Part shown: positions 1 through 1,541 of the stretch, piece by piece
How the letters are laid out: the number at the start of each line of letters is the position of its first letter
Numbering within the stretch: position 1 is the first letter of the stretch
Assembly: GCF_965641715.1 (NCBI RefSeq)
Contig: NZ_OZ282461.1
Origin: Escherichia coli
GTDB taxonomy: Bacteria > Pseudomonadota > Gammaproteobacteria > Enterobacterales > Enterobacteriaceae
Length of the DNA stretch: 1,541 nucleotides
Reading direction: 5' to 3' (one strand)
Notes under the pieces: generated by a model
Seen by the model: only the letters and a program-made list of their open reading frames with translations
What the model was told of the DNA's origin: nothing
Database searches by the model: none
Translations under genes and position numbers: made by a program

Positions 1-37
1 GTGCTCAATGTGGCTTCCGGTTCTCTTCCGCTTCCTC

Positions 38-80
38 GTCGATTCGCTCGCTACGCTCGGTCATCGACTTGCGGCGAGCG
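38..80. other. Hairpin-rich segment resembling what I recall as the primosome-assembly-site (single-strand initiation) region downstream of the pMB1/ColE1 origin
   Basis: Seen in sequence: cttccgcttcctcg (26-39) and ...cgctcgctacgctcggtcatcgacttgcggcgagcgg... parallel pBR322 cttccgcttcctcgctcactgactcgctgcgctcggtcgttcggctgcggcgagcgg (recalled). Dyads gtcgat (38-43) with atcgac (63-68), and cgctcgc (45-51) with gcgagcg (74-80), are preserved despite substitutions. Function is inference. Confidence 0.4.
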
Positions 81-386
81 GTGTCACCTCTCGCATGTTG
101 TCGGTGATCCCGTTGTTGTTCTTTCGGGGATGAGTCGTCAGATAGCCCTTCAAACACGCTCAGAAGCTCTCAGACGCACGAAACGGGTTTTAGATGCCCG
201 TCAGGGCATGGAAGGCGCGAAAAACGCTTACAGAGGCTCTCAGGAGGTCAGGCGCGCCGATACCCCTAACCAGGGGCTTTCAGGTCGCCAGGAACCGCGC
301 CAGCCCCCTGCAAAGCCCATTTGCACGGTACAGGCAGCCACTCGGTTGGTAGGTGGTCGTAGACCGTCGGTGTTACAGCGATGGGG

Positions 387-440
387 GTCTGGGGTTCTCC
401 CCAGACGGTTTCCGGTTGCGCTCAAGGCGCTGCCGGAACC
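387..440. other. Two tandem stem-loops in the GC-rich non-coding region (perfect 8-bp stem at 387-406; imperfect longer stem at 407-440)
   Basis: Seen in sequence: gtctgggg-ttct-ccccagac, then ggtt-t-ccgg-tt-gcgc-tcaag-gcgc-tg-ccgg-aacc. Whether they function as RNA or as single-stranded DNA structure is unknown. Confidence 0.35.
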
Positions 441-576
441 GTGGCGGCTCGGTCGTTCTGGAGATCGGGGAGCAAAAACACGCAAGGGATTTTGAGGCGG
501 CAAAAGAGCAATGCAGGATAGACAATCATGGTCAGAACGTTAACACGTAGCCCCTGATTGTCCGCCTGCCGCTGGC

Positions 577-1056
577 TCAATTTGAAAACATGGCCATGAT
601 TCGGCGCTGAATATCACCGTCTTTGTTGACCAGTGTTTTAGTGACAAACGCCGCGTAGTTTTTAGATGTGTTGTATCCCTTCCAGACTTCATGTGGATCC
701 AGTGCATACGCACAAACCTTACCGGCAACAGGAATTCTGACTAACGCGTTTTTTGATTCTAAGTAGTTGAGCCAGCGCTTAATTGTGCTTCGGCTAACAC
801 CCAATTTATCTGCTAAAAACTGCTGATCGGCAACGACAGCACCGCATGAGGGATCTATGTGCTCAGCTAAAAACGAGTAAAGCGGTATTGCTACAACTCC
901 CTGCTTGTCCTTCGACAGTTCTCGGATCCTTTCCCAGCCCTTCTGATAAACCTGGGTGAATGGGCCGTTATTTTTCGGATCTGGTTCCGATTCTTTGTTT
1001 AATTTTTCCAGTTCTTTTAGACGCTTTTTTCGCTGCTCTTCAGTCCCGATATACAT
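577..1056 (-). CDS. Putative plasmid replication initiator or DNA-binding regulator with a helix-turn-helix motif (RepA-like, as in small cryptic enterobacterial plasmids); 159 aa
   Basis: Seen in sequence: ORF from the track, ATG at 1056-1054 and TGA stop at 579-577 on the minus strand. A GGAG Shine-Dalgarno (plus-strand ctcc, 1064-1067) lies 7 nt upstream of the ATG. The segment ...VADQQFLADKLGVSRSTIKRWLNYLESKNALVRI... (approx nt 736-834) has the pattern of a helix-turn-helix. The N-terminus is lysine/glutamate-rich. It is the only long ORF in the AT-richer block and is preceded by a repeat-rich region. Inference: Rep-like function from motif and context; a vague recollection of pKL1-type 1.5-kb plasmids with a small RepA is not verified. 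Confidence 0.75.
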   Translation of the reverse strand: MYIGTEEQRKKRLKELEKLNKESEPDPKNNGPFTQVYQKGWERIRELSKDKQGVVAIPLYSFLAEHIDPSCGAVVADQQFLADKLGVSRSTIKRWLNYLESKNALVRIPVAGKVCAYALDPHEVWKGYNTSKNYAAFVTKTLVNKDGDIQRRIMAMFSN

Positions 1057-1063
1057 GGTAAAT

Positions 1064-1067
1064 CTCC
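1064..1067 (-). promoter_or_regulatory. Shine-Dalgarno (GGAG) for the 577-1056 CDS
   Basis: Seen in sequence: minus-strand reading is ...gaccgtGGAGatttaccATG, with 7 nt between GGAG and the start codon. Confidence 0.6.
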
Positions 1068-1086
1068 ACGGTCTAATAATGGCTCA

Positions 1087-1115
1087 AATATAAGCTATCA
1101 TAGCTCAAACGTAAA
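1087..1115 (-). promoter_or_regulatory. Putative sigma70-type promoter for the HTH gene (-35 TTTACG, 17-bp spacer, -10 TATATT, read on the minus strand)
   Basis: Seen in sequence: minus-strand reading is catggTTTACGtttgagctatgatagctTATATTtgagcc. The -35 hexamer corresponds to plus 1110-1115 and the -10 to plus 1087-1092, about 30 nt upstream of the ATG. Matching to consensus was done by eye; no transcription start data. Confidence 0.35.
1093..1105. promoter_or_regulatory. 13-bp palindrome agctat-c-atagct inside the putative promoter spacer (candidate autorepressor operator)
   Basis: Seen in sequence: perfect dyad agctat/atagct around a central c at 1099. Its position between the putative -35 and -10 is typical of repressor operators (inference). 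Confidence 0.4.
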
Positions 1116-1131
1116 CCATGATAGGTCGACC

Positions 1132-1153
1132 TAGCTCACACATGCGTGAGCTA
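1132..1153. repeat. 22-bp near-perfect palindrome tagctcacacatgcgtgagcta (10 of 11 dyad pairs)
   Basis: Seen in sequence: the reverse complement differs from the forward sequence only at the a/c pair (1140/1145). Overlaps the first direct-repeat copy. Confidence 0.65.
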
Positions 1154-1182
1154 ACCTTAGACCACGCATGCGTGAGCTAACC
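1137..1182. repeat. Two 20-bp direct repeats (cacacatgcgtgagctaacc at 1137-1156 and cacgcatgcgtgagctaacc at 1163-1182), period 26 bp; iteron- or operator-like
   Basis: Seen in sequence: 19 of 20 identity. The second copy contains a perfect 12-bp palindrome, cacgcatgcgtg (1163-1174). Related half-motifs (g)agcta/tagct recur at 1082-1088, 1093-1105 and 1194-1199. Functional role is inference. Confidence 0.65.
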
Positions 1183-1275
1183 CATAATGCAAGTAGCTAA
1201 AAAATCAATAACTTACAAAATCGCCCTTAAATATCTTTTCTGCTGAAAGTGTTGCGCGAAGCGGAACACTTTTTT

Positions 1276-1299
1276 GGGGTGTCGGGGCGAAGCCCTGAC
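1276..1299. repeat. Left arm of a 24-bp inverted repeat (ggggtgtcggggcgaagccctgac); the arm is also an internal hairpin
   Basis: Seen in sequence: the reverse complement of 1504-1527 is ggggtgtcggggtgaagccctgac, matching 23 of 24 positions. Within the arm, gtcggggc and gccctgac are themselves near-complementary. Confidence 0.7.
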
Positions 1300-1340
1300 A
1301 CAGTCACGTAGCGATAGCGGAGTGTATACTGGCTTATTCC
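1276..1340. other. ColE1/pMB1 bom-like origin of transfer (oriT) with putative nick motif CTGG/CTTA at 1329-1336
   Basis: Seen in sequence: ggggtgtcggggcgaagccctgacacagtcacgtagcgatagcggagtgtatactggctta closely resembles the pBR322/pMB1 bom segment gggtgtcggggcgcagccatgacccagtcacgtagcgatagcggagtgtatactggcttaac, recalled from memory. Established knowledge: the ColE1 relaxase MbeA nicks within CTGG/CTTA. The nicked strand was not determined here. Confidence 0.6.
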
Positions 1341-1457
1341 TCTGCAAGCCTTACCAGCCGTGATTTTTGCCAGATTTCGCGCTCTCCACGTTCAACAGCT
1401 CCATCATGTTTTTGCCGTCCGTTCACCGCTAAAACGCCTCAGAAATCGGGACAGGAT

Positions 1458-1500
1458 GTGGGAATGTCGGACCGCGCACGCGCACTCAGACATTCCCCAC
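1458..1500. other. Stem-loop: gtgggaatgtc (1458-1468) pairs with gacattccccac (1489-1500); the loop carries an alternating pyrimidine-purine tract cgcgcacgcgca (1473-1484)
   Basis: Seen in sequence: 7-bp perfect core gaatgtc/gacattc plus flanking G:C pairs with one bulge. No downstream T-run, so it is not a canonical intrinsic terminator. Confidence 0.4.
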
Positions 1501-1503
1501 CTA

Positions 1504-1527
1504 GTCAGGGCTTCACCCCGACACCCC
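1504..1527. repeat. Right arm of the 24-bp inverted repeat (gtcagggcttcaccccgacacccc)
   Basis: Seen in sequence: partner of 1276-1299 with one mismatch; the arms are separated by 204 bp. Confidence 0.7.
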
Positions 1528-1541
1528 GCATCCGTGCGTAA

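Follow-up and report, generated by a model that had tools for sequence, protein, structure and literature searches.

Organisation of the window

The stretch of DNA analysed here (the window, 1,541 nucleotides from Escherichia coli) stems from a source record of exactly 1541 bases and holds one gene, repA, together with sites that appear to fall into two modules. The first, at 577-1272 (43.5% GC), would be the replicon, comprising repA and an upstream promoter with repeats, operators, an IHF box and a boundary hairpin. The second, at 1273-1541 plus 1-576 (58.3% GC), seems to be a non-coding backbone of cis-acting sites, namely an orphan ColE1-type bom, an oppositely oriented orphan R64-family oriT, a pas-like block and a strongly conserved tract of about 480 nt. 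The following features were distinguished:

577..1056, minus strand: repA, the sole gene, encoding a 159-aa helix-turn-helix replication initiator
1063..1117, minus strand: repA expression signals, with -35 TTTACG (1115-1110), -10 TATATT (1092-1087) and RBS GGAGA about 7 nt before the ATG
1132..1182, no strand given: two tandem 25-nt palindromic units, TAGCTCAC-N6-GTGAGCTA, from repeat analysis
1183..1245, plus strand: A/T-rich stretch in which 1203-1215 fit the IHF-box consensus perfectly
1246..1275, plus strand: GC-rich hairpin with a TTTTTT tail where rep module and backbone meet, terminator-like, fold z = -4.9
1277..1336, plus strand: ColE1-type bom/oriT without mob genes, nick motif CTGG/CTTA at 1329-1336 (slash, predicted nick)
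1443..1528, minus strand: R64-family oriT without nikA/nikB, 8-bp repeat at about 1504-1523, 17-nt inverted-repeat arms at 1481-1497 and 1460-1476
23..82, no strand given: pas-like block, a homologue of ColE1 sequence lying downstream of the origin, similarity extending from 1535 through the junction to about 95
100..576, no strand given: conserved non-coding backbone, 86-96% invariant columns across 150-500

The rep module

The presence of a single gene, as proposed in the first-pass annotation, was corroborated by the fact that repA alone shows a coding substitution pattern (26/20/69 variable columns per codon position in the alignment with relatives); other conserved ORFs were not found. 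RepA matched Pfam HTH_36 with 28.2 bits (cut-off 25) and RepL weakly. Comparison with rolling-circle HUH-type Reps gave no Rep_1, Rep_2 or Rep_trans match, all hits belonging to helix-turn-helix or winged-helix families apart from the weak RepL; NCBIfam returned generic HTH matches only, and no solved structure was related to RepA in sequence. The protein is 78% identical to pKL1 RepA (E = 4e-94), and 1363 blocks of public assemblies list exactly this protein, 1217 of them on contigs below 2 kb.

Upstream of repA, the promoter is a consensus match only, obtained with a promoter scan; two 21-nt direct repeats (1076-1117) overlap the expression signals, and this block is conserved with pKL1. The palindromic units at 1132-1182 are putative RepA operator or origin binding sites and positional equivalents of the perfect palindrome in the pKL1 description (PMC3832669). 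Motifs resembling TAGCTCA are clustered in this part of the window (seven of ten at 1080-1200), and none of 200 shuffles reached ten matches. The assignment to RepA is nevertheless uncertain, because the units have diverged completely from the pKL1 operators despite a RepA HTH region that is about 94% identical. The A/T-rich stretch at 1183-1245 is presumably part of oriV; the IHF consensus WATCAANNNNTTR occurs once in the window against 0.04 matches expected. In pKL1 an IHF box, repeated Rep binding sites and an inverted repeat make up the oriV upstream of repA (PMC3832669), and the same layout was found here, with IHF box, clustered motifs and two palindromic units at matching positions. At the place of the boundary hairpin pKL1 has a hairpin of other sequence. 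DnaA boxes within one mismatch were absent from the window.

By analogy with pKL1, RepA would bind these upstream sites, start replication at the adjacent oriV and repress its own promoter, all of these steps being proposed from the identity to pKL1 RepA and the matching positions. RepA-dependent autonomous replication, autoregulation and hexamer formation are known for pKL1 only (Burian et al. 2003, as cited in PMC3832669).

ColE1-type sites

A bom-like oriT had been recognised on first reading, and the block at 1277-1336 indeed proved 96.7% identical over 60 nt to ColE1 1521-1462, CTGGCTTA included. Its nick is predicted, by analogy with ColE1, between 1332 and 1333. Neither ORFs nor Pfam matches for the mobilization genes mbeA-D or mobC occur in the window, so that the bom is an orphan and Mbe proteins would be needed in trans.

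The pas-like block is 83.6% identical to ColE1 1367-1308, a segment between origin and bom which we assume to be the ColE1 pas, and it is considered a putative primosome assembly site (pas or n' site). Order and orientation relative to bom are ColE1-like. The two ends of the window had been thought to resemble one contiguous pMB1 stretch, and they were recovered in a single gapless HSP in the ColE1-type plasmid L011, running from window position 1535 over the junction to 90; GCGTAAG and CTCTTCCGCTTCCTCG are spaced by 21 nt in the window, and equally so in L011 and the ColE1-type portion of L020. Folding predicts a roughly 10-bp hairpin in the block, with a z of -1.3 to -1.7, which is not significant. 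The block 26-241, which includes the pas-like block, also adjoins a replication-initiator gene in IncX4 plasmids.

R64-family oriT and helper specificity

The hairpin region mentioned in the first-pass annotation probably corresponds to the R64-family oriT at 1443-1528, which folds strongly as single-stranded DNA (z = -4.7). It is 95-96.5% identical to the sites that directly precede mobA/relaxase in L012 and the IncK2/Z plasmid L028, shares its flanks with R64's own oriT and has an 8-bp repeat identical to that of R64, while 15 of 17 positions are paired in the 17-nt arms. CATCCTG/T begins 8 nt past the inner arm, and the minus-strand nick is predicted, after the literature, to fall between 1452 and 1451. 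The window, R64, IncK2/Z and IncI-gamma/K1 plasmids all have the same nick region, CACATCCTGTCCCG, and in each of them the arm ends 8 nt before CATCCTG/T. The site oriT_pKL1 is catalogued within the oriT_R64 family, whose defining features were taken from PMC3817090. ORF and Pfam searches of the window revealed no nikA or nikB, and its oriT is an orphan copy; in L012, L028, L029, L030 and R64 some 15-45 nt separate the homologous site from the start of nikA/mobA downstream.

IncK2/Z conjugative plasmids have exactly the 17-nt repeat of the window, from which R64 departs at eight of 17 inner-arm positions; sister lineages carry R64-like or IncI-gamma/K1-like repeats. Matching pairs show few inner-arm differences (none between the window and IncK2/Z, one between the pABU type and R64, two between pKL1 and IncI-gamma/K1), non-matching pairs five to eight. 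Given the identity with IncK2/Z in this NikA-recognition repeat, and the distance from R64, an IncK2/Z-type plasmid is most likely the matching helper for this oriT.

As no relaxase is encoded, the plasmid would be a 'pOriT' hitch-hiker, for which we infer two alternative transfer routes: it may use the Mbe proteins of a co-resident ColE1-type plasmid together with a conjugative helper, or it may receive NikA/NikB and the transfer apparatus all from a single I-complex helper. Candidate MOBQ-like and F-like nick motifs, sought by eye at the junction (GTAAGTGC) and at about 350, were only short matches at chance level.

Conserved non-coding backbone

Region 100-576 has a non-coding substitution pattern (14/19/19) and contains a 61-nt palindromic element (503-563) that is also found in IncX4 plasmids. 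It is common to plasmids with other Rep modules (L031, pMG828-1), and sub-blocks occur in further plasmids. Since the replication model given above assigns no role to this most conserved part of the plasmid, it may be incomplete.

Several candidate functions were rejected. The ORF at 1-495 (plus strand, 164 codons) was considered as a second gene; it has no Pfam hit, its codon positions are flat in two independent comparisons (14/20/20 and 14/19/19), and six of seven relatives have 1-nt indels that interrupt the frame. Homologous ORFs carry a 'rep protein' annotation in some RefSeq records, and these annotations look spurious. For a Xer/cer-type multimer resolution site the best match had eight mismatches, no better than in shuffled sequence. 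Conserved structure in 205-382 was unsupported, the consensus fold having a positive covariation term and one compensatory pair, and the fold z in 100-245, where a G4-type or other single-strand initiation signal was sought, was about 0.

Rep modules associated with this backbone range from near-identical RepA to RepA of only 25% identity, with boundaries that coincide exactly with the stop codon of repA and with the beginning of bom. The R64-type oriT might be retuned through swaps of the 17-nt NikA-recognition repeat, according to the circulating I-complex helper (IncI1/R64, IncI-gamma/K1, IncK2/Z). A tentative idea, which we regard as possible but doubtful, is that the backbone (1273-1541 plus 1-576) acts as a portable 'hitch-hiking cassette' that joins varied Rep modules, with a retunable oriT and a conserved core (150-500, about 400 nt) that is itself a cis element. 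If this were true, the core might be the real replication or incompatibility determinant of Col(MG828) plasmids, and the published picture of an oriV upstream of repA would be incomplete.

Circularity and relatives

The first-pass annotation had taken the window for a complete, circularly permuted miniature plasmid, and nucleotide searches against small Col-type and pKL1-like plasmids, in which rotation and synteny were compared, gave a clearly positive result. Between 26 and 31 complete circular records of 1.5 kb each span at least 80% of the window. Rotated to the same start, seven complete circular relatives (1545-1566 bp, pKL1 included) are collinear with it throughout and align end to end without gap or duplication at the transition from 1541 to 1; in all of them, ...GCATC(C/A)GTGCGTA(A/C) stands immediately 5' of GTGCTCAATGTGG... 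The closest relative, L004, is 1545 bp long, and four small indels account for the difference in length. A probe joining the last 300 and first 300 bases of the window aligned unbroken over the junction in all relatives tested, the match in L003 (203-792, 95.8%) lying inside the record and clear of that record's own origin. Terminal overlaps or terminal repeats were not found in the window, and the exact junction 36-mer had no match in IMG/VR and JGI metagenomes.

Other arrangements of the unit agree with a circle. Metagenome scaffold L024 is 99.87% identical over 1541 bases and continues head to tail with 1-408 of the same variant; L018 has a similar head-to-tail arrangement. L005 is an IS26-flanked chromosomal copy in circular permutation (1145-1540, then 1-1152) with an 8-bp target duplication. 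Altogether, the comparisons support the window as one full unit of a circular cryptic plasmid of the pKL1 family, or Col(MG828), in which base 1541 would join base 1. The start of the window is arbitrary, the circle having been cut between the R64-type oriT and the pas-like block.

The order of parts on the circle was worded ambiguously on first reading: on the plus strand the Rep module (577-1245) is followed by bom (1277-1336), the hairpin (1443-1528), the junction and the pas-like block (23-82), so that the Rep module lies between bom and hairpin only via the long arc of the circle. That the replicon would be among the smallest autonomous plasmids is true and not new, since pKL1 (1549 bp) has been a textbook tiny plasmid since the 1990s (PMC12839544). 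Public collections hold hundreds of relatives of 1.3-1.6 kb, and 1345 of 5426 complete E. coli genomes have records matched by the window partly or wholly, mostly through the bom/oriT blocks.

Within this family the window is, as far as its sequence can tell, a natural recombinant that joins the rep module of the 1565-bp pABU lineage to the backbone of the 1546-bp pJD8/pSCU-103-7 lineage. The combination was seen on one molecule in two other assemblies, L024 over the whole unit and L018 at 96.8%; a mosaic-specific gapped pattern had no match in JGI metagenomes and GTDB genomes.

Discussion

The best overall explanation, to which we assign a probability of about 0.9, is a full plasmid of the pKL1/Col(MG828) family with two modules and two orphan oriTs that arose as a natural recombinant. 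Its mosaic nature could also reflect an assembly chimera of two related plasmids sharing one sample, for the halves of the window match different sub-lineages, these lineages share long near-identical stretches (150-600) that are possible assembler switch points, and metagenome scaffolds of the family are visibly concatenated. However, L024 and L018 have the same combination, apparently from other assembly pipelines, although their samples are possibly not independent of the source of the window, and a chimera is considered highly unlikely. It was further weighed whether the unit had been cut by the assembler from an integrated or concatenated copy, such as an IS26-flanked insertion or a ColE1-type cointegrate, and was no free circle. 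Such copies exist: L005 is a real chromosomal example, and in L019, L020, L021 and L025 the bom nick motif is the exact point at which pKL1-like sequence passes into ColE1-type mob/rop regions. A unit of that origin would be expected to open at the insertion point and to show a target duplication, as L005 does, but the window has no terminal repeat, contains neither IS26 nor ColE1 replicon sequence, and is exactly one unit with its ends in register in a 1541-base record; together with the predominance of contigs below 2 kb among carriers of the exact RepA, this leaves an integrated copy with a very slight probability. Scarcely credible is a ColE1/pMB1-type deletion derivative, possibly a cloning-vector remnant, replicating via RNAII/RNAI. 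The bom and pas-like block do have ColE1-type order, orientation and junction spacing, and the conserved region 100-576 occupies the place of the ColE1 origin relative to pas, but an Rfam scan of both strands (E <= 1) detected no RNAI or RNAII, giving only a chance-level proV match inside repA, BLAST against ColE1 recovered nothing beyond bom and the pas-like block, and a conserved repA under purifying selection is present, homologous to the experimentally characterised pKL1 RepA. Judged by these comparisons, replication would depend on a pKL1-type RepA and the plasmid is not a pMB1/ColE1 replicon.

A different question is whether the oriTs are active. Both might be dead relics of recombination with mobilizable or conjugative plasmids, the plasmid spreading only vertically or by transformation or transduction; the window has no relaxase or accessory gene, and MOB-suite labels some near-identical relatives 'non-mobilizable'. 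This was judged unlikely, as both sites are retained in all eight family members examined with invariant nick regions, and compensatory changes are seen in the 17-nt repeat (at least two pair types at 11 of 17 positions) while 15-17 of 17 pairs and the 8-nt spacing are kept. Moreover, the inner arm follows particular helper lineages at 0-2 differences, a pattern unlike that of decaying relics, and the orphan R64-like and F-like oriTs of pEC156 are functional (PMC4743918).

The preferred reading, a naturally recombinant plasmid with two orphan oriTs, places the window in a kind already known from pKL1, oriT_pKL1 and pOriT plasmids, of which it is a recombinant member. Known since the 1990s, plasmids of this type are very common in E. 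coli; the one described here is ordinary, though neatly built. The window comes near to a minimal mobile replicon, with one gene and borrowed cis-sites, and the pKL1 family offers a clean example of an orphan oriT tracking the NikA specificity of different helpers. This bears on predicting which small plasmids, and which cargo via IS26 or cointegration, move with IncK/IncI resistance plasmids.

Comparison with known systems

The window and pKL1 (NC_002145, 1549 bp; Burian et al. 1997-2003) are both circles of about 1.5 kb with one repA at the same location. They also have in common the oriV/operator layout and the backbone (94-100% over 1-600), with its bom, R64-family oriT, pas-like block and conserved region. 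However, overall identity is 81.7%, and the first 45 or so RepA residues and the entire operator region have diverged, the palindrome being TAGCTCAC...GTGAGCTA in the window and GTTGTCGCATCC...GGATGCGACAAC in pKL1. The class of the 17-nt oriT repeat differs as well, pKL1 having seven inner-arm differences from IncK2/Z and the window none.

The closest complete records are the pABU or 1565-bp lineage and NZ_CP182202 (L004), the latter being the best global match (95.4%). In the rep module (576-1260) they reach 96-100% identity per 50-column bin, and RepA shows 99.4% identity to WP_000275450, but their pas-like block (80-90%) and R64-type hairpin (62% in its bin) are of the R64-like and not of the IncK2/Z class, and the 1565-bp lineage has a 21-nt insertion at 563. 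Conversely, pJD8 and pSCU-103-7 of the 1546-bp lineage match at the backbone ends (96-100%) and have an identical IncK2/Z-type hairpin, whereas their rep module is of the diverged pKL1 type (42-64% column identity over 876-1263). The plasmid pMG828-1 (NC_008486, 1902 bp; PLSDB type Col(MG828)) shares the backbone (1272-1541 plus 1-581) at 92-96%, but is larger, with an extra small ORF and a RepA homologue that has diverged much further (patches of about 70% nucleotide identity). We take pMG828-1 to be the Col(MG828) typing reference; the closest relatives of the window are typed Col(MG828) in PLSDB, and the typing probably keys on the backbone and not on the rep gene.

The oriTs of R64 and the I-complex (IncI1, IncI-gamma/K1, IncK2/Z) agree with that of the window in the 8-bp repeat, the nick region and the 17-nt inverted repeat 8 nt from the nick, and differ in being adjoined by nikA/nikB. 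Finally, pEC156 (PMC4743918) and other pOriT plasmids (Ares-Arroyo et al., PMC10123127) are likewise small, lack mob genes and carry orphan oriTs served by relaxases in trans. Of the two oriTs of pEC156, which are both functional (PMC4743918), one is R64-like; the plasmid is a 4.3-kb ColE1-type replicon with an F-like second oriT, whereas the window combines a RepA-type replicon with a ColE1 bom as its second oriT.

Completeness and circularity

The source record has the length of the window (1,541 bases). The window had been proposed in the first-pass annotation to be a complete, circularly permuted miniature plasmid, and was compared by megablast with PLSDB and with all complete RefSeq E. 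coli genomes, where 26 and 31 records, respectively, covered at least 80% of it. Nearly all of these are complete circular plasmids of 1,545–1,566 bp typed Col(MG828), and pKL1 (NC_002145, 1,549 bp) is among them. The search for small Col-type and pKL1-like plasmids, with rotation compared, yielded collinear circular relatives: seven complete ones, rotated to a homologous start, aligned with the window end to end, and all end in ...GCATC(C/A)GTGCGTA(A/C) directly before GTGCTCAATGTGG..., so that the join neither lacks nor repeats a base. Four small indels account for the 4 nt by which the window differs in length from the closest record. A probe made of the last 300 and first 300 bases of the window aligned without interruption over the join of 1541 to 1 in every relative, and in one record (L003) the match sits well inside the sequence. 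No terminal overlap was found in the window. The exact RepA of the window occurs in 1,363 blocks of public assemblies, 1,217 of which have only contigs shorter than 2 kb; among the longer contigs, an ENA metagenome scaffold (L024) carries the window at 99.87% over 1,541 of 1,541 bases, followed head to tail by 1–408, and L018 likewise holds a head-to-tail copy (96.8%).

In the chromosome of E. coli L26 (NZ_CP146250, 6001–7573 of L005) a whole pKL1-family plasmid lies between two IS26 copies, in the order window 1145–1540, then 1–1152. The order is circularly permuted and 8 bp (window 1145–1152) are duplicated, as capture of a circle by IS26 would produce; judged from this arrangement, IS26 seems to have captured the small plasmid here. 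The break in the copy falls within the operator palindromes, and a CTX-M-65 region is adjacent. Junction probe, rotated alignments, head-to-tail scaffolds and the permuted IS26-flanked copy are independent results of sequence comparison which support a complete circle; the initial observation is confirmed, and its interpretation as a complete miniature plasmid is supported.

Gene content and replication region

Features of the window (vertical bar, predicted nick)
1–495, plus strand: ORF of 164 codons
577–1056, minus strand: repA ORF, 159 aa, the sole long well-supported ORF
-35 at 1115–1110, -10 at 1092–1087: promoter-like site upstream of repA, consensus match only
Upstream of repA: two 21-nt direct repeats
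Upstream of repA: two 25-nt palindromic units, TAGCTCAC-N6-GTGAGCTA
1246–1275: GC-rich hairpin with T-run, upstream of repA (z = -4.9)
1329–1336: bom nick motif CTGG|CTTA
1443–1528, minus strand: R64-family oriT, assigned by homology to MPF_I plasmid sites, repeats and fold

RepA matched Pfam HTH_36 above the cut-off and RepL weakly. It is 78% identical to RepA of pKL1, most of the identity lying in the C-terminal two thirds; the N-terminal ~45 residues diverge. Variable columns of repA among eight family members fall on the three codon positions as 26/20/69, the pattern to be expected of a gene that is under purifying selection. The ORF at 1–495 was ruled out as a gene because its substitution pattern is flat (14/20/20; 14/19/19 in a comparison with a lineage of just 84% identity), six of the seven relatives have 1-nt indels that interrupt its frame (it stays open in pKL1), and no Pfam match was found for it. 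In some RefSeq records the GC-rich backbone bears a 'rep protein' annotation, namely in the closest complete relative NZ_CP182202 (1–585, WP_224706374.1) and NZ_CP085073 (349–1008, WP_226908833.1); the sequence comparisons indicate that this backbone ORF is not a gene.

Upstream of repA, seven TAGCTCA-like motifs cluster at 1080–1200, the observed total being reached by none of 200 shuffles, and one perfect IHF consensus was found at 1203–1215 versus 0.04 expected. For pKL1, an oriV situated upstream of rep was described, containing an IHF box as well as several sites bound by Rep and a perfect inverted repeat (PMC3832669, citing Burian et al. 2003 for RepA hexamers). By analogy, RepA would bind the putative upstream sites and replication would start; bound at the same sites, it may also repress its own promoter.

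Relationship to ColE1

Two blocks are common to ColE1 and the window, 1277–1336 (96.7%), which with its nick motif bears out the proposed bom-like oriT, and 23–82 (83.6%). The nick within the motif was placed after the position that Varsaki et al. in 2003 reportedly determined for ColE1. A ColE1-type plasmid (L011) matched the window in one HSP that spans the junction, from 1535 to 90, and is gapless there; GCGTAAG lies 21 nt from CTCTTCCGCTTCCTCG in the window as well as in L011 and the ColE1-type part of L020. The pMB1-like stretch over the window boundary, noted in the first-pass annotation, is by these alignments real homology. The window was rejected as a ColE1 replicon, since no RNAI was detected and nothing beyond the two blocks matches ColE1; a search of the window for Rfam families, RNAI included, gave none apart from one chance-level match, and no ColE1 similarity besides 1277–1336 and 23–82 was found in it. 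The 23–82 block, with weak fold scores, probably corresponds to the primosome assembly site of ColE1, which we take its ColE1 counterpart to be.

Four larger contigs (L019, L020, L021, L025), two of them from NCBI genome assemblies, switch from pKL1-like to ColE1/pMB1-type sequence exactly at the bom nick motif CTGGCTTA, window similarity stopping at 1336; in L020 the switch points lie at about 1053–1112 and 2600–2664. ColE1 mob genes (97.7% identity) are found alongside, as is rop. These contigs are either cointegrates formed via the shared oriT, by relaxase or homology, or assembly chimeras via the shared 60-nt block.

A second origin of transfer and its probable helpers

The 'hairpin region' of the first-pass annotation, taken as 1443–1528, does fold strongly and proved to be a second oriT, with 95.3–96.5% identity to the DNA directly preceding mobA (nikA-like) and the relaxase gene in MPF_I conjugative plasmids, among them an IncK2/Z plasmid. 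On the minus strand an 8-bp inverted repeat is followed by a 17-nt inverted repeat, 8 nt and CATCCTG|T; the 8-bp repeat and nick region are the same in the R64 oriT upstream of nikA. As single-stranded DNA, this strand is predicted to form two adjacent hairpins with the nick region unpaired (z = -4.7). The I-complex oriT is defined by these two repeat sets, 8-bp and 17-bp, of which the latter varies among plasmids, being part of the NikA binding site (PMC3817090). 'oriT_pKL1' is listed in the oriT_R64 family (bioRxiv 10.1101/2024.01.30.577996), and the element is thus already catalogued. A 24-nt inverted repeat (23/24; 1276–1299 and 1504–1527) flanks the region between the two oriTs, because both, oppositely oriented, begin GGGGTGTCGGGG(C/T)GAAGCCCTGAC; the 8-bp-repeat module is common to the ColE1 bom and R64 oriT families.

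The small plasmids show three hairpin classes, each keeping 15–17 of 17 pairs and the 8-nt spacing, with at least two pair types at 11 of the 17 positions. Across classes pairing is poorer: the window's arms then form 9–13 of the 17 pairs, and those of the two other classes most alike form as many as 16. In each class, the arm next to the nick closely resembles one helper class: the arm of the window and pSCU-103-7 shows no difference from IncK2/Z and from L012 (a plasmid with an oriT-like site upstream of its relaxase gene), that of the pABU type one difference from R64, and that of pKL1 two from an IncI-gamma/K1 plasmid, against 5–8 in non-matching pairs.

No relaxase gene was found in the window among ORFs or by Pfam, which makes this plasmid a 'pOriT' sensu Ares-Arroyo et al. 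Judged from the matching arms, NikA/NikB of an IncK2/Z-type helper could mobilize it; alternatively, the Mbe proteins of a co-resident ColE1-type plasmid may act on bom.

Mosaic structure

GC content is about 42–47% over roughly 500–1300 and 54–63% elsewhere (43.5% for 577–1272, 58.3% for the remainder). Per 50-column bin, the rep module (about 576–1260) is 96–100% identical to the pABU/NZ_CP182202 lineage, and the window ends are 96–100% identical to the pJD8/pSCU-103-7 lineage. By this pattern of identities the window is a mosaic and a natural recombinant; the same rep/backbone combination occurs in two other assemblies, and this speaks against an assembly chimera. Identity to the window is 95.4% in the closest complete record and 99.87% in the metagenome assembly match.

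NZ_CP085073 (1,506 bp, typed Col(MG828)) has only the backbone in common (1273–1540 and 1–578, 84–86%), and its winged-helix gene (record 1066–1506) is 25% identical to RepA. Likewise, pMG828-1 (NC_008486, of the same type) shares only the backbone (1272–1541 and 1–581, 92–96%), its RepA being strongly diverged. The backbone is bordered on one side by the stop codon of repA and on the other by the start of bom. Since Col(MG828) plasmids carry distant or strongly diverged Rep on the same backbone, the typing marker is probably part of the backbone rather than of the rep gene.

Conserved non-coding backbone

Conservation in the plasmid family is highest over the non-coding stretch 150–500 (86–96% invariant columns); no Rfam match, Xer site, DnaA box, convincing covariation or recognisable motif was found in it. 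In IncX4 conjugative plasmids a pas-like block together with window 83–241 (82% identity), in all matching 26–241, occurs in up to three copies and both orientations around the replication-initiator gene. IncX4 plasmids also have a 61-nt palindromic element (window 503–563), and the matches of the two kinds (L014 2424–2639; L016 2425–2584, 2893–2993 and 4687–4744; L017 2501–2561) suggest a cis-acting replication signal in common with the window plasmid. An unrelated 30-kb plasmid (CP088859.1) holds two direct 178-nt copies of window 205–382 (82–83% identical) at 2501–2678 and 3359–3536, one on either side of the ccdA/ccdB toxin-antitoxin genes. NZ_CP090002.1 (1,822 bp, labelled Staphylococcus aureus), 95.8% identical to window 315–528, is probably a small enterobacterial plasmid that was mislabelled or entered as a contaminant.

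Comparison with known systems

The window plasmid is a member of a long-known family, and its features are already published or catalogued; possible value for follow-up lies only in the oriT repeats that match particular helpers and in the conserved backbone stretch 150–500. The region upstream of rep in pKL1 corresponds position by position with that of the window, although the palindromes have wholly different sequences. An experimental precedent exists in pEC156, a small plasmid whose two orphan oriTs both work.

Follow-up and report, generated by a model that had tools for sequence, protein, structure and literature searches.

The stretch of DNA analysed here, referred to as the window throughout (1541 nucleotides), contains close to its left end a hairpin of about 55 bases that, to judge from the sequence, is a true relative of the PriA priming site of ColE1 and pBR322, that is, the origin-proximal PriA-dependent primosome assembly site also called ssiA, n'-pas or rriA. 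Positions 28–81, together with flanks extending over 13–92, probably represent a phiX174-type PriA-dependent ssi, orthologous to ColE1/pBR322 ssiA and present as a portable module on a Rep-dependent plasmid. The type of element is already known, and the accepted picture of PriA-dependent priming is left unchanged; it is the carrier that is a different kind of replicon. Mildly new are the comparative structure, an inner stem that is absent from the textbook sites, the cassette-like behaviour of the alleles, and the fixed orientation of the element beside rep. We found no description of a pas in pKL1 in the open literature.

The window corresponds to the whole source sequence and matches end to end, at 94–96% identity, complete E. 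coli plasmids of 1564–1566 bp typed as Col(MG828). Its size of ~1.5 kb, its one HTH RepA gene and the inverted repeat/operator that precedes this gene identify it as an E. coli plasmid of the pKL1/Col(MG828) type in its entirety. The rep gene on the minus strand (577–1056) is the sole real gene of the plasmid. In pKL1, oriV with its Rep sites is located upstream of rep (PMC3832669), and by analogy the repeats at 1132–1182 may represent the Rep operator/oriV of the present plasmid. The plasmid is not a ColE1-type replicon, since an Rfam search of the window found no RNA I, even at E <= 1, while the same search recovered RNA I of ColE1 with 73.8 bits. A comparison of the window with ColE1 found no similarity to the RNA II region either, and the sole Rfam match in the window is a chance hit to proV at 730–838. 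The features on which the following text relies are these:

13–90, minus strand (probable): the full ssi-like element, as matched by the covariance model of the family.
28–81, minus strand: the core hairpin, homologous to the core of ColE1 ssiA/n'-pas (ColE1 1362–1309), as delimited by the alignment and the consensus fold.
28–35: 5' arm of the outer stem, CCGCTTCC, pairing with 73–81; the minus strand reads GGAAGCGG and includes GAAGCGG.
38–43: 5' arm of the inner stem, GTCGAT; five of the six pairs change on both sides.
44–62: the conserved 19-nt loop, TCGCTCGCTACGCTCGGTC, which includes a mini-stem (G50-C56 and C51-G55).
63–68: 3' arm of the inner stem, ATCGAC, defined by covariation and the arm-swap test.
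73–81: 3' arm of the outer stem, GGCGAGCGG (GG.CGAGCGG), defined by covariation and the consensus fold.
82–92: a pyrimidine-rich 3' flank, TGTCACCTCTC, of a type conserved across plasmid groups in the alignment.
100–137: an extended flank similar to the flank of ColE1-like and IncX4 plasmids in the alignment.
577–1056, minus strand: the HTH rep gene (pKL1 RepA-like; 159 aa, HTH_36 domain; PMC3832669).
1132–1182: an inverted/direct repeat upstream of rep, made of a pair of 25-nt repeats/palindromes.
1277–1336, plus strand: a ColE1-type bom/oriT with the nic motif GTATACTGG/CTTA, 97% identical to ColE1 1521–1462 and including GTATACTGGCTTA.

The first-pass annotation had likened positions 26–100 to the primosome assembly region of ColE1, and this likeness is real and correctly placed: window positions 23–82 align with ColE1 1367–1308 at 84% identity (blastn, E 2e-11). 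A covariance model built from 30 homologs has a single match in the window, at 13–90, with a score of 90 bits (E 3e-22), compared to 86 bits for ColE1, where the element is also present in a single copy. The two sites are of equal length, and they share the frames TTCCGCTTCCTCG and TGCGGCGAGCGG, which are invariant in the whole alignment and enclose two variable blocks with the conserved centre CTCGCTACGCTCGGTC between them. When compared with the pMB1/pBR322-type rows, the window differs at 13 of the 54 core positions, with 12 of these differences falling into the two blocks (39–46 and 63–69) on either side of the centre. A weaker similarity to the flanks of ColE1-like and IncX4 plasmids extends to about position 137 (one match spans 26–137). 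Within this flank, the DnaA box that ColE1-like plasmids have beside ssiA, between it and the origin, TTATCCACA, aligns with TTGTTGTTC at 113–121 of the window, so, unlike ColE1, the window has no neighbouring DnaA box, and the DnaA-dependent back-up loading of the helicase described for pBR322 would be unavailable at that position.

The element is by no means restricted to the 1.5-kb plasmids. At least 5000 plasmid records match window positions 1–140, most of them with 80–90% identity and on mobilizable ColE1-like plasmids, and other carriers include IncX1, IncX4, IncI2, IncF, RepL-type, MOBQ and Arsenophonus plasmids. What has been known as ssiA of ColE1 would thus be a portable module that is not specific to ColE1, residing here on one of the commonest tiny plasmids of E. 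coli.

Comparison of the homologs also provides the secondary structure of the element, which the classical pBR322 site displays only in part. The alignment comprises 30 distinct homologs, 16 of them retrieved by similarity searches and 14 by a pattern scan of species-representative genomes, from which many random GC-rich matches and vector contaminants were filtered out by means of the conserved core. The pattern used for the latter 14 rows had GCTTCCTCG and TGCGGCGAGC fixed, so their invariance is partly a matter of construction, while the covarying columns lie outside the pattern. The structure tested consisted of an outer stem (28–31/78–81), an inner stem (38–43/63–68) and the mini-stem (50–51/55–56). 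Across the 30 homologs, 78% of the cells in these pairs are paired, as opposed to 11–45% once the partners are offset by one to three columns; double-sided changes affect eight of the 12 pairs (42 cells), and none of 500 shuffles reached the observed covariation score. RNAalifold independently recovered the same rod and lengthened the outer stem to 28–35/73–81.

The changes concern all three helices. In the outer stem, the pairs 28-81 and 29-80 exhibit the double changes CG to GC and CG to UA (five rows each), turning CCGC/GCGG into GTGC/GCAC or CTGC/GCAG. The inner stem reads GTCGAT/ATCGAC in the window and CTCAT/ATGAG, GTCTG/CAGAC, CCCGT/ACGGG or CTCAC/GTGAG elsewhere. The pair 50-56 of the mini-stem is GC in 26 rows and AU in four, is never broken, and has switched from G-C to A-T in combination with two distinct inner stems. 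For the inner stem we additionally employed a mix-and-match test of the arms, which sidesteps the problems of alignment at indels: arms combined with their own partners reach a mean of −4.27 kcal/mol and those combined with arms from other variants −2.88 kcal/mol, a value as low as the former being obtained in none of 20,000 permutations. The arms of the window form a duplex of −7.2 kcal/mol with each other, better than with any of the 18 non-self partners. A conserved stem-loop in the size range of ~50–80 nt, as would be formed by an ssi in a single strand, is hence indicated by covariation in three helices, and the compensatory changes bear out the earlier proposal that selection acts on structure rather than on sequence.

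The same proposal included the statement that the dyad symmetries are retained relative to pBR322, which is correct for the outer stem only; here the sequence is identical to that of pBR322, so retention of the stem is uninformative. The inner dyad is absent from ColE1 and pMB1 (pBR322), with arm duplexes of only −1.3 and −2.1 kcal/mol, whereas the window has a perfect stem of 6 bp. The inner stem is thus shared by the window with several other lineages and was not retained from pBR322; it is not required for the activity of a PriA site as such, because the characterised ColE1/pBR322 sites do without it.

The folding energy is unremarkable against shuffled sequences (z −1.0 to −1.4 on either strand of the window, about 0 for the ColE1 homolog), and the window sequence adopts the comparative fold with low stability, at −5.8 to −7.6 kcal/mol versus −12.5 kcal/mol for a competing minimum-energy fold, which is about 5 kcal/mol stabler. 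The latter (45–51/74–80 and other pairs) is built from invariant bases; having no compensatory pairs, it was rejected as the conserved structure and may be an alternative conformer.

The strand on which the element would be active can be deduced from the geometry of ColE1. The RNA/DNA switch motif of ColE1 is located at 1197–1179 and RNA I at 645–749, both on the minus strand, and from these positions it follows that RNA II and the leading strand extended from it by Pol I run along the plus strand from 1197 through 1308–1367. The homolog of the window element consequently begins 111 nt and ends 170 nt past the switch, in the part of ColE1 where one strand is displaced; the displaced strand is complementary to the one aligning with the plus strand of the window. 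By this geometry, the stretch would correspond to ColE1/pBR322 ssiA. The sequence AAGCGG on the active strand is a consensus of plasmid n' sites, and the window has GAAGCGG on its minus strand, running from 34 to 28, just as ColE1 has it on the strand displaced. The active strand of the element would therefore be the minus strand, the equivalent of the active strand of ColE1 ssiA. The first-pass annotation had placed PriA-dependent sites in this region of ColE1, and the literature agrees: it puts n'-pas/ssiA in the stretch homologous to the window segment, at a position where extension by Pol I exposes the site and recruitment of PriA allows DnaB and primase to initiate the lagging strand (PMC3167613, PMC3640518), and it credits PAS sites close to the origin of pBR322 with the ability to serve as origins themselves (PMC8246471). 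Annotations of ColE1-family plasmids moreover show an ssi stem-loop, about 82 nt in length, next to oriV (PMC5935869, PMC2831885). The window element is thus homologous to an experimentally defined site.

A second GAAGCGG occurs on the plus strand at 1258–1264, within a hairpin at 1246–1272 that we considered as a second primosome site and rejected; relatives keep the hairpin and a T-run but not GAAGCGG, and the structure looks like a terminator. Specifically, a hairpin with a 12-bp stem is followed by TTTTTT on the plus strand (1246–1278 in total), and the relatives have retained both with other sequence (GGGTGTTGCG/CGCAACGCCC).

The position of the element relative to rep is constant as well. 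In eight Rep-type loci (the window, L007, L009, L014, L016, L143, L144 and L145), which represent several unrelated Rep families and include, besides the window, MOBQ, IncX1, IncX1/X3, IncX4, RepL-type and Arsenophonus plasmids, rep is encoded on the opposite strand and the ssi is situated about 200–720 nt upstream of the rep start, always in the same orientation. In the window, the repeats at 1132–1182 are separated from the ssi by 387–440 nt across the junction of the circle, as compared with the 111–170 nt between the switch and the site in ColE1. This constancy would be compatible with a minus strand laid bare when DNA is unwound from a Rep origin, and a fixed orientation of the module beside rep could help to predict the direction of forks in replicons that are as yet uncharacterised.

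We envisage that the minus strand, carrying GAAGCGG, would become single-stranded during vegetative replication and fold into a rod-like hairpin of ~54 nt made of the outer stem, the inner stem and the conserved 19-nt loop. PriA would recognise the hairpin and, with PriB, DnaT and DnaC, load DnaB and primase, such that synthesis would be primed on the minus strand. This could happen in two ways. In an R1-like scheme, unwinding from the Rep origin 390–440 nt away would expose the site on the template of the leading strand of the fork leaving rep; the primer would start that leading strand, and the DnaB loaded would drive a fork back through the origin and rep. In a ColE1-like scheme, a fork coming in from the 100–560 side would expose the site on its lagging-strand template. 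We slightly favour the R1-like scheme, because the same rep-to-ssi orientation recurs in the seven other Rep-type loci. GC skew was uninformative on fork direction over the 1.5 kb of the window, as the mosaic GC content dominates.

According to Masai & Arai, an ssi signal some 400 bp downstream of the Rep-dependent oriR of plasmid R1 reportedly starts the leading strand after unwinding by the helicase, an arrangement with which the window agrees in distance and in the geometry of the strands. The R1/R100 ssiA differs, however, in being of the G4 type, which has three adjacent stem-loops and is recognised by primase alone, and is probably unrelated in sequence to the window element, which belongs to the sequence family of ColE1 ssiA; signals of the phiX174 and G4 types were reportedly shown to be interchangeable (Masai et al. 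1990, cited in PMC3167613). Another site similar in form is the complementary-strand origin of phiX174 (the n' site), a ssDNA hairpin of ~55 nt at which PriA recognition leads to assembly of the primosome (PMC5778457, PMC8246471). The likeness concerns size and rod-like shape, and the phiX174 site differs in belonging to a phage whose genome is naturally single-stranded.

Vegetative replication is probably a likelier setting for the priming than plasmid transfer; the first-pass annotation had proposed that the site primes complementary-strand synthesis after transfer or during replication. A priming site is needed by ssDNA entering a recipient, the plasmid family is typed as mobilizable, and the bom/nic homolog, 97% identical to that of ColE1, lies 228 nt away from the ssi (95 nt in ColE1) in the same order and orientation as in ColE1. 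We nevertheless regard the use of the site in the recipient after mobilisation via this oriT as unlikely. The mob genes of ColE1-like loci sit beyond bom, on the side away from the ssi, and by the usual rule mob genes enter the recipient last; from this, and from the nick position that we take to be at CTGG/CTTA, the transferred strand would be the plus strand of the window. The strand equivalent to that of ssiA is the minus strand, and priming after transfer is disfavoured for this reason. In ColE1, a second, unrelated site (ssiB) reportedly occupies the transferred strand (Nomura et al. 1982). The covariance model detects no second, ssiB-like copy of the element on either strand of the window. 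In addition, the copies of the element on IncX, IncI2 and IncF plasmids adjoin rep or stability genes, not an oriT.

Some further observations concern the surroundings of bom. The plasmid has no relaxase or mob gene, so its mobilisation would be possible only in trans. Positions 1504–1526 repeat the left end of the bom homolog (1277–1299) in inverted orientation, with 22 of 23 bases in agreement; the two copies bracket the nic site and a palindrome with 18-bp arms (1460–1497), while ColE1 has a single copy. Two exact 12-mers, TTTCGGGGATGA (121–132) and GCCCGTCAGGGC (196–207), are colinear with ColE1 (L001) at about 1530–1640, to the left of bom, where ssiB presumably lies; their spacing is 62 nt versus 76 nt in ColE1, and the score of the pair (24, with a shuffle maximum of 23) is borderline.

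Another possibility is that the element serves mainly as a cis-acting determinant of copy number, multimer control or incompatibility, whatever its priming activity. This idea draws on an analogy with the very small enterobacterial plasmids pHW126, pIGRK and pIGMS31, which likewise have, outside the minimal origin, a palindromic ssi-like accessory element beside repeats upstream of an HTH rep, the likeness to the window being one of layout. In pIGRK and pIGMS31, the ssi beside the conserved region and iterons is dispensable for replication, its loss resulting in a higher copy number and multimers, and ssi-containing fragments of pIGRK and pHW126 exert incompatibility (PMC6854812; bioRxiv 10.1101/2022.12.05.519187). 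These phenotypes are, however, those of plasmids thought to employ a rolling-circle or unusual mode of replication and are not established for pKL1-type plasmids. Divergent alleles that are independent of the rep module, as described below, would fit diversifying selection. On the other hand, priming is compatible with a role in copy control, and failed initiation of the lagging strand could itself cause phenotypes of this kind. As the main role of the element, we consider this improbable.

Two alleles of the ssi exist in the 1.5-kb family: the type present in the window and a second one, longer by 2 nt, with CCCAC ... GCTGGGGC. Between 39 and 70, more than a dozen positions distinguish the two, within near-identical flanks, and the alleles (L137, L141 and L142 versus L138, L139 and L140) assort independently of the rep module. 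Such a pattern points to recombination or gene conversion confined to some 32 nt, and to tolerance of both alleles. A good inner stem is maintained in either case (−7.2 and −5.7 kcal/mol), and across plasmids there are at least seven mutually complementary pairs of inner arms. One may speculate, with little confidence, that the inner stem and loop constitute an exchangeable, diversifying cassette within the invariant frame. If the ssi were an incompatibility/copy determinant, as in pHW126-like plasmids, the stem variants could act as specificity alleles by which co-resident small plasmids avoid competing or recombining at the same priming site.

It could also be argued that the segment is an inert relic, inherited along with bom from an ancestor of the ColE1-like kind and now functionless in the plasmid. 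Replication of the plasmid is driven by its own Rep, with RNA I and RNA II absent, the bom–ssi block retains the order found in ColE1, and the adjoining DnaA box has decayed. Against this stand the invariant frame and the stems that change only with compensation across replicon types that do not share bom, the maintenance of a good inner stem by two divergent alleles within the 1.5-kb family, the conservation of the ssi flanks (94–97%, above that of the rep gene), and the constant orientation relative to rep in the eight loci. We deem a relic quite unlikely, and a priming site in current use remains our preferred interpretation.

A coding role of the segment, for a small protein, is very improbable, and so is a role as RNA element or terminator: public records do annotate ORFs over the element (at 8–133 on the plus strand, a 'replication protein' of 41 aa; at 5–157 on the minus strand, a 'hypothetical protein' of 50 aa; one or the other in CP134904.1, CP054464.1 and NZ_CP075637.1), but alleles of 61, 62 and 63 nt put both ORFs out of frame, one relative (L138) has a stop at codon 2, neither ORF has a match in a protein-family search, and the element itself has neither an Rfam match nor any promoter-like or terminator-like site. 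As the alleles shift the frame, these annotations are spurious, and the present analysis offers a probable function for a stretch that public records leave blank or mis-annotate.

The plasmid as a whole is a mosaic. Among eight relatives, the non-coding backbone (1–560 and 1281–1541; GC content 0.56–0.62) is conserved at 92–99%, whereas the rep gene with its operator (560–1280), which is AT-richer (GC content 0.42–0.47), is conserved at 45–80% only, and different rep modules appear to have been swapped onto one backbone. Within the backbone, the region 140–560 is highly conserved and non-coding, with direct repeats at 152–173/222–243 and nested inverted repeats at 324–443, and has no promoter-like site and no Rfam match. 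It is carried by about 800 plasmid records, and its part at 141–241 occurs also on plasmids of 24–46 kb and in Arsenophonus and Sodalis.

The same plasmid type is found as a 1626-nt scaffold in an assembly labelled 'Streptococcus parasanguinis', and origin segments of the pMB1/pUC type are present on short contigs in assemblies from Cutibacterium, Paracoccus, Streptomyces and Mycolicibacter (together the loci L089, L031, L046, L057, L022, L036 and L063). These sequences most likely represent contamination or vector carry-over.

Follow-up and report, generated by a model that had tools for sequence, protein, structure and literature searches.

Plasmids that carry an origin of transfer (oriT) without a relaxase gene form an established class, in which R64-like, R6K-like and ColE1-like oriT families are recognized (PMC10123127, PMC12282955). 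These pOriTs are small, abundant in E. coli and dependent on helpers (Ares-Arroyo, Coluzzi and Rocha 2023, PMC10123127), and most of them, about 88% in E. coli, carry one oriT (PMC10123127). The closest described relative of the DNA studied here is pKL1 of E. coli KL4 (NC_002145.1, 1549 bp; Burian et al. 1997-2003), which has a GC-rich non-coding arc and a single RepA-type gene preceded by an origin/control region; its oriV is reported to lie upstream of rep and to contain an IHF box and Rep sites (PMC3832669, citing Burian et al. 2003). The whole stretch that we analysed, 1,541 nucleotides from Escherichia coli and called the window below, has the same size and layout as pKL1 and resembles the pOriTs in its lack of a relaxase gene. 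It differs from them in that about 800 nt contain two clear oriTs and, as a candidate, a third.

In related plasmids position 1541 is directly joined to position 1, and the window is thus a closed circle: a complete cryptic E. coli plasmid of about 1.5 kb belonging to the pKL1 / Col(MG828) family. Its sole credible gene, according to the open reading frame list, Pfam and comparison with relatives, encodes a Rep protein of 159 amino acids, and no other frame in the window has family support. Neither 72,556 plasmid records nor 5,426 complete E. coli genomes contained an identical plasmid, the best matches reaching 95.6-96.8%, and plasmids in about one quarter of those 5,426 genomes match parts of the window. 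The Col(MG828) replicon label is common to pKL1 and the window, and pKL1-type plasmids are 92-99% identical to it over 1-700 and 1301-1400, shared non-coding arc included. The C-terminal half of rep (577-883) is also about 87% identical to the pKL1 type, whereas identity drops to 44-73% in the N-terminal half and the iteron/control region, and pKL1 has another IncI-type repeat-A allele (allele C). A second group, the 1565-bp plasmids (NZ_CP029109.1; E. coli ABU 83972 plasmid NC_017629.1), has essentially the same replicon module as the window, with 98-99% identity over 564-1400. These plasmids differ in an IncI1-like repeat-A allele, another allele of the ssiA segment and an oriT hairpin that is IncX4-like and carries a 21-nt insert, while in all three places the window has the versions of pKL1 and the 1546-type plasmids. 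Judged from these alignments the window is a new recombinant of the known oriT-only pKL1/Col(MG828) kind, which is predicted to be mobilizable.

An earlier note on this DNA had described, by eye, GC-rich flanks at 1-576 and 1250-1541 around an AT-richer gene and repeat block, and had read them as a modular assembly of a Rep cassette with ColE1-type cis elements of different origin. The contrast itself held up: GC amounts to 59.2% at 1-576, 43.2% at 577-1250 and 56.4% at 1251-1541 (chi-square p = 2e-8), and an unconstrained likelihood segmentation gave 44.4% inside 473-1275 and 59.5% outside, with a statistic of 35.0; 200 shuffles averaged 10.8 and never exceeded 24.3. A 100-nt GC profile agrees with this pattern, and composition is not uniform. 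The layout in three blocks had to be redrawn, since the change points fall at 473 and 1275, not at 576 and 1250, and since on a circle the third and first blocks are one continuous arc. The pattern is bipartite, an AT-richer replicon module at about 474-1275 (44% GC) joined to a single GC-rich non-coding arc at about 1276-1541 and 1-525 (58-60%). The stretch at about 474-576, placed by the earlier note within its first GC-rich block, has an intermediate GC of 51-54% and includes an IncX-type oriT-like hairpin at the module junction.

The k-mer comparison that had been suggested did not distinguish the compartments. With GC factored out, the dinucleotide signature failed to separate them (rank 22 of 78 rotations), so that the contrast is one of GC content only. 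Nor is it evidence for different donor genomes, because it recurs in every relative whatever the rep type (arc 55-59%, replicon 35-45%) and because ColE1, IncK and IncX4 plasmids, too, are locally GC-rich at the homologous sites relative to the plasmid as a whole. GC-richness tracks the function of the elements and does not point to a foreign donor genome: hairpin-rich recognition sites for relaxases and priming proteins are GC-rich anywhere, and origins and plasmid rep genes are AT-rich.

Within the replicon module, which taken as about 526-1275 has 40-45% GC, the rep gene (577-1056, minus strand, GC 44.6%) encodes a helix-turn-helix initiator related to pKL1 RepA and RepL, with Pfam matches to HTH_36 (E = 1.7e-6) and weakly to RepL (E = 0.007). 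The protein is 99.4% identical to Rep of the 1565-bp plasmids, 78% to pKL1 RepA (WP_000469298.1), 46% to Reps annotated as RepL and 25% to a 147-aa type. Upstream, the promoter and repeat searches mark a rep promoter and presumed origin/control region at 1057-1245 (minus strand, GC 40%), with a -35/-10 pair at 1115-1087, two 25-nt repeats (1132-1156 and 1158-1182), an A-tract and a predicted IHF-consensus site at 1203-1215. TAGCTCA-type repeats cluster at 1080-1200: with at most one mismatch the window has 10 matches against 3.35 expected, and 7 of the 10 lie in this interval. By these sequence features the region may correspond to the origin of pKL1, to whose sequence it is only 44-60% identical. 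The module closes with a hairpin followed by a T-run, AAAGTGTTGCGC GAA GCGGAACACTTT TTT (1246-1275, plus strand), a putative terminator at the junction with the arc. Homology among plasmids with different rep types starts at about 1273.

The arc opens with a ColE1-type origin of transfer (bom) on the plus strand at 1271-1336, 94% identical to ColE1 1528-1462 (NC_001371.1; 66 nt) and 91% to pPCP1. From its outer inverted repeat GGGGTGTCGGGGCGAAGCCCTGAC (1276-1299) through the nick region ending in GTATACTGG/CTTA (the slash marks the nick), all bases but two are conserved with respect to ColE1, and more than 1700 mobilizable ColE1-like plasmids match the stretch. The nick motif CTGG/CTTA, located by pattern, lies at 1329-1336, and the predicted plus-strand nick would presumably fall between 1332 and 1333, a position that we take from the ColE1 superfamily literature. 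A spacer at 1337-1427 (GC 52%) that is 91-95% identical across relatives of different rep types separates bom from the next oriT.

A second ColE1-type element lies on the minus strand at 20-130 and aligns with ColE1 1260-1390 and with pPCP1; its core at 23-82 corresponds to ColE1 1367-1308 (84% over 60 nt), and GAAGCGG was found by pattern at 34-28. The minus strand of the window corresponds to the displaced strand of ColE1. RNAI at 645-749 puts the ColE1 ori near 1195, from which we deduce that the matched segment lies 113-172 nt downstream of ori; the ColE1 ssiA, or n'-pas, is a site of the lagging-strand template some 150 nt downstream of ori (PMC3167613). Homology and position suggest that 20-130 is a putative ssiA-like primosome assembly site of the phiX174 type, and its predicted hairpin is no stronger than those of shuffled sequences (z = -0.6 to -0.95). 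Order and orientation of the two elements are those of ColE1. The window differs from ColE1/pMB1-type plasmids (ColE1, pPCP1) in having no RNAI/RNAII, rop, mob genes or cer, and in about 130 extra bases with an IncI-type oriT between bom and the ssiA-like segment. The ColE1-type cis elements of the earlier note are present, but make up only about 170 of the roughly 800 bases of the arc, and an IncI-complex oriT and an IncX-type oriT-like site had been missed.

The IncI-complex (R64-like) oriT lies on the minus strand at 1428-1530 and is of the IncK/B/O allele. It has the architecture of the other oriTs of this complex: a 19-bp-type inverted repeat (1506-1524, within a repeat arm at 1504-1527), a repeat-A hairpin (1460-1497) and the nick motif CATCCTG/TCCC, a pattern match with ATCCTG at 1457-1452. 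Positions 1443-1528 are 98.8% identical to IncK2/Z pSTEC2018_553-a and 95.3% to IncB/O pB-Ec2 and pO113, in which the homologous oriT sits 15 nt upstream of nikA/mobA-nikB; R621a, which has annotated nikA and nikB, is 77% identical. In contrast to those plasmids the window has its oriT alone in 1.5 kb, without nikA/nikB or transfer genes. Its single-stranded fold has z = -4.6, and the pairing of the repeat-A hairpin is kept across alleles by 7 doubly changed, compensatory pairs, with 95.5% of cells paired against 31-44% in slid controls.

At the other end of the arc a candidate IncX-type (R6K-like) oriT-like site occupies 503-563 on the minus strand, with hairpin arms at 521-531 and 552-562 followed by TATCCTG/CATTG (ATCCTG at 519-514, a pattern match). 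IncX plasmids have two oriTs, one near taxC and the other near rep (PMC3402527), and the site matches IncX4 plasmid L026 in the corresponding two places, once some 50 nt upstream of taxA (1511-1564) and once near rep (24123-24182). The match is short, about 60 nt at 79-85% identity to the IncX4 plasmids of our set, and has a database-wide E-value of 4e-8; the 19-nt GATTGTCTATCCTGCATTG after the hairpin is invariant. Unlike IncX plasmids, the window has a single copy and lacks the long inverted repeat, taxA/taxC and the ddp genes. The hairpin occurs as three alleles among relatives, all able to fold, and that of the 1565-bp type matches IncX4, 21-nt insert included. The fold of the window site has z = -3.6, and its nick position is predicted from the general MOBP motif ATCCTG only.

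Between these elements lies further conserved non-coding DNA. The segment at 131-324 had no Rfam or Pfam match and shows 93-100% conservation within the small-plasmid family; its core, at about 186-263, includes the hairpin ATGCCCGTCAGGGCAT and direct repeats at 152-173 and 222-243. Counterparts of the segment with 62-86% similarity occur in non-coding DNA that flanks the replication regions of other plasmids: IncX4 (L009, L010, L026), an IncFIA plasmid (L029, where the DNA lies downstream of ccdAB-resD), a MOBC plasmid (L011, near RepA) and plasmids of Arsenophonus and Sodalis. Three adjacent GC-rich hairpins follow at 364-441 on the plus strand (364-384, 389-404 and 405-442), with single-strand folding z-scores of -6.1 on the plus and -3.6 on the minus strand; they are 98-100% conserved in relatives and found in small plasmids only. 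The presence of three hairpins is not specific to G4-type primase-dependent signals, and the blastn matches of a phage collection with 1-576 included no G4-like phage. We regard 364-441 as a candidate single-strand priming signal on the plus strand, and location beside the replication regions of other plasmids together with the fold scores suggests that some 370 nt (131-500) may serve in priming.

Taken together, our results make it likely that the window is a whole circular pKL1 / Col(MG828) plasmid built of two modules that differ in history and composition, and that it lives as an oriT-only "hitcher". The replicon module would be run by the minus-strand Rep initiator acting on the upstream promoter/origin with its Rep-type repeats and IHF-like site. 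The arc would encode no protein and would be a stack of cis-acting sites that act on single-stranded DNA: the ColE1-type oriT would direct transfer of the plus strand, the IncI-complex oriT and the IncX-type site transfer of the minus strand, the ssiA-like site would assemble primosomes on the minus strand, and the other conserved hairpins may prime the opposite one. Having no relaxase gene, the plasmid would spread with relaxosomes and mating channels supplied by ColE1-like, IncI/K/B/O or IncX plasmids in the same cell. The sequences themselves show the composition, the circularity, the homologies, the unequal divergence, the recombination blocks and the covariation in the hairpins; nicking at the oriTs, mobilization and hairpin-primed synthesis we infer. 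The arc circulates among differing rep modules, and recombination exchanges its oriT recognition hairpins.

The two modules indeed diverge unequally, and here the modular assembly proposed by the earlier note is borne out. Across nine relatives, which represent at least four rep types, the arc keeps 85-100% identity, beside rep regions that share 30-70% and so have effectively no homology at the DNA level, and Rep proteins that share 25-78%; such near-identical arcs beside such Reps make module exchange real. A single lineage of vertical descent, in which rep and origin evolve faster (for example to escape incompatibility), the arc is constrained and the mosaic is only apparent, would draw on the known diversification of replication control regions and on the better conservation of the C-terminal half of rep described above. 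We consider it very unlikely, as Reps only 25-46% identical stand beside arcs identical at 90-100% of nucleotides, informative sites change parent in sharp blocks and oriT alleles are distributed independently of rep type, and rate differences alone are insufficient to explain this. The informative sites define at least 4 recombination breakpoints in the window: the window agrees with the 1565-bp type at 222 of 224 sites in 652-1354, and with the pKL1/1546 type over 1461-1541 plus 14-69 (37 sites) and over 526-563 (38 sites). Recombination has swapped the oriT hairpin alleles as well. Part of the high identity of the arc could reflect very recent spread rather than selection.

Two other readings deny the arc its role as an array of sites, and both have little in their favour. 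Its GC-richness could stem from a protein-coding frame or a structured RNA gene within it: there is a 164-codon open frame at 1-495, and 325-580 folds better than shuffles (z about -3). The frame is broken in 7 of 9 relatives within 17-110 codons by single-base indels, its substitutions by codon position (28/38/36) show no third-position excess and it has no Pfam match, while the arc has neither an Rfam family match nor a promoter-like site in the promoter scan, which leaves this reading highly improbable. We give still less credit to the arc as a degenerate or divergent ColE1-type RNA-primed origin (RNAII/RNAI), a second cryptic replicon, despite the ColE1-like arrangement of bom and ssiA-like segment and the expected ColE1 ori position, which lands in the conserved 131-324. 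RNAI (RF00106) has no match in the window even at E <= 1, against 73.8 bits for ColE1 itself; similarity to ColE1 and pPCP1 is confined to 1271-1339 and about 8-130, with no homology to the ColE1 ori region; and pKL1 replication is reported to be RepA-dependent with oriV upstream of rep (PMC3832669). The ColE1 RNAI/RNAII replicon is absent from the window. More weight, yet still a small share of probability, goes to the oriT-like sites as inert relics of recombination in a non-mobilizable plasmid maintained by high copy number only. The IncI-type site is wholly missing in some relatives (L019), and MOB-suite types some close relatives as non-mobilizable. Against this, the nick motifs and the recognition hairpins show no damage, compensatory changes across alleles preserve the hairpins, the alleles are 92-99% identical to different living helper groups, and the sites persist in hundreds of 1.5-kb plasmids in which every base is under pressure.

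The oriT-only reading can be carried further, to an arc that is a portable transfer cassette with three working oriTs (ColE1-type, IncI/K/B/O and IncX) facing both ways, which would let either strand be exported, and priming sites for each strand, moving between unrelated small replicons and having its hairpins replaced allele by allele to track the circulating helpers. We put this forward tentatively, as a possibility somewhat on the doubtful side. If true, the cassette would be a hitch-hiking device of unusual density and adaptability, the "Col(MG828)" label would follow the cassette and not the replicon, and three functional oriTs would offer a compact natural system for the mimicry and swapping of relaxase recognition sites. 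The 1.5-kb plasmids of this family are very common in E. coli and usually dismissed as cryptic. Their non-replicon DNA would be mostly an array, common to the family and exchangeable, of sites for transfer and priming that address several helper families. This would explain both their composition and their spread, and replicon typing and "mobilizable/non-mobilizable" labels may here reflect the arc that these plasmids have in common and not their rep genes. One further feature concerns exchange itself: the outer repeat of the IncI-type oriT is duplicated, in inverted orientation, inside the neighbouring ColE1-type oriT, and this 24-nt repeat common to both might be a recombination handle.

The earlier note had described GC-rich flanks around an AT-richer stretch at 577-1250, and this contrast is real: at 59.2% and 56.4%, the GC contents of 1-576 and 1251-1541 exceed the 43.2% of 577-1250 (chi-square p = 2e-8). 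Free segmentation placed the boundaries at 473 and 1275; its likelihood statistic was 35.0, and none of 200 shuffles exceeded 24.3. The 1541-base window is a complete circular plasmid: the bases that align with its positions 1541 and 1 are direct neighbours in related complete plasmids. Since the molecule is circular, the two outer GC-rich "blocks" of the supposed three form one arc (about 1276-1541 and 1-525) and the pattern is bipartite, the other part being the AT-richer replicon module with rep (about 526-1275). A k-mer comparison added nothing beyond GC at this length; once base content was corrected for, the dinucleotide signature did not separate the compartments (rank 22 of 78). The GC contrast is found in every relative regardless of rep type (arc 55-59%, replicon 35-45%), and the sites of the arc are also locally GC-rich in their own plasmids: the ColE1 segment from bom, the ColE1-type origin of transfer (oriT), to the primosome assembly site ssiA has 58% GC versus 48% for its plasmid, the IncK oriT 61% versus 51% for the surrounding 5-kb locus and the IncX4 segment 52% versus 42% for its plasmid. 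Composition therefore follows the kind of element. The contrast is one of hairpin-rich protein recognition sites versus an AT-rich origin and plasmid gene, and does not mirror donor genomes that differ in base composition. The compositional feature is thus accounted for by known plasmid biology, with putative transfer and priming functions.

The arc is non-coding. Pfam searches of its three longest ORFs gave no match, and in a 164-aa ORF (1..495) the variable sites are distributed over the codon positions without bias (28/38/36). This ORF was rejected as a gene, being broken after 17-110 codons by single-base indels in seven of nine relatives. Folding of 1-330 gave no support for a long single-strand promoter hairpin of the Frpo type (z = -0.9 and -1.4). 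An Rfam scan of the window found no RNAI and nothing relevant, its only match being a weak one to proV RNA inside rep, which at 18.8 bits lies far below the gathering score (88.5) and was taken as chance. A ColE1 replicon, with no RNAI match, was rejected as the identity of the window.

At one end of the arc lies the ColE1-type bom (1271-1336), which shares 94% identity with the bom of ColE1, inverted repeat included, and has a putative CTGG|CTTA nick motif at 1329-1336. Further along, an ssiA-like segment (20-130) aligns with a segment of ColE1 lying 113-172 nt downstream from that plasmid's origin, whose position we deduced from the RNAI match at ColE1 645-749. The ColE1 ssiA/n'-pas occupies the same position (PMC3167613) and is thought to aid priming of the transferred strand (PMC4595007). 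On the window minus strand, the one expected to be active, the segment carries GAAGCGG at 34-28; its predicted hairpin was not significant. GAAGCGG is the consensus for primosome assembly sites.

Between bom and the ssiA-like segment is an IncI-complex oriT. Over window 1443-1528 the identity is 98.8% with an IncK2/Z plasmid and 95.3% with IncB/O plasmids and pO113; in all of these, 15 nt separate the homologous sequence from the downstream nikA/mobA-nikB. The match to R621a, where nikA and nikB are annotated, is 77%, and the repeat A of R621a is different. On the minus strand an outer repeat is followed by the repeat-A hairpin and then CATCCTG|TCCC. At least three repeat-A alleles occur among the window's relatives, each with its nearest counterpart in a different group of large IncI-complex plasmids, and the hairpin is kept through seven doubly changed pairs (95.5% of cells paired versus 31-44% in slid controls). 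A 24-nt element, GGGGTGTCGGGGYGAAGCCCTGAC, opens both the ColE1-type and the IncI-type oriTs (1276-1299 and 1504-1527); the two copies are inverted relative to each other, lie 204 nt apart with 96% complementarity, and could be a recombination handle or pair in single-stranded DNA.

The other end of the arc holds an IncX-type oriT-like site (503-563, minus strand) reading GGACAATCAGGGG...CCATGATTGTC TATCCTG CATTG. It matches two inverted copies in IncX4 plasmids, of which one precedes taxA by about 50 nt and the other is close to rep, and a 19-nt core is invariant; IncX plasmids have been described with exactly such an oriT pair (PMC3402527). Three alleles, all still able to fold, are present in the family, and that of the 1565-bp relatives matches IncX4 even across a 21-nt insert. 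This site is probably a third oriT, of IncX type; we rate it as probable and not certain because the match is short. Among E. coli plasmids with an oriT about 88% have just one (PMC10123127), so two clear oriTs and a third candidate within about 800 nt are unusual, but this density is inside the range already described. The window belongs to the oriT-only "hitcher" class (PMC10123127, PMC12282955), its transfer being putative.

Transfer from the ColE1-type oriT would involve the + strand, and transfer from the IncI-complex oriT and the IncX-type site the minus strand, so that priming would be needed on both. We infer, short of proof, that the segments 131-324 and 364-441 are priming signals. 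The former is conserved within the family, and non-coding DNA 62-86% identical to it lies next to the replication regions of IncX4, IncFIA and MOBC-type plasmids and is present in Arsenophonus and Sodalis plasmids; the latter folds into three strong hairpins (z = -6.1 on the + strand, -3.6 on the minus strand). When a phage collection was searched for G4-type origins, the matches were confined to mislabelled small plasmids and vector-like sequences, with no similarity to such origins. Within 131-324, the direct repeats AAACACGCTCAGAAGCTCTCAG (152-173) and AAACGCTTACAGAGGCTCTCAG (222-243), 70 nt apart, flank a conserved hairpin, ATGCCCGTCAGGGCAT, and could be a protein-binding pair. Window 183-319 recurs in IncX4 plasmids as additional inverted copies of weak similarity (61%), at 28273-28415 and 30353-30495 of the plasmid compared, upstream of small genes and apparently in the leading region, which hints at a repeated cis element.

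In the replicon module the rep ORF (577-1056, minus strand, 159 aa) matches HTH_36 and, weakly, RepL. It is preceded by the sole promoter-like site found in the window (1115-1087, minus strand) by a promoter and terminator scan whose counts were at chance level. Upstream of rep we found two 25-nt repeats, clustered TAGCTCA-type motifs (10 matches versus 3.35 expected, seven of them in 1080-1200) and an IHF-consensus match (1203-1215). This region appears to fit the oriV of pKL1, which is described as carrying an IHF box and Rep sites and as lying upstream of rep (PMC3832669). The DnaA-box pattern was not found in the window, and inspection by eye for a cer/Xer site revealed no Xer-core-like sequence. 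At the junction with the arc stands a hairpin followed by a T-run (1246-1275).

The composition had been read as a modular assembly of a Rep cassette with ColE1-type cis elements, which is right in outline but incomplete, as the arc also contains the IncI-complex oriT and the IncX-type site. In 100-nt bins across nine relatives the arc is 85-100% identical versus 30-70% for the rep and control region, and the Rep proteins of the compared relatives are 99%, 78%, 46% and 25% identical to that of the window. The window is a mosaic. We compared it at informative sites with two putative parents, the 1565-bp type (e.g. NZ_CP029109.1) and the pKL1/1546 type. It follows the former at 222 of 224 sites in 652-1354 and the latter at all 37 sites in 1461-1541 and 14-69 and all 38 in 526-563, the replaced patches coinciding with the IncI-type oriT plus ssiA-like segment, and with the IncX-type hairpin. 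Compared with pKL1, the rep gene too is a mosaic: the C-terminal half (577-883) is about 87% identical and the N-terminal half and control region 44-73%.

The arc is also found in other settings. In CP077384.1 (1822 bp) the whole IncI-type oriT (window 1437-1526) is lost while the ColE1-type bom and IncX-type site are kept, and single oriT units can therefore be gained or lost. NZ_OW967010.1 (2313 bp) shares window 1-463 at 86% identity and has a RepL-type rep as well as a small mobA gene; some arc carriers therefore also encode a relaxosome accessory protein. In the 150-kb IncF plasmid p253 (locus 3501-5153), scrambled arc fragments (window 397-445, 500-584, 1-90 and 1411-1527) lie beside IS26 and look like what is left of a small plasmid that had integrated.

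Over its full length the window best matches 1.5-kb E. coli plasmids typed Col(MG828), with 94-96.8% identity, and an identical sequence was absent from 72,556 plasmid records and 5,426 complete E. coli genomes. The window belongs to the pKL1/Col(MG828) family, of which pKL1 itself (NC_002145.1, 1549 bp) is a member; the RepA of pKL1 is 78% identical to the window Rep. Among the relatives compared, plasmids with Rep proteins only 25-46% identical to one another share the label Col(MG828), and the reference pMG828-1 (NC_008486.1, 1902 bp) is a RepL-type plasmid, which suggests that the typing marker sits in the shared GC-rich arc and not in the replication gene. Near-identical family copies are deposited under unlikely names, for example "Escherichia phage ECO111 5-P" (1626 bp), "Escherichia phage ECO104 4-5-2", "Enterococcus phage Efm 3-10" (1541 bp), Corynebacterium renale NC_004833.1 (1488 bp) and a Staphylococcus aureus 1822-bp plasmid, probably through contamination or mislabelling. 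Plasmid sequence was also found at twelve chromosomal places in all, among them a full-length copy, 94.2% identical, in the E. coli L26 chromosome (NZ_CP146250.1, 1218136-1219708) that is either an integration or a misassembly.

Follow-up and report, generated by a model that had tools for sequence, protein, structure and literature searches.

A non-coding region of a 1.5-kb Escherichia coli plasmid as a probable module of DNA priming and transfer signals

The 1.5-kb Escherichia coli sequence analyzed here (hereafter the window, that is, the whole stretch of 1,541 nucleotides) is a cryptic plasmid of the pKL1 family, also known as “Col(MG828)”. We conclude that positions 100-576 of this plasmid probably form a module that acts in cis in DNA transfer and priming, and are neither a gene nor the vegetative origin. 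The region combines cis-acting DNA signals in mosaic fashion, and this set recurs beside at least 5 unrelated families of replication proteins (Rep). The kinds of signals that we propose are known, but no published assignment of the region to such signals was found in the literature searched.

Layout of the plasmid

The repA gene (577-1056, minus strand) encodes a 159-aa protein of the HTH_36 type, a homolog of pKL1 RepA. The presumed vegetative origin and operator (1132-1215) consists of repeats (1132-1182) followed by an IHF site (1203-1215) that fits the consensus perfectly. This site, located upstream of repA, is the only one detected in a consensus search of the window and has no counterpart within 100-576. 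No DnaA box was found anywhere in the window. In pKL1, oriV is reported to lie upstream of rep and to include an IHF box along with Rep-binding sites (PMC3832669). Because of the IHF site and repeats upstream of repA, the lack of a DnaA box and the position of oriV in pKL1, we place the vegetative origin outside the region. The opposite view, in which 100-576 is a RepA-dependent vegetative origin downstream of repA, like oriR in IncFII plasmids, draws on the succession of repA, ~270 bp and the priming unit described below, which is the same in R100, ColIb and L007, a plasmid with an IncFII-like repA. However, 100-576 contains neither iterons nor an AT-rich stretch, and the block is found beside 5 unrelated Rep families and therefore holds no Rep-specific sites; such an origin is very unlikely.

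Two other features, both outside 100-576, resemble ColE1. A homolog of the ColE1-type primosome-assembly (pas)/ssi site (23-82, plus strand) shows 83.6% identity to ColE1 1367-1308; in ColE1-family plasmids, an ssi of ~82 nt adjoins oriV (PMC5935869). The ColE1-type bom/oriT (1271-1336, plus strand) is 94% identical to ColE1 1528-1462, and the order and orientation of bom and pas (94% and 84% identical, respectively) are the same as in ColE1. The bom of the window ends in CTGG/CTTA (CTGGCTTA, 1329-1336, plus strand), with a nick predicted between 1332 and 1333 by analogy with ColE1, where we take the nick position to be 1469-CTGG/CTTA-1462; so placed, it coincides with the end of the bom alignment between the window and ColE1.

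In ColE1, pas is followed by the RNA II/RNA I origin, whereas in the window, 100-576 is found in that place. This position relative to bom and pas is compatible with a regulatory or primer RNA, be it a ColE1-like RNA II/RNA I system or a read-through transcript of repA, which is transcribed towards the region, and the plus strand folds as RNA with z = -1.96. Several observations argue against an RNA. There is no match to RNAI (RF00106) or any other Rfam family in the window even at E<=10, in a search where ColE1 and the homolog L002 score 74-81 bits for RNAI, and promoter and terminator prediction gave no call within 100-576. Furthermore, the block in L002 lies 1.5 kb from a distinct replicon with canonical RNAI/Rop, frameshift-type indels are tolerated, and the mini-hairpins at position H3 (see below) are DNA-specific. 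Hence the regulatory RNA that was among the candidates of an earlier, sequence-only reading of this DNA appears quite unlikely. A ColE1-like RNA-primed origin, suggested by the order bom-pas-region and by the likeness, by eye, of one segment to the RNA I promoter, was rejected given that BLAST similarity to ColE1 is limited to bom and pas, that RNAI is lacking and that L002 has its RNAI elsewhere.

Pas is connected to the priming unit by a conserved linker (88-185) with a hairpin at 107-112/125-131. The linker is collinear with a segment of the IncX4 replication region (27214-27428, aligned with window 26-241 at 83% identity) and with IncX1, and the stem ATCCCG/CGGGGAT changes to ATTCCG/CGGGAAT or ATTCC/GGAAT in homologs L012 and L002.

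A non-coding, hairpin-rich region

The GC content of 100-576 is 0.591, compared with 0.446 in repA (577-1056) and 0.416 in 1057-1270, and no coding signal was detected, so that the sequence-only description of the region as GC-rich (59% against 45% in repA) and apparently non-coding is borne out. The Arg/Gly-rich open reading frames (ORFs) listed there are present, including a 164-aa ORF on the plus strand at 1-495. The ORFs of the region have no Pfam match at E<=0.1, indels of 1, 2, 8, 25 and 47 nt occur inside the 164-aa ORF among homologs, and the variable columns are distributed over the codon positions as 37/32/36, without codon periodicity; a coding role was rejected on these grounds, and the region is non-coding. 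The same reading held it unlikely that this DNA is functionless, a view that we share in the sense that the region appears to be functional and cis-acting, with 186-330 falling into a family of priming signals.

All 4 hairpins reported in that reading are present: a perfect 6-bp stem at 194-209 (H1, see below), a perfect 8-bp stem at 387-406, an imperfect hairpin at 407-440 that appears in all folds, and an inverted repeat in which 521-531 pairs with 552-562 (given previously as 521-528 with 555-562). The number of perfect hairpins is barely above chance (reached by 16 of 300 shuffles), and the plus strand of 140-480 folds as DNA with moderate stability (z = -3.65). We judge the hairpins to be real because they are conserved and covary in distant homologs, not because of their count.

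The priming unit is followed by a conserved extension (331-500) that includes the hairpins 387-406 and 407-440. Positions 331-447 are >90% conserved among the Col(MG828)-type plasmids, and 448-500 are variable among homologs. The extension is partial in L007 (to 383) and in IncX1 (422-449 and 471-513), and is absent from R100 and ColIb; the 387-406 hairpin is lost in L002, and 407-440 is half present in IncX1.

A conserved, non-coding segment of ~280 bp that moves among small plasmids could also be an XerCD-type multimer-resolution site like cer, another candidate of the sequence-only reading, which had called for a search for such sites. That search, carried out here, was negative: within 3 mismatches, 100-576 has no XerD arm and no XerC/XerD core (two 11-bp arms with 6-8 bp between them), and no composite core is found in the window. 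With no similarity to ColE1 beyond bom and pas either, a cer-like site is barely conceivable.

A family of single-strand priming signals

The segment 186-330 (plus strand) is a putative single-strand priming-signal unit of the G-site/G4-type family. The covariance model R1 has a single match in the window, at 184-330 on the plus strand. In R100, it matches 46085-46229 (minus strand, 61.8 bits), but the R100 sites were part of the training set. Outside the training set are the matches in ColIb-P9 (2340-2196, minus strand, 57.5 bits, E = 6.7e-16), located 710-850 bp downstream of repZ, in the two leading-region copies of IncX4 (29387-29540 and 31467-31620, 2e-15) and in Arsenophonus (4e-15). The matches in IncF, IncI, IncX and Arsenophonus plasmids fall in stretches without an annotated feature in the respective records. 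We take the R100 site ~400 bp downstream of oriR to be the G-site, and the ColIb-P9 copy to be the ssi next to the origin; the R1/R100 and ColIb-P9 sites are reportedly primase-dependent signals of the G4 type. Signals of this kind are defined by activity as complementary-strand origins on SSB-coated DNA that is rifampicin-resistant, PriA-independent and reliant on DnaG primase alone.

Profile searches give the same connections. An nhmmer model trained without R100 and the IncX4 copies matches the latter with E = 1.9e-4. When 136 kb of sequence from R100, ColE1 and phages was searched with a model built without R100, the two best matches fell ~400 bp beyond oriR and beside oriT. The reverse model, made from the R100 and ColIb sites only, recovers the full-length unit of L007 (E = 1.4e-5), which lies downstream of the IncFII-like repA and is 82.7% identical to window 192-383. 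The direct similarity between the window and R100 is low (nhmmer E 0.19-2; a Smith-Waterman score that is weak, fourth among 1246 R100 windows), and the connection passes via L007; adding an IncX4 copy to the nhmmer model did not improve the E-values for R100. By the covariance model, and by the reverse nhmmer model through L007, 186-330 is a homolog of the R1/R100 G-site and the ColIb-P9 ssi.

The shared elements are H1 followed by GGAAGGCG, the stem S2, CGCCGA followed by a hairpin, and CCCTGCnAnnCC. In R100, ColIb and the window, the unit has an identical strand and direction relative to repA, with DNA synthesis predicted to proceed away from repA. In contrast to R100 and ColIb, the Rep that precedes the unit in the window is an unrelated, small HTH protein, and its origin reportedly lies upstream of the gene.

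R100 and IncX4 also have family members in their leading regions. A different function of the unit is conceivable, namely that of an Frpo-type single-stranded-DNA promoter rather than a primase site: in IncX4, two copies, inside a 420-bp direct repeat, precede leading-region genes by ~130 nt on what is presumed to be the transferred strand. Against this interpretation, the nhmmer model of the unit has no match in ColIb Frpo1, ColIb Frpo2 or F Frpo2 at E<=100, pairwise scores against these F and ColIb Frpo/ssi sequences are mostly at the level of shuffles, none of the stems contains a -35/-10 pair, and no gene follows the copies in R100, ColIb and the window. A promoter of this type is highly improbable.

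Conserved structure and a putative primase start

Hairpin H1 (194-209, plus strand; ATGCCC gtca GGGCAT) precedes the conserved GGAAGGCG (210-217). Over 13 distinct sequences, 97% of the H1 cells are paired, and 3 of the 6 pairs are changed on both sides, with variants such as ATGCCGC/GCGGCAT, ATCCGC/GCGGAT and GCGCCC/GGGTGT. The long-range stem S2 (plus strand), formed by the arms GGCGCG (214-219) and CGCGCC (253-258), is paired in 88% of the cells and has 2 pairs changed on both sides. Its arms read GGGGCG/CGCCCC in IncX4, GGCGG/CCGCC in the R100 G-site and ColIb, and GGCCA/TGGCC in the R100 leading region, and in IncX4 32945-33082, S2 takes the form of a short hairpin, GGCGC ttt GCGCC.

The third element, hairpin H3 (263-276, plus strand; CCCCT aacc AGGGG), is directly preceded by the conserved CGCCGA. 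Every full-length member has a stable hairpin in this position, with differing sequences, for example, CCGGC gtaa GCCGG, CCCGC aaa GCGGG and GCGGC gca GCCGC; the conservation of H3 is positional only, without covariation in a fixed register. In some members, the equivalents are DNA mini-hairpins, GCGAAGC in Yersinia and GCGGAGC in Arsenophonus, and GCGTAAGC occurs in diverged members. The stability of such mini-hairpins is far higher in DNA than in RNA, and they are present in hairpin I of G4 (PMC13037366).

Covariation analysis across homologs, which the sequence-only reading had proposed, demonstrates that H1 and S2 covary: 5 pairs are changed on both sides, compared with 1.1 in shuffles (a number reached in none of 500), and slid controls score much lower. 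This significance is specific to the model-based alignment A3, which leans towards structure; on the plain MAFFT alignment A1, the covariation is non-significant because the hairpins are out of register. The template strand of 186-330 thus contains two conserved stem-loops, H1 and S2. The choice of the strand does not come from folding energy, which is uninformative in this respect: the plus strand of 186-330 folds with z about -1.3 (-1.27), as against -4.65 for the G4 oric, and no better than the minus strand. Wobble pairs do not identify the strand either, since G.T and C.A cells are equally numerous (4 against 4).

The putative primase start motif, CCCCCTGCAAAGCCCA (304-319, plus strand), contains CTG at 308-310 and overlaps a hairpin at 309-325; no other CTG is conserved throughout the full-length members, each of which has a variant of the motif. 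The motif lies 3' of the hairpins, its context resembles that in G4, and it shares 10 identical nt with the annotated primer start of G4 (CTACTGCAAAGCC, primer feature 3970-3997). The counterparts are CCTCCTGCTAAGCCCA in alpha3, CCCTGCTAAGCC in L007 and ColIb, and CACCCTGCAAAGCCCA in the IncX4 leading copies.

The likeness to the complementary-strand origins of phages G4 and alpha3 extends to the arrangement of the motifs. The order and the strand of TTAGATGCC, CATGGAAGGCG and CCTGCAAAGCC agree with those in both origins, which share with the window TTAGATGCC, (CA)TGGAAGGCG and CCTGC(A/T)AAGCC(C)A, the last being the annotated primer start in G4. In the H1 region, TGGAAGGCG exactly matches the hairpin I 5' arm in alpha3, and G4 has TGGACGGCG. 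The chain alignment on the plus strand was reached by 3 of 200 shuffles for G4 and by 12 of 200 for alpha3, and that on the minus strand is non-significant. When the alpha3 genome was searched with the R100/ColIb nhmmer model, the best match was the start of oric. Conversely, the covariance model R1 has no match in G4 or alpha3, the G4 oric has no plasmid match by BLAST, and BLAST of the region against phages returned nothing relevant. The segment 186-330 lacks the compact, very stable three-hairpin architecture of the G4 oric: the spacing differs, hairpin II is missing, the hairpin-I-like stem encloses ~33 nt, and the folding is much weaker. There is no CTG directly after this stem; the conserved CTG comes ~75 nt further.

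An orphan transfer origin of the IncX type

The palindrome at 521-562, which the sequence-only reading did not recognize as such, is predicted to be the core of an IncX-type oriT (TaxC, MOBP; 502-563, minus strand), comprising the inverted repeat 521-531/552-562 and a nic-like site. The segment 502-563 is homologous to the IncX inverted-repeat core: it matches either arm of the 92-bp inverted repeat of IncX4 at 85% identity across 55-62 nt (E 1e-13 to 1e-14). Of these arms (24961-25052 and 33288-33197), one adjoins ddp1/taxC and the other the rep gene; the two published IncX oriTs have this arrangement (PMC3402527, PMC3332091). The closest known counterpart is the oriT inside the long inverted repeats of IncX plasmids (R6K, pOLA52 and IncX4), with 23 identical bases spanning the nick-like site and the left repeat arm. 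The window has a single copy, in which the inner palindrome has diverged. A second variant is present in L001 and L004.

The minus strand reads ...TGATTGTC TATCCTG/C, with the nick-region motif (TATCCTGC, 513-520) adjoining the inverted repeat and the nick predicted, from the sequence, between 514 and 513. The consensus of MOBP nick regions is YATCCTG/Y, which TATCCTG/C fits. The IncX1 homology (L025, 2901-2943) stops exactly at window 513, giving a mosaic breakpoint at 513/514, and TATCCTG was not found in the IncX1 locus fetched. A minus-strand promoter, TTAACG-17-TATCCT, had been considered in 546-515 and was re-read as the inverted repeat and nick of this oriT. The taxA, taxC and ddp genes are absent from the plasmid, and 502-563 would therefore be an orphan oriT.

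One block, many replicons

Megablast finds the block in 655 plasmid records and blastn in 836, next to pKL1 RepA, a MarR-like 146-aa protein, RepL, Rep_3, IncFII-like RepA, RPA and pir, and, in L002, on a true ColE1 replicon that has a canonical RNAI and Rop. The sequence-only reading made no mention of a mobile module common to plasmids whose replication genes are unrelated.

Such a distribution raises the question of whether the region is conserved passenger DNA, a recent recombination patch from IncX-like plasmids with no role here. The region is indeed a mosaic of pieces common to IncX4, IncX1 and a MOBC plasmid, the 90-98% identity among small plasmids of E. coli fits a recent spread, 448-500 varies, and some members lack several of the hairpins. 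Nevertheless, the priming unit is conserved with compensatory changes in Yersinia, Arsenophonus and IncF, IncI and IncX plasmids, is retained in 1.5-kb plasmids in which the rep cassette has been swapped, and always adjoins replication or transfer functions. Passenger DNA is accordingly an unlikely explanation.

A proposed mechanism of priming and transfer

We propose, then, that 100-576 acts in cis as a module for priming and transfer. When the plus strand is single-stranded, H1, S2 and H3 would fold, and DnaG would start a primer at the conserved CTG (308-310) in CCCCCTGCAAAGCCCA, with synthesis proceeding leftwards, away from repA. The unit is placed as expected for a site on a leading-strand template beyond the origin or on a transferred strand near oriT, the latter at ~400-530 nt 3' of the ColE1-type nick 1332/1333, the position that we take from ColE1. 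During vegetative replication, 186-330 would prime the strand that grows away from repA, as in R1/R100 and ColIb-P9. Among the three candidates of the sequence-only reading, the lagging-strand origin comes closest to this proposal, in that 186-330 appears to belong to a single-strand priming family, but the site would better be described as a G4-type/G-site signal that primes the leading or complementary strand.

In ColE1-type mobilization, the plus strand would be the transferred strand, cut at 1332/1333, with its 5' end entering first. It would present pas (23-82) and then the priming unit within ~530 nt, and the complement could therefore be made in the recipient. In IncX-type transfer, a TaxC-type relaxosome provided by a co-resident IncX plasmid would bind the inverted repeat of 502-563, and the minus strand would be cut at TATCCTG/C (514/513) and transferred. 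The priming unit would then be on the retained rather than the transferred strand, which counts against the proposal; being located beside the IncX nick, in the same arrangement as in IncX4, it would, under the tentative suggestion below, prime replacement-strand synthesis in the donor.

We further put forward, as a single and tentative suggestion for which the odds are less than even, a pair of claims. First, the plasmid could be a double hitch-hiker, with two orphan oriTs, the ColE1-type on the plus strand (1332/1333) and the IncX-type on the minus strand (514/513), facing each other across 100-576; with either helper, this region would be the first DNA to enter the recipient, supplying strand-specific priming signals for establishment. 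Second, the Col(MG828) replicon type might detect this portable module and not a rep gene. The label, on this assumption, tracks the non-coding block and therefore lumps plasmids with unrelated replication proteins.

Implications

The 1.5-kb plasmids are among the most common elements in E. coli and related genera, and are considered “cryptic”, with a single gene. If 100-576, a third of the DNA, is read as a set of priming and transfer signals, this would explain how a plasmid with a single 159-aa protein replicates and spreads, why it is predicted to be mobilizable by two helper systems, and why rep cassettes are interchangeable on one backbone. The covariance model R1 offers a means to annotate the priming-signal family. 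For replicon-based epidemiology, the grouping of plasmids under Col(MG828) in PlasmidFinder and MOB-suite can be misleading.

The pKL1-type plasmid and its non-coding region

The window comprises an entire small plasmid of the pKL1/"Col(MG828)" group. It matches 1.55-kb E. coli plasmids most closely (94-96% identity), and pKL1 itself (NC_002145) also matches. The sole credible gene is repA (577-1056, minus strand), encoding a 159-aa protein with an HTH_36 domain. Upstream of repA lie 25-bp repeats and palindromes (1132-1182) and a perfect IHF consensus (1203-1215), in agreement with the published location of the pKL1 oriV, upstream of rep and with an IHF box and Rep-binding sites (PMC3832669). 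No DnaA box occurs in the entire window. A terminator-like hairpin, AAAGTGTTGCGC gaa GCGGAACACTTT followed by TTTT (1246-1275, +), separates bom from the promoter region of repA; the automatic scan makes no terminator call there.

Two elements are homologous to those of ColE1 and keep the ColE1 order and orientation, namely, bom/nic, the ColE1-type oriT (1271-1336, 94% identity), and pas/ssi, the primosome-assembly/single-strand initiation site (23-82, 84% identity). The ColE1 nick, CTGG/CTTA (the slash marks the nick, as in TATCCTG/C below), which we take to be ColE1 1469-1462, coincides with the end of the window-ColE1 alignment and corresponds to window 1329-1336 (+). Because this presumed nick is on the + strand, the + strand is the one transferred in ColE1-type mobilisation; entering 5' first, it would present pas and then the 186-330 unit described below. 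A 24-nt inverted repeat, GGGGTGTCGGGGCGAAGCCCTGAC (96% complementary, 1276-1299 and 1504-1527), encloses 204 nt near the ColE1-type nick and contains an 18-nt palindrome (1460-1497); together, these may be relaxosome-binding repeats of bom.

The region 100-576, which the sequence-only reading had described as GC-rich and non-coding, is both: its GC content is 59.1%, compared with 44.6% in repA, its ORFs have no Pfam match, and substitutions are spread over the three codon positions without periodicity (37/32/36), with indels of 1, 2, 8, 25 and 47 nt among homologues. All four hairpins named in that reading are present, and the hairpin count barely exceeds chance (16/300 shuffles). The suspicion that this is not functionless DNA was well founded, and the region resolves into known kinds of cis-acting signals, with nothing new in kind. 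Two of the functions proposed for it find no support: the Xer core of a multimer-resolution site is absent from 100-576 at up to 3 mismatches, and a regulatory RNA is indicated neither by an Rfam match nor by any promoter or terminator call inside the region. We also rejected ColE1-type RNA I/RNA II, for which the window has no Rfam match at E<=10 while the controls, ColE1 and the ColE1-type plasmid L002, score 74-81 bits, and the single-stranded-DNA promoter Frpo, for which there is no nhmmer match to the published F and ColIb sequences.

A probable priming unit of the plasmid G-site family

Alignment of distant homologues reveals a common + strand anatomy of 186-330, in which hairpin H1 (194-209) precedes GGAAGGCG, positions 214-219 pair with 253-258 as the long-range stem S2, CGCCGA leads into hairpin H3 (263-276), and the 3' part holds CCCCCTGCAAAGCCCA (304-319). 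With a model of Col(MG828)-type, L007 (a plasmid with an IncFII-like repA), Yersinia, Arsenophonus and partial IncX sequences, nhmmer detects two more full-length copies in the IncX4 plasmid (E=1.9e-4); the two best matches of this model in R100, with E of only 0.19-2.1, lie ~400 bp past oriR and beside oriT. A covariance model with H1, S2 and H3 as structure has a single match in the window, 184-330 (+), and, among sequences outside its training set, recovers three copies in IncX4, the two of the leading region (2e-15) and one at 32945-33082 (8e-8), as well as Arsenophonus (4e-15) and one ColIb-P9 site (2340-2196, 710-850 bp downstream of repZ; 6.7e-16). The direct similarity of the window unit to R100 is weak. 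The L007 unit, downstream of the IncFII-like repA, is 82.7% identical to window 192-383 and is recovered full-length by a reverse model trained on the R100 and ColIb sites only (E=1.4e-5), so that the link from the window through L007 to R100/ColIb is reciprocal.

The proposed examination of covariation across homologues bore fruit in the model-based alignment, where 5 pairs change on both sides compared with 1.1 expected (0/500 shuffles) and slid controls score far lower, figures that are biased towards structure because this alignment was fitted to it; on a plain MAFFT alignment, the covariation is not significant. The variants are ATGCCC/GGGCAT, ATGCCGC/GCGGCAT, ATCCGC/GCGGAT and GCGCCC/GGGTGT in H1, and GGCGCG/CGCGCC, GGGGCG/CGCCCC, GGCGG/CCGCC and GGCCA/TGGCC in S2.

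Masai and Arai reportedly found in 1989 that the R1/R100 "G site", ~400 bp downstream of oriR, is a G4-type signal at which primase alone primes; Bernander et al. are said to have mapped the in vivo start at this site in 1992, and Tanaka et al., in 1991, to have described the ssi close to the ColIb-P9 origin as another G4-type signal primed by primase alone. Three motifs on the window + strand are shared, in the same order, with the complementary-strand origins of G4 and alpha3: TTAGATGCC; (CA)TGGAAGGCG, which is the 5' arm of hairpin I; and CCTGCAAAGCC(C)A, which in G4 is annotated as the primer start. Among the plasmids, the variants CTGCAAAGCC and CTGCTAAGCC(A)AAA parallel those of G4 and alpha3. 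On the + strand, 3/200 (G4) and 12/200 (alpha3) shuffles reach the chain-alignment score; on the minus strand, the alignment has no significance. In the alpha3 genome, the R100/ColIb model scores highest at the oric start. Diverged members carry at H3 the DNA mini-hairpins GCGAAGC, GCGGAGC or GCGTAAGC, a motif whose stability is far greater in DNA than in RNA and which occurs in G4 hairpin I (PMC13037366). Because the covariance model finds no match in G4 or alpha3, the motif spacing differs from that of the phages, the fold is weak (z of -1.3, only slightly more stable than shuffles, compared with -4.65 for G4 oric), and the strand cannot be told from thermodynamics or from wobble pairs, we assign 186-330 to the plasmid G-site family, not to the strict G4 architecture, and infer its dependence on primase. 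A primer begun at CTG 308-310 (+) would grow leftwards, away from repA, the same arrangement as in R100, ColIb and L007.

R100 contains a second member (5495-5648, minus), presumed to be on the transferred strand, between a DUF932 gene and a transglycosylase gene adjoining oriT/traM. In the IncX4 plasmid, a 420-bp direct repeat (29250-29669 and 31330-31749, 99.8% identical) has one priming-unit copy in each half. Each copy ends just before a leading-region gene, encoding a J-domain protein in one case and a hypothetical protein in the other, and lies on the opposite strand to these genes. Window 135-188 resembles R100 46033-46086, beside the G site, over 55 nt (69%, E 0.012, including CAGAAGCTCTC), in the opposite orientation relative to the priming unit.

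On either side of the unit, 88-185 is collinear with a segment of the IncX4 replication region and has a hairpin with compensatory changes, and 331-447, whose hairpins are not kept in all members, shows high conservation across Col(MG828)-type plasmids; parts of it occur in L007 and IncX1, and it is absent from the IncF and IncI sites compared.

A predicted IncX-type orphan oriT

The segment 502-563 is 85% identical to a sequence occurring twice in the IncX4 plasmid, where the two copies make up a perfect 92-bp inverted repeat (24961-25052/33288-33197); ddp1/taxC adjoins one of them and the rep gene the other. Published descriptions of conjugative IncX plasmids place two oriTs at exactly these locations, inside long inverted repeats (PMC3402527; PMC3332091). 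The window and the IncX4 repeat share 23 identical bases (CAATGCAGGATAGACAATCATGG). Directly after the right arm of the palindrome, the minus strand reads TATCCTG/C, which we take to be the MOBP nick-region consensus, with the predicted nick at 513/514; the IncX4 relaxase is typed MOBP by PLSDB. The homology between the window and IncX1 (2901-2943) stops exactly at this predicted nick, as recombination at a nick site would leave it. Judged from sequence, then, a second oriT, an orphan, appears to be present in the window; minus-strand transfer from it would begin at 513. IncX4 has a priming unit ~145 nt from the nick, on the retained strand, and the window has the same arrangement at ~195 nt.

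In L001 and L004, two related plasmids, the equivalent of 518-575 is a second palindrome variant, with the centre TCAAATGTTAACATTTGA and an extra hairpin CCAAAAACGGGGTTTTTGCC, that matches the IncX4 repeat past the part kept in the window, which points to two or more acquisitions or gene conversions.

A portable module and the Col(MG828) label

The region, with matches in 655 plasmid records (megablast) or 836 (blastn), is a portable module. The block ~88-447 lies next to pKL1 RepA, a 146-aa MarR-like protein (L011, L016), RepL (L004, L013), Rep_3 (L003), IncFII-like RepA (L007), RPA (Arsenophonus) or pir (IncX1, IncX4), and occurs also in L002, where a true ColE1 replicon, having Rop and a canonical RNAI, lies 1.5 kb from it. 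L011 has 1-578 and 1273-1540 in common with the window and none of the rep cassette. Given these unrelated initiators, the block has no Rep-specific origin sites, and its function must rely on host or helper factors. Comparison of window 579-1272 with L011, L016, L017 and L012 shows bom, pas and the GC-rich region (~850 bp) retained while the ~700-bp rep cassette is swapped for unrelated genes; these small plasmids resemble a common chassis on which different initiators are exchanged. Three "Escherichia phage" deposits of 1.4-1.9 kb (OR844798.1, OR844749.1 and OX638291.1) match the whole length of the region (95-96% identity) and are evidently pKL1-type plasmids, packaged or mislabelled.

PLSDB gives the Col(MG828) label to L002, L005, L011, L013, L016 and L017, all devoid of pKL1 RepA, so the typing marker must be in the non-coding block; plasmids so typed include ones with RepL, with a 95-aa ORF, with the MarR-like protein and with a replicon of the ColE1 RNAI/Rop kind, and L012, with its RepA homologue, is not typed Col(MG828). 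It follows that the label tracks the non-coding block (88-447), not the rep gene. The interest of these findings is moderate and lies in the assignment to pKL1-type plasmids, the convergent orphan oriT pair, and a Col(MG828) typing that tracks the module.

Follow-up and report, generated by a model that had tools for sequence, protein, structure and literature searches.

The stretch of DNA analyzed here (the window, 1,541 bp) is contig NZ_OZ282461.1 of the Escherichia coli assembly GCF_965641715.1 (NCBI). A single gene, repA, encodes a small helix-turn-helix (HTH) protein and is preceded by a compact set of repeats, and the remainder is a noncoding cassette of about 850 bp (positions 1270 to 1541 plus 1 to 578), in which segments related to the transfer and priming sites of other plasmids are found (Table 1). 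The two ends of the window are contiguous in circular relatives, with nothing lost at the junction, and the window therefore corresponds to a whole plasmid. Megablast aligned it at 94 to 96% identity with many deposited circular E. coli plasmids of 1.55 to 1.57 kb, and the same variant has been deposited many times (e.g., as a plasmid of E. coli ABU 83972, NC_017629). All close relatives were typed by MOB-suite as Col(MG828) and as “mobilizable.” At the DNA level, the window is 91% identical to pKL1 over positions 1 to 960 and 84% identical over 1197 to 1541. The identical 159-amino-acid (aa) protein is present on 594 contigs, and relatives of the rep module were found in 331 of 5,426 complete E. 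coli genomes, 32 of which carry the exact variant. The plasmid pIGWZ12 was rejected as a relative, its initiator being an unrelated Rep_3 protein.

Table 1. Coordinates of the features recognized in the 1,541-bp window
Feature	Position	Strand	Details
ColE1 ssiA-like (PriA/n'-type) primosome assembly site	23-82	-	84% identity (51/61) to ColE1 1308-1367
Conserved G+C-rich noncoding block	96-500		includes nearly invariant hairpins 386-407 and 407-441
Putative third oriT (MOBP/IncX4-like)	503-563	-	inverted repeat 521-531/552-562, then TATCCTG/C; nick-like position 514/513
repA	577-1056	-	ATG start, 159 aa; homologue of winged-helix replication initiators/autorepressors; only gene
Shine-Dalgarno GGAG	1063-1066	-	6 nt before the repA ATG; direct sequence reading
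Two 21-bp direct repeats	1076-1117		half-sites TGAGCTA/TGAGCCA; overlap -10 and -35; presumed autorepression site
Promoter-like site for repA	1087-1115	-	-35 TTTACG (1115-1110), 17-nt spacer, -10 TATATT (1092-1087)
Two tandem 22-bp palindromes	1132-1153, 1158-1179		TAGCTCA-N8-TGAGCTA, spaced 26 bp; presumed binding sites for RepA at origin/operator
A+T-rich stretch with IHF site	1183-1245		candidate unwinding region (predicted role)
ColE1-type bom/oriT	1271-1336	+	94% identity (63/67) to ColE1 1462-1528, including GTATACTGGCTTA
IncI1 (R64)-type oriT	1443-1527	-	hairpin 1460-1497, ACATCCTG (1459-1452), 24-nt segment 1504-1527

Homologues of RepA are numerous: a word-indexed search recovered 697 at an E value of ≤1e-3, and an exhaustive search of 1.84 billion proteins yielded 345 clusters at 50% identity. 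Over its full length RepA is 78% identical to pKL1 RepA (WP_000469298; E = 4e-94), and the identity rises along the protein from 37% in residues 1 to 35 through 64% in residues 36 to 57 to 94% in residues 58 to 159. In Pfam, RepA matched HTH_36 (E = 4e-6) and then a series of generic winged-helix and HTH families, and its own match to RepL (PF05732) was weak (E = 0.014). Among 67 diverse aligned relatives, RepL was matched by 31 at E ≤ 1e-3 and by 54 at E ≤ 0.1, and relatives about 45% identical to RepA carry the PGAP annotation RepL. No NCBIfam model matched RepA at its cutoff, Rep_3 (PF01051) matched neither RepA nor any of the 67 relatives in Pfam, and no rolling-circle or HUH-type Rep nuclease family was among the Pfam matches of these same proteins. 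AlphaFold2 modeled RepA confidently (pLDDT 87) as a winged-helix protein with an N-terminal helix (residues 6 to 23), a winged-HTH core (helices 78 to 85 and 89 to 101 and a wing at 105 to 119), and short C-terminal helices. Sequence and fold searches of the PDB with RepA returned only generic MarR/ArsR/GntR winged helices and no solved initiator relative. Profile search and structure prediction had been proposed in the first-pass annotation as checks on a Rep-like protein, and both are in line with that assignment; the match to a nonreplicative regulator or phage repressor family that it named as counterevidence did not arise, only generic HTH domains scoring. Taken together, these comparisons make the HTH protein a homologue of a plasmid initiator.

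The only other long open reading frame (ORF), at positions 1 to 495 of the plus strand, is annotated by PGAP as “rep protein” in NZ_CP182202. In 30 of the 43 distinct variants of the family this frame is disrupted, and its variable sites are distributed over the three codon positions as 34/47/39, with no third-position bias. We rejected it as a gene on these grounds, which leaves repA as the only gene of the window, as the first reading of the sequence had held. Where databases annotate ORFs across this region, which includes the primosome assembly site (pas), as “rep protein” or “replication protein,” the annotation is spurious. Neither a relaxase gene nor mbeA-D or other mob genes of the ColE1-type (MOBP5/HEN) mobilization system nor any further conserved ORF was found in the window, so that mobilization functions must be supplied in trans.

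The region upstream of repA holds the sole sigma-70-like site of the window, as judged by consensus match alone, and is dense in copies of the half-site TGAGCTA. With at most one mismatch allowed, 10 copies were found where 3.7 were expected, none of 200 shuffled sequences reached 10, and 7 of the 10 lie within positions 1080 to 1200. Repeats thus do adjoin the HTH gene, as had been noted at the outset; they form paired palindromes and one pair of direct repeats rather than an array of at least three direct iterons. An exact IHF consensus, AATCAATAACTTA, occurs once, at 1203 to 1215 (0.04 expected), and the G+C content of positions 1151 to 1250 is 0.37. DnaA boxes do not occur in the window beyond chance. 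In secondary literature, the oriV of pKL1 is placed upstream of rep and described as having Rep-binding sites and an IHF box (PMC3832669). The window has its palindromes at the same position as the pKL1 pair, together with the IHF consensus, upstream of rep.

Four Rep variants all have paired palindromes just upstream of rep, each variant with a sequence of its own. The palindrome reads TGTCGCA-N7-TGCGACA in pKL1, TGTTGCA-N7-TGCAACA in Yersinia plasmid L011, which also has an equivalent direct-repeat pair just upstream of rep, and TTTCGTAC-N2-TACGAAA in the RepL-annotated E. coli plasmids L005 and L008. Positions 961 to 1196 of the window could not be aligned with pKL1 by BLASTN, and the divergence of the half-sites from those of pKL1 suggests a different RepA/operator specificity. 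From these patterns we infer that, compared with pKL1, a specificity module made up of the N-terminal part of RepA and the palindromic operators has been exchanged; altered incompatibility would therefore be expected. Plasmids of Yersinia and Serratia have only repA and its upstream repeats in common with the window and carry no cassette, which argues that the rep module is the autonomous replicon.

Both the bom and the hairpin segments of ColE1/pMB1 type that the first-pass annotation had pointed out are present in the cassette. The portion of the ColE1 oriT kept in the window is limited to 67 nt, and we take its nick to lie, as in ColE1, between 1332 and 1333 of the plus strand (CTGG/CTTA). 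The ssiA-like site contains a hairpin at 45 to 80, an AAGCGG motif on the minus strand, and a single-stranded DNA fold with a z score of about -2. Its counterpart in ColE1 would be situated about 110 to 170 nt beyond the ColE1 origin, judging from the position of RNAI, and the pas-like segment is common to more than 5,000 plasmids. The PriA-dependent ssiA site and its role have been described (PMC3167613). The two segments, bom and pas, are ordered and oriented relative to each other as they are in ColE1; a global alignment shows an additional stretch of about 190 nt between them, which carries the IncI1-type oriT described below.

None of the ColE1 replication control accompanies these segments. 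Rfam RNAI (RF00106) had no match in the window even at E ≤ 1, the same search detecting RNAI in ColE1 and in the ColE1-type relative L127 with 74 to 81 bits. The ColE1 origin sequence, with its RNA/DNA switch, was absent from the global alignment, in which similarity ends right beyond pas, and neither the RNA II primer nor rom is present in the window. The absence of an RNA I/RNA II arrangement, already suspected, is thereby borne out. At a permissive Rfam threshold only a subthreshold proV match inside repA appeared (E = 0.17; 18.8 bits versus a gathering threshold of 88.5), which we took as chance. Two candidate ColE1 remnants were rejected: positions 96 to 576 gave nothing significant as a decayed ColE1 origin by BLAST or alignment, and the short resemblance of 196 to 232 to a ColE1 ori motif lacks significance and runs in the wrong orientation. 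The proposal of a Rep-dependent core bearing ColE1-type transfer and priming signals is supported by the homology to pKL1 RepA, by bom, and by the ssiA-like site, but such plasmids were already known, and the label “hybrid replicon” was an overstatement because the ColE1-like pieces are signals for transfer and lagging-strand priming, not for replication control.

The first reading missed a further element of the cassette, at 1443 to 1527. It is 95% identical over 84 nt to a segment of the IncI1/B/O plasmid NC_022371 that ends 16 nt upstream of nikA/mobA, and its identity to a typical IncI1 plasmid, in which NikA and NikB are annotated, is about 77%. The hairpin, ACATCCTG, and the 24-nt segment together match about 2,400 large plasmids, mostly conjugative. 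Among 18 distinct variants of the hairpin, drawn from plasmids and metagenomes, 98.8% of the alignment cells at its paired positions are paired and six of its nine pairs show compensatory changes, and in slid controls 25 to 53% are paired. An unbiased search for covarying helices over the entire cassette found clear covariation in this hairpin only. Homology to the nikA-nikB leader and the hairpin therefore identify 1443 to 1527 as an IncI1 (R64)-type oriT, and, as predicted from these features, the cassette contains a second transfer origin on the strand opposite the ColE1-type nick. By analogy with R64 and RP4, its nick presumably lies between 1452 and 1451 of the minus strand. The 24-nt segment is an inverted copy of bom positions 1276 to 1299, and the resulting inverted repeat (1276 to 1299/1504 to 1527) arises because ColE1-type and IncI1-type oriTs share this segment. 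The hairpin allele is independent of the Rep type, a pattern that fits the specificity of a helper relaxosome rather than that of RepA. Binding of NikA to the inverted repeat of such an oriT would be expected (PMC9282650), and pEC156, a relaxase-less plasmid with a 93-bp R64-like oriT, has been mobilized experimentally by R64 (PMC4743918). No discussion of oriTs in Col(MG828)/pKL1 plasmids was found in open papers.

A third element, at 503 to 563, may be an IncX-type oriT, a reading that draws on analogy. Several alleles of its hairpin differ in the inner stem with pairing kept and TATCCTGCATT invariant, and we presume a resemblance to MOBP-type nick regions. Conjugative IncX4 plasmids have a copy with 84% identity downstream of their pir-like rep gene and of a small ORF. 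Parts of the adjacent G+C-rich block (about 26 to 383) likewise adjoin rep genes, in IncX4 plasmids, in an IncX-like 5.2-kb plasmid, and in an IncFII-like plasmid. As a possible G4-type primase site, positions 96 to 345 showed no homology to the microvirus (G4/phiX) origins in a phage collection. Reading the window as a pKL1-family replicon plus cassette assigns no role to this strongly conserved stretch of about 400 nt (96 to 500), which we counted against that reading. We also counted against it the weak RepL match of RepA and its failure to reach the cutoff of any NCBIfam model, the absence of a DnaA box, and the small portion (67 nt) of the ColE1 oriT that is kept.

The cassette is found at 88 to 96% identity over its full length (up to 98% for positions 1 to 578 alone) beside very different Rep proteins. 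These are 78 to 99% identical to the window RepA in plasmids of the pKL1 type, 45% in the RepL-annotated L005, L006, and L008, and 18% in L007. To judge from these alignments, the cassette behaves as an exchangeable unit. The sharing of the cassette across unrelated Rep types, like the IncI1-type oriT, had escaped the first-pass annotation, whose account of the cassette holds for the ColE1-type bom and the ssiA-like site. The widely used replicon label Col(MG828) follows the cassette, not rep, and the cassette-less Yersinia and Serratia plasmids, whose RepA is closer, are untyped; the label therefore lumps unrelated initiators together and misses cassette-less relatives.

Our preferred account, to which we give a probability of roughly 85%, is that the window is a complete 1,541-bp circular plasmid of the pKL1 family whose replicon and noncoding cassette work as follows. 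The replicon module would comprise about positions 577 to 1245. RepA dimers would bind the tandem palindromes and the promoter-overlapping repeats upstream of their own gene, both repressing repA, as copy-number control, and recognizing the origin. IHF would bend the DNA at its consensus, the adjacent A+T-rich DNA would open, and host replication proteins would then start a theta-type fork; neither a ColE1-style RNA II primer nor RNA I control would take part. An initiator function of RepA, a theta mode, and the reliance on host proteins are probable, following secondary literature on pKL1. The cassette would supply signals in cis for proteins of the host or of other elements: a ColE1-type bom/nic, the opposite-strand IncI1/R64-type oriT, and probably an IncX-type oriT, with the ssiA-like site serving PriA primosome assembly for lagging-strand or complementary-strand priming. 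The plasmid itself would encode the initiator alone, the relaxase and mating apparatus coming from coresident ColE1-like, IncI, and possibly IncX plasmids.

A quite unlikely alternative is that the plasmid replicates in the manner of ColE1, the repA transcript or its read-through priming DNA polymerase I, the fork exposing the ssiA-like site, and the HTH protein acting as a repressor only. In the direction of repA transcription, the G+C-rich block, pas (with AAGCGG on the displaced strand), and bom follow one another in the order and orientation of RNA II, ori, ssiA, and bom. Hardly any change is seen in the cassette next to three small HTH proteins of unrelated types, the RepA fold resembles MarR/ArsR repressors, and no DnaA box is present, all of which such a mechanism would accommodate. 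However, homologues of RepA with upstream palindromes occur on small plasmids wholly without the cassette, and neither the ColE1 origin sequence nor RNA I is present. The read-through RNA would moreover be C rich over positions 351 to 550 (plus-strand GC skew of +0.18 to +0.31), a composition that works against the persistence of an RNA-DNA hybrid. The family also shows a link to RepL initiators, and pKL1 RepA is named as the replication protein in secondary literature.

More improbable still is replication by rolling circle or strand displacement, with a nicking activity brought in by the HTH protein and with the ssiA-like site as the single-strand origin. RepL-type plasmids of Firmicutes may have been grouped with rolling-circle plasmids, which we counted in favor of this mechanism, as we did the very small size of the plasmid. 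A phiX174-type primosome site serves precisely to convert single strands to duplex (PMC3167613), as the mechanism would require. Against it, RepA is a 159-aa winged-helix protein whose Pfam matches include no nuclease or HUH-type Rep family, and sequences resembling nick sites are confined to the conjugative oriTs with homology to ColE1 and IncI1. It is barely credible that the window is a fragment or an assembly artifact and the ORF product a regulator carried as cargo or an HTH protein of phage or toxin-antitoxin origin: database names for the protein are generic (mostly “helix-turn-helix domain-containing protein,” some YdaS/Cro-like) and it has weak Pfam matches to HTH_3, YdaS, and CI repressor, but hundreds of complete circular records of 1.3 to 1.9 kb have this ORF as their only gene, the window circularizes cleanly, and pKL1 has a named RepA with 78% identity to the protein.

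The finding itself is a rediscovery of a common plasmid type and has little impact alone; the pKL1/Col(MG828) family is already described and common, and the window is no new hybrid. Four results add to what is known: the modularity of the cassette, the IncI1-type oriT and the covariation of its hairpin, a putative oriT of IncX type, and the apparent RepA/operator swap. Each refines a known system in a testable way, and none amounts to a new type of system. It seems that “selfish” plasmids with a single gene bring along transfer origins suited to at least two families of helpers; this would account for their spread without a mob gene and ties in with present interest in plasmids that have an oriT but no relaxase. 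We speculate, at slightly worse than even odds, that the cassette is a portable “hitch-hiking cassette” rather than plasmid backbone. It would combine up to three helper-specific oriTs (ColE1-type, IncI1-type, and IncX-type) with a PriA site and would move by recombination between mini-replicons that have one gene each and are otherwise unrelated; the alleles of its oriT hairpin would follow the specificity of different helper relaxosomes, and selection would act mainly on the cassette, with the rep module interchangeable.

Among known systems, the nearest comparison is pKL1 (NC_002145, 1,549 bp) of E. coli KL4, reportedly the work of Burian et al. from 1997 to 2003 and described in open papers as a selfish plasmid with repA alone. 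Its PlasmidFinder/MOB-suite type is Col(MG828). Plasmid pKL1 has the same size and one-gene layout as the window, a noncoding cassette that is 93% identical across its whole length, and likewise paired palindromes and a similar A/T-rich stretch upstream of repA. The two differ in positions 961 to 1196 (the first ~32 repA codons, the promoter, and the palindromes), which are unalignable at the DNA level, and in the hairpin of the IncI1-type oriT, which is another allele. Initiators of the RepL family resemble RepA in that all are small winged-helix proteins and relatives about 45% identical are annotated as RepL, but RepA matches the RepL profile only at E = 0.014, and membership would add little mechanistic information because the RepL mechanism is poorly defined.

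ColE1/pMB1 plasmids share with the window the bom/nic site (94% over 67 nt) and the ssiA-like site (84% over 61 nt). In contrast to them, the window lacks RNA I, RNA II, the RNase H/Pol I switch origin, rom, and mob genes, and its replication is predicted by homology to depend on a Rep protein. The IncI1 plasmid R64 resembles the window element in its core ATCCTG, in the adjacent inverted repeat, which is 8 nt away from the presumed nick, and in the 24-nt segment that follows. Unlike in R64, the window element is not followed by nikA/nikB, and a ColE1 bom with the same 24-nt segment accompanies it in inverted orientation.

Further close parallels are pEC156 and pKPN2, small enterobacterial relaxase-less plasmids that carry copies of conjugative-plasmid oriTs, including one of the R64 type of about 93 bp (PMC4743918, PMC9282650). 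Of these, pEC156 is mobilized by R64 and F (PMC4743918; PMC9282650). The pCERC7/NTP16 group differs from the window in bearing nikA, and all of these plasmids are ColE1-type (RNA I/RNA II) replicons of 4 to 7 kb with cargo genes. Compared with the pEC156/pKPN2 group, the window has no F-type oriT and represents a 1.5-kb, predicted Rep-dependent carrier that combines ColE1-type and IncI1-type oriTs, possibly together with one of the IncX type.

The Col(MG828) label goes with the non-coding cassette (window 1270-1541 plus 1-578) and not with the rep gene. Among the loci compared for label and cassette (L005 to L008, L011, and L012), the same typing is also given to plasmids whose Rep proteins are only 18 to 45% identical to the window RepA, and no type is assigned to cassette-less plasmids that encode a RepA 64 to 72% identical to it.

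The cassette holds what is, judged by its sequence, an IncI1/R64-type oriT. At least four alleles of its hairpin stem are found, with changes on one side fully compensated on the other, and which allele a plasmid carries does not track its Rep type. Farther along the cassette lies a non-coding, G+C-rich, and strongly conserved block (window 96-500), within which two hairpins (386-407 and 407-441) are invariant or nearly so. Portions of this block adjoin rep genes elsewhere, in IncX4 (L009 and L132), IncX-like (L128), and IncFII-like (L129) plasmids. Downstream of repA, an inverted repeat abutting a nick-like motif has a variable inner stem in which pairing is preserved; IncX4 plasmids carry a homologue downstream of pir, and this element may be a third oriT.

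Features in and around the cassette (window coordinates unless a locus is named)
Feature	Coordinates	Strand	Position
Predicted IncI1/R64-type oriT	1443-1527 (hairpin 1460-1497)	minus	between ColE1-like nic and primosome assembly site (pas)
Inverted repeat abutting nick-like TATCCTG|C	503-563	minus	14 nt downstream of repA stop
Inverted repeat AAAGTGTTGCGC / GCGGAACACTTT, then TTTTTT	1246-1276	T run on plus	between A+T-rich region and bom
PGAP-type ORFs, window	1-495 and 8-133	plus	over pas/G+C-rich region
PGAP-type ORF, locus L126	1-585		over pas/G+C-rich region
PGAP-type ORF, L006 (plasmid with RepL-annotated Rep)	1266-1391		over pas/G+C-rich region

The ORFs that PGAP calls “rep protein” or “replication protein” across the pas/G+C-rich region appear to be spurious annotations, because their reading frame is interrupted in most variants. 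A comparable small “replication initiation protein” coding sequence is annotated within the RNA II region of ColE1 (784-942). The inverted repeat preceding bom, which a strict inverted-repeat scan missed on account of one mismatch, resembles a terminator when taken together with its T run; it is kept in the closest relative (L001) and just partly in pKL1.

Near-identical copies of the window plasmid have been deposited from implausible hosts (Corynebacterium renale NC_004833, Acinetobacter, and Pseudomonas) and as “Escherichia phage” records of 1.4 to 1.9 kb, all of which probably reflect contamination or mislabelling. On the 4,894-bp plasmid NZ_CP080084, a true RNA I of ColE1 type and a Rop gene occur together with the Col(MG828) cassette and a small HTH Rep. 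This plasmid represents either a true ColE1/Rep cointegrate or a plasmid with two replicons.

Compared with pKL1 (NC_002145), window 961-1196 is unalignable, whereas its flanks are 84 to 91% identical. The unalignable stretch takes in the first ~32 repA codons, the promoter, and the palindromic operators, and it looks like a specificity or incompatibility module that has been swapped relative to pKL1.

Follow-up and report, generated by a model that had tools for sequence, protein, structure and literature searches.

A repeat cluster upstream of repA as the probable replication-control region of a pKL1-family miniplasmid of Escherichia coli

The window, the whole 1541-nt stretch of Escherichia coli DNA analysed in this work, is identified by sequence comparison as a complete miniplasmid of the pKL1 / Col(MG828) family, a well-known 1.5-kb kind in E. 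coli. Positions 1073-1180, together with a flank extending to about 1277, probably (at roughly 80%) constitute its cis-acting replication-control region, the sites of which would be bound by RepA, the only protein of the plasmid. The repeat cluster is in itself a known kind of element, and what is new relative to the prototype pKL1 is the operator word and one residue of the RepA recognition helix. Plasmids of the 1.5-kb pKL1 kind are among the smallest autonomous replicons, and assignment of the cluster to RepA binding would explain how a single 159-aa protein both starts and limits replication.

The Col(MG828) type was assigned by proxy, since MOB-suite/PLSDB gives this type both to pKL1 and to the nearest relatives, which match the window at 95.6% identity along the full plasmid. 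On every family feature that can be read from sequence, the window agrees with the pKL1 / Col(MG828) group. At least a partial match to the plasmid was found in 1345 of 5426 complete E. coli genomes (~25%), most of these matches being short oriT-type segments common to other plasmids, with a near-full-length copy present in only 31 of the 5426.

RepA and the repeat cluster upstream of its gene

The repA ORF (577-1056, minus strand) encodes a 159-aa predicted winged-helix initiator and autorepressor and is preceded by a Shine-Dalgarno GGAG (1064-1067, minus strand), read from the sequence 7 nt upstream of the ATG. The AF2 model of RepA is a single winged helix with HTH helices at residues 78-85 and 89-101 and a wing at 106-118. 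Pfam returned generic single HTH families only (HTH_36, E=4e-6), with neither a Rep_3 domain nor an HUH-type or Rep_trans domain found in RepA, an NCBIfam search gave sub-threshold HTH regulators only, and a PDB sequence search with RepA gave no match. Substitutions relative to pKL1 are distributed 13:7:47 over the three codon positions of repA, a third-position bias that indicates purifying selection at the codon level. RepA is the only ORF of the plasmid evolving like a gene and the only credible plasmid-encoded binder of the sites described below.

A dense cluster of palindromes and direct repeats had been noted within 1081-1200 by an earlier, sequence-only reading, and each of these elements is present and exceeds the expectation from shuffled sequence. 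Inside the 17-nt spacer of the putative repA promoter lies a perfect 6+1+6 palindrome of 13 bp (AGCTAT-C-ATAGCT, 1093-1105). TAGCTCACACATGCGTGAGCTA at 1132-1153 is a 22-bp palindrome with one mismatched pair, and the direct repeats 1137-1156 and 1163-1182 are identical at 19 of 20 positions in a 26-bp register, sharing the identical 16-nt core CATGCGTGAGCTAACC (1141-1156 and 1167-1182). A repeat search extends them to units of 25 nt (1132-1156 and 1158-1182, 88%), and the second contains a perfect 12-bp palindrome, CACGCATGCGTG (1163-1174). Two palindromic units emerge, a promoter-proximal unit 1 (1132-1153, TAGCTCA-N8-TGAGCTA) that is proposed as a RepA dimer site, and a distal unit 2 beside the AT-rich tract (1158-1179, TAGACCA-N8-TGAGCTA), the left arm of which is degenerate. 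The shared half-site claimed earlier is borne out, with TAGCTC/GAGCTA occurring at 1101, 1132, 1148 and 1174, all within 1101-1179, and no other copy in the 1541 bases.

The chance expectation was estimated from 2000 dinucleotide-preserving shuffles of 1081-1200. An exact direct repeat of at least 16 nt was never obtained (0/2000), a palindrome of at least 22 bp with at most one mismatched pair arose with P=0.0025, any hexamer present four times (counted with its reverse complement) with P=0.005, and a perfect palindrome of at least 13 bp with P=0.03.

Five window-type plasmids, 4-6% different overall, show three differences in the ~140 nt of the control region. Alignment of homologous plasmids, proposed by the sequence-only reading as a check on the half-sites, finds the half-sites, the 22-bp palindrome (unit 1) and the 26-bp register invariant in all five and, across lineages, finds the half-sites changing with the RepA helix. 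The small perfect palindromes at 1093-1105 and 1163-1174 are peculiar to the window and were created at those three differing positions; the four closest relatives instead carry AGCCATCATAGCT and either CACACATGCGTG or CATGCATGCGTG. A perfect 8-bp palindrome without the half-site word, GGTCGACC (a SalI site, 1124-1131), lies between the operator and unit 1; it is part of a 16-bp near-palindrome (1120-1135) and is likewise invariant in the five plasmids.

The putative repA promoter (1087-1115, minus strand) consists of a -35 TTTACG (1115-1110), a 17-nt spacer and a -10 TATATT (1092-1087). It is the sole promoter-like site on the plasmid and, given that a count of one equals the shuffle expectation, the case for it is made by position and conservation. 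A TTTACN-17-TAT(A/T)TT-like arrangement recurs in three diverged lineages with the same recognition helix (L021, TTTACT-17-TAAATT; L024, TTTACC-17-TATATT; L026, TTTACT-17-TATTTT), and L023 carries a variant -35 (TTTATT-17-TATATT). Overlapping the promoter, the proposed operator (1073-1109, minus strand) comprises two copies 21 bp apart on the rep strand, detected by find_repeats as the pair 1076-1096 / 1097-1117. One copy, TTTGAGCTATGATAGC (1109-1094), is in the promoter spacer and contains the 13-bp palindrome, and the other, TTTGAGCCATTATTAG (1088-1073), covers the end of the -10 and the likely start site. L005, L014 and L026 share this 21-bp arrangement, each with half-sites of its own lineage.

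The sequence-only reading regarded 1081-1200 as AT-rich, as expected for an unwinding element, a description that does not fit the interval. Its GC content is 45% compared with 44.6% for repA and 51.7% for the whole plasmid; the palindrome block 1125-1174 reaches 56% and the promoter part 32-34%. The candidate unwinding element is the adjacent AT-rich tract (1183-1245, about 29% GC; 28-32% over 1175-1249), which lies mostly outside 1081-1200, contains an extra TAGCTA at 1194-1199, and whose position beside the units is conserved across the family. Within it is the single perfect match on the plasmid to the IHF consensus AATCAATAACTTA (WATCAANNNNTTR, 1203-1215, plus strand), for which 0.04 matches are expected. 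An IHF box with at most one mismatch is found at -154 to -197 from the rep start in 15 of 19 lineages, and such a box has been reported for the pKL1 oriV (PMC3832669).

A hairpin (1245-1277, plus strand) stands between the AT-rich tract and the first oriT-like segment, with a stem formed by 1245-1256 and 1262-1273 (AAAGTGTTGCGC / GCGGAACACTTT) that is followed by TTTTTT, and a predicted folding energy of -16.4 kcal/mol (z=-2.4). Read by eye, pKL1 also has a hairpin at this place, in which both arms show A-T to G-C changes. The hairpin could be a plus-strand terminator for a transcript leaving the origin, or a structural element of the origin. A CATAAT at 1183-1188 with a poor -35, also noted by eye, is a possible divergent plus-strand promoter that would feed the hairpin and its T run.

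In the mechanism proposed here, RepA dimers would recognise a half-site of ~7 bp, TAGCTCA, or the weaker variants TAGACCA and TGGCTCA. The origin core would comprise the two units (1132-1153 and 1158-1179), the IHF site and the AT-rich tract; RepA would oligomerise on the units, and bending by IHF would help to open the AT-rich DNA so that host replication proteins could load. RepA bound to the two 21-bp-spaced copies, in the promoter spacer and over the -10 and start, would block RNA polymerase and in this way limit its own synthesis and hence copy number, which would amount to the 'Rep-only' control described for pKL1. Matching of the half-site word to the exposed face of the recognition helix, in particular Lys93, would insulate the plasmid from Ile93/TGTCGCA relatives in the same cell. 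Hexamers of pKL1 RepA, reportedly observed by Burian et al., would fit a bridging of several dimer sites.

Conserved layout and co-variation of the half-site with the recognition helix

The prototype pKL1 (NC_002145, 1549 bp, E. coli; Burian et al. 1999, 2003) is a whole-plasmid homologue with 84-97% DNA identity outside 961-1196. By blastn, window positions 1-416 align with pKL1 at 97%, 419-960 at 86% and 1197-1541 at 84%, with no alignment for 961-1196, the segment that holds RepA residues 1-32, the Shine-Dalgarno, the promoter and all the repeats. That divergence rises toward the control region suggests that the specificity determinants have been the focus of diversifying change or of recombination. 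Upstream of rep, the two plasmids have their elements in the same order (hairpin, IHF-like box in an AT-rich tract, two units, promoter, Shine-Dalgarno), and the distal unit of pKL1 is degenerate in one arm like that of the window, although the window units were matched to the mapped sites of pKL1 by position only. The promoter-proximal unit of pKL1 is a perfect palindrome, TGTCGCATCC-T-GGATGCGACA. Whereas the window has the half-site TAGCTCA, 22-bp units in a 26-bp register and Lys93 in the recognition helix, pKL1 has TGTCGCA, 21-bp units in a 25-bp register and Ile93. The two RepA proteins are 81% identical overall and 89% identical across residues 33-159, with unrelated residues 1-32 (34% identity). 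Given that 13 further differences lie between residues 37 and 133, in addition to the whole N-terminus, residue 93 need not be the sole determinant of specificity.

Published work on pKL1 places its oriV upstream of rep (PMC3832669). A review classes the control of pKL1-type plasmids as 'Rep-only', without iterons, with Rep autoregulating its own gene and excess Rep binding origin elements non-productively (PMC12361487). In the E. coli strain RHB41-C14, a TAGCTC-type plasmid of 1565 bp occurs together with a pKL1-type plasmid of 1552 bp, their half-sites being mutually exclusive; such co-residence is as expected if the words define separate specificities.

The comparison was extended to 19 lineages, 11 from PLSDB and 8 from metagenome/genome contigs and one viral contig; a scan of viral contigs for more lineages yielded one locus only. 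Their RepA proteins are 53-89% identical to that of the window across the C-terminal domain. One layout is found upstream of rep in all 19, namely a hairpin, an IHF box in an AT-rich tract, the units, and a promoter with further half-sites, and two palindromic units of 21-22 bp in a 25- or 26-bp register are common to all at equivalent positions. In the smallest complete members (1184 and 1408 bp), likeness to the window at the DNA level is confined to repA but the layout is kept, with the units, IHF box and AT-rich tract retained upstream of rep. As these members keep just repA and its upstream region, the two together are taken as the conserved replicon core.

The half-site word itself differs between lineages. 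In an 11 x 11 matrix of hexamers in the upstream 170 nt, the top hexamer of a lineage is present in a mean of 4.7 copies in its own sequence versus 0.36 in the others, and the off-diagonal matches are almost all between lineages with similar recognition helices. In each lineage the same word is used in the large palindromes and in promoter-proximal copies, often 21 bp apart. In L021 and L024, symmetry is confined to the outer 7-bp arms and does not extend to the 7-nt centre. Shared use of a word by palindromes and promoter, and symmetry of the arms alone, point to sequence recognition by one protein rather than to a structural hairpin. The suggestion that one dimeric HTH protein serves both operator and origin sites is thus strengthened by the 19-lineage comparison, by the helix co-variation described next and by reviews on pKL1.

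The link between helix and word was put to a prediction test on four lineages that have the helix of the window, SRSTIKRW, at only 69-79% overall identity. Three of them carry TAGCTC/GAGCTA (4, 3 and 7 copies), and the fourth, L023, uses TAGACC, the very word found in the degenerate arm of unit 2 of the window. Lys93 accompanies TAGCTC or TAGACC in 5/5 lineages, compared with 0/14 for Ile, Ser, Arg or Gln, a contrast that overstates significance because the lineages lack phylogenetic independence and the TAGMYC pattern was drawn up with the data already in view. The 14 lineages with another residue 93 contain no TAGCTC/GAGCTA, though they are similarly related to the window (the closest at 83-89%); pKL1 is among them, and no Lys93 lineage comes nearer to the window than its 89% in the C-terminal domain. 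Residue 93 (I, S, K, R or Q) is located in the predicted recognition helix (89-101, AF2 model) and is the most variable of HTH residues 76-119 (2.0 bits), flanked by invariant T91, L99 and E100 and nearly invariant I92, W95 and L96. RepA positions 88-90 and 97 are variable too, a pattern expected of the DNA-facing side of the helix. The length of the units differs by 1 bp among the Lys93 lineages (21/25 versus 22/26), which a rigid dimer would not easily tolerate and which counts against the main reading, as do the use of TAGACC in place of TAGCTC by L023 and the lack of a DnaA box. The N-terminal 32 residues, which diverge from pKL1 together with the repeats, were considered as a specificity cassette and rejected, the users of TAGCTC being only 22-53% identical there.

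A broader proposal, held tentatively and judged somewhat less probable than its negation, is that the pKL1 family represents a natural series of specificity switches in which changes at residue 93 and in the outer 4-5 bp of the half-sites, at origin and operator alike, re-target the initiator. If so, residue-93 switches would create mutually compatible miniplasmids able to stack in one cell, and the window would represent an uncharacterised Lys93/TAGCTCA specificity. The series would then amount to a compact 'recognition code' that can be read for a winged-helix initiator, and would account for the grouping of compatible plasmids under a single Col(MG828) type. Lineage-specific half-sites suggest that the Col(MG828) type comprises several compatibility classes, with a bearing on plasmid typing and minimal vector design. 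This co-variation series is the only part of the analysis that a specialist might want to pursue.

Alternative explanations for the cluster

It is unlikely that the cluster is only the autoregulatory operator of repA, with the origin elsewhere, for example in the conserved GC-rich segment 1-576. In favour of this, segment 1-495 is non-coding by its substitution pattern and 92-97% identical even where RepA is just 53% identical, so that it is either a cis element under strong constraint or a module exchanged recently. Segment 1-576 also resembles the region beside the ColE1/pBR322 origin over its first ~90 nt, positions 15-90 being like the primosome-assembly region of ColE1/pBR322. However, neither 1-576 nor the oriT segments have a homologue in the 1184- and 1408-bp members, which keep the origin-like elements, the literature puts the pKL1 oriV upstream of rep, and the two large units stand upstream of the promoter by the AT-rich tract, where a simple repressor site is not needed. 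A second plasmid protein ('RepB', as claimed for pKST21) or a host factor is very unlikely to be the binder. One RefSeq record (NZ_CP182202.1) does annotate the GC-rich plus-strand ORF as a 'rep protein'. In the window this ORF (1-495, 164 aa, with a GTG start directly after the TAA at 1539-1541) may be the 'second rep gene' claimed for pKST21, but it was rejected as non-coding: substitutions by codon position are 5:12:7 (versus 13:7:47 in repA), 1-2-nt indels among relatives break the frame, the ORF is broken in several members and absent from the smallest, and no NCBIfam family matched it. Words that vary by lineage and follow the RepA helix would be left unexplained by a host factor.

Palindromes can also fold, and the cluster might act through nucleic-acid structure, as cruciforms or RNA hairpins (a terminator, an antisense RNA or a rolling-circle nick-site), rather than as protein words. 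A terminator scan flags 1124-1095 on the minus strand, and the weak RepL similarity of RepA links it to small plasmids of Firmicutes, for which rolling-circle replication is often assumed. The units, however, are located upstream of the repA start site with no T run after them, no Rfam family including RNAI was matched, and RepA has neither of the HUH-type and Rep_trans domains. Furthermore, the word recurs as isolated, non-palindromic promoter copies in every lineage, the arm-only symmetry in L021 and L024 is the signature of a dimer site and not of a stem, and the word co-varies with the recognition helix, leaving a structural origin of the pattern extremely unlikely. Functionless chance clustering has a negligible probability. 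Two-copy short repeats are common and the count of promoter-like sites equals its shuffle expectation, but the shuffle tests, the near-invariance among window-type plasmids and the layout kept in 19 lineages all stand against it, and the conservation data refute it for practical purposes.

Relation to other plasmid systems

The remainder of the plasmid has counterparts in mobilizable plasmids. Of 2402 plasmid records with a partial match, mainly ColE1-like mobilizable plasmids of small size, most share segment 1271-1336 at 91-100% identity. Within this segment, GTATACTGG/CTTA at 1324-1336 is presumably the ColE1 nick sequence. Its counterpart in CP088798.1 is found between rop and mobC/mbeB, the position of bom/oriT in ColE1, and the oriT-like character of this segment explains why MOB-suite calls such relaxase-less plasmids 'mobilizable'. 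A second oriT-like segment in inverse orientation, 1436-1528, is 93.5% identical to DNA just upstream of mobA (nikA-like) and the relaxase gene of an IncK2/Z (MPF_I) conjugative plasmid (L034, 2501-2592), and its minus strand carries CATCCTG/T at 1458-1451 adjoining an inverted repeat (1460-1477 / 1480-1497). Both segments are bracketed by a 24-nt inverted repeat, GGGGTGTCGGGGCGAAGCCCTGAC (1276-1299 / 1504-1527, 96% complementary, 204 nt apart), with one copy in each. With two oriT-like segments of opposite orientation but no gene for a relaxase, the window is like the small oriT-only mobilizable plasmids of the pBuzz kind (Moran and Hall 2019), and two distinct helper systems may be able to mobilize it, as has been described for pBuzz. 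The likeness concerns 1271-1336 and 1436-1528, not the repeat cluster, and pBuzz itself belongs to the rolling-circle plasmids.

Several modes of replication are discounted from the sequence. The window plasmid is not classed as a rolling-circle replicon, because RepA has no HUH domain. Nor is it classed with the ColE1 RNA-primed type, since no RNAI/RNAII control element was matched in Rfam up to E=1, save for a chance proV hit inside repA; what it shares with ColE1-like plasmids is limited to oriT-type segments. No Xer/cer-type resolution site was found on the plasmid with up to 3 mismatches.

The RepL family (PF05732; small Firmicute plasmids and phage P1 RepL) comprises similarly tiny single-gene replicons, compared here by protein alone. 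The link appears weak for the window protein, which matches RepL over residues 59-134 with E=0.014 and a score of 15.4, below the family threshold; relatives at 53% identity to the window RepA carry the PGAP annotation RepL.

There are also parallels with the iteron theta replicons (pSC101 RepA, R6K pi, RK2 TrfA and F RepE; Rep_3), but the window differs from these. Its initiator is a 159-aa single winged helix without a Rep_3 domain, it has two palindromic units in place of three or more tandem direct iterons of 17-22 bp, and it has no DnaA box (TTWTNCACA, none on the whole plasmid with up to 1 mismatch, against 2.3 expected by chance). For these reasons the plasmid is not classed, from its sequence features, as an iteron/Rep_3 replicon, and the term 'iterons' used in the sequence-only reading does not strictly apply, with only two units, each itself palindromic. 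In common with the iteron theta replicons, the window has an initiator gene beside its own proposed sites, a promoter inverted repeat that would serve autorepression, and putative initiator sites that flank an AT-rich tract with an IHF site.

Follow-up and report, generated by a model that had tools for sequence, protein, structure and literature searches.

The window analysed here, a 1541-bp stretch of Escherichia coli DNA, is a complete cryptic plasmid of the pKL1 (Col(MG828)) family with repA as its sole gene, and we consider it probable, at roughly 0.8, that it is a hitchhiker plasmid of the pOriT type whose two orphan origins of transfer (oriTs) would each allow mobilisation in trans. The origins are convergent and relaxase-less and occupy a transfer block of ~250 bp (1276-1527) between near-identical 24-nt hairpins: in a repeat search, the hairpin element at 1276-1299 recurs inverted at 1504-1527 with 23 of 24 bases complementary. 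One origin is of the ColE1 type and the other belongs to the I-complex. The sequence-based part of this reading consists of homology, intact nick cores and absent mobilisation genes, and nicking and transfer are inferred from close homologues that have been tested. The pOriT class has been described with ColE1-like oriTs included (PMC10123127). As that class is delimited by Ares-Arroyo et al. 2023, the window combines a recognisable oriT with the absence of relaxase and mating-pair-formation genes.

Megablast searches of PLSDB and of complete E. coli genomes returned end-to-end matches at 94-97% identity to circular plasmids of 1545-1566 bp, to which the replicon type Col(MG828) is assigned. 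The end and the start of the window are contiguous in these circular records, so the 1.5-kb circle that the earlier note had raised as a possibility is real. The window displays the features of the pKL1/Col(MG828) family, namely a ~1.5-kb circle, a pKL1-type RepA and the common non-coding backbone. Its size and layout equal those of the other members, the non-coding backbone is 85-98% identical, and these plasmids carry ColE1-type and I-complex-type nick cores on opposite strands as the window does. The window differs from pKL1, the founding member of the family (NC_002145, 1549 bp), in having another RepA allele and other origin repeats. Relatives listed in PLSDB are already typed "mobilizable" by MOB-suite with no relaxase listed, and the MOB-typer rule for this category is 'relaxase or oriT, no MPF' (PMC12484619).

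The repA gene (577-1056, minus strand) encodes a pKL1-type winged-HTH replication initiator of 159 aa that shares 78% amino acid identity with pKL1 RepA (E 4e-94). It matches the Pfam domain HTH_36 and, weakly, RepL. A rep promoter-like site (1115-1087) and two 25-bp repeats or palindromes (TAGCTCACACATGCGTGAGCTAACC; 1132-1182) lie upstream of the gene, and the repeats are presumed to form the RepA-binding origin and operator. The pKL1 oriV carries analogous RepA-binding inverted repeats (PMC3832669), to which the 25-bp repeats of the window presumably correspond. Downstream of repA, a GC-rich conserved non-coding region (83-575) contains nearly invariant stem-loops (387-438) and a probable rep terminator hairpin (521-562). 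In relatives, insertions of 49-140 bp are tolerated within 446-520. This region is common to small RepL-type plasmids that lack the oriT block; the GC-rich part (~1-545) occurs in this way in RepL-type plasmids of 2.3-4.4 kb, which indicates that the hairpin-bounded oriT block is a separable unit.

Similarity between the window and ColE1 is confined by BLAST to the oriT and to a second short site. The latter (23-82, plus strand) resembles a primosome-assembly or single-strand-initiation sequence and is 84% identical to ColE1 1367-1308, which we take to be the ColE1 primosome-assembly site (pas), so that its function in the window is putative. Positions 26-238 are 80% identical to non-coding DNA located ~650 bp upstream of the rep gene of the IncX4 plasmid pCROD2. 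A ColE1-like RNA II origin was considered for the GC-rich region, which resembles pBR322 by eye, but the window has no Rfam RNAI match at E<=1 and is not a ColE1-type (RNA I/RNA II) replicon by this measure. A search for a cer/Xer multimer-resolution site was likewise negative, with no XerC/XerD core within 8 mismatches, a result worse than that for shuffled sequence.

Across the whole window, NCBIfam and profile searches gave no family match for any open reading frame (ORF) other than repA. A 164-aa ORF at 1-495 was considered as a hidden mobilisation gene and rejected: it matches no family, and 1-nt indels break it in 8 of 10 relatives. Some RefSeq relatives label this ORF 'rep protein' or 'hypothetical'. 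The earlier note had reported no mobilisation genes, which these searches bear out, and the relaxase (mbeA) and accessory genes that a mobilizable ColE1-like plasmid (pMOB) has of its own are absent from the window.

The first origin, oriT-1 (1276-1336, plus strand), is of the ColE1/MOB-HEN (MOBP5, MbeA) type and is 94% identical to the ColE1 oriT. In a pairwise alignment, window positions 1271-1336 match positions 1528-1462 of ColE1 (NC_001371) on the opposite strand with 94% identity over 67 bp (E 5e-19). The ColE1-type oriT that had been recognised from its likeness to the pMB1 bom region is therefore present, the comparison here being with ColE1 and not with pMB1/pBR322 itself. A wider 96-bp stretch (1255-1350) matches 4707 PLSDB plasmids, 4340 of which are typed mobilizable. 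The distal hairpin of oriT-1 (1281-1299, plus strand; GTCGGGGC-GAA-GCCCTGAC) is predicted to fold in single-stranded DNA (ssDNA). The predicted nick follows 33 nt further downstream, the conserved distance, and the hairpin aligns with ColE1 without a gap. The 15-nt nick core GTGTATACTGG|CTTA (1322-1336, plus strand) follows, with CTGG at 1329-1332 and CTTA at 1333-1336. By the published ColE1 nick mapping, we place the nick presumptively between G1332 and C1333 on the plus strand. As a general rule an oriT is cleaved 3' of its inverted repeat, both being read on the cleaved strand, which makes the mob genes of ColE1 the last to enter, and the ColE1 gene order fits both this rule and the published nick position.

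To examine the nick-proximal bases, we aligned oriT-1 with the oriTs of eight ColE1-like plasmids, ColE1 itself among them; they come from E. coli, Klebsiella, Enterobacter, Cronobacter, Shigella and Erwinia, and seven carry a MOBP relaxase by typing. The window retains each column in which these eight oriTs do not vary, and its nick core is the same as in all eight. The CTGG/CTTA motif named in the earlier note is accordingly intact, and the divergence near the nick that would have spoken against a functional site was looked for in this alignment and not found. The window departs from ColE1 at A1290 in the hairpin loop, at A1300 and in the bases from 1337 on, and these columns also vary among relaxase-bearing plasmids. 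The substitution A1300 is private to the window.

The second origin, oriT-2 (1441-1528, minus strand), is found on the other strand, 120 bp away from the nick of oriT-1, and is likewise devoid of a relaxase gene. It is of the I-complex type (R64/IncI1, IncB/O/K/Z; NikA/NikB). Read along the minus strand, it begins with the distal hairpin GGGGTGTCGGGGTGAAGCCCTGAC (1527-1504) followed by TAG, continues with a NikA-type 'repeat A' inverted repeat, GTGGGGAATGTC...GACATTCCCAC (1497-1460), and ends in the nick region CACATCCTG|TCCCG (1460-1447), which reads ATCCTG|TCCCGATTTCT and matches the I-complex type exactly over 1460-1448. The oriTs of R64 (IncI1) and of IncB/O/K/Z plasmids share the 8-bp-stem distal hairpin, repeat A and CACATCCTG|TCCC in equal order and spacing. 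By analogy with R64 and RP4, we take the nick to lie between 1452 and 1451 on the minus strand. For an R64-type oriT, PMC4743918 cites a requirement for 'nick region and repeat A'. In conjugative I-complex plasmids nikA-nikB come after the oriT, whereas the DNA beyond it in the window is non-coding.

Counterparts of oriT-2 lie beside relaxase genes or in plasmids of similar design. It is identical at 82 of 86 positions (95%) to a site in the IncK2/Z conjugative plasmid NZ_OQ534119 that lies 38 bp upstream of mobA (nikA-like) and relaxase (nikB-like) genes, and at 68 of 88 positions, in register, to the oriT of the IncI-gamma/K1 plasmid pESBL-283, 14 bp upstream of nikA-nikB. These IncK2/Z and IncI-gamma/K1 oriTs align in register with oriT-2 over its inverted repeat (1460-1497) and its hairpin (1504-1527). 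The 1983-bp plasmid NZ_AP027664, which fits pBuzz by description and may be that plasmid, carries two oriT copies; oriT-2 is identical to one at 84 of 88 positions and to the other at 79 of 83. An allele-specific 70-nt oriT-2 query matched 344 conjugative plasmids, mostly at ~97% identity, and most of them contain the 63-nt site at >=90% query coverage. Family members and I-complex plasmids show no variation in the nick region CACATCCTGTCCC or in the distal hairpin. We also observed two changes in the oriT-2 hairpin, T1515 and T1503, that are private to the window.

A relative of 2313 bp, NZ_CP080170, provided the explanation for the hairpin pair that bounds the transfer block. In this plasmid a homologous unit of hairpin and variable hairpin is positioned immediately 5' of a small gene with matches to NCBIfam MobA (NF041264) and to a NikA-like Pfam family, the product of which is 50% identical to IncI1 NikA; this identified the second member of the pair in the window as part of a second oriT. 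This assignment superseded a T-strand 'clamp', in which 1276-1299 and 1504-1527, predicted to pair in ssDNA, would have evolved to keep the two ends of the transferred strand joined, because the second arm is the distal hairpin of oriT-2. A CloDF13-type nick had also been considered at the foot of the hairpin (GGGTG/GTCGGG); the architecture is alike by eye, but the alignment was not significant. Judged by homology, window 1528-1441 (minus strand) is an orphan I-complex oriT with the IncB/O/K/Z allele.

The ~40-nt hairpin at 1460-1497 exists in at least three versions within the family that are ~55% alike, each folding at the same place, and by its position and sequence it is the putative NikA-binding 'repeat A'. 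The window and CP054464 share an IncK2/Z-type allele. An IncI-type allele, 88% identical to pESBL-283, is found in CP029109 and four others, and pKL1 itself carries the third. Two of the at least three alleles consequently match different I-complex groups, IncK2/Z and IncI-gamma/K1. The surrounding DNA has also been reassorted. The rep cassette and origin repeats of the window are 98-99% identical to the CP029109/CP182202 type, and positions 1460-1541 plus 1-100 are 96-100% identical to CP054464; on these similarities the window is a mosaic of two sequenced subtypes, with the rep cassette of one (CP029109/CP182202) and the repeat allele of the other (CP054464).

Several tested plasmids provide precedents for transfer from origins of these two types. 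ColE1 mob functions encoded on pGJ28 acted in trans, along with R64drd11, to mobilise the bom region of pBR322 (PMC10619795), and pST1030-3, which carries an orphan ColE-type oriT, was co-transferred in a three-plasmid system according to the account in PMC9282650, which cites Oliva et al. 2020. The 93-bp R64-type oriT of pEC156 is functional with R64 (PMC4743918). According to PMC9282650 and PMC11389934, pBuzz (Moran & Hall 2019) comprises 1982 bp and has two oriTs in inverse orientation but neither a relaxase nor an accessory gene, and a B/O plasmid mobilises it efficiently.

By analogy with these systems, a relaxosome supplied in trans would nick one strand of the window plasmid, at 1332|1333 or at 1452|1451, stay on the 5' end and be passed to a conjugative plasmid's coupling protein and pilus. 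Transfer of the strand would run 5'->3', with the distal hairpin entering last and acting in termination. From geometry, the segment between the convergent nick regions (1337-1446), which is 86-96% conserved in family members, would enter the recipient first whichever origin is used. The oriT-1 route would take two helpers, a ColE1-like plasmid providing MbeA/B/C and any compatible conjugative plasmid, whereas a single I-complex conjugative plasmid would suffice for the oriT-2 route. An IncB/O/K/Z-type helper would by itself provide the pilus, the coupling protein and both Nik proteins (NikA and NikB), so the route through two helpers is probably one of two, and perhaps not the main one. The plasmid would thus probably be mobilisable via oriT-2 by one IncB/O/K/Z-type plasmid, as well as via oriT-1. 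The earlier note had proposed a possible hitchhiker that would need both a ColE1-like Mob system in the same cell and a conjugative plasmid. The hitchhiker part stands, as this is a relaxase-less, oriT-only plasmid, but the second, I-complex origin on the other strand removes the supposed obligate need for two helpers.

We examined the co-residence of helper relaxases in 5426 complete E. coli genomes, using concatenated queries and deriving the counts by inclusion-exclusion. Of these genomes, 532 (9.8%) contain a 119-nt marker specific to the family (384-502) and 945 an MbeA-like relaxase domain; 1237 contain either and 240 contain both. The MbeA-like relaxase therefore occurs in 45% of carriers (240/532) compared with 14% of non-carriers (odds ratio 4.9). 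An unrelated MOBQ relaxase, used as a control, occurs in 187 carriers (35% versus 7.5%, odds ratio 6.7). As the control is enriched at least as much, we rejected a specific co-residence with MbeA: the signal reflects multi-plasmid strains and no specific dependency. A pattern of multiple small plasmids has already been reported for pOriTs (PMC10123127). The MbeA-like gene is absent from 55% of carrier genomes. For the NikB-type relaxase, the union with the family marker comprises 1964 genomes, which bounds the overlap between 0 and ~286 genomes.

These counts bear on the strongest alternative, namely that only one origin works, either oriT-2 with oriT-1 as a relic of recombination with ColE1-like plasmids or the reverse. 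We regard this as unlikely. That one helper would suffice for oriT-2, that this origin is nearly the same as the pBuzz type for which mobilisation has been demonstrated, that a two-helper route is intrinsically less likely to be at hand, and that the MbeA enrichment is non-specific all lean towards a silent oriT-1, yet there are known cases of mobilisation in trans from orphan ColE-type oriTs, and 45% of carrier genomes do hold an MbeA-like gene. Conservation within the family can be read both ways. Variable columns make up 10 of 61 in oriT-1 and 192 of 783 in the surrounding non-coding DNA (p = 0.16); oriT-1 is not significantly more conserved than its neighbours, and selection on it is inseparable from recent common ancestry. 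The 15-nt nick core, however, is invariant in all 11 family sequences and in the aligned relaxase-bearing plasmids, against a background of ~25% variable columns. One member (L009) has four substitutions between the oriT-1 hairpin and the nick core, which would be in keeping with a relic, but they fall in columns that are variable among relaxase-bearing plasmids too.

It is far less probable that neither origin is used and that the block is an inert leftover of recombination, the plasmid spreading vertically, by transformation or by transduction. Some hosts are indeed without a suitable helper: strain CE10 has a pKL1-like plasmid and neither a MOBP relaxase nor a conjugative plasmid, and ABU 83972, which we take to carry only this kind of plasmid, may be another helper-free host. 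Against this, all ten pKL1-family plasmids examined, pKL1 included, have both nick cores on opposite strands ~126 bp apart. No examined member has lost these ~250 bp of a 1.5-kb molecule or either intact nick core, in a set that spans three species or genera and at least three types of rep cassette. The NikA-repeat alleles moreover track different conjugative-plasmid groups while the hairpin structure is preserved, which is difficult to account for unless relaxosome recognition is under selection. The abundance of the family in complete E. coli genomes and its occurrence in Klebsiella, Shigella, Salmonella and Serratia also argue against an inert block. Scarcely credible is a block that serves replication, as a lagging-strand priming or termination signal to whose present role the oriT resemblance is incidental: it does adjoin the ColE1 pas-like site at 23-82 and GC-rich DNA of a kind found near IncX4 and RepL rep genes, and its ssDNA folds are significantly stable, but the two are separable in RepL-type plasmids, which hold the GC-rich part without the oriT block, the matches extend beyond the hairpins to cover nick cores and relaxosome-binding repeats precisely, and the homologous site in conjugative plasmids is an oriT upstream of nikA-nikB.

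With two usable origins as the preferred reading, the exchange of DNA around them can be considered. Non-coding DNA that starts at 1273, crosses the junction and ends at 578 shows 85-98% conservation in plasmids that between them carry at least three replication cassettes. The three are the pKL1 RepA type, the window's type and one encoding a 146-aa protein that is 25% identical to the window RepA; their origin repeats are mutually unrelated, and rep cassettes within the family diverge by up to 75% at the protein level. A tentative reading, which we rate as possible but rather doubtful, is that the block is an exchangeable cassette in which the NikA repeat is swapped by recombination to match the local I-complex group and the ColE1-type origin serves as a second ticket. 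If this were true, the repeat swap would track IncI, IncB/O/K/Z or a third type, and the pKL1 family would live as a minimal hyperparasite that follows its helpers, conjugative as well as mobilizable plasmids. What it conserves as a backbone would be non-coding DNA for transfer and priming, with the rep gene as the replaceable part.

Comparison with known systems places the window close to several of them. Like pBuzz and NZ_AP027664, it has no relaxase and no accessory gene, and its convergent oriTs sit within the same outward hairpins. NZ_AP027664 differs in having two I-complex-type oriTs and a ColpVC-typed replicon (pBuzz is a rolling-circle plasmid), whereas the window pairs one I-complex-type with one ColE1-type oriT on a RepA/theta-type replicon. 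The bom region of pBR322/pMB1, pST1030-3 and pSe-Kan share with the window a ColE1-family oriT without mob genes. Such orphan ColE-type oriT plasmids are mobilisable only with MbeA-type proteins in trans plus a conjugative plasmid, and these three have ColE1-type RNA II replicons, in contrast to the window with its lack of an RNA I/RNA II match. Plasmids of the pEC156 and pCERC7 types are small, carry an I-complex-type oriT and need a conjugative plasmid to supply the NikB relaxase. Like the window, pEC156 has two different oriTs, both functional in its case, but these are an F-type and R64-type pair on a ColE1 replicon, and pCERC7-type plasmids encode their own NikA whereas the window encodes no accessory protein.

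The element is no unrecognised curiosity, as it belongs to a known class (pOriT) and to a plasmid family sequenced since the 1990s. Hitchhiking on a relaxase supplied in trans, dual oriTs included, is already established, and the current view of conjugative mobilisation is unchanged. The heterotypic convergent origin pair, together with allele and cassette swapping, is a neat variation on the designs of pBuzz and pEC156, and it illustrates how little DNA would be needed to exploit two kinds of conjugation machinery, namely three hairpins and two nick sites without any protein. Its importance is modest, with the family's non-coding backbone carried on plasmids in ~10% of complete E. coli genomes. 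There are also consequences for plasmid typing. The Col(MG828) label seems to follow the common non-coding DNA and not the rep gene; of the initiators found under it, two are 25% identical to each other and have no significant similarity to a third, so that plasmids with distantly related initiators are lumped together. Mobility typing is inconsistent as well, with two family members (L008 and L020) typed 'non-mobilizable' despite having both nick cores intact.

Alignment of the window against its relatives divides it into segments with different closest matches. The rep cassette (577-1272) shares 98-99% identity with CP029109 and CP182202. The NikA-repeat allele (an allele of the "repeat A" inverted repeat in the I-complex oriT), taken together with the pas region (1460-1541 and 1-100), is 96-100% identical to CP054464, whereas the same DNA shows only 55-92% identity to CP029109. 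On the strength of these identities, we conclude that the plasmid is a recombinant. An inverted repeat located directly downstream of the repA stop codon (521-562) is likely the rep terminator. This repeat shares 85% identity with a site in the IncX4 plasmid pCROD2, and in CP029109 its place is taken by a different hairpin and a 21-bp insertion.

Matches to the non-coding DNA extend to plasmids of other types. The stretch at 26-238, made up of the pas-like sequence and the next 150 bp, shares 80% identity with non-coding DNA of the conjugative plasmid pCROD2 (2444-2645). There the match precedes the rep gene by ~650 bp and is present in three copies per record. In a 24-kb MOBC conjugative plasmid (L011, 45-239), DNA adjoining the RepA gene is 81% identical to positions 192-383 of the window. 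From its distribution, the pas-like sequence with its adjoining DNA looks like a promiscuous non-coding element associated with replication origins. Two strong stem-loops, GTCTGGGG/CCCCAGAC and GGTTTCCGG...CCGGAACC, stand side by side at 387-438, the second enclosing an inner GCGC hairpin. Both are near-invariant in the pKL1 family (4 of 66 columns variable), with single-stranded DNA fold z-scores of -4.1 and -5.3. One relative carries a 140-bp insertion directly after them.

The Col(MG828) label is given to plasmids whose rep genes are distantly related or dissimilar, as seen in the window and the comparison plasmids L008 (NZ_CP079154), L019, L020 (NZ_CP147104), and L021. These rep genes encode the pKL1 RepA type, a 146-aa HTH protein with 25% identity to that type, or a RepL protein with no significant similarity to the others. 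The sole DNA common to all of these plasmids is a non-coding GC-rich region (1-453 in the window), and so the replicon marker seems to sit in non-coding DNA rather than in a rep gene.

A GC-rich, 164-aa open reading frame with a GTG start occupies positions 1-495 of the plus strand, with a counterpart at 1-585 in the comparison plasmid L009. Some RefSeq relatives annotate it as either "rep protein" or "hypothetical protein". In the window, an in-frame TAA (1539-1541) separates it from an upstream extension present in relatives. This frame is probably a spurious gene call, since 1-nt indels break it in eight of ten relatives and no family match was found for it.

MOB-suite typing in PLSDB lists both L008 and L020 as "non-mobilizable". 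Each has its ColE1-type nick core intact and also carries the I-complex nick region, the same pair that is found in relatives typed as "mobilizable". Both elements also occur in pCE10C (NC_017649), a 4.2-kb ColE1-type plasmid with a restriction-modification system and no relaxase. The strain harboring pCE10C also holds a pKL1-like plasmid, and it contains neither a conjugative plasmid nor a MOBP relaxase.

A BLAST comparison of the window hairpin with the hairpin at the CloDF13 nick motif returned no significant similarity. The reported CloDF13 motif, GGGTG/GTCGGG (L025, about 9752), marks the 5' foot of its hairpin, and by eye only this hairpin resembles GGGTGTCGGGGCGAAGCCCTGAC of the window, where both hairpin copies (1276-1287 and 1516-1527) carry a version of the motif one base shorter.

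Follow-up and report, generated by a model that had tools for sequence, protein, structure and literature searches.

How a plasmid of 1.5 kb comes to carry a long, nearly perfect inverted repeat around a putative nick site, and what that repeat may do, is the question raised by positions 1276-1527 of the Escherichia coli DNA analysed here (1,541 nucleotides; the whole stretch is called the window below). Judging from homology and geometry, this interval is very probably a compact double origin of conjugative transfer, of predicted activity, on a plasmid that encodes no relaxase. The first-pass annotation, made from the letters of the window, had described a 24-bp inverted repeat with a 204-bp spacer, and the repeat search returned it as claimed: the left arm (1276-1299, GGGGTGTCGGGGCGAAGCCCTGAC) and the right arm (1504-1527, GTCAGGGCTTCACCCCGACACCCC), 24 nt each, are complementary at 23 of 24 positions (96%), with 204 nt between them. 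When at most one mismatch was allowed, the longest inverted repeat of the window measured 24 nt, more than in any of 200 dinucleotide-preserving shuffles of the window (mean, 13.6; sd, 1.7; maximum, 20). The features that the annotation had placed between the arms were also recovered: the nick motif CTGG/CTTA (1329-1336; a slash marks a nick throughout), a stem-loop with 18-nt arms (1460-1497), and, forming the centre of the stem-loop, an alternating CG/CA tract (approximately 1473-1486). As had been noted, the arms are not flanked by a target-site duplication: the left arm is preceded by cacttttt, and the right arm is followed by gcatccgt.

Together, the 1541 bases make up a whole circular plasmid in permuted form. 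The window was aligned end to end, with wrap-round, with the 1545-bp circular NZ_CP182202 (approximately 97% identity), and it also aligned with pABU, pJD8, pHUSEC2011-3, and pKL1, all of which are typed as Col(MG828). It belongs, as a complete plasmid, to the pKL1/Col(MG828) family and encodes Rep but no relaxase. Of 5426 complete E. coli genomes, 331 (approximately 6%) contain the rep gene of the family, and the strains that hold its 1.5-kb plasmids include ABU 83972 and the 2011 O104:H4 outbreak strain. The single credible open reading frame (ORF) was that of a 159-aa helix-turn-helix Rep protein (- strand, 1056-577), with repeats upstream of rep; no relaxase or mating-pair gene was found on the 1541-bp circle, and the non-Rep ORFs had no family match. 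Positions 23-82 are ColE1-like backbone, 84% identical to the region of pColG downstream of bom. This block following bom, which is common to the window and ColE1-type plasmids, we take to be the ColE1 primosome assembly site region.

Several ORFs touch the interval. In NZ_CP182202, a RefSeq-annotated 194-aa 'rep protein' spans the right arm; a 164-aa ORF of the window (1-495) covers the same GC-rich region; and a 104-aa ORF starts in the spacer and continues through the right arm. A coding function of the interval was considered and set aside: neither the 194-aa product nor the 164-aa ORF matched an NCBIfam family, and any frame across the inner repeat described below would be broken by the cassette swaps and indels in relatives. 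With Rfam at permissive E-values, no match fell within the interval, the lone hit being a sub-threshold proV inside the rep gene, and the promoter and terminator scan of 1180-1541 returned none.

Two putative origins of transfer

The search with 1240-1541 divided the interval. Thousands of small ColE1-like plasmids matched approximately 1269-1339 only, large conjugative MOBP/MPF_I plasmids matched 1443-1528 only, and both halves were matched only by plasmids of approximately 1.5 kb (approximately 360).

The left half (+ strand) is, by homology, a ColE1-type oriT (bom; relaxase MbeA, MOBP5/HEN), for which cleavage by MbeA and mobilisation are predicted. Its 5' hairpin module is the left arm (1276-1299), with a local stem (1281-1288/1292-1299), a GAA loop (1289-1291), and GGGGT before the stem; the pColG copy of the module is identical and lies directly upstream of the ColE1 nick region, and the ColE1 copy differs at 2 of 24 positions. 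The recognition segment (1300-1328, ACAGTCACGTAGCGATAGCGGAGTGTATA), which links the hairpin to the nick motif and was assigned by homology to pColG and ColE1, and the nick motif CTGG/CTTA (1329-1336), identical to that in the bom of ColE1 and pColG, follow in this order. The identity was 98.3% over 60 nt between 1277-1336 and the pColG oriT and 94% between 1271-1336 and ColE1 (6647 bp), in which the nick motif is identical and the matching bom segment adjoins rop, near the mbe genes; the earlier assignment of the left arm to a ColE1-like bom/oriT is thus upheld. The nick of ColE1 is reported to lie at CTGG/CTTA (Varsaki et al. 2003), and by homology it would fall between 1332 and 1333 of the window, on the + strand. 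The hairpin stem is on the 5' side and ends 33 nt upstream of this predicted nick, a layout as in ColE1 and pColG.

In the first pass, the corresponding interval of pBR322 had also been described as about 110 bp shorter and lacking the second arm. For ColE1-type plasmids this holds in pColG, in which no second arm is present and the distance from the nick to the next shared backbone block is approximately 94 bp, as compared with approximately 227 bp in the window. The interval is approximately 130 bp longer than in ColE1-type plasmids because a spacer and the second putative origin take the place of the sequence that lies 3' of the nick in those plasmids. The spacer (1337-1446) was found in 512 PLSDB records (approximately 1.3-3 kb), all of them small plasmids of the pKL1/Col(MG828) family, and is specific to them; it was not common to the ColE1-type or I-complex plasmids compared, and it gave no Rfam, promoter, or terminator match.

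The right half (- strand) is, again by homology, an oriT of the R64/NikAB type (I-complex, MOBP), and NikAB-dependent nicking and mobilisation are predicted for it. Its 5' hairpin module, identified by repeat search and alignment, is the right arm (1504-1527; local stem, 1504-1511/1515-1522), which corresponds to the '8-bp inverted repeat' of R64; neither the sequence of this module nor its position differs among the I-complex oriTs aligned. An inner 18-nt inverted repeat (1460-1497; arms, 1460-1477 and 1480-1497) is the equivalent of the R64 17-bp repeat, in which the arm closer to the nick is bound by NikA; the arms of the inner repeat are complementary at 15 of 18 positions (83%, repeat search), and when they were paired by hand one of the three mismatches was a G-T wobble. 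The I-complex (R64-type) nick region CACATCCTG/TCCCG was assigned to 1447-1460 from the alignment of I-complex oriTs, and the - strand of the right part reads GGGGTGTCGGGGTGAAGCCCTGAC-TAGGT-GGGAATGTCTGAGTGCGC-GT-GCGCGGTCCGACATTCCC-ACATCCTG/TCCCG. The nick region ACATCCTG/TCCCG was identical in three of the four I-complex oriTs compared (IncK2/Z, IncI1/B/O, and IncI-gamma/K1), and that of a pESI-like megaplasmid differs at 2 of 14 positions. By homology to R64 and RP4, we take the I-complex nick to be ATCCTG/T, between 1452 and 1451 on the - strand (Furuya & Komano 1991).

In the aligned I-complex origins, the order on the nicked strand is a hairpin with an 8-bp stem, an inverted repeat of 17-18 bp, 8 nt, and the nick region, and the spacing from the inner repeat to the nick in the window is the same as in the pESBL-12 oriT. 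The right half was 95.3% identical to the IncK2/Z plasmid NZ_CP013024, in which the match ends 15 bp before nikA-nikB, and up to 98.8% identical to E. coli plasmids of 118-207 kb among the matches listed. Homologous sequence was likewise located upstream of nikA/nikB in IncI-gamma/K1 and IncI1/B/O plasmids; the match ends approximately 15 bp before nikA (also annotated as mobA), and the NikB relaxase gene comes next. Binding of NikA to a single arm of the R64 17-bp repeat is stated in a paper title cited in PMC9413875 (Furuya & Komano 1995), and the required core of the R64 oriT consists of the nick region and repeat A (PMC4743918). Weak similarity to I-complex oriTs, as read from the alignment, runs approximately 20-25 nt past the nick. 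We do not claim sharp recombination breakpoints exactly at the nicks, as the similarity on the I-complex side continues past the nick.

The two origins are convergent, with the hairpins outside, the nicks inside, and 119 nt between the predicted nicks. Sequence comparison of pColG (GGGTGTCGGGGCGAAGCCCTGAC) with I-complex plasmids showed that the hairpin module is common to both types of origin. Since both oriT families start with the same hairpin of approximately 24 nt, their head-to-head placement gives a 24-nt inverted repeat. On this homology, the repeat is read here as the 5' hairpins, themselves homologous, of two different putative oriTs facing each other, and not as a mobile insertion.

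Conservation, inner-repeat variants, and predicted transfer

Family copies were collected by scanning metagenome and genome collections for both nick cores at the family spacing; together with annotated plasmids, 79 copies were obtained. Both arms were present in all copies that were not ended by a contig edge, with the exception of the pKL1 record, whose left arm did not fit the search pattern. In addition, 297 E. coli genome records hold at least 80% of the interval, and further records are merely split by the record start. The presence of both arms and the spacer in untruncated relatives (the pKL1 record apart) indicates that the architecture is ancestral to the plasmid family. The first-pass annotation had named uniform presence of arms and spacer with ordinary divergence as the mark of an ancestral oriT rather than of an insertion or duplication. 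The uniform presence was observed, the pKL1 record excepted; the divergence was not ordinary at the inner repeat, which appears to be a swapped cassette.

Diversity was calculated from 47 distinct family copies as the mean pairwise difference per site, the 26 positions fixed by the search pattern being uninformative. The values were 0.034 for the left arm, 0.045 for the right arm, 0.10 for the spacer, 0.14-0.42 for the flanks, and 0.22 for the inner repeat, the most variable part of the interval. The ColE1 recognition segment (approximately 0.012 at its unconstrained positions) was the least variable unconstrained segment in the family, and its 25 positions outside the search pattern showed approximately eight-fold less variation than the adjacent spacer.

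The inner repeat occurs in at least four discrete and interchangeable variants (A-D), each self-complementary, and the window carries variant C. In the alignment of 25 distinct origins, 97% of the cells were paired, as compared with 29-46% when the partner was slid, and five of the seven distal pairs were changed on both sides (compensatory covariation). Each of the four variants occurs on Rep backbones that share at least 99% identity; thus, the variants reassort. The differences between the window and its nearest relative are located mainly at 1461-1500. These alignments indicate that the inner repeat is exchanged as a cassette among family members.

The variants were compared with the origins of possible helpers. 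Variant C matches the IncK2/Z-type oriT upstream of nikA and the origins of pBuzz-like plasmids, variant D matches a ColK-like plasmid, and for variant A the nearest type is I1/B/O. For variant B (pKL1), the best match among the large plasmids listed was 87.7%, and none exceeded 90% among the matches listed; so not every variant has an identified helper. Among 60 matches listed, at least two strains hold variant C on both a small and a large plasmid: strain 110512 (a 1546-bp plasmid and a large plasmid) and STEC2018-553 (a 2396-bp plasmid, recognised by its variant, and a large plasmid). This evidence of co-residence with a helper is anecdotal. NikB catalyses recombination between oriTs, according to the citation of Furuya & Komano (2003) in PMC5714925, and NikB-mediated recombination is a plausible route for the variant swaps.

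Since the plasmid encodes no transfer proteins, it must be mobilised in trans. The + strand would present hairpin 1276-1299, the recognition segment, and CTGG/CTTA in this order, and the - strand, in the opposite direction, would present hairpin 1527-1504, the NikA-type repeat 1497-1460, and ATCCTG/T. By one route, the ColE1-like Mbe relaxosome of a co-resident mobilisable plasmid would act, and the + strand would leave from 1333; by the other, NikAB of a resident conjugative plasmid of the IncK2/Z or B/O type would act, and the - strand would leave from 1451. The inner repeat would be the element of helper specificity. By either route, the spacer would enter the recipient first, and the hairpin 5' of the nick would exit last and act in termination and recircularisation. 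The guess in the first pass that the repeat is used in single-strand processing or termination would fit the role of the R64 hairpin as worded in the title of Furuya & Komano (2000; cited in PMC4652767).

The double origin is the only non-replication DNA of the plasmid, and its activity would explain the spread of a gene-less 1.5-kb circle. The four swappable NikA-site variants on near-identical backbones would amount to a natural experiment on helper specificity. A further and rather doubtful proposal is that the pKL1/Col(MG828) plasmids have a modular, re-tunable origin, in which a fixed ColE1-type oriT is combined with an I-complex NikA cassette that is repeatedly replaced by the version of the resident helper. 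The fixed oriT would allow mobilisable plasmids to be exploited, and the re-tuning step may be NikB-mediated oriT-oriT recombination at the nick together with another crossover in the common 24-nt hairpin. If this is true, members of the family would at once parasitise conjugative plasmids and, via mobilisable plasmids, act as hyper-parasites, and the 24-nt hairpin would serve ColE1-, R64-, and CloDF13-type origins alike as a termination module.

Alternative explanations

One of the two origins may be inactive, most plausibly the ColE1-type half, which would then be an inherited relic. The ColE1-like backbone in the flanks (23-82) means that a ColE1-type oriT could have come by descent, and a passage of one large survey (PMC10123127) describes oriT-only plasmids as hijacking the relaxases of conjugative or mobilisable elements 'but not both'. 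Although the ColE1-type half might be such a relic, its conservation argues against this: the recognition positions are far less variable than the spacer among the 47 distinct copies, as stated above, and the recognition segment is 94-98% identical to that of functional ColE1-type oriTs, whereas the Rep gene has diverged to 88%. We consider that a single active origin is unlikely. A counterpoint to the double-origin reading is that the spacer shares nothing with either donor type.

Less probable still, and in our view quite unlikely, is that the long-range pairing of the 24-bp arms is itself functional, either by joining the strand ends for recircularisation or by forming a cruciform or a structure with a regulatory role. 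A strand transferred in single-stranded form would have one arm near its 5' end and the other near its 3' end, and both strands of 1266-1537, folded as isolated single-stranded DNA, prefer the long-range stem (minimum free energy, -56.3 and -62.5 kcal/mol; z, -5.2 and -5.9; no shuffle as low); pBuzz-like plasmids, moreover, have the same geometry with the hairpins outside. However, the conservation of each arm is fully accounted for by the hairpin of its own origin, and no compensatory changes between the arms were found, there being one to four inter-arm mismatches and independent variants on each side. Positions 1300 and 1503, just inside the arms, are paired in relatives, but both have changed and are unpaired in the window. 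In the ColK-like plasmid pSCU-106-3, the two origins are placed back to back, approximately 650 bp apart; thus, the convergent layout is not needed for two origins to co-occur. Because compensatory arm changes are absent, the variants are independent, and 1300 and 1503 are unpaired, the long-range stem was treated as incidental to the two putative origins. Concerted evolution of the two arms was also considered, and it was not seen in the family copies. One ColK-like plasmid has near-matching variant hairpins in both of its origins (23 of 24 positions), a single case that is too little to build on.

The first-pass annotation had offered two further origins for the second arm, a duplicated bom hairpin and a miniature inverted-repeat insertion, and neither was supported by the comparison. 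If the right arm had arisen recently by inverted duplication of the bom hairpin, with no second origin, the two arms would be expected to be almost identical, as they are (23 of 24 positions in the window; of the 66 family copies showing both arms, 26 match at all 24 positions). The right arm is, however, contiguous with approximately 60 nt, comprising the I-complex nick region and the NikA-type repeat, which share 95-99% identity with I-complex oriTs and have no counterpart in ColE1-type oriTs; the same hairpin is native to I-complex oriTs upstream of nikA; and the arm variants do not co-vary (for example, left GCGCAGCC with right GTGAAGCC), so that we regard the duplication as highly improbable. 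Weakest of all, with a probability close to negligible, is a miniature inverted-repeat element or insertion sequence remnant with 24-bp terminal repeats inserted beside the ColE1-type nick, for although a long near-perfect terminal repeat brackets a discrete 252-bp unit and the extra 130 bp or so are missing from ColE1-type plasmids, there is no target-site duplication, the whole 252-bp unit was never seen outside the pKL1/Col(MG828) family in the plasmid searches, and in thousands of plasmids each arm, independently of the other, has a fixed place within a different oriT; the left arm lies upstream of the ColE1 nick in plasmids without the right arm and therefore cannot be the end of an element.

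Comparison with known systems

Relaxase-less plasmids with two oriTs are known. In the survey cited above (PMC10123127), passages describe oriT-only plasmids as already familiar and give approximately 12% as the share of oriT-bearing E. coli plasmids that carry more than one oriT; with both origin types, the family described here would be an exception to the 'but not both' pattern stated there. In the literature searched, a double oriT was not described for pKL1 or for Col(MG828) plasmids, and we did not find the pairing of a mobilisable-type with a conjugative-type origin described for this family. The general understanding of conjugation itself is unchanged by it.

On the nicked strand, the oriT of R64 (IncI1) has the same order, nick region, and hairpin sequences as the window, but the window lacks nikA/nikB, and its inner repeat is of the IncK2/Z or B/O type and not the I1 variant. 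The bom of ColE1/pBR322 is 94-98% identical to the window in the hairpin, the recognition segment, and CTGG/CTTA, and the following backbone block is shared; in contrast, the window has neither mbe genes nor rop, and the sequence 3' of its nick is the family spacer and the second oriT. The hairpin module of CloDF13 (TTTTTGTGGGTGGTCGGGCGTGAGCCTGAC) is evidently homologous to the arm of the window (TTTTTTGGGGTGTCGGGGCGAAGCCCTGAC), but its nic motif is shifted by one base and differs in sequence; as quoted in PMC5935869 (citing Nunez & de la Cruz 2001), the CloDF13 nic is 5'-GGGTG/GTCGGG-3', at the 5' edge of the module. The four inner-repeat variants have a parallel in the oriT mimicry, with subtype switching, of the staphylococcal pWBG749 family (PMC4652767, PMC8136818), in which oriT copies on non-conjugative plasmids have repeat subtypes that match particular helper lineages; that system involves another relaxase family and another host phylum, and in the family of the window the matching to helpers is predicted from sequence.

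The closest precedents are pBuzz and pEC156. The 1982-bp pBuzz, as represented in PMC9282650 and PMC11389934 from Moran & Hall (2019, Plasmid 101:10), is a cryptic rolling-circle E. coli plasmid that, like the window, is tiny, has no relaxase, and carries two inversely oriented oriTs; according to these sources, it is mobilised by a B/O plasmid. The pBuzz-like NZ_AP027664 (1983 bp) has the hairpins outside and the nicks inside, as in the window, and both of its oriTs share the inner-repeat variant of the right half, to which they are 95% identical. As far as these sources describe it, pBuzz has two copies of one I-complex oriT, approximately 260 bp apart, on a rolling-circle replicon, whereas the window has one I-complex oriT and one ColE1-type oriT, 119 nt between the predicted nicks, and a pKL1-type Rep/iteron replicon. 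The ColE1-like plasmids pEC156, pKPN2, and pColG (PMC4743918) also lack mob genes and combine an R64-like oriT with one of another family, and pEC156 was mobilised by the matching helpers via its F-like and R64-like oriTs with efficiencies of 0.24-0.63 relative to helper transfer (PMC4743918). In the pEC156 group, however, the partner origin is F-like and not ColE1-type, and the two origins are at separate loci with no bracketing inverted repeat, whereas in the window they face each other within 252 bp.

Inner-repeat variants and mosaic structure

Within the I-complex (R64/NikAB-type) oriT, the inner inverted repeat (1460-1497 of the window) was found in at least four cassette-like versions, A to D, among the compared relatives (loci L004-L008 and L012-L074), with compensatory changes between them. 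These variants reassort across Rep backbones sharing 99% identity or more, and a 40-nt block at the inner repeat is the main difference between the window, which carries variant C, and its closest relative, which carries variant A. The window is itself a mosaic of two lineages. When differences were counted per 50-nt bin against L004, L005 and L076 (NZ_CP182202), the part from about 650 to 1275, with rep and the repeats, tracked the pABU-like lineage, and 1276-1541 together with 1-300 tracked the pJD8-like lineage. On some metagenome contigs (L012, L013, L028, L039, L041 and L059) two or three plasmid copies were arranged in tandem, in some cases with differing inner-repeat variants (AB, AC or BC) on one contig; such contigs may represent true heteromultimers, or chimeras that arose when co-resident variants were assembled.

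Among the matches listed, at least two complete E. coli genomes combined a small plasmid with a large one of 119-130 kb, both carrying a variant-C I-complex oriT, with 98-99% identity. The small variant-C plasmid is of 1546 bp in strain 110512 (search matches H292 and H340) and of 2396 bp in strain STEC2018-553 (H291 and H337), the latter identified by its oriT match. The shared variant C in these two strains is consistent with helper matching, as anecdotal evidence. Family contigs of about 0.4-2.9 kb also occurred in assemblies labelled Streptococcus, Clostridium, Micromonospora, Bradyrhizobium, Mycobacterium, Flagellimonas and others (L061-L074, from the genome collection), and the coverage of several of them was very low. 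The most likely source of these occurrences is contaminated sequencing libraries or reagents, and not a true host range.

Sequences surrounding the two oriTs and rep

Directly before the left arm, a hairpin with a 12-bp stem followed by TTTTTT (1246-1275, + strand) looks, from its sequence, like an intrinsic terminator of the + strand. It was not flagged by the consensus promoter/terminator scan of 1180-1541, and no + strand gene was evident upstream of it. In pJD8 and pKL1-type plasmids the sequence at this position is different but pairs nonetheless, which makes the changes compensatory. Positions 23-82 of the window match, at 84% identity, the stretch of ColE1/pColG that follows directly after bom (tcttccgcttcctcg...gcggcgagcgg). 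We take this ColE1 region to be a primosome assembly (single-strand initiation) site; if 23-82 is such a site, it would enter the recipient early after nicking at the ColE1-type oriT.

Upstream of the rep start, the repeat search gave two direct repeats of 21 nt each (1076-1117) and two 25-nt repeats, each internally palindromic, TAGCTCAC..GTGAGCTA (1132-1182); their probable role is as Rep binding sites or as an operator. A 'rep protein' of 194 aa is annotated by RefSeq in NZ_CP182202 (1-585), corresponding to 1-520 and 1453-1541 of the window, and its ORF spans the I-complex nick region and the right arm as well as the GC-rich segment. Its product is rich in arginine and matched no NCBIfam family, and the reading frame would be broken by the cassette variation of the inner repeat; this annotation is probably spurious. 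The GC-rich segment in this region lies at 100-520 of the window.

Comparison with CloDF13 and pSCU-106-3

The 5' edges of the two arms (1276-1287 and 1516-1527), GGGGTG TCGGGG, resemble the nick site of CloDF13, GGGTG/GTCGGG, as published (PMC5935869, citing Nunez & de la Cruz 2001). In CloDF13 (L077, at 9752) the nick site is located at the 5' edge of a hairpin homologous to the arms, with a T-run before the hairpin. By this likeness, each arm might act as a weak substrate of relaxases of a third type.

Both oriT types, as in the window, are also present in pSCU-106-3, a ColK-like plasmid of the ColE1-like colicin plasmids (313-398 and 1046-1105). Both of its hairpins have the GCGCAGCCATGAC variant and differ from each other at a single position close to the 5' end, a hint that the two modules of one plasmid may undergo exchange. 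The oriTs of pSCU-106-3 are placed back-to-back about 650 bp apart with the hairpins inside, whereas the hairpins of the window are outside.
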